Positions 1 to 63,743 of a stretch of DNA of 63,743 bases are shown here, piece by piece (position 1 is the first letter of the stretch; the number at the start of each line of letters is the position of its first letter). A program made the translations under genes and the position numbers. The DNA comes from Candidatus Margulisbacteria bacterium GWF2_35_9 (GTDB lineage Bacteria > Margulisbacteria > Riflemargulisbacteria > GWF2-35-9), in NCBI GenBank assembly GCA_001783275.1, contig MFRH01000001.1:1-63743 (forward strand). The letters are read 5' to 3'. The notes under the pieces were generated by a model. That model did no database searches. It was not told the origin of the DNA and saw only the letters and a list, made by a program, of their open reading frames with translations.

Positions 1-1
1 A

Positions 2-124
2 GTTGAGGTCATAAATATTGGTAAATATCGGTATCTATTAATCGGAAGTATCCCAAGGATTGAGCTTATGAGTAAAAACGATACAAAATTGCCAAATTTT
101 ATAAAGAATAACAATAAACAATAA
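2..124 (+). CDS. 3' end of a CDS running in from the left edge (partial, unknown product)
   Basis: Open frame VEVINIGKYRYLLIGSIPRIELMSKNDTKLPNFIKNNNKQ to TAA at 122-124, just before the RBS of the next gene. Confidence 0.4.
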   Translation, partial: VEVINIGKYRYLLIGSIPRIELMSKNDTKLPNFIKNNNKQ

Positions 125-136
125 GGAAGTGAAAAA

Positions 137-799
137 ATGCTAATTGATATCCCGTTTTGGAGAATTCCCCGCTATTATATGGATACTTATCTTGATGGCA
201 GTATTGATGATATGAGATTAGGTATTAATCTTAAAGAGGCTGAAATTGTTATTTCTCATGTAGCATATCCTCAGGAAGAGCACATTCCGGGAATGAACTC
301 AAAAGCGCACTTAATTGCAATGTTGATAAAAATTAAAGAATCTCCAATCTATAAGCTATATATCGCGTTAAAGGAAGATAATGTCAATTTGGTGAAATTG
401 ATATTACAGGAAAAGGATACTAATAAAATAGGCGTATTAATGGGAGCTTCATGCTGTAATAGTATAAATATTATAAAATTATTAATACGAAATTTCGTAA
501 ATGTAGATGATTCGGATGATGTTGGTTGGACGGCACTTGGAACATCAATCGTCTTTGGAAGTGAAGAAGTATTTAGGGAATTGATAAAGAACGGTGCAGA
601 TGTAAATAGTCATACTCTCCAAGGGGTAACTCCTCTAATGATTGCAATTTCAGTAGCTAGCGTAGAAATGGTTGAAGTTCTTATTAAGAATAAAGCAAAT
701 ATTCAAGCGAAGGATTGCTTAGGAAGAACAGCAATAAACTATCTCGAAATCATTACCGATACAGACATTAAGAATCGGTTAATCGCTATACTGAATTAA
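137..799 (+). CDS. Ankyrin repeat protein
   Basis: Repeated ankyrin motifs: GWTALGTSIVFGSEEVFRELIKNGADVN, GVTPLMIAISVASVEMVEVLIKNKANIQAKDCLGRTA. Confidence 0.9.
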   Translation: MLIDIPFWRIPRYYMDTYLDGSIDDMRLGINLKEAEIVISHVAYPQEEHIPGMNSKAHLIAMLIKIKESPIYKLYIALKEDNVNLVKLILQEKDTNKIGVLMGASCCNSINIIKLLIRNFVNVDDSDDVGWTALGTSIVFGSEEVFRELIKNGADVNSHTLQGVTPLMIAISVASVEMVEVLIKNKANIQAKDCLGRTAINYLEIITDTDIKNRLIAILN

Positions 800-2204
800 G
801 AGAACTATCGCTAGCTATGGGGGGTAACCCGTTTAATAAATACTCTGCGAGTTTGCTGAAGTATGTCATTGTATATGCTCGTTTTGCCTCACAGTGACTT
901 TTAATAGGTTGTCTGAGGCTATGATTCTCAGAATAGTTTTGGTGCAAGCAGGAGCCTGCGCAAATCCATTTTAGAAAACAGTTTGAACAACCGTCCATGT
1001 TAAACATATGACTATTCATTAGCTCATTTTTCTTTTCTTCATTAACAATCACTTGATTATCCTTAATTTCAGCCCAATAAAAAGGATTTTTATCAGGAGT
1101 TTCAATACTTGCTGCTTCAGAACAAGCTAGAATTTTACCGTCTGTATCCAGAACAAATTGTGGCATGCAGGCCTGACAATGCATTGGGTGGGGTTTTCTT
1201 GTGTGAAATGATCCCATAAAGTCGGAATCGATCATGATCTTATCTAGGTAAGCTTGGGATTGGATTAATGCAAAGTTTTGGGCAAATTCAGAAATATCGG
1301 GTGGATTATGAATATCATCATCAAAAAGTCTTGCATTGCCAACGTCAACAACCGGATTAAGCTTAATCGTTTTTATGTTGATCGACTTAAAAAATTGATA
1401 AATTTCATTAAGGTATTTGTTACTGTAAGCAGTGACAACACATATTACGGATGTTCCTAAATTATGTTCTTGAAAATATCTTAGGGTCTCCATCGTTTTA
1501 TTAAATCCGTTTGTTTTTGAATTTTTTGCCGGTCGTTGCTTATTATGAATAAATTCAGGGCCATCTATGGAGAACGAGGTTGATATTTGATTCTTAATCA
1601 ACCAATCGGCTGTTTTCTTTGAAAATAACCCGTTTGTTTGGGTAGAGAATTTGACGAATTTAAACCTTTTTTTACAAAGTTTATATGCTTTTTTAAGTTC
1701 TTGCATCGCAATAGTCGGTTCTCCATTCCCATGTAATTCAATATCAATATGGAGATTTTCAGGTAAATAATTAATTAGTGTTTCTAAATGATCTAGGTTA
1801 ATACTTTTTCCGATGCTTTTTGCTCCAGCATAGCAATATGAACAGTTTGAATTGCATCTTGAAGATAGTATCAGTCGAATATGATTTGATGTTCCATTCA
1901 AATTAACCCTCGGAATAAGGGCTAATGCTTGGTCATTAGGTAGCATCAGCATGCTTTCAATCAATTGAGGAAAGTACTCTTTTCTAAGTTCGATGGGTTG
2001 GGTCGAGATGACAAAATCTTTAGGAATCATGTATATCCTCAGCAAAAGGGGTGTATAGAACATATAATAGGATTCTTTTTCCCCAATAAAAAAAAGATCT
2101 GGAACAATTCGATATTGATTCCCTAATGAGCGAGACGGTTTAAACTCAATCGCCTCTTGTTGAAGATTGATCCACTTAATCGTTTTTGAAGATTTTTTTT
2201 CCAT
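786..2204 (-). CDS. Radical SAM protein with C-terminal SPASM domain
   Basis: CxxxCxxC motif (CNSNCSYC), GNGEPT, QTNG and SIDGP motifs; SPASM cysteines CQAC...C...CSNCFLKWICAGSC...C. Confidence 0.9.
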   Translation of the reverse strand: MEKKSSKTIKWINLQQEAIEFKPSRSLGNQYRIVPDLFFIGEKESYYMFYTPLLLRIYMIPKDFVISTQPIELRKEYFPQLIESMLMLPNDQALALIPRVNLNGTSNHIRLILSSRCNSNCSYCYAGAKSIGKSINLDHLETLINYLPENLHIDIELHGNGEPTIAMQELKKAYKLCKKRFKFVKFSTQTNGLFSKKTADWLIKNQISTSFSIDGPEFIHNKQRPAKNSKTNGFNKTMETLRYFQEHNLGTSVICVVTAYSNKYLNEIYQFFKSINIKTIKLNPVVDVGNARLFDDDIHNPPDISEFAQNFALIQSQAYLDKIMIDSDFMGSFHTRKPHPMHCQACMPQFVLDTDGKILACSEAASIETPDKNPFYWAEIKDNQVIVNEEKKNELMNSHMFNMDGCSNCFLKWICAGSCLHQNYSENHSLRQPIKSHCEAKRAYTMTYFSKLAEYLLNGLPPIASDSSLNSV

Positions 2205-2305
2205 AACTTATTCATTCCCCAATAGCAACTGTATTAAACATTATTATCAGAAGATAATAATTTAAACAACTCACCATTTTTTATTTCTTTTTTTTGTTTC
2301 AGATT

Positions 2306-2985
2306 TTATTTTATCTGGATATAGTATTTATCTCGAACTTTAGTCATATCTTGTTTTTTGTGACCATGATGTATGCCTGAAAATGTATTGTCCGTTGAAA
2401 GAGATAGGCCTTGGACTGATGGATAGTCGCAAATTCTGTATTTTGGATCTATGGTTGAAAATATAACAACAGTTGGGATACTGAATGCGTCTGCAATATG
2501 AAAGACACACGTATCAACTGTTACAATGGCATCTACGATCGAAATAATACTGATAAGATGATCCAGCGTTTTCGAATATTCAGATAGATTAATCAGTCTT
2601 GGATGGCTATTGATTAAAGGAACTGCTGTAATGATGGTATATTCCGTTTCCTCAATTAATTGATGAATGATTTCTTCATGGATAGACTGGCTAATGTCTA
2701 AATGATTTCTTTTTTGAGAAAGCGAGAATGGTTGTGTATTTAATGAAAAAACAGATAAATAGAAATCAAGTAGCGACTGGGAATTAAATTCTTCTAGGTC
2801 GATGAATCCTCTATTCTTAATTTTTTTGAGTGAGAGTCAGTTGAAATATACAGATGTTGATCGCTGATTTGATGAACATCCATATCAATTAAAGGTGGAG
2901 CCGTTAGGTTAATTTCTTCCATAGCCTTTGTTAATTTCATTGGTAACGTTATATCTTTAGCAGTGTAGAAAAAAAACATTATCAC
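2306..2985 (-). pseudogene. Frameshifted, apparently truncated glycosyltransferase family 9 (heptosyltransferase-like) gene
   Basis: A minus-strand frame missing from the ORF track (about 2306-2830) translates to ...LDHLISIISIVDAIVTVDTCVFHIADAFSIPTVVIFSTIDP..., the GT9 C-terminal signature. It joins listed ORF 2794-2985 by a -1 shift at a T7 run (2821-2827). Confidence 0.7.
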
Positions 2986-3176
2986 TCCGGTTAAGTATCA
3001 ATATCGCCTGATACTGTTTGTATTTAAATGTTATTCCCAGTATTCTATTTTATTAAACGTGTAGCAATCTGCTATTAAGCCTAATTAAACTTTACATTCA
3101 AGATGCTTTGCAATTAAAATACAGTAACTCTTGTTGATTATTCTAGAGTTCATAAAACCATATAAAGGAGCTATTC

Positions 3177-4157
3177 ATGAAACGTTTATTAAGTGGAATA
3201 CAGTCAACCGGAAACATGCATTTGGGTAATTATTTCGGAGCTGTAAAAAACTGGGTTGATATGCAACATGATTATGAGGCTTTTTACATGGTGGCAGATC
3301 TTCATGCATTAACCACCTCCTATGAGGATGGTGTTAACATTATGAAAAATACTTACGAGGTGATTGCCGACCTGATTGCCTGTGGAATTGATCCGAATAA
3401 ATCAACTCCGTTTGTTCAATCCAGAATACCAGAGCATAGTGAGCTACACCTGATTTTTTCTATGATAACTCCCTTGCCATGGTTAGAACGAGTTCCCACC
3501 TATAAAAGTAAAATTGAAGAATTAAAAGGAAAAGACCTGAATACCTATGGTTTTCTTGGTTATCCAGTTTTGCAGGCAGCGGATATCATGTTGTATCAGG
3601 CAGACGTTGTTCCAGTAGGGAAAGACCAAGCACCCCATTTGGAGCTGACACGAGAAGTAGTCAGACGATTTAATCATTTATACAATTCAACCTTTTTTAT
3701 GGAACCGAAGGAAATATTTACAGAATTTCCAGTCATTCCTGGAACAGATGGAAATAAAATGAGTAAAAGTTATGGAAATGCCATTTATTTATCCGATGAC
3801 GCAGAAACGGTTACCCAAAAAATTATGAAAATGTTTACCGACCCTCAGCGATTACGTCGTACCGACCCAGGACGACCAGAAATATGTCCCTTGTTCGCAT
3901 TCCAGGAAATATTTAATCCAAAGGAAACTAAGACGATAGCCGCCGACTGTAAAAGTGCTAAAATCGGTTGTGTGGATTGTAAAAAAAAGTGTCTTACAAA
4001 TATGCTGGTATTTATTGAGCCGATTCGCATGAAACGAGTAGAGTTATTAAATGATAAAAAAATGCTGGATGAAATTATTGATAAAGGCACAAAACGTGCG
4101 CAGAAAGTAGCACACGAAACAGTCAATAAAGTTAAAGAAATAATAAAGATTAAGTAA
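3177..4157 (+). CDS. trpS: Tryptophanyl-tRNA synthetase
   Basis: SGIQSTGNMHLGNYFG (HIGH-type), YPVLQAADI, VPVGKDQAPHLE and KMSKS motifs. Confidence 0.97.
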   Translation: MKRLLSGIQSTGNMHLGNYFGAVKNWVDMQHDYEAFYMVADLHALTTSYEDGVNIMKNTYEVIADLIACGIDPNKSTPFVQSRIPEHSELHLIFSMITPLPWLERVPTYKSKIEELKGKDLNTYGFLGYPVLQAADIMLYQADVVPVGKDQAPHLELTREVVRRFNHLYNSTFFMEPKEIFTEFPVIPGTDGNKMSKSYGNAIYLSDDAETVTQKIMKMFTDPQRLRRTDPGRPEICPLFAFQEIFNPKETKTIAADCKSAKIGCVDCKKKCLTNMLVFIEPIRMKRVELLNDKKMLDEIIDKGTKRAQKVAHETVNKVKEIIKIK

Positions 4158-4196
4158 CTCATCCCCCGCCCCCTTCTCTTGTAAATAGAAGGGGAG
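4156..4196 (+). repeat. Palindromic repeat, left end of DUF559 cassette
   Basis: aactcatcccccgcccccttctcttgtaaatagaaggggag, with stem ccccttct/agaagggg; near-identical copy at 28323-28362. Confidence 0.85.
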
Positions 4197-4207
4197 TTAG
4201 ACTAAAA

Positions 4208-4576
4208 ATGAATAAAATATTACAAACGACTAGACATTTAAGAAAAGAACAAACAGAAAGCGAAAAAATATTTTGGGAAATCGTAAGAAATAGAAAAGTA
4301 AATGGAACAAAATTTAACAGACAATTTCCTATAAAATTTAAATTTAATAATCATAATCGTTTTTTTGTTGCCGATTTTTATTGTCATGAAAGAAAAGTTG
4401 TTGTTGAAATAGATGGAAGTATACATGAAAAACAAAAAGATTATGATAAGCTAAGGGAATATATAATAAATATTTTAGGGATTAAGGTCATTCGATTTAA
4501 AAATAATGACATTAAAAATAATATCAGTTATATAGTTGAACAATTGGAAATTATATTAAATCCCCCTCTTTTTTAA
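4208..4576 (+). CDS. DUF559 / Vsr-like endonuclease domain protein
   Basis: LRKEQTESEKIFW, KFNRQFP, FVADFYC, VVEIDGSIH and GIKVIRFKN match the DUF559 pattern. Confidence 0.92.
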   Translation: MNKILQTTRHLRKEQTESEKIFWEIVRNRKVNGTKFNRQFPIKFKFNNHNRFFVADFYCHERKVVVEIDGSIHEKQKDYDKLREYIINILGIKVIRFKNNDIKNNISYIVEQLEIILNPPLF

Positions 4577-4605
4577 GAGAGGGGTGGCCAAGGGCCGGGG
4601 TGAGT
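4561..4605 (+). repeat. Palindromic repeat, right end of DUF559 cassette
   Basis: tccccctcttttttaagagaggggtggccaagggccggggtgagt, two hairpins; related copies at 46707-46848 and 47543-47582. Confidence 0.8.
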
Positions 4606-4607
4606 AA

Positions 4608-5324
4608 ATGCAAATTAGATTACAAAAATTTTTAGCCGATTGCGGGGTTGCGTCACGAAGAAAAAGTGAAGAACTGATTGTCGCTGGTAAAATAAAAGTA
4701 AATGGAACGGTAGCAAACAATCTTGGTGTAAAAGTTGACCCCCACATGGATAAAATTCTATATAACAATAAGCCGGTGAAGATGACCGGAAAACTGTATT
4801 TACTACTCAATAAACCCAAGGATTATATTACCTCTCGAACAGATCCTAAAGAGCGAAAAACGATATATGATTTATTACCAAATGAATACAAGGATCTTCA
4901 TGCTGTTGGCAGATTGGATAGAAATACTACCGGTTTATTATTGCTGACAAATGATGGTGATCTTACTCAGTCTATTTTACATCCTAAGCATAAAATAGCA
5001 AAAAAATATAATGTCTTAATCGATAAACCACTTAGAAATGAGGATGCTCAGAGAATAGCTGAAGGATTGATGCTTGATGGGAAAAAAACATTACCTTCAA
5101 CAATCGGGTATCTGGATAATACCGGACTGCAACTGGAGCTTACCATTCAAGAAGGCCGAAACAGACAAATCCGCAAAATGTTTGCTATGCTTGGTTATAA
5201 TGTGGATCGTCTTAAGCGAGTCAGTATTGGTTTTCTTCAATTGGGGAATCTAAAACTTAGCCATTATCGATTACTGACACCTTCTGAAATTGGAAGACTA
5301 CTAAAATGGAAAATAAAAAAGTAG
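4608..5324 (+). CDS. rRNA pseudouridine synthase, RsuA/RluB family with S4 domain
   Basis: RLQKFLADCGVASRRKSEELI (S4), LNKPKDY, VGRLDRNTTGLLLLTNDG, EGRNRQIRKM. Confidence 0.95.
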   Translation: MQIRLQKFLADCGVASRRKSEELIVAGKIKVNGTVANNLGVKVDPHMDKILYNNKPVKMTGKLYLLLNKPKDYITSRTDPKERKTIYDLLPNEYKDLHAVGRLDRNTTGLLLLTNDGDLTQSILHPKHKIAKKYNVLIDKPLRNEDAQRIAEGLMLDGKKTLPSTIGYLDNTGLQLELTIQEGRNRQIRKMFAMLGYNVDRLKRVSIGFLQLGNLKLSHYRLLTPSEIGRLLKWKIKK

Positions 5325-6232
5325 TTTTCGGACCGGTATTATCAAGAAGATTAGGATATTCTTTGGGAATAGACATATTGCCTTCGAAAACATGCAACTT
5401 AGACTGCGTGTATTGCGAAGTATGTAAAACAACCAACCTGACTGATGAAAGGTTCCGCTTTGTTGATTTTGACCAAGTAATAAATGAGATATCAGAGGTA
5501 TCTCATGAAATTGATTATATAACCATAACTGGTTCTGGCGAACCGACACTTCATTTAGATTTAAATATACTGATTGCCAAGCTCAAAAAAAACTTTAACT
5601 ATCCCATTGTCCTCATTACAAATTCATTGCTACTGCGAAAAAAAAGTGTTCGAAAGGAATTAGAAAACTTAGATATCATTATGCCGTCTTTAGATGCTGT
5701 GTCACAGGATGTATTTGAAGCAGTGAATAAACCGGTTAAAGGAATTATGATAACGGATGTGATTAATGGCCTAATTGATTTCAGAAAGACCTATCGTGGA
5801 AATATCTGGTTAGAAATACTTTTTTGCAAAGGTATCAATGATGGTATCAATGAAATAAAAAAAATGAAGGGAATAATTAAAAAAATCAATCCGGATAAAA
5901 TACAGTTAAACACCGTTGCTAGGCCTCCTGCATATACAAATACCGGCCCATTATCATTTTCTGAACTTCAAACGATTGCAGATTTGCTAGATAACCAGAA
6001 GGTTGAAATAATTATTTCAAAGCCCAGTAATCGAAAGGGAGAGCCGTTGACTGAAATCGAATTGATTAATTACCTAAGACGTCGTCCTGCGAATTTCGAA
6101 GAGATTAACCTGTGTTTCGGAGAGCAAACCGATATCACAAGAACAATGCTCTTAGATCTTCAAAAATCCAAAAAAATTGAGAAATATACCTATAACAATG
6201 AAGTTTTTTTTAAGGTTTGTGTTTTCGACTAA
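5306..6232 (+). CDS. Radical SAM Fe-S oxidoreductase (COG0731-like)
   Basis: FGPVLSRRLGYSLGID, CNLDCVYC, ITGSGEPTL and PSLDA motifs. Confidence 0.88.
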   Translation: MENKKVVFGPVLSRRLGYSLGIDILPSKTCNLDCVYCEVCKTTNLTDERFRFVDFDQVINEISEVSHEIDYITITGSGEPTLHLDLNILIAKLKKNFNYPIVLITNSLLLRKKSVRKELENLDIIMPSLDAVSQDVFEAVNKPVKGIMITDVINGLIDFRKTYRGNIWLEILFCKGINDGINEIKKMKGIIKKINPDKIQLNTVARPPAYTNTGPLSFSELQTIADLLDNQKVEIIISKPSNRKGEPLTEIELINYLRRRPANFEEINLCFGEQTDITRTMLLDLQKSKKIEKYTYNNEVFFKVCVFD

Positions 6233-6281
6233 GCAACTTTATACTATAAGAGAATTGTAAATTTAATAGGAGGGGAATAAT

Positions 6282-6665
6282 ATGTTTGCATTACTAAGAT
6301 TACCAATTATGATTTTAACACCCGTTACAATAGGAGTAATTGCTCAATTACTGTTTAAACAGGGCATGATGCAGATGGGTGAAATTAATATGATGAGTAA
6401 AGGAATATTCTTGCAATATTTCAAGATATTTACGAACCCATGGGTGTTTTTAGGTTTATGCATGTATTTTCTCAGTACGGTATTCTGGTTATATTTAATT
6501 TCAAAAGTCCCTCTCAGTTTTGCATATCCAATGCTGAGCTTGGGTTATGTGTTTGTTGCATTGGCATCTTGGTTAATCTATAAAGAGCCGTTATCTTTCA
6601 TAAACTGGGCTGGAATAGTTGTTATTATGGTAGGGGTTATATTAATTTCACAAGGGAAAGCATAG
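6282..6665 (+). CDS. EamA/SMR (ArnE/F-like) small membrane transporter
   Basis: Four hydrophobic segments; LSKVPLSFAYP and WAGIVVIMVGVILI patterns. Confidence 0.85.
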   Translation: MFALLRLPIMILTPVTIGVIAQLLFKQGMMQMGEINMMSKGIFLQYFKIFTNPWVFLGLCMYFLSTVFWLYLISKVPLSFAYPMLSLGYVFVALASWLIYKEPLSFINWAGIVVIMVGVILISQGKA

Positions 6666-6677
6666 AGGAGAGAGGTT

Positions 6678-7610
6678 ATGAGAATATTAGTTACGGGTGG
6701 GGCAGGGTTTATCGGATCTCATTTATGTGAGAGATTATTAGAAAAAGGGAATGATGTTATTTGTTTGGATAATTTTTTTACGGGAAGAAAAAAAAATATT
6801 CAGCATTTAATGGATTATAAATCCTTTGAGTTTATTCGACATGATATTACCAATCCCATTTTGTTAGAAGTAGACCAAATTTACAATATGGCGTGTCCTG
6901 CTTCACCGGTGCATTATCAGTACAATCCTGTAAAAACAACTAAAACATCCGTCATGGGTGCAATCAATATGCTGGGACTTGCGAAAAGAGTTAAGGCAAG
7001 AATCCTTCAAGCATCAACAAGTGAAGTATATGGTGATCCAGAGGTCCATCCTCAGACAGAGGATTATTGGGGACATGTCAATCCGATTGGCCCAAGAAGT
7101 TGTTATGACGAAGGGAAACGGGTTGCTGAAACCTTATTTATGGATTATCACACTCAAAACAAAGTCGATATCAGAATTGTCAGAATATTTAATACATATG
7201 GGCCAAATATGTTGCCAAATGATGGGCGAGTTGTAAGTAATTTTATTGTTCAAGCACTTATGGGGGATGAAATTACTGTTTTTGGCGATGGATCGCAGAC
7301 ACGGTCGTTTTGTTATGTGGATGATTTAGTTAAGGCACTTATTAAAATGATGGAGCAGGACGGATTTATCGGGCCAGTTAATCTTGGAAATCCATCGGAA
7401 TTTACCATACTCCAATTAGCCGAAAAAATTAAAGAGAAACTATCTTCAACGACAAAAATAAAATTTATGCCTCTTCCGCAGGATGATCCTAAGCAAAGAC
7501 AACCTAATATTTCTCTTGCTAAAGAAAAATTAGGTTGGGAACCAACTGTTTCATTAGATGATGGTTTAAGTAAAGCAATCGATTATTTCAGAAAAGAATT
7601 GAATAAATAA
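6678..7610 (+). CDS. UDP-glucuronate decarboxylase (UDP-xylose synthase), extended SDR
   Basis: [56 protein letters not shown]. Confidence 0.95.
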
Positions 7611-7635
7611 AAATACTCGCAATCGCGAGTATTTT
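7610..7635. terminator. Bidirectional intrinsic terminator between the convergent UDP-GlcA decarboxylase gene and rpmB
   Basis: aaaatactcgc-aatc-gcgagtatttt hairpin with A and T flanks. Confidence 0.85.
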
Positions 7636-7664
7636 TGTAGTCTTAATATAAATTAAATCAAAAA

Positions 7665-7838
7665 TTAAATTGTTTTAGCAAGTGTTCTTAGACAAGAAGT
7701 ACAAACAGTTGATTTTTTGCTATCAAGCTTTACTGTTTGTAAATTTGGCAAGAATCTTCGCTTTGTTTTTCTTTGCGAGTGAGACACGTTGTTTCCAACA
7801 GTTGGCTTCTTTCCACAAATATCGCATACTTTACTCAT
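7665..7838 (-). CDS. rpmB: 50S ribosomal protein L28
   Basis: [34 protein letters not shown]...VCTSCLR; start moved from track position 7895 to the ATG at 7838. Confidence 0.95.
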
Positions 7839-8032
7839 TTTTAACCTGCCTTTATATATCGTAGATTCGTCAAAAAGACTTCCTAAGATTATCATAGCTG
7901 ATATAAAAAAACAATAAGTAACTTGTATAAGCCTTTATAAATGTAAAAAAGATTCATACGAAAGAACTTATGAATATATTGACGGTGTAATAATTAAAAG
8001 TTAAACTTTTTAATGTATCTGGAGGAAATTAT

Positions 8033-8629
8033 TTGCCAAAAATAGTTGATAAAGACAAAAAAAGAGAAAAACTCATTCAAGCAGCAATTCCTATTTTTGC
8101 TAAACATGGGTTTAGGGAAACAAAAATGTCCGATATCGCAATCTCTGCTGATGTTGGTAAGGGTACTCTTTATGAATATTTTGAGAGCAAAGACGACTTA
8201 TTCTTAAGTGCGTTTAAAATTTGGTTTTCTTATTTTTCAGAGCAAATGCAGGATATTATTTCTAAGGAAAAAAATGCCTATAAACAGTTAGAAATATTTT
8301 ATGAACAGTTTTTTAAGACGGTTGAAGAGTATGGTAGCATGTATTATATCTATTTTGATTTTTGGTCGGAATTAACTCGAAACCCCAGATTACACAAACA
8401 GGATATTGCTGTCATTTATCAAACATTAAGAGACTTATTCGCTAATATTTTAGAGAATGGTGCACAAAAAAATGTGTTTAAATCCATGGAATATATCTCA
8501 ATGAGTACTGCGCTGATAGCTATTTCAGATGGGTTGCTCATTCAATGGTTAGTCGATCAGACTTCATTTTCTATTTACGAAGTAGGAATGAGTGCAATTC
8601 GAAGTTTCCTAGATTCATTAGTGGCATAA
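8033..8629 (+). CDS. TetR/AcrR family transcriptional regulator
   Basis: N-terminal HTH: FAKHGFRETKMSDIAISADVGKGTLYEYFESKDDLF. Confidence 0.93.
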   Translation: MPKIVDKDKKREKLIQAAIPIFAKHGFRETKMSDIAISADVGKGTLYEYFESKDDLFLSAFKIWFSYFSEQMQDIISKEKNAYKQLEIFYEQFFKTVEEYGSMYYIYFDFWSELTRNPRLHKQDIAVIYQTLRDLFANILENGAQKNVFKSMEYISMSTALIAISDGLLIQWLVDQTSFSIYEVGMSAIRSFLDSLVA

Positions 8630-8658
8630 ATGTATTTATTCTATAGAGGAATATTATT

Positions 8659-10182
8659 ATGGATTCGGTAGGGGCAGGTTCTGGAGGAGGAATTCATCCT
8701 GGTGCTCCCATTATTTGGCCAACGATCAAGCCAACCACAACCGAAACAACTGAAACAACCGAATCTTCAAAACAGCAAACACAATCCAAACAATCGCAAC
8801 AGTCTGCGTCATCTTCTGCAGCATCATCTGCAGCAAGTAAAACAAGTACTTCTTCTGCGTCTCAAGCGTTATCAAATGTGGCAGCGGGCGCATCTTCTGC
8901 TACTATAGCCAGAAATCTTTCCACTCAGGACATTTCAGCTCAGCTTATGAGTATAAATCTAGCCGATACTCCTGAAAATTTGGATTTAGCTTCCAAGATG
9001 CTTGAGCATGGGCTTGAGTTAAGTTCTGATAATTTTAATCAATTATTTGGGGCCCTAAAGAATCAGGGATCGAATCAAACATTACAATCTGCAGCATTTG
9101 CTGCATTGGTAAAAGGAATGGCTACAAATCCATCGGCTGTGAAAGCGCTGGAAAGTTTTTTTTCGGGAAATAATAATATGTCAAGCCAGCTCCAGCAGTT
9201 ACAAGAAAGTATGGCAAGTACAAGTCAGATGCTAAATGGTTCTCAAGCATCGTTGAACTCAGGAATAGTTTCAAGCCTAACGGCATTACTAACAGAGTTT
9301 GATCAATCCATAAAGAAGATGCAAGATAAAACCAGTCTAGTTGGCAACGCTGTGCTATCAAAAGAGGAATTAGCAGTCATACAAAAAACAATATCAACTG
9401 GACGAGTTCCGAATGAACAAGAACAAGCCATTTTAAAAAATATGATGGCTAGAAATGGAGCACTCAGTAATGAAGACAAATCAATGCTCCAGGGTATTTT
9501 ATCAAAAGAGGGTGGTTTAAGTCAGGATGAACTAATGGCTTTACAAAGTTTGAATGAAAAAGCAAGTAATGGATTAAATCTTTCAAAAGGGATGCTACAG
9601 GATCTAAATGCATTAAAATCCTTTATCAGAGGAATTATGCATCAGATTCAAAATACACAAGATCCTGTGGAAAAAGAGCGTTTATTAGGTGTCCTAAAAA
9701 ATTTAGAGAGCAAAATTGATCAAGTTATGAATAATTTATCAGGACAAGCAATTTTGAGTGCAATGTCAAAGCGAAGCGATAACTCATTGCCGGATAAATA
9801 TTTTTATTGGATGATCCCAAATCCATTTACGGATGAAGCAAAAAATATTGAGATTTTGATAAAAAGAGATATTAATAAGAAAGGGGCGCCGGTTAATCCG
9901 GAACGAACCCAGCTTATTTTAAAGATTGAAACTGAGGAGTTAGGTGAAATTGCAGTAATAGTCGAGATTACTGGTAAAGACATTTGGTATTTATTTAACA
10001 CCGACTCAGATGATTCCAGAAAATATATTGCAGCAAACTCAGCAATGCTAAGAGAGCAGATGTCGGTACTAGATTACAAAGTACAAGGGTTTAATACTCA
10101 AATTAAAAAGATTGAAATAAATAAAATTTTAAGTCCAACAGTTGATCTGGACAGGATGAAACGGGTGAGTGCTGAGGCATAG
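8659..10182 (+). CDS. FliK-like (hook-length control / YlqG-like) protein
   Basis: Long S/T/Q/A low-complexity N-terminus; C-terminal LKIETEELGEIAVIVEITG...LREQMSVLDYKV resembles the FliK C domain; immediately upstream of an FlhB-C-like gene. Confidence 0.65.
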   Translation: MDSVGAGSGGGIHPGAPIIWPTIKPTTTETTETTESSKQQTQSKQSQQSASSSAASSAASKTSTSSASQALSNVAAGASSATIARNLSTQDISAQLMSINLADTPENLDLASKMLEHGLELSSDNFNQLFGALKNQGSNQTLQSAAFAALVKGMATNPSAVKALESFFSGNNNMSSQLQQLQESMASTSQMLNGSQASLNSGIVSSLTALLTEFDQSIKKMQDKTSLVGNAVLSKEELAVIQKTISTGRVPNEQEQAILKNMMARNGALSNEDKSMLQGILSKEGGLSQDELMALQSLNEKASNGLNLSKGMLQDLNALKSFIRGIMHQIQNTQDPVEKERLLGVLKNLESKIDQVMNNLSGQAILSAMSKRSDNSLPDKYFYWMIPNPFTDEAKNIEILIKRDINKKGAPVNPERTQLILKIETEELGEIAVIVEITGKDIWYLFNTDSDDSRKYIAANSAMLREQMSVLDYKVQGFNTQIKKIEINKILSPTVDLDRMKRVSAEA

Positions 10183-10195
10183 GGTGGAATTATAG

Positions 10196-10522
10196 ATGGA
10201 AGAGAAAAAAGAAAAAAAAGAGATAACGATTGCAGCAGCTATTAAGTATGATTCAGAAATGAATGCTGCTCCAAAAATTGTTGCAACCGGAAAAGGAAGC
10301 ATCGCAGAAGAAATAATTCGCATTGCAGAGGAGAACGATATTCCCTTGTATCAGGATCCTGCACTTGCTAAAATGTTATCTTCATTAGAATTAGAGACGG
10401 AGATTCCTCCAGAGTTATACTCATTAGTTGCTGAAGTATTGGCTTTTGTTTACAAGCTTGAACAGAAAAAAAGCGGCAAAAGTAAGTATGACCAGATTAA
10501 AAAAGACGCAAACGCCTCATGA
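10196..10522 (+). CDS. FlhB C-terminal domain-like protein (EscU/YscU/HrcU family, YlqH-like)
   Basis: AAAIKYD...APKIVATGKGSIAEEIIRIAEENDIPLYQDPALAKMLSSLELETEIPPELYSLVAEVLAFVY. Confidence 0.92.
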   Translation: MEEKKEKKEITIAAAIKYDSEMNAAPKIVATGKGSIAEEIIRIAEENDIPLYQDPALAKMLSSLELETEIPPELYSLVAEVLAFVYKLEQKKSGKSKYDQIKKDANAS

Positions 10523-11274
10523 AAATTATATACATAGTGATATTAACGTTATCTCTTGTATTTCCATTAGATAAAACCATTGATATTTCTGCCAGTGCAA
10601 TGAATTTTAATGAGTATTTGAAGATGGTTCAAATGGAAAATATCATCAATGCTAAAACTCCGGGATATAAAGAATTGGTTATATCGCCTATTTATGATGA
10701 ATCTTCAAAACAAATTATAATAAAAGGGAAAACTAAGTTTACAATTGGCCCGTTTATTAATACAAGCAAACCATTGGATTTAATTATTGAAGATCAGGGG
10801 TTCTTTATGGTCGCTGATGAAGAGGGATCTATTTATTTTACACGTGATGGTCGTTTCGAAATGAATAGAAATATGGAGTTGACGACGGTTTCAGGAAAAT
10901 TTAAGGTCTTAAGTATGGAAAAAAATCCGATTGAAATTCCCGAATTAACGGATATTAAAGTAGACAGTAAAGGTATAATCTATTCCACTGGTGGTGGGGA
11001 AATAGCCAGATTGGGGATTGTTAAAATACGTGATCAGAAAAAATTGGAGTCAGTCAATCAGGTTTTCTTCTATTTGTTACCTGAAGATAATGACGAATTA
11101 ATTGAAGAAGAAGAGATTACTATTAAGCAAGGCTACTTTGAGGGATCTAATGTGGACTATATGCAACTCTTGGTAAAAATGGCGGATACGACTAAATATA
11201 CTGCTAATACTCAACTGATACAGGCCAGATTGAAAATGATTGATACTATGATCGATCTAGCAAAACAGAACTAA
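10519..11274 (+). CDS. Flagellar basal-body rod FlgF/FlgG-like protein with N-terminal hydrophobic extension
   Basis: ENIINAKTPGYK, TSKPLDLIIEDQGFF, YFTRDGRF and QGYFEGSNVD motifs; ATGA overlap with the upstream stop. Confidence 0.82.
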   Translation: MKIIYIVILTLSLVFPLDKTIDISASAMNFNEYLKMVQMENIINAKTPGYKELVISPIYDESSKQIIIKGKTKFTIGPFINTSKPLDLIIEDQGFFMVADEEGSIYFTRDGRFEMNRNMELTTVSGKFKVLSMEKNPIEIPELTDIKVDSKGIIYSTGGGEIARLGIVKIRDQKKLESVNQVFFYLLPEDNDELIEEEEITIKQGYFEGSNVDYMQLLVKMADTTKYTANTQLIQARLKMIDTMIDLAKQN

Positions 11275-11401
11275 TTTATTATCCCCTAGATATATAGGTA
11301 TTTTTCACTTGAAATGATGTTAAAACACAAAATCTAGAGTAGTTGAATAGTAGAGTGTTGTAAAATTGTAATGTTGTTCGGTTTATTTGTATTGATGTTG
11401 T

Positions 11402-11430
11402 TTGACAATAGAAATATATTGTTGTATTGT
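11402..11430 (+). promoter_or_regulatory. Putative sigma70 promoter overlapped by TTGTA repeats
   Basis: TTGACA (11402-11407), 17 nt, TATTGT (11425-11430). Confidence 0.5.
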
Positions 11431-11497
11431 ATTACTACAATAACATTGTAATTGTAACGATTAGTACAGGGGATTTGTTGTTAGGGGGAAATTGAGG

Positions 11498-11534
11498 GCA
11501 GGTATCAGCTTAGCTGGTACCTGCATTTTCATTT
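11498..11534 (+). terminator. Intrinsic terminator-like hairpin upstream of the RHH ORF
   Basis: gcaggtatcagc-tta-gctggtacctgc (12-bp stem with one G-U pair) followed by attttcattt. Confidence 0.6.
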
Positions 11535-11561
11535 CCTTCTTATTCATTATCGAAATAATTC

Positions 11562-11735
11562 ATGGCGAAGAAAGAAAAAGAAAAACTGGCTATCAATATT
11601 ACAGTTGCAAACGAAGAATATGAGTTTATTAGATTACAGGCATATTTAAATAAGACATCTATGTCTGCATATGTAAGGAAATTGATTGATATTGAAAGGA
11701 AACGTGTCGGAAATAAGGGCTTGCTTTTTAAGTAA
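11562..11735 (+). CDS. 57-aa ribbon-helix-helix (CopG/Arc-like) DNA-binding protein, not in ORF track
   Basis: My translation MAKKEKEKLAINITVANEEYEFIRLQAYLNKTSMSAYVRKLIDIERKRVGNKGLLFK shows the beta-strand / helix / SxSAYVR-helix RHH pattern. No clear SD sequence. Confidence 0.7.
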   Translation: MAKKEKEKLAINITVANEEYEFIRLQAYLNKTSMSAYVRKLIDIERKRVGNKGLLFK

Positions 11736-11794
11736 TTGTAATTATAATTAAATTACGATATTTTCAGATATATTTCTGATGATTGGGGGAATAA

Positions 11795-12091
11795 ATGACT
11801 AACGCAATAAATCCAATAACATTTCTGAATACCAGTCAATCAATCGATACAATAAGAAAAAATGATTTTACATCGGATTTTGGACAAATGTTAAAAAATA
11901 ATATTACAGATACAAATATGCTTCTGAATAGAGCCGATAGCGTTATGCGCGATTATACTATCTCGCAGTCTGTTGATCTTCATGAGGTTATGATTGCAGC
12001 AGAGGAAGCAAACATCGCATTAAATTATACAATGCAAGTAAGAAATAAGGTTATTGAAGCCTATCAAGAATTAATGAGAATTCAAGTCTAA
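11795..12091 (+). CDS. fliE: Flagellar hook-basal body complex protein FliE
   Basis: DLHEVMIAAEEANIALNYTMQVRNKVIEAYQELMRIQV; SD ggggga. Confidence 0.92.
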   Translation: MTNAINPITFLNTSQSIDTIRKNDFTSDFGQMLKNNITDTNMLLNRADSVMRDYTISQSVDLHEVMIAAEEANIALNYTMQVRNKVIEAYQELMRIQV

Positions 12092-12094
12092 TTC

Positions 12095-13471
12095 TTGATG
12101 ATAGTACTTGAGCCGCAGTTCATCCACAAATTAATTGATATTCTTTTATCCAAGGGTGGAAACTTTTCTGATATTTATATCGAAGAGGATGAGATGTTTT
12201 CTTTTGTTCTTGAAAATAACGTCATTAAAACTATTAAGACAGGTAATGAAGGTGGCGTCCATTTAAGAGTAATCAGTGATGATAAATCTTATTGCGCTTA
12301 TGCCAATGAAATTATCCCAGATAAACTTGAAATACTAGCTGGAAATATTGCGGACTCATTGTCAGCAGGACGAACAAATCAGGCAAAAAATATAGATAGT
12401 AATTTAAATTTTATAACTACAAGTAAATTGCATTTGGGTATGTATGAATCCTGTATTCGTGATTTTTTAGATACCAGTAAAAAAATATATGTTGCCTCAC
12501 CTAAAATATGTCAGGCGACACTTAGTTTTAGTCAATCATTTAAGCGAATTTGGATCGCAAATAGCGACGGATTAGTTTCAAGTGATGAGCGACAATACTC
12601 TCGCTATATGATTAATGTTGTAGCAAAAGACGGTTCAATTACTGAAACTGCATATGAAGGCCCTGGAATAACGGGAGATCAGAATATTTTTGATTTGTAT
12701 CCGCTGGAAACAACCTCTGAAAAAGTGGTTAAGCGGGTGCTTGCTTCTTTAAATGCAACACAAGCCCCATTAGGGAAAATGCCAGTTGTATTAATGGGTG
12801 AAGCAGGTGGCACAATGATTCATGAGGCATGCGGACATGCGTTTGAAGCAGATTTTATTTATAAAGATACTTCTATTTTTGGTAACAAAATGGGCCAAAA
12901 AATTGCTTCTGACAATGTAACGGTCATCGATGACGGATCCATCCCGGGATTATATGGTAGTTTTAGCATCGATGATGAAGGTGTTGAAGCAAAAAAAACG
13001 GTATTAATTGAAAATGGGGTATTAAAAGGGTATATGACAGACAGACTCAGTGCAGGACTATTGAATATTCCATTAACTGGGAATGGTAGAAGAGAGTCGT
13101 TTAGAAGCAAACCCATCCCAAGAATGAGTAATACCTTTATTGAAAATCAAAATATGATTCCTGAAGAAATTCTCTCAACAGTGAGTAATGGAATACTTGT
13201 TAAGCGAATGGGCGGAGGGCAAGTAAATATAACAAATGGCGAGTTCATATTTGAAATATCTGAAGGATACGAAATTAAAAATGGCAAGGTTACCAATCAG
13301 ATACGAGGAGCTAGTATGATTGGAAATGGCCCCGATGTCCTAAATGATATTGAGAGCGTGGGAAATGATAAATGTTTTCTTCCAGGAGTATGTGGTAAAT
13401 TTGATCATGTTCCGGTTTCAGATGCTCAGCCAACAATTAAAATAAAGCAGATGACTATAGGAGGCAAGTAA
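12095..13471 (+). CDS. tldD: TldD family metalloprotease
   Basis: GTMIHEACGHAFEAD, GSFSIDDEG, TGNGRRESF, PRMSNTFI. Confidence 0.93.
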   Translation: MMIVLEPQFIHKLIDILLSKGGNFSDIYIEEDEMFSFVLENNVIKTIKTGNEGGVHLRVISDDKSYCAYANEIIPDKLEILAGNIADSLSAGRTNQAKNIDSNLNFITTSKLHLGMYESCIRDFLDTSKKIYVASPKICQATLSFSQSFKRIWIANSDGLVSSDERQYSRYMINVVAKDGSITETAYEGPGITGDQNIFDLYPLETTSEKVVKRVLASLNATQAPLGKMPVVLMGEAGGTMIHEACGHAFEADFIYKDTSIFGNKMGQKIASDNVTVIDDGSIPGLYGSFSIDDEGVEAKKTVLIENGVLKGYMTDRLSAGLLNIPLTGNGRRESFRSKPIPRMSNTFIENQNMIPEEILSTVSNGILVKRMGGGQVNITNGEFIFEISEGYEIKNGKVTNQIRGASMIGNGPDVLNDIESVGNDKCFLPGVCGKFDHVPVSDAQPTIKIKQMTIGGK

Positions 13472-13491
13472 TTGCCGTTCTGGGGAAAATA

Positions 13492-14850
13492 ATGGATAAC
13501 AAAATAAAAAATACTTTTGATTATATAGAAAACGAATTAAATAAATTTGCCACTGATAACTGGGATATATTTTATTTAAATGACCAGAGTCGGCAAATTA
13601 GTTTAAGAAATAGTGAAGTGGAAGACTTTACTGAAAGTCTTGAAAATGGGTTTGCCATTCGCTTATTGCATGAAAATCGTATTAGCATGGTATTTGGAAA
13701 TAATTTTGAAAAAGATAAGGTACTGAAAACGATTGAAAATGCTAAATTCATTTTAAAAATGATGTCACCGGATAATCATTTTTCAATGAATAAGATGATT
13801 CATCCTGCTAAGTTGACCGATTCTGATAAAGATTGGTCTTTTTTTGATGTGGGTATCTCCGATAAAGTAAGCAAACTTAAATATTTGGAAAATAAGGTTT
13901 TTTCTGAACATAAGTCGATTTCAAAGGTGGAACACCTTGGTTTTTCAGAATCTTACAGTAACATGTATTATCGAACAAAATTTAGTGATATTCATGAAGA
14001 AGAATCTCTTGTTTACGGATTTGATGCCGACGTTATTGCAGAGGATGGTAATGAAGCTGAATCTGGTTCAGATTTCTCATATAAATTATGCTTTAAAGAT
14101 ATCGATTTGGATGCCTTGGGAAAAAGTGTCGCTTATAATGCATATTCAATGTTACATGCCAAACCGTTGAAAAGTAATGCTTATAAAGTGGTGTTTAGAA
14201 ATGATGTCGTTGCAAGTTTTCTGTCATTTTTTATCGATTTGTTCTCAGCTGAAAACATACAAAACAAAAAATCGATTCTAGATGATAAAATTGGCCAGAA
14301 AATTGCTGCTAGTACTTTGAATCTGATTGATGATGGTGTTCTAAAAGATGGCTTGGGGACAATCGCATTTGATGGGGAAGGAACTACGTCTAAAGCGACG
14401 ACCTTAATAAAGGATGGAGTATTAAATCATTTTCTTTATAATTTGAAAGCGGCTTCAAAGGATAATACAGAATCAACAGGTAATGGTTTAAGGGGTTCCT
14501 ATTACAGCATCCCTGTGATAAGGCCCACAAACCTGATCCTTAGCCCCGGACAATACTCGTATCAGGACCTATTTTCTAGCAGTGGGGAAGACATATTAAT
14601 TATTAACAGTGTTATGGGTATGCATACTTCAAACAGAGTAAACGGGGATTTCAGTCTTGGTGCTACTGGCTATCTCATGAGAAATGGTGAATTAGTCAGC
14701 TCTGTGAAGCAGTTTACCATTGCTGGTAATTTTATTGATCTTTTAACCAGAATAGCTAAAATTGGTAATGATGTAGAGAGTTTCCCCTATGGAGGCAATA
14801 TTTTAACTCCTTCTCTGTTGTTTAATTCTATATCTGTTTCAGGTATATAG
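13492..14850 (+). CDS. pmbA: PmbA/TldE family protein
   Basis: FDGEG, STGNGLRGSY, NGDFSLGATG and TIAGNF motifs; lacks HExxxH; paired with tldD. Confidence 0.9.
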   Translation: MDNKIKNTFDYIENELNKFATDNWDIFYLNDQSRQISLRNSEVEDFTESLENGFAIRLLHENRISMVFGNNFEKDKVLKTIENAKFILKMMSPDNHFSMNKMIHPAKLTDSDKDWSFFDVGISDKVSKLKYLENKVFSEHKSISKVEHLGFSESYSNMYYRTKFSDIHEEESLVYGFDADVIAEDGNEAESGSDFSYKLCFKDIDLDALGKSVAYNAYSMLHAKPLKSNAYKVVFRNDVVASFLSFFIDLFSAENIQNKKSILDDKIGQKIAASTLNLIDDGVLKDGLGTIAFDGEGTTSKATTLIKDGVLNHFLYNLKAASKDNTESTGNGLRGSYYSIPVIRPTNLILSPGQYSYQDLFSSSGEDILIINSVMGMHTSNRVNGDFSLGATGYLMRNGELVSSVKQFTIAGNFIDLLTRIAKIGNDVESFPYGGNILTPSLLFNSISVSGI

Positions 14851-14905
14851 TAAAATTTCCTCAATAGAAATTTATTAAAGAAAATATATATGTTAAGCTA
14901 GGCAT

Positions 14906-16072
14906 ATGAAAAAAATATTCATTTCTATTCTAGTAATTCTGCTGGTATTCCTTTTCCTTATTTTTTTAAAACATTATGGCCCTCAAAAAGAAATACTTAA
15001 AAGTATGAGAGATTTTAATGCGCTAATGGAAGTTAAAAATATTAAAATAAGAGGCTGGGATGGCGAAATTGCTCGATGGGAGATTGAGGCTGCCGATGCC
15101 AAAATGAAGGAAAAAGACTTTGTCATTTTAGACAAAATAAGAAGAGGTTGTATATACAATGATTATAATGAAAAAATTATGGACCGGATAACAGCTGATA
15201 AGGCAGATGTTCGTTTGCATAGAAAACAAGTAGAATTATATGGAGTTCAGGGGATATTTAAAAGCAATAAGTTCAGCAATACCAATCCAATAAATGTTAA
15301 AGCTGGTGTCTTATCCTATAACGAGCATGATAAAAAAATTACCTTTTATGATGATATCGAGATATCTCAAGGTAAGCGCTATATAAAATCTAATCTATGT
15401 AATGTGGAGGACAATTCTGAAAAAATTAGATTTTATAATGGGTTTAAATTCAATGCAGAAAATATATCTGTTAATGGACAAGAGTTAATATTTAATATGA
15501 AAGAAGATTATATAAAAATGAGAGGCAAATTAAATGTATTGCAAAGTAATATCAGTGGAATAGGTGATGCAAATACAAGTTCATTTAAGTTAAAATGTGA
15601 TGAACTGACTTTCTATAAAAAAGAGGGTAAGGAATCAATGAATTTTAATGGGAATATTGTGCTGGTTCATCAGGGAAATACAATTATAGCAAAAGAGGGT
15701 TCCTATTGGGGTTATAAAAAACAGTTATTATTAGAAAATGAAATATCTATTGCGTTTGGAAATCCTGAAAATATTATTAGTAAAGAGAATTCCGTAATAA
15801 GTAAGAATAGTGTATTAAAAGGAGTCAGAATGTTTGTTGATACTGAAAGAAAGAATATGAACATTGCCGGCCCTTTGGAGTTTTCACAGCCGGGATTGTC
15901 GATTGTTGCACAAAATGGTTTTTATGATTTCAAGCTTAATAAACTTTACTTATCAGACTTGGTAGAAATACACCATAACAAAAAAATACTCAAGTGCAAC
16001 AAAGTTGAAATCAATATGGTATCGGGAACGTTTGAAGCTATTGGTCAAATATACACGAAAATAACCATTTAA
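14906..16072 (+). CDS. LptC/LptA (OstA-like) beta-jellyroll envelope protein
   Basis: N-terminal membrane anchor then repeated beta-rich motifs (WEIEAADAKM, ITADKADV, IIAKEGSY, LKCNKVEIN). Confidence 0.7.
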   Translation: MKKIFISILVILLVFLFLIFLKHYGPQKEILKSMRDFNALMEVKNIKIRGWDGEIARWEIEAADAKMKEKDFVILDKIRRGCIYNDYNEKIMDRITADKADVRLHRKQVELYGVQGIFKSNKFSNTNPINVKAGVLSYNEHDKKITFYDDIEISQGKRYIKSNLCNVEDNSEKIRFYNGFKFNAENISVNGQELIFNMKEDYIKMRGKLNVLQSNISGIGDANTSSFKLKCDELTFYKKEGKESMNFNGNIVLVHQGNTIIAKEGSYWGYKKQLLLENEISIAFGNPENIISKENSVISKNSVLKGVRMFVDTERKNMNIAGPLEFSQPGLSIVAQNGFYDFKLNKLYLSDLVEIHHNKKILKCNKVEINMVSGTFEAIGQIYTKITI

Positions 16073-16158
16073 CGTCAATTTGAATTTATGATAAGATTAT
16101 CACGGTTAGTTACAGTGGCTAATAATGAGTCATTCAAAGGATTTTAAGGAGGATAAAT

Positions 16159-17286
16159 ATGCCCGGTATATACAAAATTAAAGACCTTGCTGAAAAATAT
16201 AAAATTACAACGCGTACAATCCGTTTTTGGGAAGAAAAGGGTTTAATAGATCCTATATTTCGAACATCAGGAAAGAGAAGGGTTTATGAGGAAGATGTTG
16301 AGGATACCGTCAAGAAAATTATAAAATTAAAAAATAAAGGATTGAGTTTAGATTCAATTCAAGAAGAATTATCAAAGTTTAAACATAAGAAAGTAACTCC
16401 AGCGAAATCAAATGTTAGAATTGTGATTGATAGCACATCGTCGATTAATCAAGATTTAGCGAAAAAAAACGATATCACTATTATTCCTTTGTATCAGCAT
16501 ATTGGTAAAAATCAGTTTTTAGATGGAGTAAACATAAATGAAGACGAACTATATGAAAAACTGAGTCGTGTTCAAAAAGGAGCAGAAATATCAACTTCCG
16601 CAGCAACAGTCGATGATTTCTTCGATCATTATTCTGAGTTAATAAAAGAAGGCGCAAGAACGATTTATTCAATCCATATATCTGAGTGCTATAGCGAAAC
16701 CATTTATAATGCAAAAAAAGCAGCCAAACAGTTTTCAGGTGTTAACTTTCATATAATCGATTCAAAAACATCTGGGCAGGGCATACAGCTTCTGGCTTTA
16801 AGTCTGATAGATCGATTAAAAGAAAGTTATACGGAGCAGGAAAATGTCGAGTATCTAAACAAATTAGCTGAAAACAATTGGCTGATTGTTACGACCACAT
16901 CATTAAAAACCTTAAATCTGATGGGCCTTCTGAATATGTCTATTGAAACGGCTTTTGAACCCTTGTTTGATCAATTGCTAAATTTTAGACCGATTCTCGT
17001 TACTGAAAAAGGAGAGGGGATGTTTAAAATATTTTCCAGAGAAGATACTGTGGAGGAAGCCTTAGAAAAGATGGAGTCGACCTTGCATAATAAAATAAAA
17101 AACAGTAAACTTAAATTAAAGATGATTGGTATTTCGCAGTCTAAATTAGGGGAAAAATCAAAAGAGCTCAAGAATCGGTTTGAGAAGCAGTATAAGGTTC
17201 CTGTAATAGAACAACAAGGTAGTGTGATACTTTGTACATATTTAGGACCAATGTCTCTGGGAATCGATGTCTTGTTTGATGTTTAA
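16159..17286 (+). CDS. MerR-type HTH fused to a DegV (fatty-acid binding) domain
   Basis: YKIKDLAEKYKITTRTIRFWEEKGLIDPIFRTSGKRRVY (MerR), then RIVIDSTSSI, IIPLY, ISTSA, IDSKTSGQG and YLGPMSLGI (DegV). Confidence 0.85.
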   Translation: MPGIYKIKDLAEKYKITTRTIRFWEEKGLIDPIFRTSGKRRVYEEDVEDTVKKIIKLKNKGLSLDSIQEELSKFKHKKVTPAKSNVRIVIDSTSSINQDLAKKNDITIIPLYQHIGKNQFLDGVNINEDELYEKLSRVQKGAEISTSAATVDDFFDHYSELIKEGARTIYSIHISECYSETIYNAKKAAKQFSGVNFHIIDSKTSGQGIQLLALSLIDRLKESYTEQENVEYLNKLAENNWLIVTTTSLKTLNLMGLLNMSIETAFEPLFDQLLNFRPILVTEKGEGMFKIFSREDTVEEALEKMESTLHNKIKNSKLKLKMIGISQSKLGEKSKELKNRFEKQYKVPVIEQQGSVILCTYLGPMSLGIDVLFDV

Positions 17287-17293
17287 TCCATCA

Positions 17294-19093
17294 ATGAAAA
17301 GAAAACAACTGTTATTAATTATTTTGAGCCTTTTATGTTTTAACAGTATTGCGCTGAGCAATTCGACGTTTACCGAGACGCTGTTTGAAAAAAAAGATAT
17401 TGCCCATATTAACTTATTGCAACAGTCACTTCTATTTAGTCACCAAATTGACGATAACCAGAATTCATTAAAAAGTCTATTTGCTTTAGGTAAATACTTT
17501 GAGTATATGGATGTATTTAATAAAACATATTCTGCATTAACCGAAGCTGAAAATGAAGACCGTTATTTTTATTTAGTTTCCAACTATTATCAAAAGCAAT
17601 ATAATGAACTAAGCCTGATAATAAAATCAATCGAATATGATGTTCTCACCCCCAAGCAAAAAGCCAACTACAGTCTGATTCTAGCAGTGGACTTGTTCTT
17701 ACATAAAAAATATGCTGAGTTAGAATCGTTAAATGTTCAGGTAAGTAAAGACGATTCTTTTCCAGAACACGTTTCAAAGAGTATCGAAAAACTAAGGAAC
17801 ATACTATATCTGCAGTTATATAAACCAGCTCAGTTTATCCATAAAGATGAAGACTACTATATTGTTCAGGCTTGGAACAATGTCTTAACGGGTGACTATA
17901 AGTCAGCTGGTTTATTTTATGAAAAAGCAGGTCTTTCGAGCAGTAATACCCTTATAATATATAGTAACGGGATGAATGAACTTAAAACAGGAAACTATAA
18001 AAAGGCTCGGGATTTTTTCCTCAAAATGTATGATCCTTCCTATGATAGAGAAAAGACATTTCGGATTATTGAATCATATTTTTATGATAATAATATAAGC
18101 GTTACTGTAGAAAATATAAATCAATTTCGAAGTATCTATCCCAAGGACAATGAATATGGGGAGCCTTTATTAATAATTGAAGCAATGTGTAATTATATTA
18201 GTGGCAATTATGAGCTCGCTCAAAAACAATTTAGCCAAATAAAAAGTAACAATAATGCAAAATTCTATTTGGCAGAAATTTACTATGCAGAAAAAAAATA
18301 TTCACAGGCACAATCAACTTATGAAAGTTTCATAAATAAAAGCAATGTTAATTCAGATTTATATCAAAAAGCGATATATGGACTGGCATGGTCTCAGTTT
18401 AAAGACGGACAATATGTGGCAGCAAAAAGTAATTTTAGTAAACTTATATCGATTGATAATAAAAATAAGGATATCTTATTAAACTCATTGGTAAAGATTG
18501 GTGATTCTAGCTACAATCTGCATACTTACAAGGATGCGTTAAAGGAATATCAATTTGCTGTTAGTAAACTATTGATTCAAAAAGACGCCTATTCACAGTT
18601 GTATAAAACAGCTATTTTTAATGTCGCTAGGATTTATAGTAAGTTAAGGGAATACCAACTATCAACGGAATATCTGAATCAATATTTAAAACAAACGGAT
18701 GATCCTTCAGATATATTCACTGCGAAAACAATGCAGGCAGACAATTACATGAAACTTAAGCAAAATGATAATGCCGCTACTGTTCTGCAAGAATTGATTT
18801 TAACCTATCAACCGAAAAATGAAGATATTTATATCATTCTTGCTGACACCTATTACAATCTGAAACAATATCAAAAAGCAATTGATGCTTATCAAGACTA
18901 TTTGAAGATATTTGAAAATGGGAATAGGGTGGTTGACGCTAAATATGGGATTGTTCAAAGTTTATTCTATTTAAATGACTACGAAGAAGCATTAAAAGTT
19001 GCAAAGGAAACAGACGATATGTTCCAATCCCAATTATATGAAGAAATTCAAGAAAAGATAAAATTTGAGAAGGAACAGGAAAAAAATAAATGA
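17294..19093 (+). CDS. Exported tetratricopeptide repeat protein
   Basis: Signal-peptide-like start MKRKQLLLIILSLLCFNSIALS (start moved to ATG 17294); many TPR units such as AKFYLAEIYYAEKKYSQAQSTYESF. Confidence 0.88.
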   Translation: MKRKQLLLIILSLLCFNSIALSNSTFTETLFEKKDIAHINLLQQSLLFSHQIDDNQNSLKSLFALGKYFEYMDVFNKTYSALTEAENEDRYFYLVSNYYQKQYNELSLIIKSIEYDVLTPKQKANYSLILAVDLFLHKKYAELESLNVQVSKDDSFPEHVSKSIEKLRNILYLQLYKPAQFIHKDEDYYIVQAWNNVLTGDYKSAGLFYEKAGLSSSNTLIIYSNGMNELKTGNYKKARDFFLKMYDPSYDREKTFRIIESYFYDNNISVTVENINQFRSIYPKDNEYGEPLLIIEAMCNYISGNYELAQKQFSQIKSNNNAKFYLAEIYYAEKKYSQAQSTYESFINKSNVNSDLYQKAIYGLAWSQFKDGQYVAAKSNFSKLISIDNKNKDILLNSLVKIGDSSYNLHTYKDALKEYQFAVSKLLIQKDAYSQLYKTAIFNVARIYSKLREYQLSTEYLNQYLKQTDDPSDIFTAKTMQADNYMKLKQNDNAATVLQELILTYQPKNEDIYIILADTYYNLKQYQKAIDAYQDYLKIFENGNRVVDAKYGIVQSLFYLNDYEEALKVAKETDDMFQSQLYEEIQEKIKFEKEQEKNK

Positions 19094-20568
19094 AAAAAAT
19101 AGTTTTTTTATGTCTGTTAATGACCATTATTTGTGTAGCCGATGATAAAAATTTTATTTTGCCGGATTTGTTTGTTACCGCTAAAGATATACGAATGCTG
19201 GATGAAGGGTCTAAATCTGTTTCTCCTATAAGCAAAAGCTGGAAAGCAATCAATTATATTAATAAAGATCAAGGATATTTATCAAGTGATAAAAATATAT
19301 TAGAAAAAATAAATTTAGATGAAGTTGCTAACGGAATGTTTTTTAATGAAGCACAGTTCTCTGTTGGATTGCCATCATATTTAAGCTTTTCCATTTATCA
19401 TGGTTATGAGTGGGAAAAGAAGCCGTATTTTATTATTCTAAACCGTACTATAGGTGATCGTGAGTATTCTGCCTATACGAAAGAAACGGGTGAGTTTTTT
19501 GTTGCGATGGCAATCAGTGATAAAAATATTATAAATTTAAAAATGCTTGAACATAATATTGGTTCAGCCAAATTGAATTCGATACAAGGTGGTTGGCGAA
19601 CTTTTTGGAATATTCCAATAACTTATCAGGTAAAACTATTTAATGCTGGAGCGAATGCAACAGCTGGAAATCCAGCAATTTCTTATTTCCAAAATAATTT
19701 ATCATTAGATATCGGGGAGGTATCAATACTTAATACCACGTTTCCTTCTCAAGTTAACGTGGATTTATTAAATTCAAACAATAATGCTTATACAAGCATT
19801 GAGTTATTATTAAATAAGACATTTGATATTTTGTCGGCACCAAACTCTTTTCAATTTGGCGTAAATGCTTGGGCAAATAAAGGAACTATGAAAATAGGTT
19901 TTTCGCTAAATGACAAAGTAAATTTTCAGTTAACAAAAAATGTCCAGATTGATGCGGGACTCAACTTAAGTAATACAAAAGTAAAAGTAGATGACATGTT
20001 TACTTTCGATTTAGCTGAGATGAATGATCCAAAACTAGAACCAGATGAGAAAGCCGAGATATCTATTACGGTTAATAACTATTTCCACGCAAATGAACAG
20101 TTGATGTTTTCCTATGTTGATTATGCAAATTTAAAGGTTTGGGATGATGTGGATAATGATGGCTATTTTAGTCGTGTTAATGCCAAAAATGTTCAAATAT
20201 TGAAATTGGGTGCGTTATTAAAAGATCTAGTTATTTTAAGTGAAAATATTGATGTCTTGGTTCAATTACCGATCTACAATAAAGACATTCCGAATCAGTT
20301 TACGAAATTTAGCGAAGTGACCTATAAAAAAACAATATATAGCGGTATGCTAAGTGTTGTTGGATCTTACTATTTACGTGAGTTGGGGAAAACGGCTGTT
20401 TATAAAAATGCATATTTCGATATGGATATTAATTATAACAAATCAGTAAATGCTAATTTATGGTGGGGTTTTACAATTGGCAATCTACTATCAAGTGGCG
20501 CAGAAAAAGTGACTGGTCTAAAAATTGGCGCGCCTTATGTGTATTTAAAACTTAGATTAATTTTTTAA
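19090..20568 (+). CDS. Outer-membrane beta-barrel, small TonB-dependent-receptor-like
   Basis: Signal peptide, TonB-box-like LPDLFVTA, alternating beta-strand pattern, C-terminal YVYLKLRLIF ending in Phe; upstream of exbB/exbD/tonB. Confidence 0.65.
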   Translation: MKKIVFLCLLMTIICVADDKNFILPDLFVTAKDIRMLDEGSKSVSPISKSWKAINYINKDQGYLSSDKNILEKINLDEVANGMFFNEAQFSVGLPSYLSFSIYHGYEWEKKPYFIILNRTIGDREYSAYTKETGEFFVAMAISDKNIINLKMLEHNIGSAKLNSIQGGWRTFWNIPITYQVKLFNAGANATAGNPAISYFQNNLSLDIGEVSILNTTFPSQVNVDLLNSNNNAYTSIELLLNKTFDILSAPNSFQFGVNAWANKGTMKIGFSLNDKVNFQLTKNVQIDAGLNLSNTKVKVDDMFTFDLAEMNDPKLEPDEKAEISITVNNYFHANEQLMFSYVDYANLKVWDDVDNDGYFSRVNAKNVQILKLGALLKDLVILSENIDVLVQLPIYNKDIPNQFTKFSEVTYKKTIYSGMLSVVGSYYLRELGKTAVYKNAYFDMDINYNKSVNANLWWGFTIGNLLSSGAEKVTGLKIGAPYVYLKLRLIF

Positions 20569-20586
20569 AAAATAAAAGGAGGAATT

Positions 20587-21216
20587 ATGTTATCAATAAT
20601 ATTAAAGGGTGGAGTGATTGTTTATATTTTGTTCGTTTTTTCAATTATAGGATTTGCAATTTTCATTGAAAGACTTATTTTTTTAAGAAATTCAAGAAAT
20701 AAATCTAAAGATTTTTTACCCGCAATAAAAGAACTTTACAATACAGAGGGAACAAAGGCCGCATATCGCTATTGCAATTTAAATCCGTCCATCATTTCAA
20801 ACATTTTTAAGGTAGGGTTAAGAAATGCAAATAAAGAAAGCACGGAATTACGAAATATTATCGAAAGTTCTGGAGATTTGGAAATTAGAAAATTAGAGAG
20901 AAATTTAGTCGTATTGTCATCTTTAGGGCAAGTGTCTCCATTAATCGGATTCTTAGGTACTGTTACTGGTATGATTCGTGCATTTATGGAAATAGAAAAA
21001 TTAGGTGGGAATGTTAATGCTTCTATTTTAGCAGGTGGTATTTGGGAAGCGCTTATCACGACAGCAGTTGGATTGTCGGTTGCAATACCCCTTTTTCTCG
21101 CATATAACTATGTGGTGAGTCGTATTGAGGAGCATATATTAGAAGTTGAAGAAAATTCTCTAGAGTTACTGAATATTTTGACAAGGAGAGATGAACATGA
21201 AATACGTACGACGTAG
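20587..21216 (+). CDS. exbB: MotA/TolQ/ExbB proton channel protein
   Basis: SPLIGFLGTVTGMIRAF...GGIWEALITTAVGLSVAIP. Confidence 0.9.
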   Translation: MLSIILKGGVIVYILFVFSIIGFAIFIERLIFLRNSRNKSKDFLPAIKELYNTEGTKAAYRYCNLNPSIISNIFKVGLRNANKESTELRNIIESSGDLEIRKLERNLVVLSSLGQVSPLIGFLGTVTGMIRAFMEIEKLGGNVNASILAGGIWEALITTAVGLSVAIPLFLAYNYVVSRIEEHILEVEENSLELLNILTRRDEHEIRTT

Positions 21217-21613
21217 AGCCAATAACAAACTAATTGAAAGTACGGCATTAACCGATATTGTATTTCTACTTCTCATATTCTTTTTGTTAACGTCTTCTTT
21301 TGTAAGTCATACAGGGATTAAAGTTAATCTTCCAGGAATTAATAAACCAATCGAGACCAGTGTAAAAAAGAATATCTCTGTATCAATAAATGATAAAGAA
21401 CAGGTATTTCTAAATGACAAATTAATCGAGAAAGCGTCGTTATTGCCGTTATTAAAGGATATTCTGGAAACGGATGAAGAAAAGATTGTAATATTTAGAG
21501 CGGATAAAACATTGAAAATAGAAAAGCTGATTGAATTGATGGATATTGGAAATTCTGCGGGTGCAGCTAGACTGATTATTGCAACTAAAGTACAGGATGC
21601 AGAAGATAACTAA
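21191..21613 (+). CDS. exbD: ExbD/TolR biopolymer transport protein
   Basis: ALTDIVFLLLIFFLLTS, IFRADK, LMDIGNSAGA. Confidence 0.9.
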   Translation: MNMKYVRRRANNKLIESTALTDIVFLLLIFFLLTSSFVSHTGIKVNLPGINKPIETSVKKNISVSINDKEQVFLNDKLIEKASLLPLLKDILETDEEKIVIFRADKTLKIEKLIELMDIGNSAGAARLIIATKVQDAEDN

Positions 21614-21651
21614 GTATTGATTTAGATATATTCCGGAGCAAATAGAGTATT

Positions 21652-22422
21652 ATGAAAAAAGGTTTTATATGGGCATTACTTGTTTCACTATTCATACACA
21701 TTGTATTTGTGCTAATCTTTTCATTGATTAGCATTAATATAAATAAACCGGATGAGGAAGTTTTTCGAGAGGTATCCTTTGTTTATGAAAAAGAATACCC
21801 GAAGCCTGTTCAAAAAGAAGCTACAAGTATTGCTCAAAAGCAACAATTTAAACCTAAAAAAATTGATACGATAAGGCAAGGGAAGAAAAAAACGGCAGAA
21901 AAAAAAGTAGAAAGTGAAATTGAGAAAAAAGTAAACTTACCTGAAATAAAAAAAATACCTGAAAAACGGGAAGAGACTAAGATTGAAGAGAAGAAAACCT
22001 TAGTTGAGGATAAGAAAGATCAGGTTGCAAATGAACTTGTCACAAATAATCCTCCAACTGAGAACCTGCAAGAGAAAGAGCATATCGGTGGCGATACAGG
22101 AAACGCAGGAGCTGATATTAGACCGAGTGATAACATTATGTTGTTTGGTCCCATCGTAAACCGTAACATTCTTTATTCAGAGATACCGGAATATCCTATT
22201 TGGGCAAAACAAAAAGGCATCGAGACGGAGGTTAGAATGAAATTCTGGGTATCCCCCGAGGGAGAAGTCTATAATATCTCCATCGTGCAGAAATCGGGAT
22301 ATTTAAGACTGGATTTATTAGCTAAAAAGGCGCTTAGTAAATGGAAATTTACCCCTCTTGAAAAAGATATTCCTCAAATTAAACAGTGGGGAGAAATCGT
22401 TGTAAGGTTTGTGCTTTACTAA
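21652..22422 (+). CDS. tonB: Energy transducer TonB
   Basis: N-terminal anchor with SxxxH (SLFIH), K/E/P-rich linker, C-terminal PEYPIWAKQKGIETEVRMKFWVSPEG. Confidence 0.88.
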   Translation: MKKGFIWALLVSLFIHIVFVLIFSLISININKPDEEVFREVSFVYEKEYPKPVQKEATSIAQKQQFKPKKIDTIRQGKKKTAEKKVESEIEKKVNLPEIKKIPEKREETKIEEKKTLVEDKKDQVANELVTNNPPTENLQEKEHIGGDTGNAGADIRPSDNIMLFGPIVNRNILYSEIPEYPIWAKQKGIETEVRMKFWVSPEGEVYNISIVQKSGYLRLDLLAKKALSKWKFTPLEKDIPQIKQWGEIVVRFVLY

Positions 22423-22516
22423 TTTAGAAACACTGAAAACGGTCTTGATTATGGGTTTGCTAGAGTTGACAGTAAATAACAAGCCGTTATAAGCTGTTCT
22501 TATAAAGAGAAACAAA

Positions 22517-23230
22517 ATGGCAAGAATTATAAATTTAACATTAGCACGAAATATTGAACAAAGTTGGGAAAACCTTTCCAAGGTAAATCCTACGAGCAAA
22601 GAATTTTTGATTGACCTTGAGTCGATGGTAAATATTGGTGCATTTAAAGAACTTATCATAGACATAATAGAGAATAAACTAACTGTTGATAATATCGATA
22701 TCGTTTGTTTTATTATAGAAGAGTATTATCCTGCTCTACTGGATAAACTTCTGATCAAAAATCATATATATTATATTAATGAGCGGATAAAGAATTGTAT
22801 TAAATTAATTAATGCACAATCTCCAGATTTATATGAATTTGCGTTTCCATTAGTAAGTTACAAAAAATCAGATTCAAGGATAAATTTTTTAGAATCGATC
22901 CTTTCCTTTGTTGAACTAATGGACAAGGACCATCAAACTATTTTGGAGTTGTTTAATACTCCAATTCCTCAGTATGAACAGATGATTCATTTTATATCCT
23001 TTTTTCAACATGAAAAAATACCACTTCTTCTAGAAAAATTATCATATTTCAAAAAGAAAGAGTATATTAGTTTAACAATAAAACCCATCGGTCAATTTAA
23101 AAATAAATATGCATTACAAGCATTGTCGAGGTTAGAGGAGTTTTATAAAGTTGAGAATCCGGACATGCTACCTATGATATATATGACATTACAAAAACTG
23201 GTATTCAATCGGCCATCTAATTATTTGTAG
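22517..23230 (+). CDS. Hypothetical alpha-helical protein
   Basis: 237-aa ORF on the coding strand; no recognised motif (possibly HEAT-like at the C-terminus). Confidence 0.6.
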   Translation: MARIINLTLARNIEQSWENLSKVNPTSKEFLIDLESMVNIGAFKELIIDIIENKLTVDNIDIVCFIIEEYYPALLDKLLIKNHIYYINERIKNCIKLINAQSPDLYEFAFPLVSYKKSDSRINFLESILSFVELMDKDHQTILELFNTPIPQYEQMIHFISFFQHEKIPLLLEKLSYFKKKEYISLTIKPIGQFKNKYALQALSRLEEFYKVENPDMLPMIYMTLQKLVFNRPSNYL

Positions 23231-23664
23231 TTTTTTACTGTTCGAGCAATTTCTCTATCTGATTCTCGTTTCTTTATTGTTTCTCGTTTATCGACAGTGT
23301 GTTTACCTTTAGCTAAACCAATACATAGTTTAACAACATTCTTTTTGAAATAGAGACTTAACGGAACGATGGTTAATCCTTTTTCTTGAACTTTTCCAAT
23401 AAGACGAGATATCTCTTTTTTATGTAAGAGTAACTTCCTTAGTCGATTGATTTCAATGGGTTGGAAGGTATTGCTGTTGGTATAGGGTTGGATAATCATG
23501 TTATTTATGAATACTTCCGCTGATTTAACAATAATATAAGCTTCAGTAATGGTCACTTGACCGGCACGAATCGATTTAACTTCATTTCCAGACAGAACAA
23601 TCCCTGCCTCTAGTTTTTCAACTATCTCAAAATTAAAATATGCACGTTTATTTTGTATGTTCAT
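23221..23664 (-). CDS. smpB: SsrA-binding protein
   Basis: NKRAYFNFEIVEKLEAGIVLSGNEVKSIR, RKLLLHKKEI, AKGKHTVDKRETIKKR. Confidence 0.97.
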   Translation of the reverse strand: MNIQNKRAYFNFEIVEKLEAGIVLSGNEVKSIRAGQVTITEAYIIVKSAEVFINNMIIQPYTNSNTFQPIEINRLRKLLLHKKEISRLIGKVQEKGLTIVPLSLYFKKNVVKLCIGLAKGKHTVDKRETIKKRESDREIARTVKNYK

Positions 23665-23763
23665 GGTGTTAATATCCTTAATCTACCCAATTGTATCATT
23701 TGTAATCAGTTTCTTCACTTAAAAAATGTTTAAGAAGTAAGTAGACGTTTAAGTTTCTCACAA

Positions 23764-25938
23764 ATGGGTAAAATAATTAATAGAATGATTTATAAAATTA
23801 TATCTGAGAAACAAAAATTAACAAAAAATAAACGAAACCGTGTTCCCATGGGTGAATTTGCCATGCTGTTTAGTAGTTTGACAAAATTCAACATTGGCAA
23901 GGAGGAAGCAATTTCCCCAATCGAGTATATGAAAAAGCTAATAAGCAGTGACGAGTACCTTGCTACTCGAGAAGTTCTGGGTGAGATAAACTTGCAGCAA
24001 AAAACAAACGGAATGAGAGGCGAAGAGGTAATTAATCATAGTGAAAGCACTGCTAAAAATGTTGCTTTTCTCTTGTTGAATATTAAAAAGTATCAAGATG
24101 GCAAGAAAACGGCTATCCCAATAAATTTTGTTTTGGCAGCATTGCTTCATAAAGTTGGAAATTTGGGAGATTTGTGGACCCATCTGGATATTGGGGAGAC
24201 AAGGCTTAAGAAAGTAATCAGCATAATCGAAAACTATCGTCATAATCGTGAGGAACTAGAGGTGTTACTTCATAAAAATAGTCCGAAATTGGCAATAAAA
24301 CTATACATGGAAAATAGTATTCAATCTGCAGAAGAACTTCTTTTTTATTTTGCAGATGCTGTAGACACTATTCAATCAGTCCCGAAACGATACATCGATC
24401 AGAAGGAGGTTGTCTATTTGCAAGTAATGGCAGAGTTGGCTGAGTATTACGAATTAGAAGGGTTCTCTAATGAAATATACTCATATTTATTTCAAGCAAC
24501 AGAAGGTCAGCAACATCTTAGTATTCAGGAATATATGATCAACAATATTGCGTTGAAATATGGGAAAGAATTTAGTGAAAGAAAAATGGCTTTGGAAGAA
24601 CTAATGAAGAATCAGATAGAAACATATTATTTATTATTAAATGATATGGGTATCGATGAAAAAGATGTATTAATAACTGGTAGAATTAAAGAGAGTTTTA
24701 GCATCGCAAAAAAAATACAAAAAATTGATCAGGAAGAATTAGGAAAAAAATTGAAGTTGAAACCAACGCAGTTAAATGAATTTTGGCTTTTTTTAGGAAG
24801 TCATAGTCTATTAAACAGTAAACGAGAGCTAGTCATTAATTCAGATAAAACATTGGAGACAATAATAAATCTGTATGAAGGAGAATATAAAGATGAAATT
24901 ATTAATGAACTTAGGTCATATGCTTTTCATGAAGGGATTAGTCACATACAAGAAAGAAATCTGAATGAGAAAATTCACGACTCAATTGCATGGCGTATTA
25001 TTTTTAAAAATGAAGATGATATGTATTTGTTTTATAGGGAGTTTTTAAATAGAACCGAGTTATCAAGCGGTACAAAATTATTGGATTTTGAGGGGAATCA
25101 AATGAGGAAAAATGTTCTAAGAGCTTATGCGCCTAAGGACGCGCGTCTATTTGATTTTTCCCGAGGGATAGGGATTCGTCCAACAATTAATAAAAATGGA
25201 TATCAATCACTCCATATATCTTTGCAAAGAGAGCATATAGAAAATATGCCAGACCAATTCTTAAAAGACCGTCTCATTGAAGGCGAATTACAGATTCGTA
25301 CATTTAAAATGCACTATCAGGCACTGACCGAAGCATCCCATCATTCCTATAAAGCAGATGAAGAATATGGTGGAGATGAAACGAGTATTGAAGATAAATT
25401 TATAAGCAGGAAAAAAGAGATACAGAATAAGATGGCAGTGATAATCAATGGTGTTCCAATTGTAGTTCCGTATAAAGGAAATTTTGGAATTGCGCTGTAT
25501 GATCTATATTTTAATTATTTATGTCAGCAGGATGATTGTAATCCAAGTGCGATTATAGTAAATGGGATAAAAACAGATAAAAATAGGATTATTCGAAATG
25601 GAGACAGCATTGAATTAAAAAAGGGAACGGGCTCCATTAGTGATTTTCTGAGCAGGTTATCGACGCATTTAAAGTTGAAACAGCAAGTGGATTTGATTAA
25701 AAGTTCTCCTGTATTTAGGGATAAGGGTGATCAATATAGTAGTTCGGGGCAGGCGATTATTCGTCATGTTATAAAAGGCACTCCTAAAAAATATAAGATG
25801 ACCCAAAAGAAGTTTGTAGACATAATGAATAATAACTATGGAGACAAACGAAATATCCTGTCCTACGAAGATTGTCAGCTTGCAGTTGGCTTAGGTCTTA
25901 TTACCGAGCAAAGCTTAAGAGCCCATTTAAAAATCTAA
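23764..25938 (+). CDS. Divergent RelA/SpoT homolog (degenerate HD, synthetase, TGS-like)
   Basis: AALLHKVG (HD lost), GRIKESFSIAKK, HDSIAWRII, NGYQSLH, ELQIRT, ASHHSYK and TGS-like VNG...IRNGDSIEL. Confidence 0.8.
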   Translation: MGKIINRMIYKIISEKQKLTKNKRNRVPMGEFAMLFSSLTKFNIGKEEAISPIEYMKKLISSDEYLATREVLGEINLQQKTNGMRGEEVINHSESTAKNVAFLLLNIKKYQDGKKTAIPINFVLAALLHKVGNLGDLWTHLDIGETRLKKVISIIENYRHNREELEVLLHKNSPKLAIKLYMENSIQSAEELLFYFADAVDTIQSVPKRYIDQKEVVYLQVMAELAEYYELEGFSNEIYSYLFQATEGQQHLSIQEYMINNIALKYGKEFSERKMALEELMKNQIETYYLLLNDMGIDEKDVLITGRIKESFSIAKKIQKIDQEELGKKLKLKPTQLNEFWLFLGSHSLLNSKRELVINSDKTLETIINLYEGEYKDEIINELRSYAFHEGISHIQERNLNEKIHDSIAWRIIFKNEDDMYLFYREFLNRTELSSGTKLLDFEGNQMRKNVLRAYAPKDARLFDFSRGIGIRPTINKNGYQSLHISLQREHIENMPDQFLKDRLIEGELQIRTFKMHYQALTEASHHSYKADEEYGGDETSIEDKFISRKKEIQNKMAVIINGVPIVVPYKGNFGIALYDLYFNYLCQQDDCNPSAIIVNGIKTDKNRIIRNGDSIELKKGTGSISDFLSRLSTHLKLKQQVDLIKSSPVFRDKGDQYSSSGQAIIRHVIKGTPKKYKMTQKKFVDIMNNNYGDKRNILSYEDCQLAVGLGLITEQSLRAHLKI

Positions 25939-25940
25939 TT

Positions 25941-27092
25941 TTATTTTTTTAATAGATTAATGACTGTTTCTACATGAGGTGTATTTGGAAATAAGTCGAT
26001 TGGTTGAATGCTTTCTATGCGGTAAGGTCCTTCCATTAACACGTTCAAGTTATAAACTAAATTTTCATAGCCACAGGCGACATAGATTACTTGCTTCGGG
26101 TTAAGTTCACCGATTCGCCGCATCGTTTTCTTATCGGTTCCGGCTCTGGGTGGATCAAGAATGACGGTGTCAAAATGGGTATCAAATTTCATGTTCGCGA
26201 GCCGTTCGCGTACTCGGCCTGCTTCAAAAGAGGTATTCTGTACGTGGTTCAACTTCGAATTCTCCTGGGCAATATCAACAGCACTATCAACGACTTCAAT
26301 CCCTAAGACACTTTTTGCTTTGTCAGCAATGTATGTGCTGATTGTCCCTGCGCCACAGAAGAGGTCAAGTACTTCGTCTCCTGATTGAACTAACTGTTTG
26401 ATATAATCATAGAGTAGAGTTGCCGCAGCGGTATTTCCTTGGAAGAACGAGTTAACGGGTATCTTAAATGTATAGTCGCCTATGGTGTCGATTAAATAGT
26501 CCTTACCACAGAGTATTTCGCAGTGAGTTAATAATACGGCATCGGCAATTTCCGGTTGATTTGACCAGAGAACCCCATCAATTTTAAAATTATTATAAAG
26601 TGCTAAAGCTAACTCCTTTAAAGTTTCCGATGAACCACCGTTAGTAATGAAGGTGATCAGTTTGCTTTGGTTTTTAAATGAATCACGAATCAGCAGATAC
26701 CGGAGAAGTCCCTGCTTCGTAATTTTGTGATAGGCTGAAAAAGAGTGTTTATTTGCCCATTGTCTTATAAATTCAATAATATCTGCGTTACTTTCTGGAG
26801 AATGTAAACATGCCGAAACATTCACTAGTTTGTTAAATTCTCCTTTTTGATGGAACCCTAATCCAATCTTTTTGTCTTCTGTATTAAAAAAAGTGAGCTC
26901 TATTTTATTGCGATAATGATAAACAATCGGAGAGGGAATAATGGGCAATATTGGTAAATCGTATCGTTTCAGCTTATTTTGAACAAAATCTTCTTTAAAT
27001 TTTAATTGGTCATCATAAGTCAGGTTATAAAGTTTACAACCACCGCAAACACCAAAGATGGGACATGTTTTACTTATTTCCATTTGTAACAA
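25941..27092 (-). CDS. rlmD: 23S rRNA m5U methyltransferase, RlmD/TrmA family
   Basis: CPIFGVCGGC Fe-S motif, YRNK, SFFQGN, LDLFCGAGT, DPPRAG, YVAC, DLFPNTPHVE. Confidence 0.92.
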   Translation of the reverse strand: MLQMEISKTCPIFGVCGGCKLYNLTYDDQLKFKEDFVQNKLKRYDLPILPIIPSPIVYHYRNKIELTFFNTEDKKIGLGFHQKGEFNKLVNVSACLHSPESNADIIEFIRQWANKHSFSAYHKITKQGLLRYLLIRDSFKNQSKLITFITNGGSSETLKELALALYNNFKIDGVLWSNQPEIADAVLLTHCEILCGKDYLIDTIGDYTFKIPVNSFFQGNTAAATLLYDYIKQLVQSGDEVLDLFCGAGTISTYIADKAKSVLGIEVVDSAVDIAQENSKLNHVQNTSFEAGRVRERLANMKFDTHFDTVILDPPRAGTDKKTMRRIGELNPKQVIYVACGYENLVYNLNVLMEGPYRIESIQPIDLFPNTPHVETVINLLKK

Positions 27093-27231
27093 AAACCCCT
27101 TATTTTCCCGATAATATCGGCACTTCGTATTATTTATGTTGAAATTGATTTTTAAACTTAGTATAATAGTTTACTGCTAATAAAAACAAGAGAAATATAT
27201 ATAATATAATCCACAATATTTAGAGGAGGAT

Positions 27232-28323
27232 GTGCATTTGACAGAAGATAAACAAGAAACAGGTTTTGGTATTAGCGATGACGACATCCTAACAAGATCC
27301 AGAGAAGAAACAGATATTACATTTTCAAGCGCAGTAGACGTTGTTTTATCACTCGCATGTCGAAATAAGTGCGGTTACTGCAGATTTTCTAAACGAAATC
27401 AGGATTTAACCGTTCCATATTCAACAATAAAAACATTCAAGGCAGCAAAAAAAGCAGGTGCAAGAGAGGCTCATTTGGTAGCAGGCGAAAGACCAGATAA
27501 GTTTCACGCAATTAGAGCAAAATTTGATGTCTGGGGGTTTAACAGCTACATCGAATATATATACACAATAGCGGAACTTGCCTTTTTAGAAGGATTGCTT
27601 GTTAACCTTGAAGTTGGATATTTGTCTTTAACAGAGTTGAAATATTTAAAAGAAATCATTACATCGGTAGAAATGAGTCTTGAATCTACAAATCGAGATT
27701 TTTTACAATCAGTTCATCATCAATATTCACCGAGTAAAGACCCGAACATCAGAATTAAGTTTATAGAAAATGCAGGGAAATTAAACATTCCAACCAATAC
27801 TGGTATTCTAATTGGTATTGGAGAAAGTCCAGAAGAACGAATTAGAGCCTTTGTTCGTATTAAAGACCTCCATGAAGAGTATGGGCATATACAGTCTGTG
27901 AAGATCAATACCTTCGTGCCGGAGAAAAATACGCCTATGAGCGAAGAACAACCTGTGTCAGATGAAACTCTATATGAAACCATCCGATTGGCGCGTGAGA
28001 TAATGCCAAAAGATGTTGATATTACGATTCCGGTTAATATCCATCAAGATATTATTAAATTAGTAGAGCATGGAGTAAATGATCTCGGGCAGATTCGTGT
28101 GTATGGACGAGCTTCTCTTTTCCCAAAAATGCCCTTTAAAACAATTGAAGAATATCAAGCAGAGTTAGCGCTTGGCGGATATACGCTGCATAAACAACTA
28201 CCAATTAAGAATCAATTTATTCTGGCACAGAAGTACTCAAAGAAATTAGGTCAGTTTCTAGATAAGCATCGTGCTAAACTTAAAGACAATATGCGTGAAG
28301 ACAAATTTATGCTGACGTTTTAA
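27232..28323 (+). CDS. CofG-like radical SAM protein (FO synthase subunit 1 family)
   Basis: TFS...CRNKCGYCRF, SPSKDPNIR, TGILIGIGESPEER, HEEYGHIQSV and GVNDLG parallel CofG motifs. Confidence 0.72.
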   Translation: MHLTEDKQETGFGISDDDILTRSREETDITFSSAVDVVLSLACRNKCGYCRFSKRNQDLTVPYSTIKTFKAAKKAGAREAHLVAGERPDKFHAIRAKFDVWGFNSYIEYIYTIAELAFLEGLLVNLEVGYLSLTELKYLKEIITSVEMSLESTNRDFLQSVHHQYSPSKDPNIRIKFIENAGKLNIPTNTGILIGIGESPEERIRAFVRIKDLHEEYGHIQSVKINTFVPEKNTPMSEEQPVSDETLYETIRLAREIMPKDVDITIPVNIHQDIIKLVEHGVNDLGQIRVYGRASLFPKMPFKTIEEYQAELALGGYTLHKQLPIKNQFILAQKYSKKLGQFLDKHRAKLKDNMREDKFMLTF

Positions 28324-28362
28324 ACTCATCCCCCAACCCCTTCTCTTGAAATAGAAGGGGAG
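28323..28362 (+). repeat. Solo copy of the DUF559 cassette left-end palindrome
   Basis: aactcatcccccaaccccttctcttgaaatagaaggggag, nearly identical to 4156-4196; also directly after a TAA stop. Confidence 0.85.
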
Positions 28363-28379
28363 CAAAAATATAACTTTTT

Positions 28380-28408
28380 AAAACCATCGCAAATGCGATG
28401 GTTTTTTT
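28380..28408 (+). terminator. Intrinsic terminator
   Basis: aaaaccatcgc-aaat-gcgatggttttttt. Confidence 0.85.
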
Positions 28409-28604
28409 ATTTAAATGAAATTTCAAGAAAACGAATCATTTTATGTTTGAAATCACCTATAACTGGGAACAACATTAAATGAGAATTAAAAATATATTAA
28501 AAAAATTGACCAATTCAAAATTTGAATAAGTTCTAATGAAATTTTGAATTAAATGGTTCGATATATTTGACAGAGGTTAAAATCTAAATTTTTAGGGGTT
28601 AGAT

Positions 28605-31600
28605 GTGGGAATAAATAGACTGGAATTAAATTTTAACAGTTTACCAAAAAACACAAAAATTGAATCAAAAGAACAAACTGCGGACCCCCGCAAACAAGCT
28701 TGTGATTTTTTAGCGAAACAATTACAACCAAAATTACTGAGCTCGTTAGGTATCCAGATAAATTATGAGAACTTACTTCTAATCCTTTTGGGGACGAGTA
28801 CCGGGGATAAGTGGATTGTAGGAGATTTTGATCGGGATGGAAATCCAGACATTTCCTTAGACGACCTATATGAGAGTTTAAAAACTAAGCTAGGTACAGA
28901 TCCAAATAATCCACTGAATAAAATTTCAAAAGAAGAATTTTCTAGAAAATTATCAGTGTCTAGTCCAATTTCTGGAACTGCCGAGCAATTCGGATTGCAG
29001 ATAGAAACGTTTGCAGATAATGGGTCAATAGACGCAAAAATATCAGCCTGGCTAGAAAAGGGTGGAGATTTAAGTGCCGTATTCACTGATTTACAGAATG
29101 AACAAAATCCGAGTGCATTAACGGTGAATTTTATAAAGCTGATACAGAGTATTCAACAACGGGATGGTTCTGTAGATATTGGTGTTATCGACAACTTGAG
29201 AGAGTTAAAAATCCTCACCAAAGATTTATTGGAAGGAAAATCAATTGATTTTGATCAAATTATAAGTAATGACATATCAAAAGAAGCCCTAGAAGAATAT
29301 TTTGGTCCAGATGAAAAATTAGATTTCAATGATCTAATTACATTTACAACCTCATTAGCCGATATTACTCATTTATATGGTTTTAAAAGTGGGGAAATGA
29401 AATATTTCTCCGATATGATGAAGCTTTGTTTAAAAGCAACAAAGTTCCTGAAAGTGAATCGTGGAGATAATCCCGCTGATTTAACTCAGGCTGTTTCGGA
29501 AAACAAAGGCGAAAAGGGATTGAAAATAGAACAAGCACAGGTAGAAGTGGCAACAAATGAATTCGTAACAAAGCTGACTGAAAAGGTTGATTTTACAGAT
29601 ACAGATAAATTTACAAACAGTATTATTTCAAATGCGCCAATAGAAGATGGAAAATTAGTATTAAAATACCAATCAAAGGAAAAGAAAGAAGTGACGATTG
29701 AAATATCAAAAAGTGACTTCGATAAATTTCTAAAATTTTGGTATAAAATTATAAACCCAGCTCTGACAGGTGACGATTCATCGAGAAAAGAATCCTTTAA
29801 TGTTGATTTTAAAGATTGGTTAGAGATACAACTCAGAATTTATTCAATGGGTATTGAAGACGCTGTAAACGTTGTAATTGGCGCTCAAGCAAGATCACCT
29901 CACGTACAGAAGAAAGTCCAGCAGGTAGTACCAAAACAATATGAAAAAGAACTAGTAGAAAAAGGGCAACAAGAACAACCGACTGTTGAGCCTCTCCCAG
30001 TTGACGAGAAGCGAGCTGTTACTCAAGAACTAAATCCAGCACCTCCCTCAGAAACAAGCAAATCAACTGATTCAGTTGCATCTAGTCAAGAACCCGCTCA
30101 AAATAACCAAGCACCTTTAGAAGAGGCGAATAAAGTTAGACTAGAACCCAAAGAAGCTAGCGGAGACCCAGTTGTAAAGAAGGGTGAACCTGCGCCAGTT
30201 GTAAAACAGCAAGAACCGCCCCTAGTTGAAAAGAAGTCAGATGTTGTTCAGGAACCAAATCCAGCATCTCACCAAGAAGAAATAAAATCAACTGATCCAG
30301 ACGCAACCAGCCAAGAAAAAGTTCAAGACAACCAAGCACCTTTAGTACAGGCGAAAGAAGTTAGCTCCGAACCCAAAATAGGTGGTGAAATTCCTGTTGA
30401 AAATAAGGGAGATGCGCGAAGCATTACGGTTCAACCCCCTGTAAAAGAGACTAGAAAGGATGACGAGGGAAAAGGATCTTCAAAAGTCCCTTTATTTACG
30501 TCTCTATTTTCAGAAGAAATCAAAGCAGCAGAGGGGCAGATCGTTAAAGCAATAGAGACAGCTAAAATAAAAAAAGATCAAAAATATAACGAAGTTGTAA
30601 TGAAGGCAAATAGCCAAGATAATGAAATGCTTACACTATTAAAAAAGCTTCAAAGTACAATTGGGGATAAGAAAATATTTGATATTTTCAAAACAAATCT
30701 TCTTGAAGGCTTAAAACAAGTGCCAAAATATAATGATCCTGAATTACTACAAGCAATAGAGAAACTGACCTATGAAGAAGTAAGAAGTGATAAAAAGGTA
30801 GCAGGTAGTCCAAATAAATATTTTGTTGAGCTAAATAATATGCAAACATTTCTAAATAACCAAGACGAAATAAATAAGATACTGTATAACCTTTGTGCTT
30901 CTTTTTTATTATTAAAAGAACTTGGATATAAAGAACCTGATATTTTAAAAATGTCAGTGAATGACATGAATAATCTCGTAATAAATCGTTTGAGCGCTGA
31001 TTTAATGCCGAATGTTGATTTTCCTAAGTTTTGTGAGGATATGGATTTTGCTATAAAATTAATAACATTAAGTGATAATAAGAAAAATATAATAATAAAA
31101 GCGGATGGGACAGAGAAATTTAATCGTTTTGTATCATACTTTAAAAAGATAATCGACAAGTACCCAGATGTAATAAAAATGTTGCCTGTAGAAAAAGCCT
31201 TAGCAGAGGGAAAGGAAGAATATAGCTACAAAGTAGAGGGGTTCGGTATAATTAAATTGGCATATAAACCTGAAGGAGCTGATATTAAAACAAATGATCC
31301 TGAATCCACTAAGTTAGATACTAAGCATAAAGCACTGAGACAGGAACTTCTTGAAAAGTTTTATAACAGAGATTCAGGATCATTTCCTGTATCCTATAAG
31401 AAGAACCCAGCGAATGATCAAGAGGAAAAGCAAGGGCTAACGATATTAAAAGACTCTGTTCATTCAGATTATTTATTGGATGATAAACGAGTTGATGTTC
31501 CCTTGACTTATGCGATAGCCTCCATGAATCAGCTTATTTATAAAGATAATATAGAGGAAGCTTTACATAAGTGTGTTTCGATTCTTTCCAAGTATTGGCT

Positions 31601-34600
31601 GAAAGAAAAAATAGATAATTATTTTAATATTTCTGAGGGTACTATTTCTTTTAAGGATGGGAAGGAAATAGAAGCTGATTTCATGAAGGAACAAAACGAA
31701 CTTCCCGCTGATTCTGGTATACAAAGTGCTTTTGAAACATTCATCGAACTAAGAAATAAATCAAATGATTGGCAATTTTATAAAGGCAACGATAGTCAAG
31801 AGTTAAATAGAGATTTTAGACAGGAAATAGAGAAGGCTGAGAAAAAAGGAGGGGCAGGAGGTACTATTCCCCCAACGAACCAACCTGTTACAAAAGTAGA
31901 GACAGTCTATAATGGGATGAAAAATGCATTTGGACTTAGTCTGGCTTTTATTGAAAAACCAACACTCGGCACGGTCCCTCCAATAGACGACTGGCATATG
32001 ATCAATATAAAAGTAGCCTATTTGAAAGAGAAACACCCAGAACGCTATCAACATTTAATGGCTATTAAAGAACACATTGGGTTAGGCCGTGAAATGAAGG
32101 TTGATATGAAAAAAGAATTTGACGATTTAATTAGTATGGATAAAGACTTTTATATATGGCTCGCTGAGACATATTTGCCAAAAGGTGTTGGGCAAGTTAT
32201 TGATGAGTACGTTATAACAAATATTCAAAAAGCATTATTTCGTAGCGAGAATATTCTGCTACCAGATAAACGTAGTCTTAGTTTGTCACAAATTATGGAG
32301 GAGTATAGGCAAATATTAAATGATAGAACTGCATTGGATGATATGTTTTCATGGAACGACATTGGGGTTGAAGCAGAGCAAATAATGATAGGCCGTGGTT
32401 TTGTTCGAAATGAGAAACTAGTAAAATTTCCTTCTAGTGGAGAAATCGATTCCATCAATACTATCTTATTGAATCAGAGAATTCTACAAGAGCTTAATAA
32501 AAAAGGTTACAAAAAACTTGAAGACGCTCCTGAAGATATAGTAAAAGAGATTCGAATATCGTTAAAAGACAACTTTAAAGGGGTAACAATTGAGGCTATA
32601 ACCAAGAGACAAATTTTTCAAGGTGCTACCAATTTGTTACTGCAAGGTATAAATATAAACAGTTCGGGTAGTGTTGATAAAACGGAGAAATATTTTGGCT
32701 TAGATACTGTCAAAAATACTTTTAATACACTATTTATTGGTGAGGTTGTGACTGAGCATTTTGGAGCTACAATAAAATCTCAATTACTGACATCAAAGAC
32801 GGATGAAGCAGCAGTTCAAAAATTAAAACTCAGCTTTCTCGGATCAGATATTGATGATTTGGATGCCAGCCATATAAAAATAATAGCAGAAATGGTGATC
32901 GATTCAGGTTCTAGGTTAGGAAAGGATTCAAAAGAGTATAAGTGGGCGTTAGATAAAGCTGCAGCATTAAACAGCTTAGCCAATAGTTTAACTAAACCAA
33001 TGACGTGTACCAATAAGACGCTAGAGGATACTCGGGTACAAACAGTTGTTGATGCGATCTATTTTTTAAGACGGATGTTGGAAAAGAATCGATATATCGA
33101 AATGGGCGGTTCAGCCTATAACAATAAAGTAAAACAAAAGATCTCGATAAATACTCCAACCATCGATAAATTCTTATCGACGGATTTAAGTAAACTAATA
33201 AATAAAACATTTAATCAACCGGAAGAGTTAGGATCAATTCAGGCTCTAAGTGCGATAGGAAGTCTCGCATACCAGCCAATGAAGACTACATACGAATTTG
33301 GTATTGAAATGGGTGTAAACTTAAATGCACTGGGGTTACAAGTTATCCAAAATTTTAGAAACTTTGTAAGTGGTTCAACTTTAAGTATGGTAACCGATGC
33401 AAATGGCAATATTGTAATTGATCAGGAGACTGGAAAAGTATCATTCAGAAAAGTTGGGGATACAGAATGTTTAGACATTGCAGCTCAAATGACCTCGACG
33501 ATCCTTCAGTTAAGATTAATAGCCCCAGTCAAGTTTTATGACTTTTTTGGAATAACAGATGATGTTAATGAGGGTAGTTATTATTCAGCATATATCAAGT
33601 TTGCAACTGCCAACTTTTTAATGTTAAGCTCGGCCAAAGGTTTTTGGAACTCAATGATGGGTAGAGCTTTTAAAACAGTTGGAGTTAAGGACATTGTTTC
33701 CTTTACCGAATTTGCAGCAAGACAGTTTGGCATAAGGTGTGAGACAAAAGCTGGAAGACTTGGTATTTTTGCTCCTATGTTAGATATACTTCAAGCCAAA
33801 TACGACGAAGTGAAGCCAGGGGAAGAAAAGACAAATCTTCAAAACAAGATCTCAAAAATGAAAGATATGATAAAAACGGGCATGAAGGTCGGGAGTTATG
33901 CAATTAATCCATTAGGTCATGAAATGCAGCGTTTAAACAAAATGGCGGATCCTAAAGGGGCGGATGAAAAGAAGATAAGTAAAACTGCCGCAAAGGTTGC
34001 CTTGGGTGTATTAAATAGTTGGCAAGAGTTTAATCAAAAGTATAGTCTATATGCACAAGAAGGAAAACTAATCTCAAAATGGATAACAGATTGTAAAAGG
34101 ATTATTAGTGGTGAAAACGGTGAATTTAAATTGAATGTTGAAGAACATGATTTAAATAAATGGATTAACGGCAATAATGTTTTGAAAGAGCTTGAAAAAC
34201 AAATTCGAATTCCGAGTAGTATTAAAATAAGACTTGGGAATGAAAAATTAGTCGATGCAAAAGTAATAAAAGTATCTATCGGGTCAATAGGATCAAATAG
34301 CGAAGTGTCTCAGGCAAAGCATCCTGTTGACATTAGGGTTCATTATGCTGGACAGGGAGCACCTGTATCCTCAGAAACCGTTTCGGTTGAGCTTGTCATA
34401 AATGAAAGTTTTGTTCGAAATGCATTACGAAACATCAAGATTGGTGGTTTAACTGAGAAACAAAACCTCAAGGTAGCCTATGCACAGTTGTCTCAACAAA
34501 TAAATATGCATATACAGTGGCTAAGTCAGCGAACAACAAATATGGTTTTACCTGTGCCTCATGGAAACGGTGGGCAGGAAGCTATCCTTAATCCACTTGA

Positions 34601-37600
34601 AGTTGAAAAAGGATTATCAAATATAGGCGTCACAGTTGAAAAAGATTTTTCACAACGCATGGCTCTTAATATAGATGGATTCAACCGATTAAAAGACTAC
34701 ATACGTCAAAATAAAATTAATTTACTTACAGAGGAACTATATTATGCCTTTTTAAAAGATGGTTTTTATGAGGAAAGATCCGCTGTAGTTTCAGATAGAA
34801 TTATTTTTGAAGAAATAATCCATCCTTTGTTCAATGCAAAAGATATGGATATAAAAGAATCAACCAAAATAATAGACAAAGATGGAAAATTAAATTCAAA
34901 GGAATTAAGAATAATTCTGAGAGAGAGAATATTAATTGCTATAAAATCTGGAAAAATAACATTACCCGGGTTGGATGCTAATAATCCGGATAATAGTATC
35001 GTTGAAACGTTACTATCTGAAGTCGAAACGAAATTTAACAGATATTATGAAAGTTTTAGTTTTGCAAAAGCAGTGGATAAAGAAATGAAATCTGAAAAAG
35101 TGAACGCATTGTTCAAGGATAAAACAACAGAAATTGCGGAGCTAAATCTATTATTTAAATTATACGATGCAGAGATCAATAAACAGTTGTTTGAGGTAGA
35201 TAAAATACCGCAGAGCATTCGTGATAATGAAGTCTTATTTGATAAGTATTTTAAAAAAATTAAGGGTTCTTCAGATTTTGTAAAAATTAATGGTGATATA
35301 ACCAAAATAATGGAAAGCATAAAAGAAGATGCAAGTTTAAATAAAGCAGATGCCAACCACCTACTTAAGGATTTAGAAAAGGCAAGCAAGTCTACCGATA
35401 AGAAACGAAGAGAAAGTTTCGAACAAGAAATTCAGAAAAGAGGAACATATCTAAAAGAAATATATGAACAACTACAGCAAGACTATAAATCTGCTGTAGA
35501 TTCCAATAATAAGAGTGATATAGAAAAGGTAAATATTCGAAGAGTAGCAATTCTATCAAAATTATATCAAGCATCGGATGGAAAAATACCGAATTTTTCC
35601 CAAACTATGTTTTTAAAATATAACCATTTGCCGGGTAATGATTATTGGTTCAACTTGGGAACAGGTGAAGGGAAAAGTGTTGTTTCATATTTGCTAACGC
35701 TTGACCAACTAATACGAGGTAAGGCGGATGGAGATAAAATAATATTAACATCCTCAGATCCAGCATTGGTTGAGAAAGCATATTTAGAGGCAAGGCCATT
35801 ATTTAAAATGCTGGGAATTTCAGTCAATACGTTCTCTTCAGATTTAAATACCCATTCAATCAAAGAATTGAAATCAAATATGGATAATACGGAAGTTCTG
35901 TTTTGTTTGAATACAGACTTGCACTTCGCAAACGCCCACGATAGGAAACAAGTGGATCCTGAGTATAAAATAATGGCATCATTTGGTAACCGAATAGTGA
36001 TTCATGATGAAGGGGATCTAGCTCGATTTGAAAGTGAACATAACCCAGTTGTTATTTCAAATGCGAGTAGTAGTCTTGATAAATACTCATCTCAGTGGAA
36101 AGACGCAGTGAGTATAATCGAGAATGCAAGCAAGGAAAAAGGTCTTATATCCTGCGATTATAGTAAGAAAACAATTATACTTAATAAAGAACTAGTCCCA
36201 TATATAAAGATGCACGCTCCGAGTATTTATAAATTGATTACATCATCAGACAGCGCTGAAAAAGCAGCCGGATGGAAAATTCTGTCAGCATCTGCCAGAG
36301 TGAACTATTTTCATACTAATAAGGTTCATTACGTGGTTGAAGGAAAAAAAGTAAAATTTATATTTGATGTAAGAGAAGTCGTCTTAATCGATGAGCTAAC
36401 AGGTTTTAGAAAACCCGGGCATGCTCTCCAAGATGGATTAATGCAAGCCATTCAAGCGAAAGAAGGCTTGCCGGTACATGAAGAGATGTACTCGGATACA
36501 GTATATCTACCGGAAGATACAATGAAAAAGGCAAAAAGAGGTTTTAGTATCTCAGGTACCTTTGATGTGTCTAAGAGTCTTTTGAAAAAGGCAATGCATG
36601 GTTTGTTTATTCAACCGACTGTTCCAGTAACACGAGTTGATATGCCGGATGTATTAGCAAAGGATAAATTAACTCAGAGCCAAATTATAAGAGATAATTT
36701 GAAATCGCCTGATGTTGCTGATTTTGCTCATTTGATATGTGTAAAAAGTGAAAAAGAAGCAATCGATCTAAAAGACTACCTCAAAAAATATTTTGATGTT
36801 GAAATTGAGATATTGATAGATAGTGAAAATATGCTAAAAAATGAAAGGACTCGAATTCTAAATAATGCGGGAAAACCAGGCCATATAACAATCGCTACAA
36901 TTGCCGGTAGAGGTACCGATATCAAGACACAAAACAAAATGTTAAGCGAATTGGGTAATATTAGTGCTCAAGGGGGGCTAACGGTTACGATAACAGACTA
37001 TTATCAGGATACACGAATAATCGAGCAAATTAGAGGAAGATGTAATAGATTGCTAAATCCTCTTGCTGGTGGTGCTCCAACGGAAAGAGGAAGTGGGAAA
37101 ACTTGGTTGGTTGCATCTTTGGATGGTTTTTATTTCGAAGAGAGACCAATAGAGAAAAATATGCTAAAGAAGCTATTTTTTGATAATAATTCTAAAGCAG
37201 TAGTTGTGAAGGAGGGAAATACTAGAGAACAATACCAGAATAGTGAGAAGAGAGTTGCTAATAAGAAACAGGTAGACGTGTATTTCAACTATATTGAAGA
37301 AGTCTCTGGTAAACCATTAACCGAGAAACAGAAAGCAGAGTACATAGGAGTAATGAAAACTGTTTATGCGGAGAATGAGAATTTGTATAGAATGGGGCAG
37401 GATAGCCAAGGTGAAAGTTTATATGAAAGAAATCAGGCAATATTTAGGTTCGAAGGGCAAATCGGAGATAGATTATCTTCCATAAAGACATCTTCGGAAT
37501 TTATTGATTTTTATATTGATATGATGCACAAATCAGTAGATGCGGTTTTAGTAAATCACAATATAGTGCTAACAGATACCATTAATGAAACTAACATAAA

Positions 37601-40600
37601 GTATTTTAGAGCATATTTTGGTAGAGCAAAGAAACTAGGGCTAGATGTGAATCGTTTAGGTATAAAGAATTTGGACGATTTTATTGGCAAGCCAGTTTAT
37701 GAACTCGTTAATATATTAAAAGAAGAAAAATGGGTCCGAACAAGACTAGAGGATTCTTTTAAAAAGAAATCGTCTGTCCGATCTGATATAGACAATATTA
37801 GAAATAACTTAGAAGTGATATATAACCAAGTAAGAGCAGAGGCACATAAAATGAACCATATTTATGGTAATCAAGTCCAATATCAGACTCATGAAAATGG
37901 ACGAGCCGATCTGGAAAAAGAATTACAGGAAAAACTTGAAAAACATATTTTTAACAAGTTTTCGCTCCGATTTATGGACGAATATCGAGTATTTCTATCG
38001 GGTGAGAAAATAAACCCTAGTAGTTTTTCAAATAAGAGACAATTGACTATCGATGTAGATATTAGCAAAAAAGAATTACTCGAAGAATTTGCCAAGACCA
38101 GAGATTATGTTGAAATAGAGCACATTAAGGAGTTAAATAGTGTGCGTCTATGTTTTAAGAAACTTGCTAATGATCCAGATATTGCTGCCTTAGAATCCAT
38201 ATTATCTTCAAGCGAGTTGGAATTATTAGAAAAAGTACCAAAGAGCGATTATGAGAAACAGACATTAAAAGAATTCGTTGAAAAGAGCCTAGAAGCTACG
38301 TTAAAAGATATCGGATCACCTCTTAAACAATTTGAACCAAGAAAAATACGTTTTATGGGCACTTATTTTTCATTAGGAAATCAAAATGATATTGCGGCAA
38401 TAAATGAATTATTAAATACTCTTGGGTCTAAAAAAATATTAGTTTCAGAGTGGCAGGGCGATCATGATGTTTTCTTTTACGGAGAACAGAAGGGTGCTCC
38501 AGAGATGATAAAAATTAAAAATGCAGATGGTAAAGAGAAAACTGTGCAAGTTGTAACCGTTAGTAAAGAGATAATCAATAATCCAAATAGAGTGTTGGGA
38601 TTCACCTTTATGCAAGAGAGTAATTTATTGGGGCTTGGACGATCTGATAATTTAATTATTCTACGTCCAGATGAAATAAGAAAACAATATCGAGATATGG
38701 CACTGGTAGCATTTAGTCGAAAATATGTTAATGAAAGTGCAAAAAATAGTGCATTTGAATTTTTTAAACTCCATGGGATAGGAAGTTTAGAGGAAGCAGG
38801 GATCGATCCTCGTGATGTACGTAATGATATTTATAATAAAACTCGTTTAAGTGTTGAAGATCAGGATTTAAAAGGAAAAATAGAGCCAATAATAACTCAG
38901 ATGGTTGGAACCGTATTAGAACATGAGAAAGCACACCAAAAAGATGATCCACGACCAAAAAATTATAGCCATTATCGATTTGTGAACGGTGGCCAATATG
39001 TTCAAAACCGAGGCCTAATAGATGTTCTAAGCGAGTTTAGAGCGGATTATGGTGGTAGATTAACAGCGATTCTTGCTATGAAAGATAATGAAGCAAAGAA
39101 ATCAGAATTGGCAAGAATGGGTTATGAAGCAAGTTATTATACAAATGAAACATATAAAAACACCCTGCAACGGGAAGTTGCTGAAGAATTTCTTCAGTTG
39201 TACGATAAAGCAATAGTTGAGAAGGATTATTCAGGTTTAGGAAAATTTGCAGAAAAAATAGAAATTGGCTTTAAGAACAGAATCGAATTATTATGCAAAA
39301 AGTTAGATTTTTACTATAAAAAGGAAATTGGAAAGAGAAAGAACGATTCAACATATGATAAAAAGGTAGTTATGGTAAATGATACGGATTTTGACTCAAA
39401 AAAATCAATTATTGACGAAGAAAACAAAAAGGAAGGCAAATCAGCAGATGAATATATTGTTAAAGCCCACGCAAAAGATATTTTTTCTGAATTTAATAAA
39501 GACGCAATTATTGAAATTAATGAACAGGCTAAAAAATTTAATACTGAGATTCAGGAACGAAATGGTTTAAAACAGGTAAAAGATAACATAATAAATATGA
39601 TTCTAAGTAATCCTGATAACGGAATGAGAGTCTTAGAAGATATTGATATCAGCCTTTCTGAAAGGACGGAGATTATTCAGGAATCATTTGAAAAGGCTTT
39701 CTCTGAAAATAATAATAATCCCAGCGAAATAGAAAAAGAAATATACGTTAGAGCAGGTAGTAACAAAACATCAATCATTGAATTTTTGACAAAGTCAGAA
39801 AAATTTGGAAATAAAAGTCTACTTAACAAGTATTTAATAGCTCTTGCCGTTACTCCGGCGGTTGAAAATAATAACGCATTTAAACCAGAAATGACGCCAC
39901 TAGAGAAAGTTCAAGACTGTAAAAAAATTATATATAATGAATTTACTCAGCACAATGTAAACATGAAGGAGATATTATTCGAGTATCTCAGAGGAAATGC
40001 TGATACGAAAGAAATTATTGAAGACATCGAATCTTCAAAAACAGTTCAAGAGATGTTCAACAATAAATATAGCTGGCAGTTAGTTTTGGAGTGTTTAACA
40101 ATAAGCAAATTAAGTCCTGAACAAGCTGTTAGAATAACGTTGGAAGCATCAAGTGTCCCACTAACAGCGTCGAAAATTCACGAAAAAACGGGCCTAGATG
40201 AAAAGATTGTCGAAGAGGTTCTAAAAGATAATCACTCTTTTATTAAAGCAACAGATGGGTATCAACTCGAGAGAAATGCAAGAATCTCAAAATCCATGGG
40301 GCTTAATACAACTGAAACAAAAATAGATAAAATTCAGAAGTCATTTACGCTTGTGTATGATGGTGCAAAGTGGACAACAAAGGAGAGTTTGTCTCTAGCT
40401 AAAACAGGAGTCAAGGGCGGTCTTTCTGGTGCTGCAGCTGAATCTGTGTCAATGCTTCTTCAAAATATCCTATCAGATAAAAAATTTGTGGGTTTGTTAA
40501 AACCTGGGAATGAGTATTCTTGGAGTCTGAATGATTTAAAACATCCGGCACTTGAAGGCTTCCTGTCTTGGTCAGTTTTTGAAATGAAAAACAAATTTAT

Positions 40601-47572: not shown

Positions 47573-47582
47573 CGGGGTGGGT
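47543..47582 (+). repeat. Right-end palindromic repeat overlapping the queC 3' end
   Basis: tccccttttgagaggggtggcacgaagtgacggggtgggt; supplies the last queC codons and the TGA stop. Confidence 0.75.
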
Positions 47583-47587
47583 AGTAT

Positions 47588-47980
47588 TTAGGCTTTGTTT
47601 TGAATTGCCAGACGATTGATTGCGATATCTGTTTTCATTTGAGGTATTTCATCTTCTATTTTTCTAACTCGTCTGTTGGTGTCGACAAGGATTGTACTAA
47701 AATCACGAAAATCAGATTGTATGGTTTCAAACTTAATATTGAGTGCACTTATTCCATGAGAATTTGATTTGATATCCGTTTCTGCTTGGTCAAATCGTTT
47801 ATCAATAGATTTAAATTGTCTATCTACGGACACAAATTGCTTGTCAACAGAATCGAAACGTTTATCAACTGAGTCAAAATGTTTATCAACAGAATCGAAA
47901 CGTTTGTCTATGTTTTCAAGTTTAGTCTCGATGAATCCGAACTTTTCTTCAAATAATGAAAATAATTTATTGTTATCCAT
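47588..47980 (-). CDS. Coiled-coil protein with 7-aa (21-nt) tandem repeats
   Basis: IDKRFDS VDKHFDS VDKRFDS VDKQFVS VDRQFKS IDKRFDQ. Confidence 0.8.
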   Translation of the reverse strand: MDNNKLFSLFEEKFGFIETKLENIDKRFDSVDKHFDSVDKRFDSVDKQFVSVDRQFKSIDKRFDQAETDIKSNSHGISALNIKFETIQSDFRDFSTILVDTNRRVRKIEDEIPQMKTDIAINRLAIQNKA

Positions 47981-48182
47981 ATCTTAAGCTCCTTAACAAT
48001 TTTATCACACAGATCTTTTTCTAAACTAATTCTAAAAATAGAATATCATACCTTGATGTAAACGTCAATACAAAAGTAATGATAAAAAATAACGTAAACG
48101 AAAGTATCCCTATACATTTATGGAAAACTTCAAATGTTTAATTTCGCATAATAATGGAAATATTACATATAGGAGAATCTAT

Positions 48183-50645
48183 ATGTATAACAAAGTACTT
48201 GCAAATAAGGATCAAAAATTAATTAGTGGAGAAATCATAAAAAAAGAGATTAACTCTTTTTTTAATATGCTAACTCTGCGCTTAAAAAAACGTGCAGAGG
48301 ATAATCCCGTATTAAAAGATGTATTATCTAAAGTGGACCTGAAATCATTTGAGATAGAATTATTAAATTTGGATTTTGATTTAAAAGATGATTTTAGGCC
48401 TAAAGTGAATCAACTTATACTAAAATTTGAAAAAACAGAGAGCTTAGTACAGCTTTCTGTGTTGTTAGAACTCGCAAAGAAAGAGGTTTTATTAACATCA
48501 GATTCGGCATTTCAAACAAACGGACTTTTAAATAATTTGCTAATACAAGGTTTAAATATTAATGAGAACGTGCCATTGGAATTAGTGTTTGTCCAAAGAA
48601 AAAATATTGATGGTAAATTATCGCCCAATAATCCGGCCGTTGTTGTTGATTTTGCAGTTAGTTACACACGACTAAAAAATATTGTTGCTACTGCTTATCA
48701 GAATAAGAGGGTGGATCAAAAGAACTTAGTTGATTTTTATCATAGACATGTGTTCAAAAAGGGTGTGTCCGAAGAAAAAATTGTTAGTATCTTAGGCGGA
48801 GATACGACATTAACTAAATTAGTATTTAACTCGTTTGAAAAATCAAAAAGAGATAGTGTCTGGGGGAAATTGCTATCGATAACCTCAGAGAAAAACGGCG
48901 ATGAAATCACCATTAATTTTGGTAAAGACAAAGATATTCTGAATGAGTGGTTTATGTCAGCGGATTGTAATCTGAGTGCGGATGAGGCAAAGGCGTTGTT
49001 ACTGATTTTAAAACAGGCTCAGTCCAAAGGTTGGCGACGGTTTTTTATAAATCCAGATTCAAGTGACAACTTAGTGTTTAAGCCACATCACCATCAGGAT
49101 TATATACAAGAGGCGAGTGACTTAGACATTAATCAAAAGATAAGATTAGAATCACTAAGATCAAAATGTGATGTTCCAAGTGCCGATAGAGAAACGGTTG
49201 AAAGAATCATCACTGACTCAATGACAAGCGTTCCAAATAAGCATGCCGGGAAATATGCTGAAGACGCCTTGAAGGATTTAGGATTTATAACCATTCGAGA
49301 GGGTGGTGAAGAATCCTCAATGATGTGGAGAGTTAAAACTTTAATAGAAGATCCGAACGGGTCGGTCAGTCTTGCTGGTAAAAAATATCGAGAGGAATGG
49401 ACTAAATTTGGAGTCGCTGGTGACTATGATAATTTCACGAATCATAACTCTTTGCAGGCTGCTTATTTAGAAGGGGTAGGGCTTGTTCCTTTGCCAGGTG
49501 ATGTAAAAATCGCAATCATCACCACCAGTCTAGAATCATGTACTCGAAACATTTACTATGCGATTCAGAATAAACAGTCAGCGTTGAATAGATCCTTAAC
49601 GATTCCTGAGATTGAAAGTATTTATGATGAAAAAATTGCGGAAACGCTCGCTGATATAAAAAGTCAAATAATTCAATATGAGTGTGAAATAACTGGCTTG
49701 AGCGAAGAAGATGTTTCTATCAATTTTAAATCATGGCTCAAGCATACTAAGCCAGATGAAACACACTTAGAGGTCTCTGGTTCGTATCAGTGTTTATATG
49801 GATCAGATAACACTCCAATCGCAAGAATATTAGGTAAAGCGGATCGCCTAATGAATGGAGAGAAAAATCAAGGACATCGTGGTTTTTATAAATTTGGAAT
49901 GTTTATGGAAGATCGTGGCCAGCAATCAACCGAAAGTGCTTCGATGGAAGTAATCGAACAAAGGAAGTATGTACAGGATAAGCACCGTAAAATGCCAGTT
50001 GATAATGGTCACAAAGATTTAGATACAAAAAAGATGTTAGAAAGAGATTTTTTATCTGGTAGTTATAATATCTCTGCAATTAATCAGTTTATTACTCAAT
50101 TGCCAGAAGGGCAGAATCATATTGTGTTCACGGTTTCGGTATCCAAGTTAATGAAACTATTAAATGAATTATTAGACCATCTCGGTGGTGATTTTAATAT
50201 TAAGCTGGAGGGTAATATTCTAAGAGATATTGCCCAAGCTATGAAAGGTCCCAGTTTTTCAGGAAAGGTCTATGTTGGATATCGCTTTGATCCTATAATG
50301 CTGATTTCTGGTGGTAATGCGGATATAAAAAGAATGAAAATTAAACTACAGAAGTATCTGAAACAGCGATTAATCGCTGAGATATTTGATAGAATGGCTG
50401 GGCTTGATGATTCAAAAGGAATTAAACCTAGCTTTATAAAAACCGCTAAAAAATTTGAATTAGATTCAAAATATATTAAAGCAATTAATGCGTTAGTCGA
50501 AGATAATATTAGTGTTACATTCGCTGAGCAAAGTGATAAGGAAATTAACTACTATTGTTTCAAAGACTTGTGGGGAATAGATGATTCAGGCGCCCAACAG
50601 ATACCCCATAGTGAATTTATTATAAAGAATACTGCAACTCAATAG
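48183..50645 (+). CDS. Large protein with two degenerate GGDEF-like (palm) domains
   Basis: SD aggaga before ATG 48183; DSMTSVPNK, REGGEES, GDYDNFTNHN and KADRLMNGEKNQG; second copy KLLNELLDHLGGD. Confidence 0.65.
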   Translation: MYNKVLANKDQKLISGEIIKKEINSFFNMLTLRLKKRAEDNPVLKDVLSKVDLKSFEIELLNLDFDLKDDFRPKVNQLILKFEKTESLVQLSVLLELAKKEVLLTSDSAFQTNGLLNNLLIQGLNINENVPLELVFVQRKNIDGKLSPNNPAVVVDFAVSYTRLKNIVATAYQNKRVDQKNLVDFYHRHVFKKGVSEEKIVSILGGDTTLTKLVFNSFEKSKRDSVWGKLLSITSEKNGDEITINFGKDKDILNEWFMSADCNLSADEAKALLLILKQAQSKGWRRFFINPDSSDNLVFKPHHHQDYIQEASDLDINQKIRLESLRSKCDVPSADRETVERIITDSMTSVPNKHAGKYAEDALKDLGFITIREGGEESSMMWRVKTLIEDPNGSVSLAGKKYREEWTKFGVAGDYDNFTNHNSLQAAYLEGVGLVPLPGDVKIAIITTSLESCTRNIYYAIQNKQSALNRSLTIPEIESIYDEKIAETLADIKSQIIQYECEITGLSEEDVSINFKSWLKHTKPDETHLEVSGSYQCLYGSDNTPIARILGKADRLMNGEKNQGHRGFYKFGMFMEDRGQQSTESASMEVIEQRKYVQDKHRKMPVDNGHKDLDTKKMLERDFLSGSYNISAINQFITQLPEGQNHIVFTVSVSKLMKLLNELLDHLGGDFNIKLEGNILRDIAQAMKGPSFSGKVYVGYRFDPIMLISGGNADIKRMKIKLQKYLKQRLIAEIFDRMAGLDDSKGIKPSFIKTAKKFELDSKYIKAINALVEDNISVTFAEQSDKEINYYCFKDLWGIDDSGAQQIPHSEFIIKNTATQ

Positions 50646-50714
50646 AATCATATAAGAAATACACCATATATAATAATTGAAATCTCAATTATTTTGTTCG
50701 ATATATTAGTACCT

Positions 50715-51731
50715 ATGAGTTCATACAAAATAATTGGTATTAATCCATTTTCAGCAATCGATCCAAACGATTACTATGAAAGTATGAAAGACCGGTTTAC
50801 CGATTTGCGACGGTCAAGACGTGATTCGTTTAATCTGGGGTTTGTTTTTGAGACATTCATTAAAAGTCAGCCTATTAGAGAAGGAGTCGCAAGTTTAATT
50901 CGATTTGTTGAGAAATCATTCCCAATTATTTTCAGCAAAGAAGTTACCATTCACCCAAGATCGTTCGTTAGAAAGGGGTTGATTACAGCAAAGCAATCAA
51001 GGGAGATATACAGTTTTTTGCTTGGAAATCATTATATCGATCCACACACTGGAAAGCGTTTAAGACAAGATCCTATGCTAGACACTAAAATAGTTAATTG
51101 GATGAATGGTAAAGGCTATCCGATCTGTTTAGTAACGGATACATTGTTTGGTCCATTACTTTCTGCGATCAATCCAGAGGATAATTATAAGTCATATCAA
51201 CATAATAATTATTTTATAATTGAAGACAATAGTCACGAAGATAATGATTATGTTCGTGAATTTCAAAATGCCGTAACATTAGTTCATTATTTTTTGCCAA
51301 CAGCACTTGCCCTGCTTCTAAACGTTCAGGTTAGTGAGTTTGTAAATGACAGTGAATTTAATTATGAAGATAGAATCAAGTATGGATTAGATCAATATGG
51401 CACTATTGTTCCCAATAACAACATGGGTATACCAATCCCTCAAGAAGTTAAAAAGATTTATGATAAGAAAATGCTAATCAACTTACTCTCGAGACCTTGG
51501 CCGGCAGGGAATGAAAACAATCAATTTGTTAGAGAGATGAGAAATAAAGATTTTTTCTTCATACAAGACGTGTTTAAACCTAATGGTAGAAACAGAGCAG
51601 TCAGGAAGTATTTGTTTGAGAAACAGCTTCTGCGGGATTTTAATGATTTAAAATTAAATTCAAATAGCATTTTGTGGATAAATGGCTTAATCAGGGATCT
51701 ATCCGCCTATTATTTTTATCAAGGGCAATAG
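50715..51731 (+). CDS. Hypothetical protein (about 338 aa)
   Basis: Long ORF (track TTG 50694; ATG 50715 more likely); no recognised family. Confidence 0.7.
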   Translation: MSSYKIIGINPFSAIDPNDYYESMKDRFTDLRRSRRDSFNLGFVFETFIKSQPIREGVASLIRFVEKSFPIIFSKEVTIHPRSFVRKGLITAKQSREIYSFLLGNHYIDPHTGKRLRQDPMLDTKIVNWMNGKGYPICLVTDTLFGPLLSAINPEDNYKSYQHNNYFIIEDNSHEDNDYVREFQNAVTLVHYFLPTALALLLNVQVSEFVNDSEFNYEDRIKYGLDQYGTIVPNNNMGIPIPQEVKKIYDKKMLINLLSRPWPAGNENNQFVREMRNKDFFFIQDVFKPNGRNRAVRKYLFEKQLLRDFNDLKLNSNSILWINGLIRDLSAYYFYQGQ

Positions 51732-51785
51732 ATATATATTTTCAAAAAACCTCATAGACAAAAAACGTCTAAAAATCTATACTAT

Positions 51786-53582
51786 ATGACTGTTATGATT
51801 AAGCGAACATTCAAATGTGGGGACATCAGAAAAAGTGACGTTGGCAAAGAAGTTGCCTTAAACGGCTGGGTTAATCGCCGACGTGACCATGGTGGTGTTA
51901 TATTTATCGATTTAAGAGATAGAAGTGGTATGGTCCAAGCGACTATTGACACAAGTAAAACAGCCGAAGCTCATCAGCTTGCCGAAAGTATTCGAAGTGA
52001 ATACGTGGTTGCTGTAAAAGGTGTCGTTATCGAACGCTCAGCGGATACGGTTAATCCATCTATGCCGACAGGCGAAATAGAAGTTCAGTGCAACGAAATT
52101 GAAATTCTGAACACGAGCAAAACACCCGTTTTTAGTGTGGCAGATGATGAAAATGTCGATGAAACGTTAAAGCTTAAATACAGATATTTAGATCTCCGAA
52201 AACCAAAAAATCTAGAGAAATTTATTCTAAGAAATAATATCGTCAAGCGACTCAGGGATTATCTGGATGAAAATGAATTTCTTGAAGTTGAAACACCGAT
52301 TCTAACAAAAAGTACTCCTGAAGGAGCCAGAGATTATCTTGTTCCAAGTCGAGTCAATCCAACACATTTTTTTGCATTACCTCAATCACCGCAGTTATTT
52401 AAGCAAATTCTTATGTCTGCGGGATTTGAGAGATACTATCAAGTAGCTAAATGCTTTCGTGACGAAGATCTTCGAGCGGATCGTCAACCTGAATTCACTC
52501 AAATTGATATTGAAATGTCTTTTGTAACTGAAGACGATATCATATCAATGACTGAAGGAATGATAAAACATGCGTTTGCCGCAATAGGAGAGAATGTTTC
52601 CCTTCCGATCAATAGAATCTCATATGAAGATGCCATTAATCTCTATGGAAGTGATAAGCCAGACCTAAGATATGATTTCAAGATAGTCGATATTACGAAT
52701 CTCTGTAAAGAAGTGGAATTCAAAGTGTTTAGAAGCATTGCGGATAATGGTGGATTAATAAAAGGAATTAATATAAAAAATGGTGCCAGTTTAAGTCGCA
52801 AAAATCTAGATGACTTAGTTGCTTTTTCTCAAAAGAATGGCGCTAAGGGGATGGCTTGGATTACCATTAAACCTGAGTCTGGGTTAGATATTTCTCAGTA
52901 TGAATATCAATCGCCGATTACCAAATTCTTTAAGCCTGAAGAATTAAAGCCGATTATAGAAAGCTTTGATGGGAAACCGGGTGATGTTATTATTTTCATC
53001 GCCGATAATTCGACAGTTGTTCACCGTGTCCTAGGAAGACTTAGATTAGAAGTTGTAAAATTATTAAATGTCGAACCCAAGCAGAAATATTCATTTGTAT
53101 GGGTGACTCAGTTCCCAATGTTTGAAAAGACAGATGGACGTATTAATCCATTACATCACCCATTTACAATGCCAAATATTAAGTCAATTGAAGATTTAGA
53201 CTCAGATCCGCTAAAACTTTCATCCATTGCTTATGATATTGTATTAAATGGTATGGAGCTTGGTGGTGGCAGTATTCGTATACACAATTCAGATATACAA
53301 ATGAAAATATTAAATTTATTAAATATTGATACGGAATCTGCTAATGAGAAGTTTGGTTTCTTGTTAACGGCATTGGAATATGGAACTCCGCCCCATGGTG
53401 GTATTGCATTAGGCTTAGACCGGATGATTATGCTTATGACAGGAGCAGAATCAATCCGAGACGTTATTGCATTTCCAAAAACTCAAAGTGCAGTATGTCC
53501 GTTAACAGATGCACCTGGCACAGTATCAGCCGAACAGCTTCAGGAGTTAAGTATTAGATTAAAGAAACCTACCGGAGAATAG
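51786..53582 (+). CDS. aspS: Aspartyl-tRNA synthetase, probably non-discriminating Asp/Asn
   Basis: GWVNRRRDHGGVIFIDLRD (His typical of non-discriminating enzymes), PEGARDYLVPSR, CFRDEDLRADRQPEF, GAD insertion, PPHGGIALGLDR. Confidence 0.97.
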   Translation: MTVMIKRTFKCGDIRKSDVGKEVALNGWVNRRRDHGGVIFIDLRDRSGMVQATIDTSKTAEAHQLAESIRSEYVVAVKGVVIERSADTVNPSMPTGEIEVQCNEIEILNTSKTPVFSVADDENVDETLKLKYRYLDLRKPKNLEKFILRNNIVKRLRDYLDENEFLEVETPILTKSTPEGARDYLVPSRVNPTHFFALPQSPQLFKQILMSAGFERYYQVAKCFRDEDLRADRQPEFTQIDIEMSFVTEDDIISMTEGMIKHAFAAIGENVSLPINRISYEDAINLYGSDKPDLRYDFKIVDITNLCKEVEFKVFRSIADNGGLIKGINIKNGASLSRKNLDDLVAFSQKNGAKGMAWITIKPESGLDISQYEYQSPITKFFKPEELKPIIESFDGKPGDVIIFIADNSTVVHRVLGRLRLEVVKLLNVEPKQKYSFVWVTQFPMFEKTDGRINPLHHPFTMPNIKSIEDLDSDPLKLSSIAYDIVLNGMELGGGSIRIHNSDIQMKILNLLNIDTESANEKFGFLLTALEYGTPPHGGIALGLDRMIMLMTGAESIRDVIAFPKTQSAVCPLTDAPGTVSAEQLQELSIRLKKPTGE

Positions 53583-53583
53583 T

Positions 53584-55788
53584 ATGGCTAGAATGGCAAA
53601 TGTCATTATTTTGTGGCATATGCATCAACCTTATTATGTGAATCCTGTTAGTGATGTTGCAATTTTGCCTTGGGTAAGACTTCATGCAATAAAAGATTAT
53701 TATGACATGGTGAAGATTTTAGATTTCTTCCCAAATATGCGTGTCAATTTTAACCTAGTTCCGTCCTTATTAGTTCAAATTAAGCAATATGTTAATAAAG
53801 AAATAACGGATACATTTCTTGAATATACAAAGAGAGACTCCCATGTGTTAAGTGAACGGGATAAAACCTTTATTCTTAAAAATTTCTTTTTATCAAAATG
53901 GGATCGATTAATTAAGCCATATCCCAGATATCAGGAATTATATAACAAGCGAGGTACGATGGGCTCTTATGAGGAAATAAAGGAAGCGGTTATCCATTTT
54001 TCCAATCAAGAAATTATGGATTTGCAGGTATGGTTTAATTTAAGCTGGTTCGGAGCCTATTATAAGCAACACGATGAAGGGATCAAGTCGTTAATTGCTA
54101 AAGGACGTGATTTCACAGCAAAAGACAAGGCCTTAGTCATTGAAAAGCAATATGAAATCATGTCTTTAATTATTGATAAGTATAAAGAACTTCAAGATAG
54201 AAACCAGATCGAATGTTCAACGACTCCGTTTTATCATCCGATTTTACCTTTAATATGCAATACAGATGTTGCAAGCGAGTCATCATCTGGCATTCATCTA
54301 CCGGAACAGTTTCAGCATACAGAAGATGCAAGAGGCCAATTGATAATGGCAATCAAGTATTTTGAAGAAGTATTCGGTAAAAAACCAGCTGGAATTTGGC
54401 CCGCTGAAGGAGCTGTATCGGATGAAGCAATACAGGTAATTGCTGAAACGGGTATTTCATGGATCGCATCAGATCAGGACATATTACGAATGACTCTTCA
54501 GAAGCAAAATAAAAAGATGGAGTTAAGTAGTATAAACCAGTTTTATACATATGAAGGGAAAAATAATAAATGTATTGATATTGTATTTAGAGATAAGCAT
54601 ATCAGTGATAAGATTGGGTTTGATTATAAAGATTGGGAAACAGACAGCGCTGTGGATAACCTGTTGGCAACCATGGAGTCAATTGTGGATAACTTAGAAG
54701 AAACGCCAAATATGCCATTAATTCCTATTATTCTTGATGGTGAAAATGCTTGGGAGTACTATCCAAATAATGGTTGGGATTTTTTGTATAAAGTATACGA
54801 ACGATTAAGTTCCCATCGAAATATTATACCCATTACAATCTCTCAGTATTTAAAGCAAAACACTCAAAGTAAGAAAAGAATTACGAGTATTTATCCTGGT
54901 TCTTGGATTAATAATAATTTTAATATCTGGATTGGTCATGAGGAAGATAATTCGGCCTGGGATTTACTTCGGAAGGTTCGAGCCGATCTTGTACAATGGC
55001 AAACCATGAAGGAAATCGGAATTACCATAAGTGAAGAAAAGAGATTGGATTTGGCATGGAAAGAATTATATATTGCAGAAGGATCTGATTGGAACTGGTG
55101 GTATGGAAACGATCATAGTAGTAAGAACGATAAAGAATTTGATGAGTTATATCGACAGCATTTATTAAATATATATGAAATACTAGGCATTGTTGCGCCA
55201 AATGAAGTATTTGTGCCAATCAAAAAAGTATCCCAAACAAAACCTGCAAAAGAGATTTCAAGTATTATTAGTCCGGATATTGATGGCAGGGTTACTGACT
55301 TCTATGAATGGCAAGGAGCCGGTTGTTATGATACGCAGAAAATTACAGATGCCTATTTGGAAAAGAATCTGATCAATAAATTTTTTTATGGATATGATGA
55401 ATCTAATATATATCTACGGGTTGATTTTAATAATTTGCTAGAATATATGAGTGAAGACAAGGACCTTTCATTGATTGTTTATTTCCTTGCCCCAAGTCAA
55501 GGCAAGGTCAGAATTCCTCTTGCAGGGAATTGTTCTGAAACGTTTTTTTACTGGAATAAAGGTAAAAAATACGAATTGAGTGAATCCTCCAGCATTATAA
55601 GCATGTTTCAGCGTATATTAGAGTTGAAAGTTCCGATTGCTGATATTGGTGCGGAAAAGGGTAGTAGCTTTAAATTTATATTGGCTGTTGAAAAACAAAG
55701 CAAAGAAATAGAGCGCTGGCCCATTGGAAATGTTGTTGATTTTGAAATACCGAAAGAGATGGATTTAATTAGTAACTGGATCGTCTAA
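53584..55788 (+). CDS. Glycoside hydrolase family 57 (amylopullulanase/alpha-amylase type)
   Basis: LWHMHQP, PWVRLHAIKDY, TTPFYHPILP, GIWPAEG, ILDGENAWE, AEGSDWNWW. Confidence 0.93.
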   Translation: MARMANVIILWHMHQPYYVNPVSDVAILPWVRLHAIKDYYDMVKILDFFPNMRVNFNLVPSLLVQIKQYVNKEITDTFLEYTKRDSHVLSERDKTFILKNFFLSKWDRLIKPYPRYQELYNKRGTMGSYEEIKEAVIHFSNQEIMDLQVWFNLSWFGAYYKQHDEGIKSLIAKGRDFTAKDKALVIEKQYEIMSLIIDKYKELQDRNQIECSTTPFYHPILPLICNTDVASESSSGIHLPEQFQHTEDARGQLIMAIKYFEEVFGKKPAGIWPAEGAVSDEAIQVIAETGISWIASDQDILRMTLQKQNKKMELSSINQFYTYEGKNNKCIDIVFRDKHISDKIGFDYKDWETDSAVDNLLATMESIVDNLEETPNMPLIPIILDGENAWEYYPNNGWDFLYKVYERLSSHRNIIPITISQYLKQNTQSKKRITSIYPGSWINNNFNIWIGHEEDNSAWDLLRKVRADLVQWQTMKEIGITISEEKRLDLAWKELYIAEGSDWNWWYGNDHSSKNDKEFDELYRQHLLNIYEILGIVAPNEVFVPIKKVSQTKPAKEISSIISPDIDGRVTDFYEWQGAGCYDTQKITDAYLEKNLINKFFYGYDESNIYLRVDFNNLLEYMSEDKDLSLIVYFLAPSQGKVRIPLAGNCSETFFYWNKGKKYELSESSSIISMFQRILELKVPIADIGAEKGSSFKFILAVEKQSKEIERWPIGNVVDFEIPKEMDLISNWIV

Positions 55789-55792
55789 TATT

Positions 55793-55856
55793 CAAAATGG
55801 ACACAAAATGGACAAATATTCCAAAAAATAGATGTAAAATAGACAGTATATAGACA
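55793..55856. repeat. Five 10-bp direct repeats (aaaatRgaca) mostly at 11-bp spacing
   Basis: Units start at 55794, 55805, 55825, 55836 and 55847. Confidence 0.75.
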
Positions 55857-55863
55857 TTTCTGC

Positions 55864-55893
55864 TTGTATACTTCGTCTTCGAAGGTGTATAAT
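55864..55893 (+). promoter_or_regulatory. Putative sigma70 promoter of the galT-glgA operon
   Basis: TTGTAT (55864-55869), 18 nt, TATAAT (55888-55893); SD aggag before ATG 55938. Confidence 0.55.
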
Positions 55894-55937
55894 TATGTTC
55901 GTAAACATGAAATATACGCATTAGGAGATAGTTTTAT

Positions 55938-56987
55938 ATGTCAGAATTAAGAAAAGATCCATTAACAAACAGGTGGGTGATCATCTCTCAGAAAAGAAGT
56001 GCACGTCCATCTGACTTTCGAGTTGATAGTATTCATAAAGAGCATTCCTTCTGTCCGTTTTGCGAAGGTCATGAGGATAAAACCCCTAATGAGATTATGG
56101 CAGTTCGCACTCAGGAAGCAGAGGCGAATAACTCAGGTTGGAGTGTTCGCGTTATTCCAAATAAATTTCCGGTAATGGAAAGTGAGCATGAGTTACAAAG
56201 ATATGGTATCGGAATGTACGATGCGATGTCTGGAACGGGTGCACATGAAGTAATTATCGAACATCCTCAACACAAAATGAATATTGCTGATTTTGAGCCA
56301 GAACAGATACATCGAGTATTTAAGGTGATAAAAGCGCGTATTACGGATTTATATAAAGATGAGCGGTTACGTTCGGCAATTGCTTTTAAAAACTATGGGA
56401 TTGCAGCAGGAGCGTCTATGTCTCATTCCCATTCTCAAATCATTGCTTTGCCTGTGGTTCCTCGAAATTTGAAGGTAGAGCTTGAGGCGGCTATGTCTCA
56501 TTACAAATATAAAGAACGATGTATATTTTGCGATGTAATTAAACAGGAGCTTATTACGAGGGAGCGAATTGTCAGTGAAAATGACCAATATTTGTCGTTT
56601 GCCCCATTTGCTTCTAGGTTCCCTTTCGAATTAACGGTAATTCCAAAGACGCATTCGTATAGTTATATAAAAACGGATGATGCGAGTCTTTATAATTTGG
56701 CTTTAATGTTGAAGGATGTATTGACTCGATTGAAAGTGGCATTAAATGATCCAGCATATAACATTATATTGCATACTGCACCAAATACTACTAAGCGACC
56801 AGGGAATCCATCTTATTGGTCTTCAATTGAATTTGACTATCATTGGTACTTGGAAATAATGCCGAGATTAACAAAAGTAGCAGGATTTGAGTGGGGTACC
56901 GGTTTTTACATAAATCCGACACCTCCAGAGGAAGCTGCTTCCTTTTTAAGAGATTATGATAAGTATATGGTGATGGACCATAAATAA
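55938..56987 (+). CDS. galT: GalT-family hexose-1-phosphate nucleotidyltransferase (GalT / ADP-glucose phosphorylase-like)
   Basis: ELRKDPL...RSARP, CPFCEG, NKFP, GAHEVIIE, GASMSHSHSQ, AGFEWGTG. Confidence 0.88.
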   Translation: MSELRKDPLTNRWVIISQKRSARPSDFRVDSIHKEHSFCPFCEGHEDKTPNEIMAVRTQEAEANNSGWSVRVIPNKFPVMESEHELQRYGIGMYDAMSGTGAHEVIIEHPQHKMNIADFEPEQIHRVFKVIKARITDLYKDERLRSAIAFKNYGIAAGASMSHSHSQIIALPVVPRNLKVELEAAMSHYKYKERCIFCDVIKQELITRERIVSENDQYLSFAPFASRFPFELTVIPKTHSYSYIKTDDASLYNLALMLKDVLTRLKVALNDPAYNIILHTAPNTTKRPGNPSYWSSIEFDYHWYLEIMPRLTKVAGFEWGTGFYINPTPPEEAASFLRDYDKYMVMDHK

Positions 56988-57004
56988 ATAAAAGAGGTGA
57001 TCAT

Positions 57005-57295
57005 ATGGCTACAAAGAAAAAAACACAGACAGAACCAATGAAACACAAGGTTCAATTCAAGTATTATGCACCTGATGCCAAAGAAGTTTATTTGCTGGGT
57101 GATTTTAATAAATGGAATCCCATCAAGAAGCCAATGAAAAAGAATGAAAAAGGAGAATGGCTAACGCGAGCGATTCTTCCTGAAGGTGAACATCAGTACA
57201 AGTATATGGTCGATGGTAAATATGAAAATGATCCCGGAGCAGTCAGGTATGTTGATAATGGTGTGGGAACATTAAATAGCGTCAGAATCGTATAA
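57005..57295 (+). CDS. CBM48 / AMPK-beta-like glycogen-binding protein
   Basis: APDAKEVYLLGDFNKW...LPEGEHQYKYMVDGKY. Confidence 0.9.
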   Translation: MATKKKTQTEPMKHKVQFKYYAPDAKEVYLLGDFNKWNPIKKPMKKNEKGEWLTRAILPEGEHQYKYMVDGKYENDPGAVRYVDNGVGTLNSVRIV

Positions 57296-57319
57296 GAAAT
57301 GATAGGAAAGGAGCACGCA

Positions 57320-58504
57320 ATGTTAGAAAATAAACAGGATCTAATAAAACTTACAAAACATGAATTATTAAGATTAGCAACTGATCTTGATGTTAAATAT
57401 CGAACACGAATGGCAAAACCGCAGCTCATTACTTCTATTTTAGAAATATTGAGAATCAAAAAGAAAGAAATGGACCCGGCAACAGAAAGACTGCTATCGG
57501 AACAAACAAGCATTTATTTACAGGATCAGGAAGAACAATCGACTAAAGAAGAAGTTGAGGCTAGTAAATATAAGCGTGTTCAACCCGTATTGGTGAGTGT
57601 TACCGATGAAAAAAAATTGACAGAAACTAATCAGGTGGAGGAGATTCACTATTCTCCAAGCCATGCTGCACATGTATTAGAAGATCATCATCAAATACAG
57701 GATCGCTATGGGGATAACAGTATTACCTTAATGGTAATTGATCCAACGCACATATATGGTTATTGGGATGTTACACATGATCGAAGACAGCATGTGCTAC
57801 ATCAAGCAAACGCTTCAGGTTCTGAGTATAAAACAATGGTGCGATTATATGATGTAACCGATATTACATTTAATGGCCAAAATGCTTGGTCTACGGATGA
57901 ATATGACGTGAATGAAGCACCAAACTGGTACTTCAATGTGGTTGGAAATAGGAGTTATTGTGCTGAAATCGGTTTGAAATTATGGGATAATCGATTCCTC
58001 GTTATCGCAAGGTCCAATATTATAACAACACCAAGAGAAACAGTGAGTGATTATTATGATGAAGAATGGATGATGATTGATTTTAATAAAAATCAGGATC
58101 TTTATAATGAAATGTATCGTCTATCAGGTGGTCATTATAAACGAAATATGAATTCAGCGTTTATTACTGAAATAATCCCTCGGGACATTAAAATAACAAT
58201 GCCGACCATGAACCTAAGTTCAGAGGCGCTTTCCTCTCATGTTCTTTCCTCTCAAACGAAGAAAAAAATTGAGCAGGATTTCTGGATGTGGGTTGATACC
58301 GAACTTATTGTATATGGTCAAGTGAAACCAGATGCTAAGTTACTTATGATCAATGGTGAAAAAACAAAAATTGATAAAGATGGTCGATTTAGAATTCACA
58401 TGGCCTTGCCTAATGGTGAGTTTCCTTTTAACGTAAAAGGCGTTTCCAAAGATGGAAGTATGTCTCGGGAAATAACACCAGAAGTAAAGAGAACCATTCG
58501 TTAA
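57320..58504 (+). CDS. DUF4912 domain protein with Rho-N-like N-terminus
   Basis: LTKHELLRLATDL...MAKPQLITSIL; DRYGDNSITLMVIDPTHIYGYWD; YCAEIG...IARSNIITTPR; VDTELIVYG. SD aaggag. Confidence 0.85.
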   Translation: MLENKQDLIKLTKHELLRLATDLDVKYRTRMAKPQLITSILEILRIKKKEMDPATERLLSEQTSIYLQDQEEQSTKEEVEASKYKRVQPVLVSVTDEKKLTETNQVEEIHYSPSHAAHVLEDHHQIQDRYGDNSITLMVIDPTHIYGYWDVTHDRRQHVLHQANASGSEYKTMVRLYDVTDITFNGQNAWSTDEYDVNEAPNWYFNVVGNRSYCAEIGLKLWDNRFLVIARSNIITTPRETVSDYYDEEWMMIDFNKNQDLYNEMYRLSGGHYKRNMNSAFITEIIPRDIKITMPTMNLSSEALSSHVLSSQTKKKIEQDFWMWVDTELIVYGQVKPDAKLLMINGEKTKIDKDGRFRIHMALPNGEFPFNVKGVSKDGSMSREITPEVKRTIR

Positions 58505-58541
58505 AAAATAGAAAAACGTTTTTAAGAAAGGAATATTAGTT

Positions 58542-60155
58542 ATGGAGAAAGGTTATTTAGCGCTTGTTTTACATGCACATTTGCCCTATGTAAGACACCC
58601 AGAATATGAAGATTTTTTAGAAGAAGACTGGTTTTATGAAGCAATAACGGAGACGTATATTCCCTTGCTGAATGTATTTGAAGGTCTTGTAAATGACGGA
58701 GTTGATTTTAGGCTAACAATGTCGATCACGCCACCTTTAGCGGCAATGTTTTCTGATGAATTATTACAAAATAGAGCAGTGAGGTATATTGATCGCTTAA
58801 TTGAACTCAGTGTTAAGGAAATAGATCGGACACGTCTTCAACCTGAATTCCACGAAACGGCTAAAATGTATCATGCGCATTTTATGAAGTGTCGTTATGT
58901 ATTAGTTGATAAATATCATAAGAACCTGATTAATGGGTTTAAGCGTTTTCAGGATATGGGGAAATTAGAGATCATCACCTGTACCGCTACCCATGGTTTT
59001 TTACCACTAATGGAAACAAGACGTGAGGCAGTTCATGCGCAAGTAGAACTCGCTTCTTCAGATTATTCCAGACATTTTGGTCGTCGACCAAGAGGCATAT
59101 GGTTAGCCGAATGCGGTTTTAATCCAGGAGATGATGCCGAGCTTAAACAAGCGGGTATCCAGTTTTTCTTTACCGATGCTCATGGTGTTCTTCATGGTAA
59201 TCCAAGACCAAAATATGGGGTATTCGCTCCTGTTTATACAAAAAATGGAGTTGCTGCATTTGGCAGAGATATTGAATCATCAAAGTCTGTATGGAGTGCT
59301 GAAGAAGGCTATCCGGGAGACTTTAGGTATCGTGATTTCTACCGAGACATCGGATTCGATTTAGACATGGATTATATTAAAGACTATATTCATCCGGATG
59401 GTATTAGAAAGCATACAGGGATTAAGTATTATCGAATCACAGGTAGAGAAACAGACGAAAAACAACCCTATAACCATCATGAAGCAAGAGAATTGGCAGC
59501 AGAGCATGCCGGCAATTTCTTGTTTAACAGAGTTAGGCAGGTTGAATATTTATATGATGTTATGGGAAATAAAAAACCGATTATTGTGTCACCCTACGAT
59601 GCAGAACTTTATGGGCATTGGTGGTTTGAGGGTCCTCAGTGGATTGATTTTTTAATTCGAAAGATCTATTACGATCAAGACACTATTAAAATGATCACTC
59701 CATATGAGTATTTATTAGAAAATCCAACTAATCAAGTCGTAACCCCCTCAATGTCGAGTTGGGGAAATAAAGGGTACAATGAAGTTTGGTTAGAGGGAAG
59801 TAATGACTGGATTTATCGTCATCTACATAAAATGGCCGAACGAATGACAGAAATGGCAAATAAGTTTCCAAACGCTCAAGGGACTCTTCAGCGAGCATTA
59901 AATCAGTCCGCAAGAGAATTATTGCTGGGTCAAAGTTCCGATTGGGCATTTATTATGAAAACGGGGACGATGGTTGAGTATGCTCTCAGGCGAACAAAAA
60001 GTCATATTAATAGATTTAACAGATTGTATGACATGATTATGGGAAATAGAATCGACGAAGATTACGTCAGGGAAATGGAATCGAAAGATAATATATTCCC
60101 AGGGGTGGATTATAAATTGTACATGAGTAAGCAAGTCGCTCAGGTAAAAACCTAA
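58542..60155 (+). CDS. GH57 1,4-alpha-glucan branching enzyme (DUF1957)
   Basis: LVLHAHLPYVRHP, ETYIPLL, GIWLAECG, PYDAELYGHWWFEGP, ELLLGQSSDWAFI. Confidence 0.93.
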   Translation: MEKGYLALVLHAHLPYVRHPEYEDFLEEDWFYEAITETYIPLLNVFEGLVNDGVDFRLTMSITPPLAAMFSDELLQNRAVRYIDRLIELSVKEIDRTRLQPEFHETAKMYHAHFMKCRYVLVDKYHKNLINGFKRFQDMGKLEIITCTATHGFLPLMETRREAVHAQVELASSDYSRHFGRRPRGIWLAECGFNPGDDAELKQAGIQFFFTDAHGVLHGNPRPKYGVFAPVYTKNGVAAFGRDIESSKSVWSAEEGYPGDFRYRDFYRDIGFDLDMDYIKDYIHPDGIRKHTGIKYYRITGRETDEKQPYNHHEARELAAEHAGNFLFNRVRQVEYLYDVMGNKKPIIVSPYDAELYGHWWFEGPQWIDFLIRKIYYDQDTIKMITPYEYLLENPTNQVVTPSMSSWGNKGYNEVWLEGSNDWIYRHLHKMAERMTEMANKFPNAQGTLQRALNQSARELLLGQSSDWAFIMKTGTMVEYALRRTKSHINRFNRLYDMIMGNRIDEDYVREMESKDNIFPGVDYKLYMSKQVAQVKT

Positions 60156-60172
60156 GAAGAGGGGTGAAGAGT

Positions 60173-61642
60173 ATGAAAATATTATTTCTATCATCAGAAG
60201 TTATTCCATTTGCAAAGACCGGTGGTTTGGCCGATGTTGCTGGAGCACTTCCAAAAGCACTTAGTAAAATTGGTCATGATGTTGTCGTCGTTATGCCCCG
60301 CTACAGACAGGTTAATAAAGAAAAGTATAATTTACAGTTAGCGTTAACTGATCTCGTTGTAGAAGTGGGAGATAAACAGATTAATGGCGCTGCATTCTCG
60401 TCTGTCATTCCGGATAGCAAGACTAAAGTATATTTTATTGAGAATAATGATCTCTACGACCGCGATGGTCTATATCAGGTTCCCGGAACGGATAAAGATT
60501 ATATCGATAATGATGAACGATTTATATATTTTTCCCGTGCTGCTTTAGACATGTGTAAGCGTTTGAATTGGAAACCAGATATTATTCATTGCAATGATTG
60601 GCAAACCGGATTAGTTCCAGTTTATATTAAGACGTTATATTCAATTGATCCATTTTATCAGGGGATAAAAACAATCTTAACCATCCATAACTTAGGATAT
60701 CAAGGGGTTTTTGAAGCGGAATCAATGAGCAAGACGGGCTTGGATGAGTCCTTATTCACTATGGATAAATTAGAGTTTTGGGGGAAGCTGAATTTCCTAA
60801 AAGCAGGTCTCGTGTATGCTGATTTTATTACTACAGTAAGCGAGCGATATAGTCAGGAAATACAGACCGAGGAATATGGAGCAGGACTTAATGGCCTTTT
60901 AAATGCCAGAAAGAGCTCCGTTTCTGGAATTATCAATGGTATCGACTATAATGTTTTCAGTCCGAGTAATGATCCCATTATTCACAAAAAATATAGTTTA
61001 AAAACAATCGTTAATAAGTTAGATAATAAAAAGTATTTATTAAAACAATGCGGTATGCGTCGCAAAGTTGGCGCACCTGTTTTAGGAATAATATCAAGAT
61101 TAGTAGACCAAAAAGGTTTTGATATTTTGGCAGAAATTATTGATAAACTTTTGCATCTAAATATTCAACTGATTGTTCTTGGTACAGGCGAACAGAAATA
61201 CCATAAATTGTTTTCCGAGTTGCAGTCTAAATATCCGACAAAAATGAGTTTGCAGCTAAAATACGATGCAAACTTGGCGCAATATATCTATGCTGGGTCG
61301 GATATGTTCATAATGCCGTCAAAGTATGAACCCTGTGGATTGGGACAGTTGATTAGTTTAAGATACGGAACGATTCCTGTCGTTAGAGAAACAGGTGGTT
61401 TAGCGGATACGATTGTTGATTTTGATTTAGCTAAAGACTTTGAGCAGGATAAAGGTAATGGATTTGTTTTTAGTAAGTATGATAGTCAGGAACTTTATAA
61501 GACATTACTTAGAGCGATTAATGTATATTCTGATGAAAAAGCATGGAAGAAGATTGTTTCCAATGCAATGAAATGTGATTTCTCTTGGAAGTCTTCAGCG
61601 CAGAAATACTCACAACTATACGGACATTTAGTCCATTCATAA
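60173..61642 (+). CDS. glgA: Glycogen synthase
   Basis: PFAKTGGLADV, IHCNDWQTG, TIHNLGYQG, SRLVDQKG, PSKYEPCGLGQL, TGGLADT. Confidence 0.96.
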   Translation: MKILFLSSEVIPFAKTGGLADVAGALPKALSKIGHDVVVVMPRYRQVNKEKYNLQLALTDLVVEVGDKQINGAAFSSVIPDSKTKVYFIENNDLYDRDGLYQVPGTDKDYIDNDERFIYFSRAALDMCKRLNWKPDIIHCNDWQTGLVPVYIKTLYSIDPFYQGIKTILTIHNLGYQGVFEAESMSKTGLDESLFTMDKLEFWGKLNFLKAGLVYADFITTVSERYSQEIQTEEYGAGLNGLLNARKSSVSGIINGIDYNVFSPSNDPIIHKKYSLKTIVNKLDNKKYLLKQCGMRRKVGAPVLGIISRLVDQKGFDILAEIIDKLLHLNIQLIVLGTGEQKYHKLFSELQSKYPTKMSLQLKYDANLAQYIYAGSDMFIMPSKYEPCGLGQLISLRYGTIPVVRETGGLADTIVDFDLAKDFEQDKGNGFVFSKYDSQELYKTLLRAINVYSDEKAWKKIVSNAMKCDFSWKSSAQKYSQLYGHLVHS

Positions 61643-61644
61643 AT

Positions 61645-61675
61645 AAAAAAAAGCGGGCTATGCCCGCTTTTTTTT
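61645..61675. terminator. Bidirectional intrinsic terminator after glgA
   Basis: a8-gcgggc-tat-gcccgc-t8. Confidence 0.9.
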
Positions 61676-61756
61676 AGTCTCCTTTATATTTTCTTTCAAA
61701 AATATTCTTTCATATTTTAACAGTGATAAAAATAATGTTGGAATTTTTTAAAAAAT

Positions 61757-61834
61757 GAAGGAACGTCCTGGGGGGGAACGTTCCTTCGTATCACGCTATC
61801 TAAACATTGGGGGGGGAAGAGGGGTGTTTAGATA
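61757..61834 (-). other. Twin 10-bp-stem hairpins with C-rich loops (minus strand), candidate structured 3' UTR or sRNA
   Basis: gaaggaacgt/acgttccttc (61757-61787) and tatctaaaca/tgtttagata (61797-61834); G7 and G8 loop runs on the plus strand. Confidence 0.6.
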
Positions 61835-62040
61835 ACGTAACTTTTTATATATGACTTGTGCCTCTTTGGCACAACGTCTTTGTTGTGAATCAAGTTCACC
61901 TTGTAAATCGACTTCTCCGACAATGCTTGGTCAAGGATTAAATCAACTTTATAAATAGTTTTAGTACTTTTTTTATTTTTAAAAAAGATATATCCGATAG
62001 TGGAAAGGGATATTAGAATTAGTGTTGTTATTACGATCAT
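61828..62040 (-). CDS. 70-aa small membrane protein with internal repeat
   Basis: Hydrophobic MIVITTLILISLSTIGYIFF then basic KNKK; TIYKVDLI/SIYKVNLI repeat; SD ggag in ttggagaaattaaatg. Confidence 0.6.
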   Translation of the reverse strand: MIVITTLILISLSTIGYIFFKNKKSTKTIYKVDLILDQALSEKSIYKVNLIHNKDVVPKRHKSYIKSYVI

Positions 62041-62237
62041 TTAATTTCTCCAATGTTGTGTTTCTTTAATAATATATCGAACAAAATTTTCTGTAATGCA
62101 TCGAAAGAATGTAATGTATAAGTTTTAGGAAACAATAATATGTTGTATAATAAATTATTAGGTGAGTGCTGAATCTTAGGTTTTTTGATAACAAAATGAT
62201 AAAAACACTCAATAATTGAATATAAAGGGGTTGAATC

Positions 62238-63002
62238 ATGTCTGGACATAGTAAATGGAGCACAATAAAGAGAAAAAAAGGTGCAAATGACGAGAAAAAA
62301 GGGAAAATATTTACTAAAGCTGCAAGAGAAGTCATTATGGCAGCCAGATTAGGTGGCGGTGACCCTGATATGAATTCACGCTTACGTTTTGCCATTCAAA
62401 AGGCGAAGGAAGTGAATATGCCCAATGATAATATTAAAAAAGCAATCCTGAGAGGGACAGGTAGTGGTGATTCAGGTCATATGGAGGAAGTTACCTATGA
62501 AGCTTATGCCCAGGCTGGCGTCGCAATGATTATAGAGTGTGTGACTGATAATAAAAATCGTACATTGCCTGAAATAAAAAATGTGATTACAAAAGCAGGA
62601 GGCAATATGGCAGAAAAAGGCTCTGTTGCTTATATGTTTAGTAAAAAAGGAGTTTTTGTATTTGATGGTGCGGCAGTATCGGAAGATAAAATTATGGATA
62701 TTGCAATCAATCATGATGTGGATGACATTAAGCAATTAGACGATGGATCAATTGAAGTTATTTGCGAATCGCTCACTTATGAATCACTTAAAAATGATTT
62801 TGATTCAAATAATATCGCGTACTTAAACTCTGAGTTATCGATGATCCCCTCCATGCAAATTCCAGTTACTGATGTTACGATCGCAAAAAAAATCCTTTCA
62901 ATGATTGATAAGCTGGAAGATAATGATGATGTGCAAAATGTGTATTCAAACAGTGATATATCTGACGAAACATATCAACAATTAGAGGATGAAAATAGCT
63001 AA
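62238..63002 (+). CDS. yebC: YebC/PmpR family protein
   Basis: MSGHSKWSTIKRKKGAND, GGGDPDMNSRL, TDNKNRT, DDVQNVYSN. Confidence 0.95.
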   Translation: MSGHSKWSTIKRKKGANDEKKGKIFTKAAREVIMAARLGGGDPDMNSRLRFAIQKAKEVNMPNDNIKKAILRGTGSGDSGHMEEVTYEAYAQAGVAMIIECVTDNKNRTLPEIKNVITKAGGNMAEKGSVAYMFSKKGVFVFDGAAVSEDKIMDIAINHDVDDIKQLDDGSIEVICESLTYESLKNDFDSNNIAYLNSELSMIPSMQIPVTDVTIAKKILSMIDKLEDNDDVQNVYSNSDISDETYQQLEDENS

Positions 63003-63273
63003 CATTATGGATGAAAATATAGAATTTGAGGAATCTCTATTTACGTCATTGGTCTATACATTTAATATGACAGCCATGCAACAATTGGGGAAAGTAGTGA
63101 ATCCAATCAACAACAAAAAAGAAATAGACTTAGAGCAAGCGATGCTGACAATAGATATGCTAAAAATGTTAGAAAGCAGAACAAAAGGAAACCTTTCTGA
63201 ACAAGAGTCTTCTTTTCTATCCCAAACCCTAGTGTTTCTTGATGAAGCTTATAACGAAATAATCAATAAGTAG
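62989..63273 (+). CDS. DUF1844 family protein
   Basis: AMQQLGKVVNP...DLEQAMLTIDMLKMLESRTKGNLSEQES. Confidence 0.85.
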   Translation: MKIANIMDENIEFEESLFTSLVYTFNMTAMQQLGKVVNPINNKKEIDLEQAMLTIDMLKMLESRTKGNLSEQESSFLSQTLVFLDEAYNEIINK

Positions 63274-63276
63274 ATT

Positions 63277-63743
63277 ATGGAAAAATACTTATATTATGGG
63301 GATGAAGAATACTTGCTAATGCAGGAACTTTCGAAACTTAAGAACTCATTTTTAGGTGGGCAGGATGGATTATCGATTGAAGAGTTTAAAGAAAAGTCCT
63401 CTGTGGAGAGCCTAATTGATGCCGCATTTTCCGTCAGCTTATTTTCGAGTAAAAAATTAATCATATTTAATGGAATTCCGGATGTTCGTGATGATTATTA
63501 CGAACATTTTAAACGTCTATTTGAGGATAATACAAGTGACAATTCTGTTTGTTTCGTGATTAGAAAAATGCCGGATAAGCGTAAAAAAATAGTAAAATAT
63601 CTTATGGATACTTGTCAGACAAAAGAATTTAAAAAATTTGATGTATGGCAAAGAGACAAAGTGATAGCAATCTCAAAAAGCATTGTGTCTGAACAAGGAT
63701 TTGAAATTGAGGATATCGCAATAAATGAACTCGTGGACATGGT
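63277..63743 (+). CDS. holA: DNA polymerase III delta subunit (partial, runs off right edge)
   Basis: My translation MEKYLYYGDEEYLL...SVSLFSSKKLII...PDKRKKIVK...IEDIAINELVDMV matches the HolA N-terminal pattern. Confidence 0.85.
   Translation, partial: MEKYLYYGDEEYLLMQELSKLKNSFLGGQDGLSIEEFKEKSSVESLIDAAFSVSLFSSKKLIIFNGIPDVRDDYYEHFKRLFEDNTSDNSVCFVIRKMPDKRKKIVKYLMDTCQTKEFKKFDVWQRDKVIAISKSIVSEQGFEIEDIAINELVDM

Follow-up and report, generated by a model that had tools for sequence, protein, structure and literature searches.

A DUF559 gene framed by putative triplex-type repeat modules, inserted between trpS and an rluB-like gene in a Margulisbacteria genome

In Candidatus Margulisbacteria bacterium GWF2_35_9, a gene of the DUF559 family lies between two imperfect inverted repeats, and the resulting cassette of about 450 bases (positions 4157-4605 of the window, by which we mean the whole 63,743-nucleotide stretch analysed) sits as an insertion between trpS and an rluB-like gene. 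The best explanation, which we hold with a confidence slightly short of even, is that the inserted DUF559 cassette is framed by triplex-type modules with which its predicted nuclease would act in partnership. The pairing of DUF559 genes with such repeats recurs in many bacterial phyla, and it may give the 'triplex' (BoxC-type) repeats, which have long lacked an explanation, an enzyme partner. Repeats of the BoxC/PIT/TMECO type have been known for decades, and DUF559, a very large family of proteins, has to our knowledge no assigned role. If the two belong together, both puzzles share one answer.

The cassette spans from the stop codon of trpS (tryptophanyl-tRNA synthetase; 3177-4157, plus strand; PF00579, E 1.9e-72), whose TAA at 4155-4157 adjoins the left end, to 2 nt short of the ATG of an rluB-like pseudouridine synthase gene (4608-5324, plus strand; PF00849, PseudoU_synth_2, and PF01479, S4 domain). 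The left end module (4157-4197, plus strand) is composed of a terminus or 'third strand', CTCATCCCCC (4158-4167), a 2-nt spacer and a hairpin formed by CCCCTTCT (4170-4177) and AGAAGGGG (4187-4194); it folds with -7.2 kcal/mol (z -2.7) and is matched by covariance model R1 at 4156-4193 (E 2.6e-8). The right end module (4561-4605, minus strand; -10.6 kcal/mol, z -2.5) is matched by the same model at 4562-4606 on the minus strand (E 1.8e-5). Read on the plus strand, it presents a hairpin (4562-4570 with 4575-4584), a mini-hairpin GGCC-AAG-GGCC (4586-4596) and the terminus GGGGTGAGT (4597-4605). On the minus strand these elements become the terminus ACTCACCCC (4605-4597), the mini-hairpin GGCC-CTT-GGCC (4596-4586) and the hairpin CCCCTCTCT / AAAGAGGGGG (4584-4562), and the right end, in the form ACTCACCCC-GGCCCTTGGCC-A-CCCCTCTCT..., is an imperfect inverted copy of the left one.

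Both ends also overlap signals of the adjoining genes. The DUF559 ORF (4208-4576, plus strand; 122 aa) terminates with a TAA (4574-4576) inside the right-hairpin loop, while its putative ribosome-binding site is the SD-like GGGGAG at 4191-4196 (plus strand), 11 nt 5' of the ATG; because this motif is part of the left-hairpin 3' arm, it would be sequestered on hairpin formation. On the opposite side, the plus-strand right terminus GGGGTGAGT, located 2 nt 5' of the rluB ATG, is similar to the SD consensus GGAGGTGA. A preliminary description of this DNA had proposed hairpin ends that are imperfect inverted repeats, a cassette limited by the trpS stop and by a point 2 nt before the rluB-like ATG, and ends that supply the SD-like GGGGAG and the stop codon of DUF559; sequence and folds (hairpin z-scores of -2.5 to -2.9 against shuffles) agree with this picture throughout. 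As a separate observation of relevance to annotation, repeat ends are often translated as spurious peptide tails (...NPPLF here; PLSFRRGAGGEV before trpD in a relative), and they can break MAG assemblies.

Inverted repeats on the flanks of a gene could also turn it into an invertible, phase-variable segment, and proteins annotated as 'DUF559 domain-containing protein' are enriched among the predicted targets of programmed inversion (odds ratio 14.3; PMC9881135). We nevertheless regard inversion as very improbable for this cassette: no recombinase gene adjoins DUF559 in the ORF list of the window, the repeats are short and imperfect, and throughout the phylum the ORF keeps one orientation with respect to its left and right ends. 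The solo modules, ORF-less pairs and empty sites described below would also be left unexplained.

The end modules follow a common plan, with a C-rich terminus that mirrors the pyrimidine arm of the hairpin, an optional mini-hairpin, and the hairpin itself. Terminus and arm match in mirror orientation at 8/9 positions in the left end and at 7/8 in the right, and the window contains the motif ACTCAYCCC 3 times where 0.48 occurrences would be expected, a count reached in 0/100 shuffles. Across at least seven sequence families, terminus and hairpin arm covary: matched pairs reach a mirror score of 6.69 of 8, whereas swapped pairs give 5.77 +/- 0.10 with a maximum of 6.13 (2000 permutations). From this covariation, the module structure is under selection. 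Judged by their sequence, the ends appear to belong, as mirror-repeat ('triplex-type') modules, to the BoxC/PIT/TMECO class already in the literature, a point absent from the preliminary description; the search of the whole window against Rfam returned 0 matches at the gathering threshold. We also considered the hairpins as intrinsic (Rho-independent) terminators and rejected this reading because they have no T-run 3' of them, the left hairpin being followed by AGTTAGAC and the right one by the mini-hairpin and the rluB start.

Evidence for insertion comes from the same junction in other genomes. The trpS-rluB synteny is kept in 11 family- or order-level relatives, with DUF559 at the junction in 0/11. 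In 8/11 of them the two genes are 11-16 nt apart or overlap, as in AAGATTAACTAATGAC, where the stop overlaps the ATG; the junction of the nearest relative (TrpS 82%) holds just a 54-nt degenerate right end and no gene. In addition, the GC content of the DUF559 ORF is 22.8% versus 36-37% in the neighbour genes, and only 0.6% of same-size genome windows are so low. The empty or near-empty junctions and the deviant GC identify the cassette as an insertion at trpS-rluB, and the comparison among relatives that had been suggested earlier for this junction reveals that it is not fixed there. An exact-protein look-up recovered the identical cassette, at the same site, in two other assemblies (a JGI contig and a Logan contig), neither of which contains an empty allele; filled and empty sites exist between species, both at trpS-rluB and in the pair of genomes G007 and G008.

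In this pair, gain or loss is visible at genus level: four G007 cassettes are missing from G008 at matching sites, where filled and empty junctions were compared by eye. The 'empty' sites of G008 retain the right terminus, or both termini abutted, which may reflect either an insertion beside a pre-existing G-rich site or a deletion sparing the ribosome-binding site. Neither the flanks of 15 modules nor the filled and empty pairs revealed a consistent target-site duplication. The TAA found on both sides of the cassette was rejected as such a duplication, given that other copies show TAA, TAG+A, TGA or nothing at their outer end; in the flanks of the 15 modules a TAA that adjoins the terminus generally belongs to the host gene as its stop codon, and the second TAA is absent at the trpS-rluB junction of the nearest relative. 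Flanking genes are shared in just 7/528 DUF559 locus pairs. Most cassettes sit at differing loci, and some, which are syntenic across genera or families, are old residents.

The protein itself has PF04480 as its sole Pfam match (101.9 bits, cut-off 20.6; E 2.3e-29), and its closest solved structure is PDB 3HRL (E 2e-12), both pointing to the Vsr-like PD-(D/E)xK nuclease fold that had been named in the preliminary description. An 11-sequence alignment shows no variation at D56, E67, D69 and H73, which would form an active site of the type D ... ExD ... H, while dN/dS is 0.13 and 0.40 in two syntenic DUF559 pairs (a third pair was left out owing to an in-frame stop in its extrapolated region); the invariant predicted catalytic residues and these ratios indicate that the protein is maintained. 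We know of no strand-transfer activity for a PD-(D/E)xK nuclease of 122 aa, and for this reason DUF559 would need host functions.

A covariance-model scan of the 2.35-Mb genome, also suggested with the preliminary description, found 15 family-1 modules, which comprise this cassette, three ORF-less inverted pairs (C8, C39 and C87) and solo copies; the cassette is the only gene-bearing member among them. The DUF559 genes of the genome (4/4) all lie between inverted modules, whose sequence variant differs from one gene to the next. Within the window, the solo ends reported previously correspond to two places. A left-type module of the same subfamily (AACTCATCCCCCAACCCCTTCTCTtgaaATAGAAGGGGAG; 28323-28362, plus strand; R1 E 1.4e-9, fold z -2.7) starts 1 nt past the TAA that ends a 372-codon ORF; a separate terminator (hairpin and T-run) lies 3' of the module. 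A stack of right-type modules from sister subfamilies, two full and one partial, occupies positions 46707-46849 (plus strand) in the gap before the next gene. Unit 1 of the stack reads TCCTCCC..GGGGAGG-GGCACaaaGTGCC-GGAGGGG and unit 2 CCTTCCCTT..AAGTGAAGG-(mini-hairpin)-GGAAGGG, whereas the partial unit, GGTCgaaGACC-GGGGTGAGG, lies 6 nt 5' of position 46856, where an in-frame ATG precedes the ORF start given in the list (46886); terminus and hairpin arm are mirror images in all of the units.

An ORF-less pair is also found in a relative (G059:C7, 1922-2083), where both of its ends are common to a full cassette at 142-604. Of DUF559 itself, the pair retains the start codon, the opening ~5 codons and the closing ~8, and since both extremes of the gene are retained it is a deletion derivative and not a virgin homing site. 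More generally, ORF-less pairs are internal-deletion, MITE-like derivatives of cassettes.

The ORF-less pairs and solo modules are mostly located directly downstream of stop codons. Eight of the 15 family-1 modules sit 0-8 nt past the TAA stop of a long ORF, and in 17/61 loci the right terminus, which resembles the SD consensus, is followed within 0-15 nt by a long-ORF start. Such positions would be expected if the modules served the host as structural or regulatory elements where genes meet, with possible roles in mRNA 3'-end buffering, the shaping of translation initiation, or replication and recombination, and if DUF559 were a domesticated maintenance nuclease in a cassette that no longer moves. 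The retention of syntenic cassettes across genera under purifying selection and the conservation of module structure across phyla also speak for a host use, and the RAYTs, repeat enzymes that are present in single copy, inherited vertically and 'domesticated', provide a precedent (10.1101/119735; PMC3116915). We still consider it improbable, as DUF559 is patchy in the phylum (76/146 genomes, with 1 to 7 copies), varies in presence within a genus (G007/G008), and has the strongly deviant GC given above. The modules, moreover, have no T-runs, the solo copy at 28.3 kb needs its separate terminator, and PIT/TMECO motifs showed no promoter or terminator activity in published tests (Holder et al. 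2015, PMC4666352).

Beyond this genome, gene and repeat remain associated, far more than chance would allow. A module occurs within 150 nt of 27/28 homologue loci in the phylum and of 55/70 in other phyla, compared with 5/81 control windows taken 700 nt away from DUF559 homologue loci. In 70% of 76 loci from an all-genome scan, nearly all of them in other phyla, the flanking inverted repeat exceeds the 95th percentile of the control. The termini AACTCACCCC / GGGGTGAGTT are nearly identical though the proteins are just 40-59% identical. Across 146 genomes of the phylum (MAGs), the median number of repeat matches is 10 with DUF559 (n=76) versus 2 without it (n=70), with a Mann-Whitney p = 5e-8 and an odds ratio of 7.1 for at least 10 matches, in a statistic that ignores phylogeny and to which each cassette itself contributes 2 matches. 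The null outcome envisaged beforehand, repeats with no genome-wide link to DUF559 genes, did not occur within the genome (4/4 genes) or across genomes. We found no publication linking DUF559 to these repeats.

The geometry of this association is variable. Within the phylum (28 loci), modules are present on both sides in 19 loci, and the orientation is L-ORF-R in 15 and R-ORF-L in 0, while outside the phylum 13 loci are R-ORF-L and 11 are L-ORF-R, as called by a 6-of-7 mirror rule that is uncertain where the arms are nearly mirror-symmetric. What stays constant in the gene-repeat link is that the two lie next to each other, rather than any set 'gene inside TIRs' arrangement. Co-occurrence also has exceptions in both directions. 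Eight genomes carry at least two DUF559 genes yet no more than two repeats of this pattern, their ends being of other subtypes. Conversely, nine repeat-rich genomes have no intact DUF559 gene (PF04480), one of them having short fragments only and two being 99% complete; these are MAGs, in which repeat-flanked genes are easily lost in assembly. They contain 7-21 modules each, with top scores of 50-55 bits, as high as in DUF559 carriers, and no decay.

The well-formed modules of these nine genomes lend weight to the idea that DUF559 is a rider and not the driver. The modules would then spread by other means, through host replication or recombination at unusual DNA, through another enzyme or through selection for a host function, and the gene would behave as a homing endonuclease, cutting ORF-less module sites, being copied in by repair, and landing beside or between pre-existing modules. 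Several observations are in line with it: solo modules are far more numerous than cassettes and have sharp and constant boundaries, a gene-less solo right-type module is already present at the trpS-rluB junction of the nearest relative, the G008 'empty' sites retain termini, and the R-ORF-L layout is common in other phyla. Furthermore, the PD-(D/E)xK clade of VSR, DUF559 and DUF2726 (PDB 3r3p, 3hrl) contains I-Bth0305I, a proven Vsr-like ('EDxHD') homing endonuclease (PMC3424549). The rider idea is less easily reconciled with the G059 pair and its first and last ORF codons, with left and right ends that are distinct conserved types of fixed polarity in the phylum, or with the fact that the DUF559 paralogues of this genome are each paired with a distinct end variant. 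Purifying selection on ORFs fixed at a locus would also be unusual for a pure homing gene, and we judge this explanation unlikely on balance, if a serious one.

We return to the partnership of nuclease and repeat as our preferred reading. Mechanistically, we infer that the DUF559 nuclease recognises its cognate modules by their folded or unusual DNA structure and nicks or cuts them, after which the cassette, along with its ORF-less derivatives, is copied or moved by the repair, recombination or replication machinery of the host. The partnership would work like that of REP/REPIN and RAYT, with an unrelated enzyme. Harm to the host would be limited by the position of the left end directly after the trpS stop, by a left hairpin that holds, and can sequester, the putative DUF559 ribosome-binding site, by a right-hairpin loop containing the DUF559 stop codon, and by a right terminus, GGGGTGAG, that would stand in for the rluB ribosome-binding site. 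The preliminary description had proposed a REP/MITE-like system with DUF559 as the mobiliser. The insertion, the ORF-less derivatives, the solo ends and the association are consistent with such a system, while its mobiliser part is a hypothesis, against which stand nine repeat-rich genomes without the gene, the lack of a consistent target duplication, the mixed gene-repeat geometry and the long-resident cassettes.

A broader proposal, possible but in our opinion doubtful, is that DUF559 proteins are the missing protein partners of the BoxC/PIT/TMECO 'intrastrand triplex' repeats, and would constitute a second, independent nuclease-repeat symbiosis besides REP/RAYT. A minimal Vsr-like PD-(D/E)xK nuclease would recognise three-stranded or hairpin DNA at the ends of its own gene and nick it, and through this nicking cassettes, ORF-less doublets and solo modules would be copied, moved and turned over. 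Evolution would have equipped the ends with stop codons and ribosome-binding sites, making insertion at gene junctions nearly harmless. If true, this would provide a function for the very large orphan DUF559 family, a mobility partner for BoxC/PIT/TMECO-type repeats, and a second enzyme-plus-repeat class in bacteria with a chemistry unlike that of RAYTs. It would also account for a pattern of gene fusion: a small selfish cassette that carries a stop codon and a ribosome-binding site of its own could persist between the genes of an operon or joined to a gene.

Among known systems, BoxC/PIT/TMECO repeats share with the modules described here a pyrimidine-rich terminus (purine-rich on the other strand) that mirrors the adjoining hairpin arm across a short spacer. 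Both present a mirror repeat beside a hairpin, for which the sequence makes a three-stranded fold a possibility here, and both are G/C-rich in an AT-rich context, intergenic and multi-copy, with loci that vary between close relatives. Unlike them, many modules here have an extra spacer mini-hairpin, and the TMECO consensus CCCTCNCCC is replaced by CTCAYCCCC / CCCCT(T)CTCT. Strict TMECO membership was rejected: a search of the 2.35-Mb genome for the pattern CCCTCNCCC-N3-6-GGGNGAGGG-N3-GGGNGAGGG gave 0 matches in its strict form and 0 in its relaxed form. The stop codon of ycjD, the DUF559 gene of E. coli K-12, falls within a hairpin loop of this kind, and a canonical TMECO (CCCTCGCCCCtctgGGGAGAGGGttaGGGTGAGGG) is located ~150 nt downstream. 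The repeats here frame a nuclease gene, whereas the main TMECO survey, which cites the earlier BoxC and PIT studies, tied its repeats to genome instability, with no associated mobility function, and reported that near TMECO were 'never found ... transposases or integrases', making no mention of DUF559, ycjD or endonucleases (PMC4666352).

With MITEs and their parent transposons, the family has in common the terminal inverted repeats and the short ORF-less internal-deletion copies with both ends (G059; C8, C39, C87). It departs from MITEs and insertion sequences in having no recognised transposase family, no consistent target-site duplication, and single, sharp-boundaried ends dispersed alone. 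I-Bth0305I and free-standing homing genes resemble DUF559 in belonging to the same clade and in being small, selfish-looking nuclease genes with presence/absence polymorphism. Unlike homing endonuclease genes, DUF559 lies outside introns and inteins, has on its flanks structured repeats that are also found by themselves, and is retained at fixed loci under purifying selection.

The likeness to REP/REPIN-RAYT (PMC3116915, PMC3337134) is one of organisation: an enzyme gene flanked by inverted copies of its own short structured repeat, the cognate repeat also scattered through extragenic DNA, singly or in inverted doublets, a single gene for each repeat family with paralogues in one genome having differing cognate repeats, and vertical persistence under purifying selection. 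The components differ. RAYT is an HUH/Y1 (IS200/IS605-like) transposase and the enzyme here a predicted PD-(D/E)xK (Vsr-like) nuclease; REPs are simple palindromes and the repeats here mirror-repeat-plus-hairpin modules, with a partnership to the enzyme that is suggested from sequence. Also unlike REP/RAYT, the gene-plus-repeats unit, at 450 bp, fits in operon junctions and, in other genomes, inside ORFs.

The DUF559 gene of the window (Pfam PF04480, 101.9 bits, E 2.3e-29) is a forward-strand ORF of 122 codons at 4208-4576, located between trpS (3177-4157, forward strand, TAA stop at 4155-4157) and a forward-strand rluB-like gene (S4 domain and pseudouridine synthase) that starts at 4608. The interval from the trpS stop to the DUF559 ATG reads ACTCATCCCCC-GC-CCCCTTCTCTT-gtaaat-AGAAGGGGAG, and 3' of the coding region we find CCCCCTCTT-tttt-AAGAGAGGGG-T-GGCCaagGGCC-GGGGTGAGT. 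On the opposite strand the right end becomes ACTCACCCC-GGCCcttGGCC-A-CCCCTCTCT-..., and because this resembles the left end, the two are imperfect inverted repeats; both fold as hairpins (z -2.5 to -2.9 against shuffles). GGGGAG, 11 nt upstream of the DUF559 ATG, is part of the 3' arm of the left hairpin, the loop of the right hairpin contains the DUF559 stop codon, and 2 nt separate the right end from the rluB ATG. The preliminary description had these ends as inverted hairpins reaching from the trpS stop to 2 nt before the rluB ATG and supplying an SD-like motif and the stop codon, all of which the sequence and the fold z-scores bear out. The terminal word ACTCAYCCC is enriched in the window (3 seen, 0.48 expected), and the GC content of the cassette ORF, 22.8% as opposed to 37.5% in trpS and 35.7% in rluB, is reached by only 0.6% of genome windows of the same size.

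Eleven relatives of family or order rank keep trpS and rluB syntenic, and DUF559 lies at the junction in none of them. The empty sites that a mobile cassette had led the preliminary description to look for do exist, with the two genes 11-16 nt apart or overlapping in 8 of the 11 (e.g. AAGATTAACTAATGAC). Junctions of 42 and 83 nt occur in two relatives, and in two the gap holds other genes: a reverse-strand CheY-like receiver ORF in one (450 nt, genome G004) and two small ORFs in another (699 nt, genome G003). The junction thus seems to tolerate insertions and, by sequence comparison, the window's cassette is an inserted unit. The TAA on both sides of it was considered as a target-site duplication and rejected, the duplication being only apparent. 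The identical cassette is present at the same site in two other assemblies; in one contig of the same organism from another assembly (JGI Ga0209417_1013691) annotation splits the rluB-like gene into pieces of 129 and 84 aa, probably through a frameshift or assembly error. In two metagenome contigs of distant relatives, the TrpS match covers 1179 nt for 323 residues and trpS therefore holds an insertion of ~70 codons.

The closest relative found, a metagenome contig with 82% identical TrpS, has 54 nt from the trpS TAA to the rluB ATG, a stretch that aligns with the right end of the window's cassette (degenerate hairpin, then ...GAGTGAGTT|ATG); the left end and DUF559 are both absent from this junction. 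Therefore, either the common ancestor had the cassette, whose left end and ORF then disappeared in the relative, or ORF and left end later joined a pre-existing right-type module. Such a solo right module favours the main rival reading, possible though doubtful, in which DUF559 is a rider of the homing type on repeats that spread by some other means.

The genome-wide covariance scan envisaged in the preliminary description (model from 25 ends, cut-off E <= 2e-4) returned 15 full modules of the family to which the cassette ends belong: these two ends, solo modules and three ORF-less inverted pairs (contigs C8 1069-1200, C39 43137-43247 and C87 20474-20593). The pairs share the cassette's left type (CAT / TTCTC, without mini-hairpin) and its right type (CAC / CTCTC, with mini-hairpin); the conserved asymmetry of left and right ends speaks against a rider. 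In 8 of the 15 modules a long ORF ends with its TAA stop 0-8 nt ahead of the outer end. The solo ends previously noticed elsewhere in the window resolve into a left-end copy at 28323-28362, placed 1 nt past a TAA stop and followed by a separate terminator, and a stack of related right-type units at 46707-46849 (two full and one partial module, from two sister subfamilies), which occupies the 207-nt gap upstream of the next gene. The last terminus of the stack (GGGGTGAGG) lies 6 nt upstream of the ATG at 46856, in frame with the ORF that is listed from 46886. Some members of the family thus carry the gene, others are pairs that lack an ORF, and still others are solo.

Inverted modules frame all four DUF559 genes of the genome, each with its own sequence variant, and of the four only the window's gene has ends of the family scanned above; ends specific to each paralogue likewise count against a rider. 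Two of the remaining three cassettes (C37 6020-6570 and C67 27810-28480) have a second copy of the left module (L) and its flank immediately past the right end (R); it is exact over 62 nt in C37, and in C67 it spans about 150 nt at 86% identity and includes a TATAAT-like promoter. Elsewhere, one locus (L055) has a 43-nt flank duplication and another (L060) a tandem cassette array. The L-ORF-R-L layout could come from a circle integrated by single crossover, or from a promoter-restoring duplication.

The outermost 8-10 nt of each end are the mirror image, reversed and uncomplemented, of the hairpin's pyrimidine arm: CTCATCCCC versus CCCCTTCTC on the left, CTCACCCC versus CCCCTCTC on the right. 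At least seven sequence families of such mirror-built modules exist in this genome (2.35 Mb, 100 contigs, 34.5% GC), one of them being ACCCCTCC-(mini-hairpin)-A-CCTCCCCTT-loop-AAGGGGAGG. Across 39 modules a terminus scores 6.69 of 8 against the mirror of the arm in its own module, compared with 5.77 +/- 0.10 (maximum 6.13) for swapped pairs in 2000 permutations, a score inflated by within-family copies, although the agreement stands in each family separately.

In the GTDB phylum containing Candidatus Margulisiibacteriota and Saganbacteria, an assignment based on loci 100% identical to named records, 76 of 146 genomes encode relatives of the window's DUF559 protein (1-7 copies each, best 57% identical). 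A module lies within 150 nt at 27 of 28 loci, on both sides at 19 and as L-ORF-R at 15, and most module-bearing loci have termini of the form (T)AACTCACCCC... and ...GGGGTGAGTT(A). A wider scan with one genome per species across bacteria recovered relatives 40-59% identical in Cloacimonadota, Bacteroidota, Ignavibacteriota, Patescibacteria, Chloroflexota, Omnitrophota, Proteobacteria and others; in 70% of 76 such loci the flanking inverted repeat exceeded the 95th percentile of shifted control windows. Outside the phylum, a module lies within 150 nt at 55 of 70 loci, against 5 of 81 control windows, and the R-ORF-L order, with termini toward the gene (13 loci), is about as common as L-ORF-R (11 loci). 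Across phyla it is adjacency that is conserved, not one set geometry. In E. coli K-12, the stop codon of the DUF559 gene ycjD lies within the loop of a CCCTCTCCC...GAGCGAGGGGG hairpin, and a canonical BoxC/TMECO repeat follows ~150 nt downstream. At this locus (NC_000913.3:1351040-1351830) the ycjD start region comes directly after a perfect ~16-bp hairpin containing GAGGTGA, and a degenerate second copy of the last ~15 codons lies between the stop hairpin and the BoxC/TMECO copy. The association of DUF559 genes with mirror-repeat modules is thus very strong and phylogenetically wide.

Repeat number follows the same trend. The pattern CTCAYCCC-N1-30-CCCTYYY has 1591 matches in the 146 genomes (reversed control, 178), with a median of 10 in genomes with DUF559 and 2 in those without (Mann-Whitney p = 5e-8), and an odds ratio of 7.1 for at least 10 matches (p = 6e-7); both tests ignore kinship, and every cassette adds two matches to its genome. 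Nine repeat-rich genomes have no intact DUF559 (PF04480), two of them 99% complete and one with short fragments only, and their modules score as high in the covariance model as those of DUF559 genomes; eight others have several DUF559 genes and repeats of other subtypes. These exceptions count against a strict dependence of the repeats on DUF559, and the repeat-rich genomes without it favour a rider. They are weaker than they appear, since MAG assembly may drop repeat-flanked genes; many DUF559 matches sit at contig ends. One genome with two DUF559 genes (G013) has eight modules on different contigs with identical scores (48.6 bits), which suggests a recent burst of identical copies.

Genome G059 carries a full cassette (C7:142-604) and, 1.3 kb away, an ORF-less pair (C7:1922-2083) with both ends in common, as well as the DUF559 start codon with the first ~5 codons on one side and the last ~8 codons on the other. 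Since these terminal codons are retained, the pair is an internal-deletion derivative, which rules out an unoccupied homing site and, as the construction of ORF-less pairs, argues against a rider. The solo modules of G059 are bounded sharply and always in the same way (TTAGGC|CTCACCCCC ... hairpin), which suggests that the single module disperses, or is precisely lost, as a unit in its own right.

Among 33 cassette loci, flanking genes are shared in only 7 of 528 pairs, so that most cassettes lie at different loci. Syntenic cassettes within a genus or family keep intact ORFs (dN/dS 0.13 and 0.40), and selection acts on the structure of the modules as well as on the DUF559 protein. G008, of the same genus as G007, lacks four of the G007 cassettes at the corresponding positions. 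In two of the four cases the allele without the ORF retains the G-rich right terminus, which serves the following gene as ribosome-binding site; in a third (C2:7760-7800) the termini directly abut as a small hairpin, GCCTCTCT-T-CGCCGAGAGGG, either an excision footprint or a palindrome type entered by the cassette. The trp operon of G007 (contig C36), a member of a related genus, holds two DUF559 cassettes. At the 3' end of its trpG, a cassette is fused in frame to the TrpG C-terminus (324 aa instead of 193); trpG of G009 (contig C3), from a sister genus, has only the left module and 35 nt of interior, translated as ...SPTLPLKEKGAS..., and that of G008 (contig C17) is clean, with a trpG/trpD ATGA overlap. 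In sequence the right terminus is similar to the SD consensus (GGGGGTGA versus GGAGGTGA; forms GGGGTGAG / GGGGGTGAGTT, window 4597-4610), a long ORF starts 0-15 nt from it in 17 of 61 loci (e.g. ...GAGTTATG), and the left terminus often starts at, or directly after, a host TAA stop, so that the ends seem built to replace disrupted translation signals. A host function of the modules, or domestication, is a reading that we consider unlikely.

As far as our literature search reached, no publication on the DUF559-module association was found. None of the papers mentioning DUF559 has it in title or abstract, none was found combining Vsr-like, inverted repeats and mobile, and none mentioning ycjD concerns repeats, judged by title or abstract (PMC1189080 in full text). 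The nearest published items are PMC4666352, PMC9881135 and PMC3424549. One table row of PMC9881135 gives DUF559 as enriched among predicted inversion targets (odds ratio 14.3); that the gene is itself an invertible segment seems to us very improbable. A classification of PD-(D/E)xK enzymes groups DUF559 with Vsr and I-Bth0305I (PMC3424549).

Taken globally, the cassette is a real and well-delimited finding, one clean intergenic case of a widespread association. The inserted unit, the ORF-less and solo members and the breadth of the association lend partial support to the REP/MITE-like mobile system first proposed, in which DUF559 figures as a hypothetical mobiliser. BoxC/PIT/TMECO 'intrastrand triplex' repeats, known from E. 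coli and >260 other genomes, have the same design of mirror terminus and hairpin; the survey describing them never found transposase or integrase remnants near the motifs and mentions neither an endonuclease nor ycjD (PMC4666352). Their published consensus, CCCTCNCCC-N3-6-GGGNGAGGG-N3-GGGNGAGGG (PMC4666352), is absent from this genome in a genome-wide pattern search, and the likeness is one of architecture, not of sequence family. The ORF-less pair of G059 recalls MITEs, which arise from transposons by internal deletion. Our leading reading, held tentatively, is a partnership similar to REP/RAYT, in which the DUF559 nuclease would recognise and then nick its cognate structured repeats, and host functions would carry out the copying.

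Follow-up and report, generated by a model that had tools for sequence, protein, structure and literature searches.

The window (the whole 63,743-nucleotide stretch of contig MFRH01000001.1 that was analysed) carries on its forward strand a giant open reading frame followed by three smaller genes and, further downstream, queC. Its GC content is ~34%, and its sequence is present in groundwater metagenome runs. The genes of the locus, together with the part of the giant for which known families were recognised, are as follows.

28605–42722, + strand: giant open reading frame with a GTG start, 4705 aa, 14.1 kb (open reading frame call)
35631–37049, + strand: SecA-like motor within the giant, aa ~2343–2815 (Pfam, NCBIfam, motifs)
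42952–43308, + strand: small low-complexity protein of 118–121 aa, second gene of the cassette
43367–45048, + strand: stand-alone 560-aa HExxH protein, third gene of the cassette, present in two frames in the window
45038–46678, + strand: 546-aa protein, fourth gene of the cassette, overlapping the third by 11 nt
46886–47572, + strand: queC, downstream neighbour of the cassette (genomic context)

In the giant, Pfam models PF21090, PF01043 and PF00270 (DEAD/P-loop and preprotein cross-linking domains) matched at aa 2343–2777 and NCBIfam SecA/SecA2 models at aa 2351–2816 (E from 1.4e-31 to 7e-19), with the motor motifs located at aa 2352 (Walker A, GTGEGKS) and aa 2767 (AGRGTD); outside these SecA parts no Pfam or NCBIfam family was recognised. 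In a crude hydropathy scan, made with no dedicated predictor, no 19-aa window of the giant reached a Kyte–Doolittle value of 1.5 (maximum 1.40), and some of its relatives harbour one to four segments that reach 1.5 over 19 aa. Giant bacterial proteins with divergent SecA_DEAD and SecA preprotein-binding domains were described by West-Roberts et al. 2023 (bioRxiv 10.1101/2023.11.21.568195), who also noted Margulisbacteria as rich in very large genes. The giant of the window is like them in being a multi-thousand-residue reading frame that has SecA_DEAD and preprotein-binding domains without the canonical scaffold and wing. It is unlike them in being followed by a fixed set of three accessory genes, and whereas the Omnitrophota giants of that report carry many transmembrane helices, none is clear in the hydropathy scan here.

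The order of giant, small protein, 560-aa protein and ~550-aa protein was recovered in six metagenomic or MAG loci, and queC, often found 3′ of the cassette, is a conserved neighbour in several relatives. In five genomes, the HExxH domain of the giant and that of the 560-aa protein (both described below) are encoded on the same contig and strand, within a few kb of each other. In a sample of 61 genomes from the phylum, 41 carry the 560-aa family, often as tandem pairs, and 10 a detectable giant-type domain; the named close relatives of the giants and of the downstream proteins are from Candidatus Margulisbacteria and Candidatus Saganbacteria MAGs. Comparison of these loci shows both genes to be members of a conserved four-gene cassette that recurs across the phylum. 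The second gene of the cassette is conserved in position but poorly so in sequence (116–247 aa in relatives). The fourth belongs to a family of 434–622 aa with conserved W-x-H-[SNT]-H-P and G-H-H-F-S motifs, for which neither a Pfam family nor a match to the giant was found; its H-x-H-P motif is reminiscent of JAB/MPN metalloenzymes.

In the window, a one-base gap at 43766 splits the 560-aa gene between two frames. Its homologues are single open reading frames of 547–571 aa, and one of them (560 aa, 99% identical) is intact, with KLDQSPAKEY spanning the break; moreover, independent contigs from two runs of the same sample carry an extra A behind 43766, by which the frame is restored. On these grounds, the frameshift most likely reflects either an error of assembly or consensus or a minor variant, and not a pseudogene, and the fusion of the two frames into one stand-alone protein, as proposed in a first-pass annotation of the window, is borne out. 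In a near-identical strain the 560-aa gene is intact but the giant and the fourth gene are split, which suggests that indel errors are scattered over such assemblies. A heptamer (T_TTA_AAA) lies just ahead of the stop at 43802–43804; programmed −1 frameshifting was nevertheless rejected, as the one-base difference found in the relative and in the independent contigs is at 43766, upstream of the heptamer. One metatranscriptome contained nothing on the stretch of the window.

The first-pass annotation had matched short motifs of a zincin-like region within the giant to motifs of the downstream gene, and all of them were found. In the giant they extend over aa 3236–3481 (nt 38310–39047), as IGSPLKQF (aa 3236, nt 38310), INELLNTLGSKKILV (aa 3266, nt 38400), GKIEPIITQMVGTVLEHEKAH (aa 3424, nt 38874) and LSEFRAD (aa 3475, nt 39027; E3477 and D3481). 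In the downstream gene they extend over nt 43765–44403 and start in one frame, GQSPAKEY at nt 43765, INKLLDAVGSPRRILI at 43861, GKIDEFLEAMTENLMYHEIAH at 44233 and MNEVMTE at 44383. The domains that harbour them, and their putative metal-binding motifs, were placed as follows.

38337–39314, + strand: HExxH domain of the giant, aa 3245–3570, ~325 residues (hhalign, its controls, genome HMM and AF2 model)
38922–38936, + strand: HEKAH of the giant (H3440, E3441, H3444), at the C-terminal end of a long predicted helix
39033–39047, + strand: ExxxD of the giant, E3477-F-R-A-D3481, on the long predicted helix that follows, with E3477 33 residues after H3444
43807–44703, + strand: HExxH domain of the stand-alone protein, aa 148–446 of the intact form (hhalign pairing with the giant)
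44281–44295, + strand: HEIAH of the stand-alone protein, H306–H310 (alignment; predicted helix 292–315)
44389–44403, + strand: E342-V-M-T-E346 of the stand-alone protein, E342 being 32 residues after the second His

The two regions are divergent enough that their relation is faint in simpler searches. A word-indexed homologue search with giant aa 3200–3600 returned zero matches. Pairwise BLASTP of the giant against the stand-alone protein reached an E value of only 0.008 over 145 columns, and an HMM of the stand-alone protein (13 homologues) was not significant against the giant (best domain −0.9 bits). A profile of four giant domains, searched against a library of 1.84 billion proteins, matched 26 proteins at E ≤ 1e-3, among them giant-type domains from proteins of 3,758–7,185 aa and six small proteins of 385–490 aa that consist mainly of the HExxH domain, and none of the 26 belongs to the 560-aa family. 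The last three of these results would each fit a chance resemblance, in which short motifs recur in two lysine-/glutamate-rich, AT-biased proteins. Profile–profile comparison argues strongly otherwise. With the four giant sequences, hhalign against the stand-alone family gave a probability of 64% and an E value of 6.5e-5; with 24 domain sequences (giant-type and small-type, enriched from the library search), 98.3% and 2.4e-14 over 269 collinear columns, pairing giant aa 3245–3570 with stand-alone aa 148–446 at ~16% identity, whereas the same comparison with the stand-alone alignment reversed (one control) or column-shuffled (ten controls) yielded E values of 0.19–0.86. Each subset alone was sufficient (E 1e-10 for giants, 3e-12 for small homologues). 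Furthermore, the four-sequence giant profile crossed the family boundary in five other genomes, where the matched open reading frames (E 8e-5 to 9e-4) are their 560-family genes. The structure models of the two domains share the same order of predicted secondary-structure elements, and an ExxAD motif is common to divergent members of both types. A chance origin of the resemblance is therefore extremely unlikely, and the alignment of the giant region with the fused stand-alone protein, which the first-pass annotation had proposed as the check on its claim of paralogy, is statistically significant: the giant region and the core of the 560-aa protein are, as profile comparison shows, homologous.

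The homology is confined to this domain. When the 560-aa family was compared with the full-length giants, the sole matching region was aa 3247–3567, and comparison of the flanks of the 560-aa protein, of the small protein and of the fourth gene with the giant found no further paralogy. The genome HMM match of the giant's domain, at 38229–39341, agrees with the boundaries above.

Both types share several (near-)invariant positions. In the beta-sheet subdomain these are the N of I-N-x-L-L with the G-S that follows it, the G of F/Y-G, the E of K-E and, in its last long strand, an Arg; further on come H-E-x-x-H and, 32–33 residues after it, a Glu in ExxxD/E. HExxH is kept in all 24 giant-type and small-type domains aligned and in all 13 close members of the stand-alone family; of 20 further members that are divergent, 19 have it, the exception reading HKNCR in its place. 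The HExxH and downstream Glu noted in the first-pass annotation do form a conserved core common to both types. In the 24-domain alignment the Glu of ExxxD is invariant and the Ala and Asp/Glu are nearly so. The ExxAD shared by the two types reads SE[FL]xAD[YF] in the giants and E[FV]LAD[FW], downstream of HE[LIV]GHG, in divergent 560-family members; the window's own 560-aa copy has NEVMTEF at this position.

The same annotation had seen in the pair a domain carried as cargo in the giant and also as a free copy, in the manner of toxin-domain cassettes. Polymorphic toxin systems reportedly include orphan toxin cassettes (Zhang et al. 2012, PMC3482391), and the pair does resemble them in that a large protein and a smaller gene close by, on the same strand, have a domain in common. 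A modular toxin or cargo domain that is swappable by recombination with a free downstream copy is however rejected here as very unlikely. The variable toxin domain of such systems occupies the extreme C terminus, while the HExxH domain lies at aa 3245–3570 of 4705, is internal with 1,135 aa of the giant C-terminal to it, and is highly conserved. Nine aligned giants are most conserved at three places, aa 1601–1700, the motor at 2301–2800 and aa 3201–3500, the last of which overlaps the HExxH domain. The spacing from Walker A to HExxH is held at 1,031–1,088 aa in seven giants whose total length ranges from 4,353 to 5,954 aa, with ~670 aa between the last motor motif and HExxH in the giant of the window. 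By this conservation, the HExxH domain is shown to be part of the giant's conserved core, adjoining the ATPase motor. The free partner, in turn, is conserved over its full 560-aa length, with N- and C-terminal domains of its own, in 41 of the 61 phylum relatives, and the two copies, at ~16% identity, have no common flanks.

Phylogeny of the domain points the same way. In a maximum-likelihood tree of 54 domains, the 560-type (support 100/100), giant-type (99/94) and small-type (99/96) domains are each set apart from the rest by a well-supported branch; giant-type and 560-type domains are thus reciprocally monophyletic and deeply diverged, not interleaved as the free and fused copies of a toxin system would be. 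Moreover, both occur in genomes of different families and orders. Separate clades and presence across families and orders imply that the duplication is old and that the copies have since evolved side by side, and the relation of the two genes, as read from the tree, is one of ancient paralogy and not of cassette exchange.

Pfam and NCBIfam scans of the stand-alone protein, the small homologues and the cassette partners found no family match, PDB sequence searches with both profiles returned noise only, and a literature search found no description of an HExxH domain in Margulisbacteria giants. In West-Roberts et al. 2023 (10.1101/2023.11.21.568195), where C39-like peptidase domains are proposed to process the giant protein, an HExxH or zincin domain is mentioned nowhere. 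The domain is best read as a new HExxH family with three architectures, namely an internal domain of the giants, the core of the 560-aa cassette protein, and small lipoproteins.

Structure prediction with AlphaFold (AF2) gave a pLDDT of 74.6 and pTM of 0.77 for the giant segment, and 87.5 and 0.84 for the stand-alone protein. The predicted order in both models is two short strands, a helix, a five-/six-stranded sheet, several helices, the long HExxH helix and the helix that bears the distal Glu; the HEKAH of the giant is at the end of predicted helix 213–238 of the modelled segment, and the last strand is separated from the HExxH helix by four predicted helices. HExxH with ExxxD on the following helix is the signature of thermolysin-type gluzincins, in which the His-to-Glu spacing is ~19–70, so that the 32–33 residues seen here fall within the range. 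Both copies resemble gluzincins in having an invariant HExxH on a predicted helix, a beta-sheet subdomain N-terminal to it, and an invariant Glu (E3477 and E342; a putative ligand) 33 and 32 residues on, respectively, in a predicted helix with Asp/Glu four residues later. Such a set of invariant residues points to a catalytic metal site.

The models showed no recognisable likeness to solved peptidase structures of clan MA. Foldseek against the PDB gave best E values of 0.079 for the giant domain and 0.55 for the stand-alone protein (TM ≤ 0.19), with no peptidase in the top 50; for the stand-alone model against BFVD, no match fell below E 0.05 and none of the top 50 was a metallopeptidase. Membership of the zincins is thereby weakened, not excluded, because a small core within a larger helical protein could escape Foldseek. 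HExxH is also found in metalloenzymes that are not peptidases, and the domain might be shared yet serve other metal chemistry, or bind a metal or ligand for a structural or regulatory purpose, such as the docking of the giant and the 560-aa protein to a common partner. Such a role would agree with the failure of the fold to match a zincin or any solved structure, with the unusual helical insert that precedes the HExxH helix and departs from the compact layout of thermolysin-like zincins, and with weak matches of the beta-sheet subdomain to GNAT-type acyltransferases, which recur in both models and both libraries over ~50 columns. The latter are far below significance (probability 0.06–0.21, E > 1), and HExxH with a Glu ~30 residues on is the classic gluzincin signature, kept here across very divergent sequences; we consider a non-peptidase role a real but minority possibility. 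A gluzincin-like hydrolase, with a peptidase the likeliest kind, is plausible: it fits the sequence and lacks structural support, as the domain departs from gluzincins both in matching no known peptidase by sequence family or fold and in the extra helices between its sheet and HExxH helix.

Overall, the locus encodes two copies of an ancient domain of ~300–325 residues, which arose by an old duplication and are kept in a conserved cassette, and we consider it probable, though far from secure, that the two act in cis and in trans as gluzincin-like hydrolases. The two His and the distal Glu would bind a metal, most likely zinc, with the Glu of HExxH as general base. Its fixed place beside the motor hints at the giant itself, or a client of the SecA-like clamp, as the target of the internal domain. 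The internal copy could thus cut in cis or nearby, either the giant itself or a polypeptide held by the clamp, and the free 560-aa copy could be a dedicated partner that acts in trans on the same machinery. 

FtsH, a AAA+ ATPase fused to an M41 HExxH peptidase, offers an analogy in layout only, a single chain in which an ATP-driven polypeptide-handling motor has an HExxH domain at a fixed distance behind it. The differences are considerable: the motor of the giant is of SecA/DEAD type and not AAA+, ~670 aa separate it from HExxH, no M41 match was found and no membrane anchor was detected. By this analogy, the giant might be a machine of motor and protease with FtsH-like logic, whose SecA clamp would thread a polypeptide that the HExxH domain ~1,050 residues downstream would cut, with the 560-aa paralogue and the fourth gene product as trans-acting processing partners; as a whole we hold this conjecture to be unlikely. 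If true, it would represent an ATP-dependent system of a new class, for processing or export, confined to Margulisbacteria and Saganbacteria.

Few large genes of uncultured bacteria are as poorly understood as those for giant SecA-motor proteins. For one lineage of these giants the HExxH domain adds a second module that is conserved and looks catalytic, and a dedicated free paralogue of it belongs to a fixed four-gene cassette across the phylum. Should it prove to be a protease, it would give the first clue to the maturation of the giants or to their targets. The family as such is small, with just 26 detectable representatives in 1.84 billion clusters plus the 560-aa branch, and its interest is moderate, mainly as an entry point to the biology of SecA-motor giants. 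Handles for testing are provided by the 560-aa protein, which is small and soluble and models confidently, and by the small Tat-lipoprotein branch. In that branch, the N termini of three small homologues carry a twin-arginine signal together with a lipobox (RRAFL...LSAC, KRRNVL...AAC), which suggests that the domain may be exported folded and possibly metal-loaded.

The reading frame of the 560-aa HExxH gene of the cassette is interrupted by a single missing base at window 43766, which places the gene in two frames. An extra A is present at this position in independent contigs from two runs of the sample (X1 and X2), and the gene is unbroken in the 99%-identical relative (P0002); the one-base gap is thus probably an assembly error. 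A T_TTA_AAA heptamer (43796-43804) lies directly before the TAA that closes the upstream frame, and a -1 shift there could lead into the downstream frame. This heptamer was judged coincidental, because the absent base at 43766 accounts for the frame difference. In the near-identical strain at L009, it is the giant and the fourth cassette gene that are split instead.

A palindrome lies in the gap that separates the small gene from the 560-aa gene:
window 43315-43350, perfect 15-bp stem (TTAAATAAGCTAGGG...CCCTAGCTTATTTAA)
No T-run flanks it on the + strand. It may form a hairpin for RNA processing or attenuation, or belong to the palindromic repeats of the genome.

Among more distantly related genomes of the phylum, genes of the 560-aa family come in tandem pairs whose two copies both retain HExxH, and in some of these genomes the open frame around the copies extends to 770-800 aa.
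Tandem pairs of the 560-aa family (genome:contig)
G028:C9 77600-83900
G020:C8 5950-12450
G016:C1 42250-45750
G047:C7 36200-39700
G049:C65 33750-37250

Small stand-alone proteins of 385-450 aa carry the giant-type domain, in unrelated, housekeeping-like gene surroundings; three of them bear twin-arginine and lipobox signals at the N-terminus, and at L012 the gene is preceded by that of a BamD/YfiO-like TPR lipoprotein.
Small giant-type-domain proteins
P0035, P0036, P0038 (L012 8001-9305)
P0032 (L013 8001-9353)

For models of both giant aa 3208-3582 and P0002, GNAT-fold acyltransferases were recurrent weak matches to the beta-sheet subdomain in PDB and BFVD, none of them significant (E > 1, probability 0.06-0.21, ~50 columns).

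The fourth cassette gene matches neither the giant nor, as a family, any Pfam entry. Its members keep, in order, W-x-H-[SNT]-H-P, G-H-H-F-S and, ~15 residues further, D-L; the H-x-H-P resembles the motif of JAB/MPN metalloenzymes, yet the spacing is unlike theirs.
Members of the fourth-gene family
window 45038-46678
L005 11697-13001
L007 11658-13190
L010 11706-13574
L011 11753-13417

Across nine giant homologues, a third conservation peak, level with the SecA motor and without family assignment, covers giant aa 1601-1700 (window ~33405-33704). The N-terminal part of the giant contains, at aa 472-603 (window ~30018-30410), a low-complexity linker of two ~75-aa tandem repeats that are rich in Pro, Glu and Gln (VTQELNPAPP... 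and VVQEPNPASH...).
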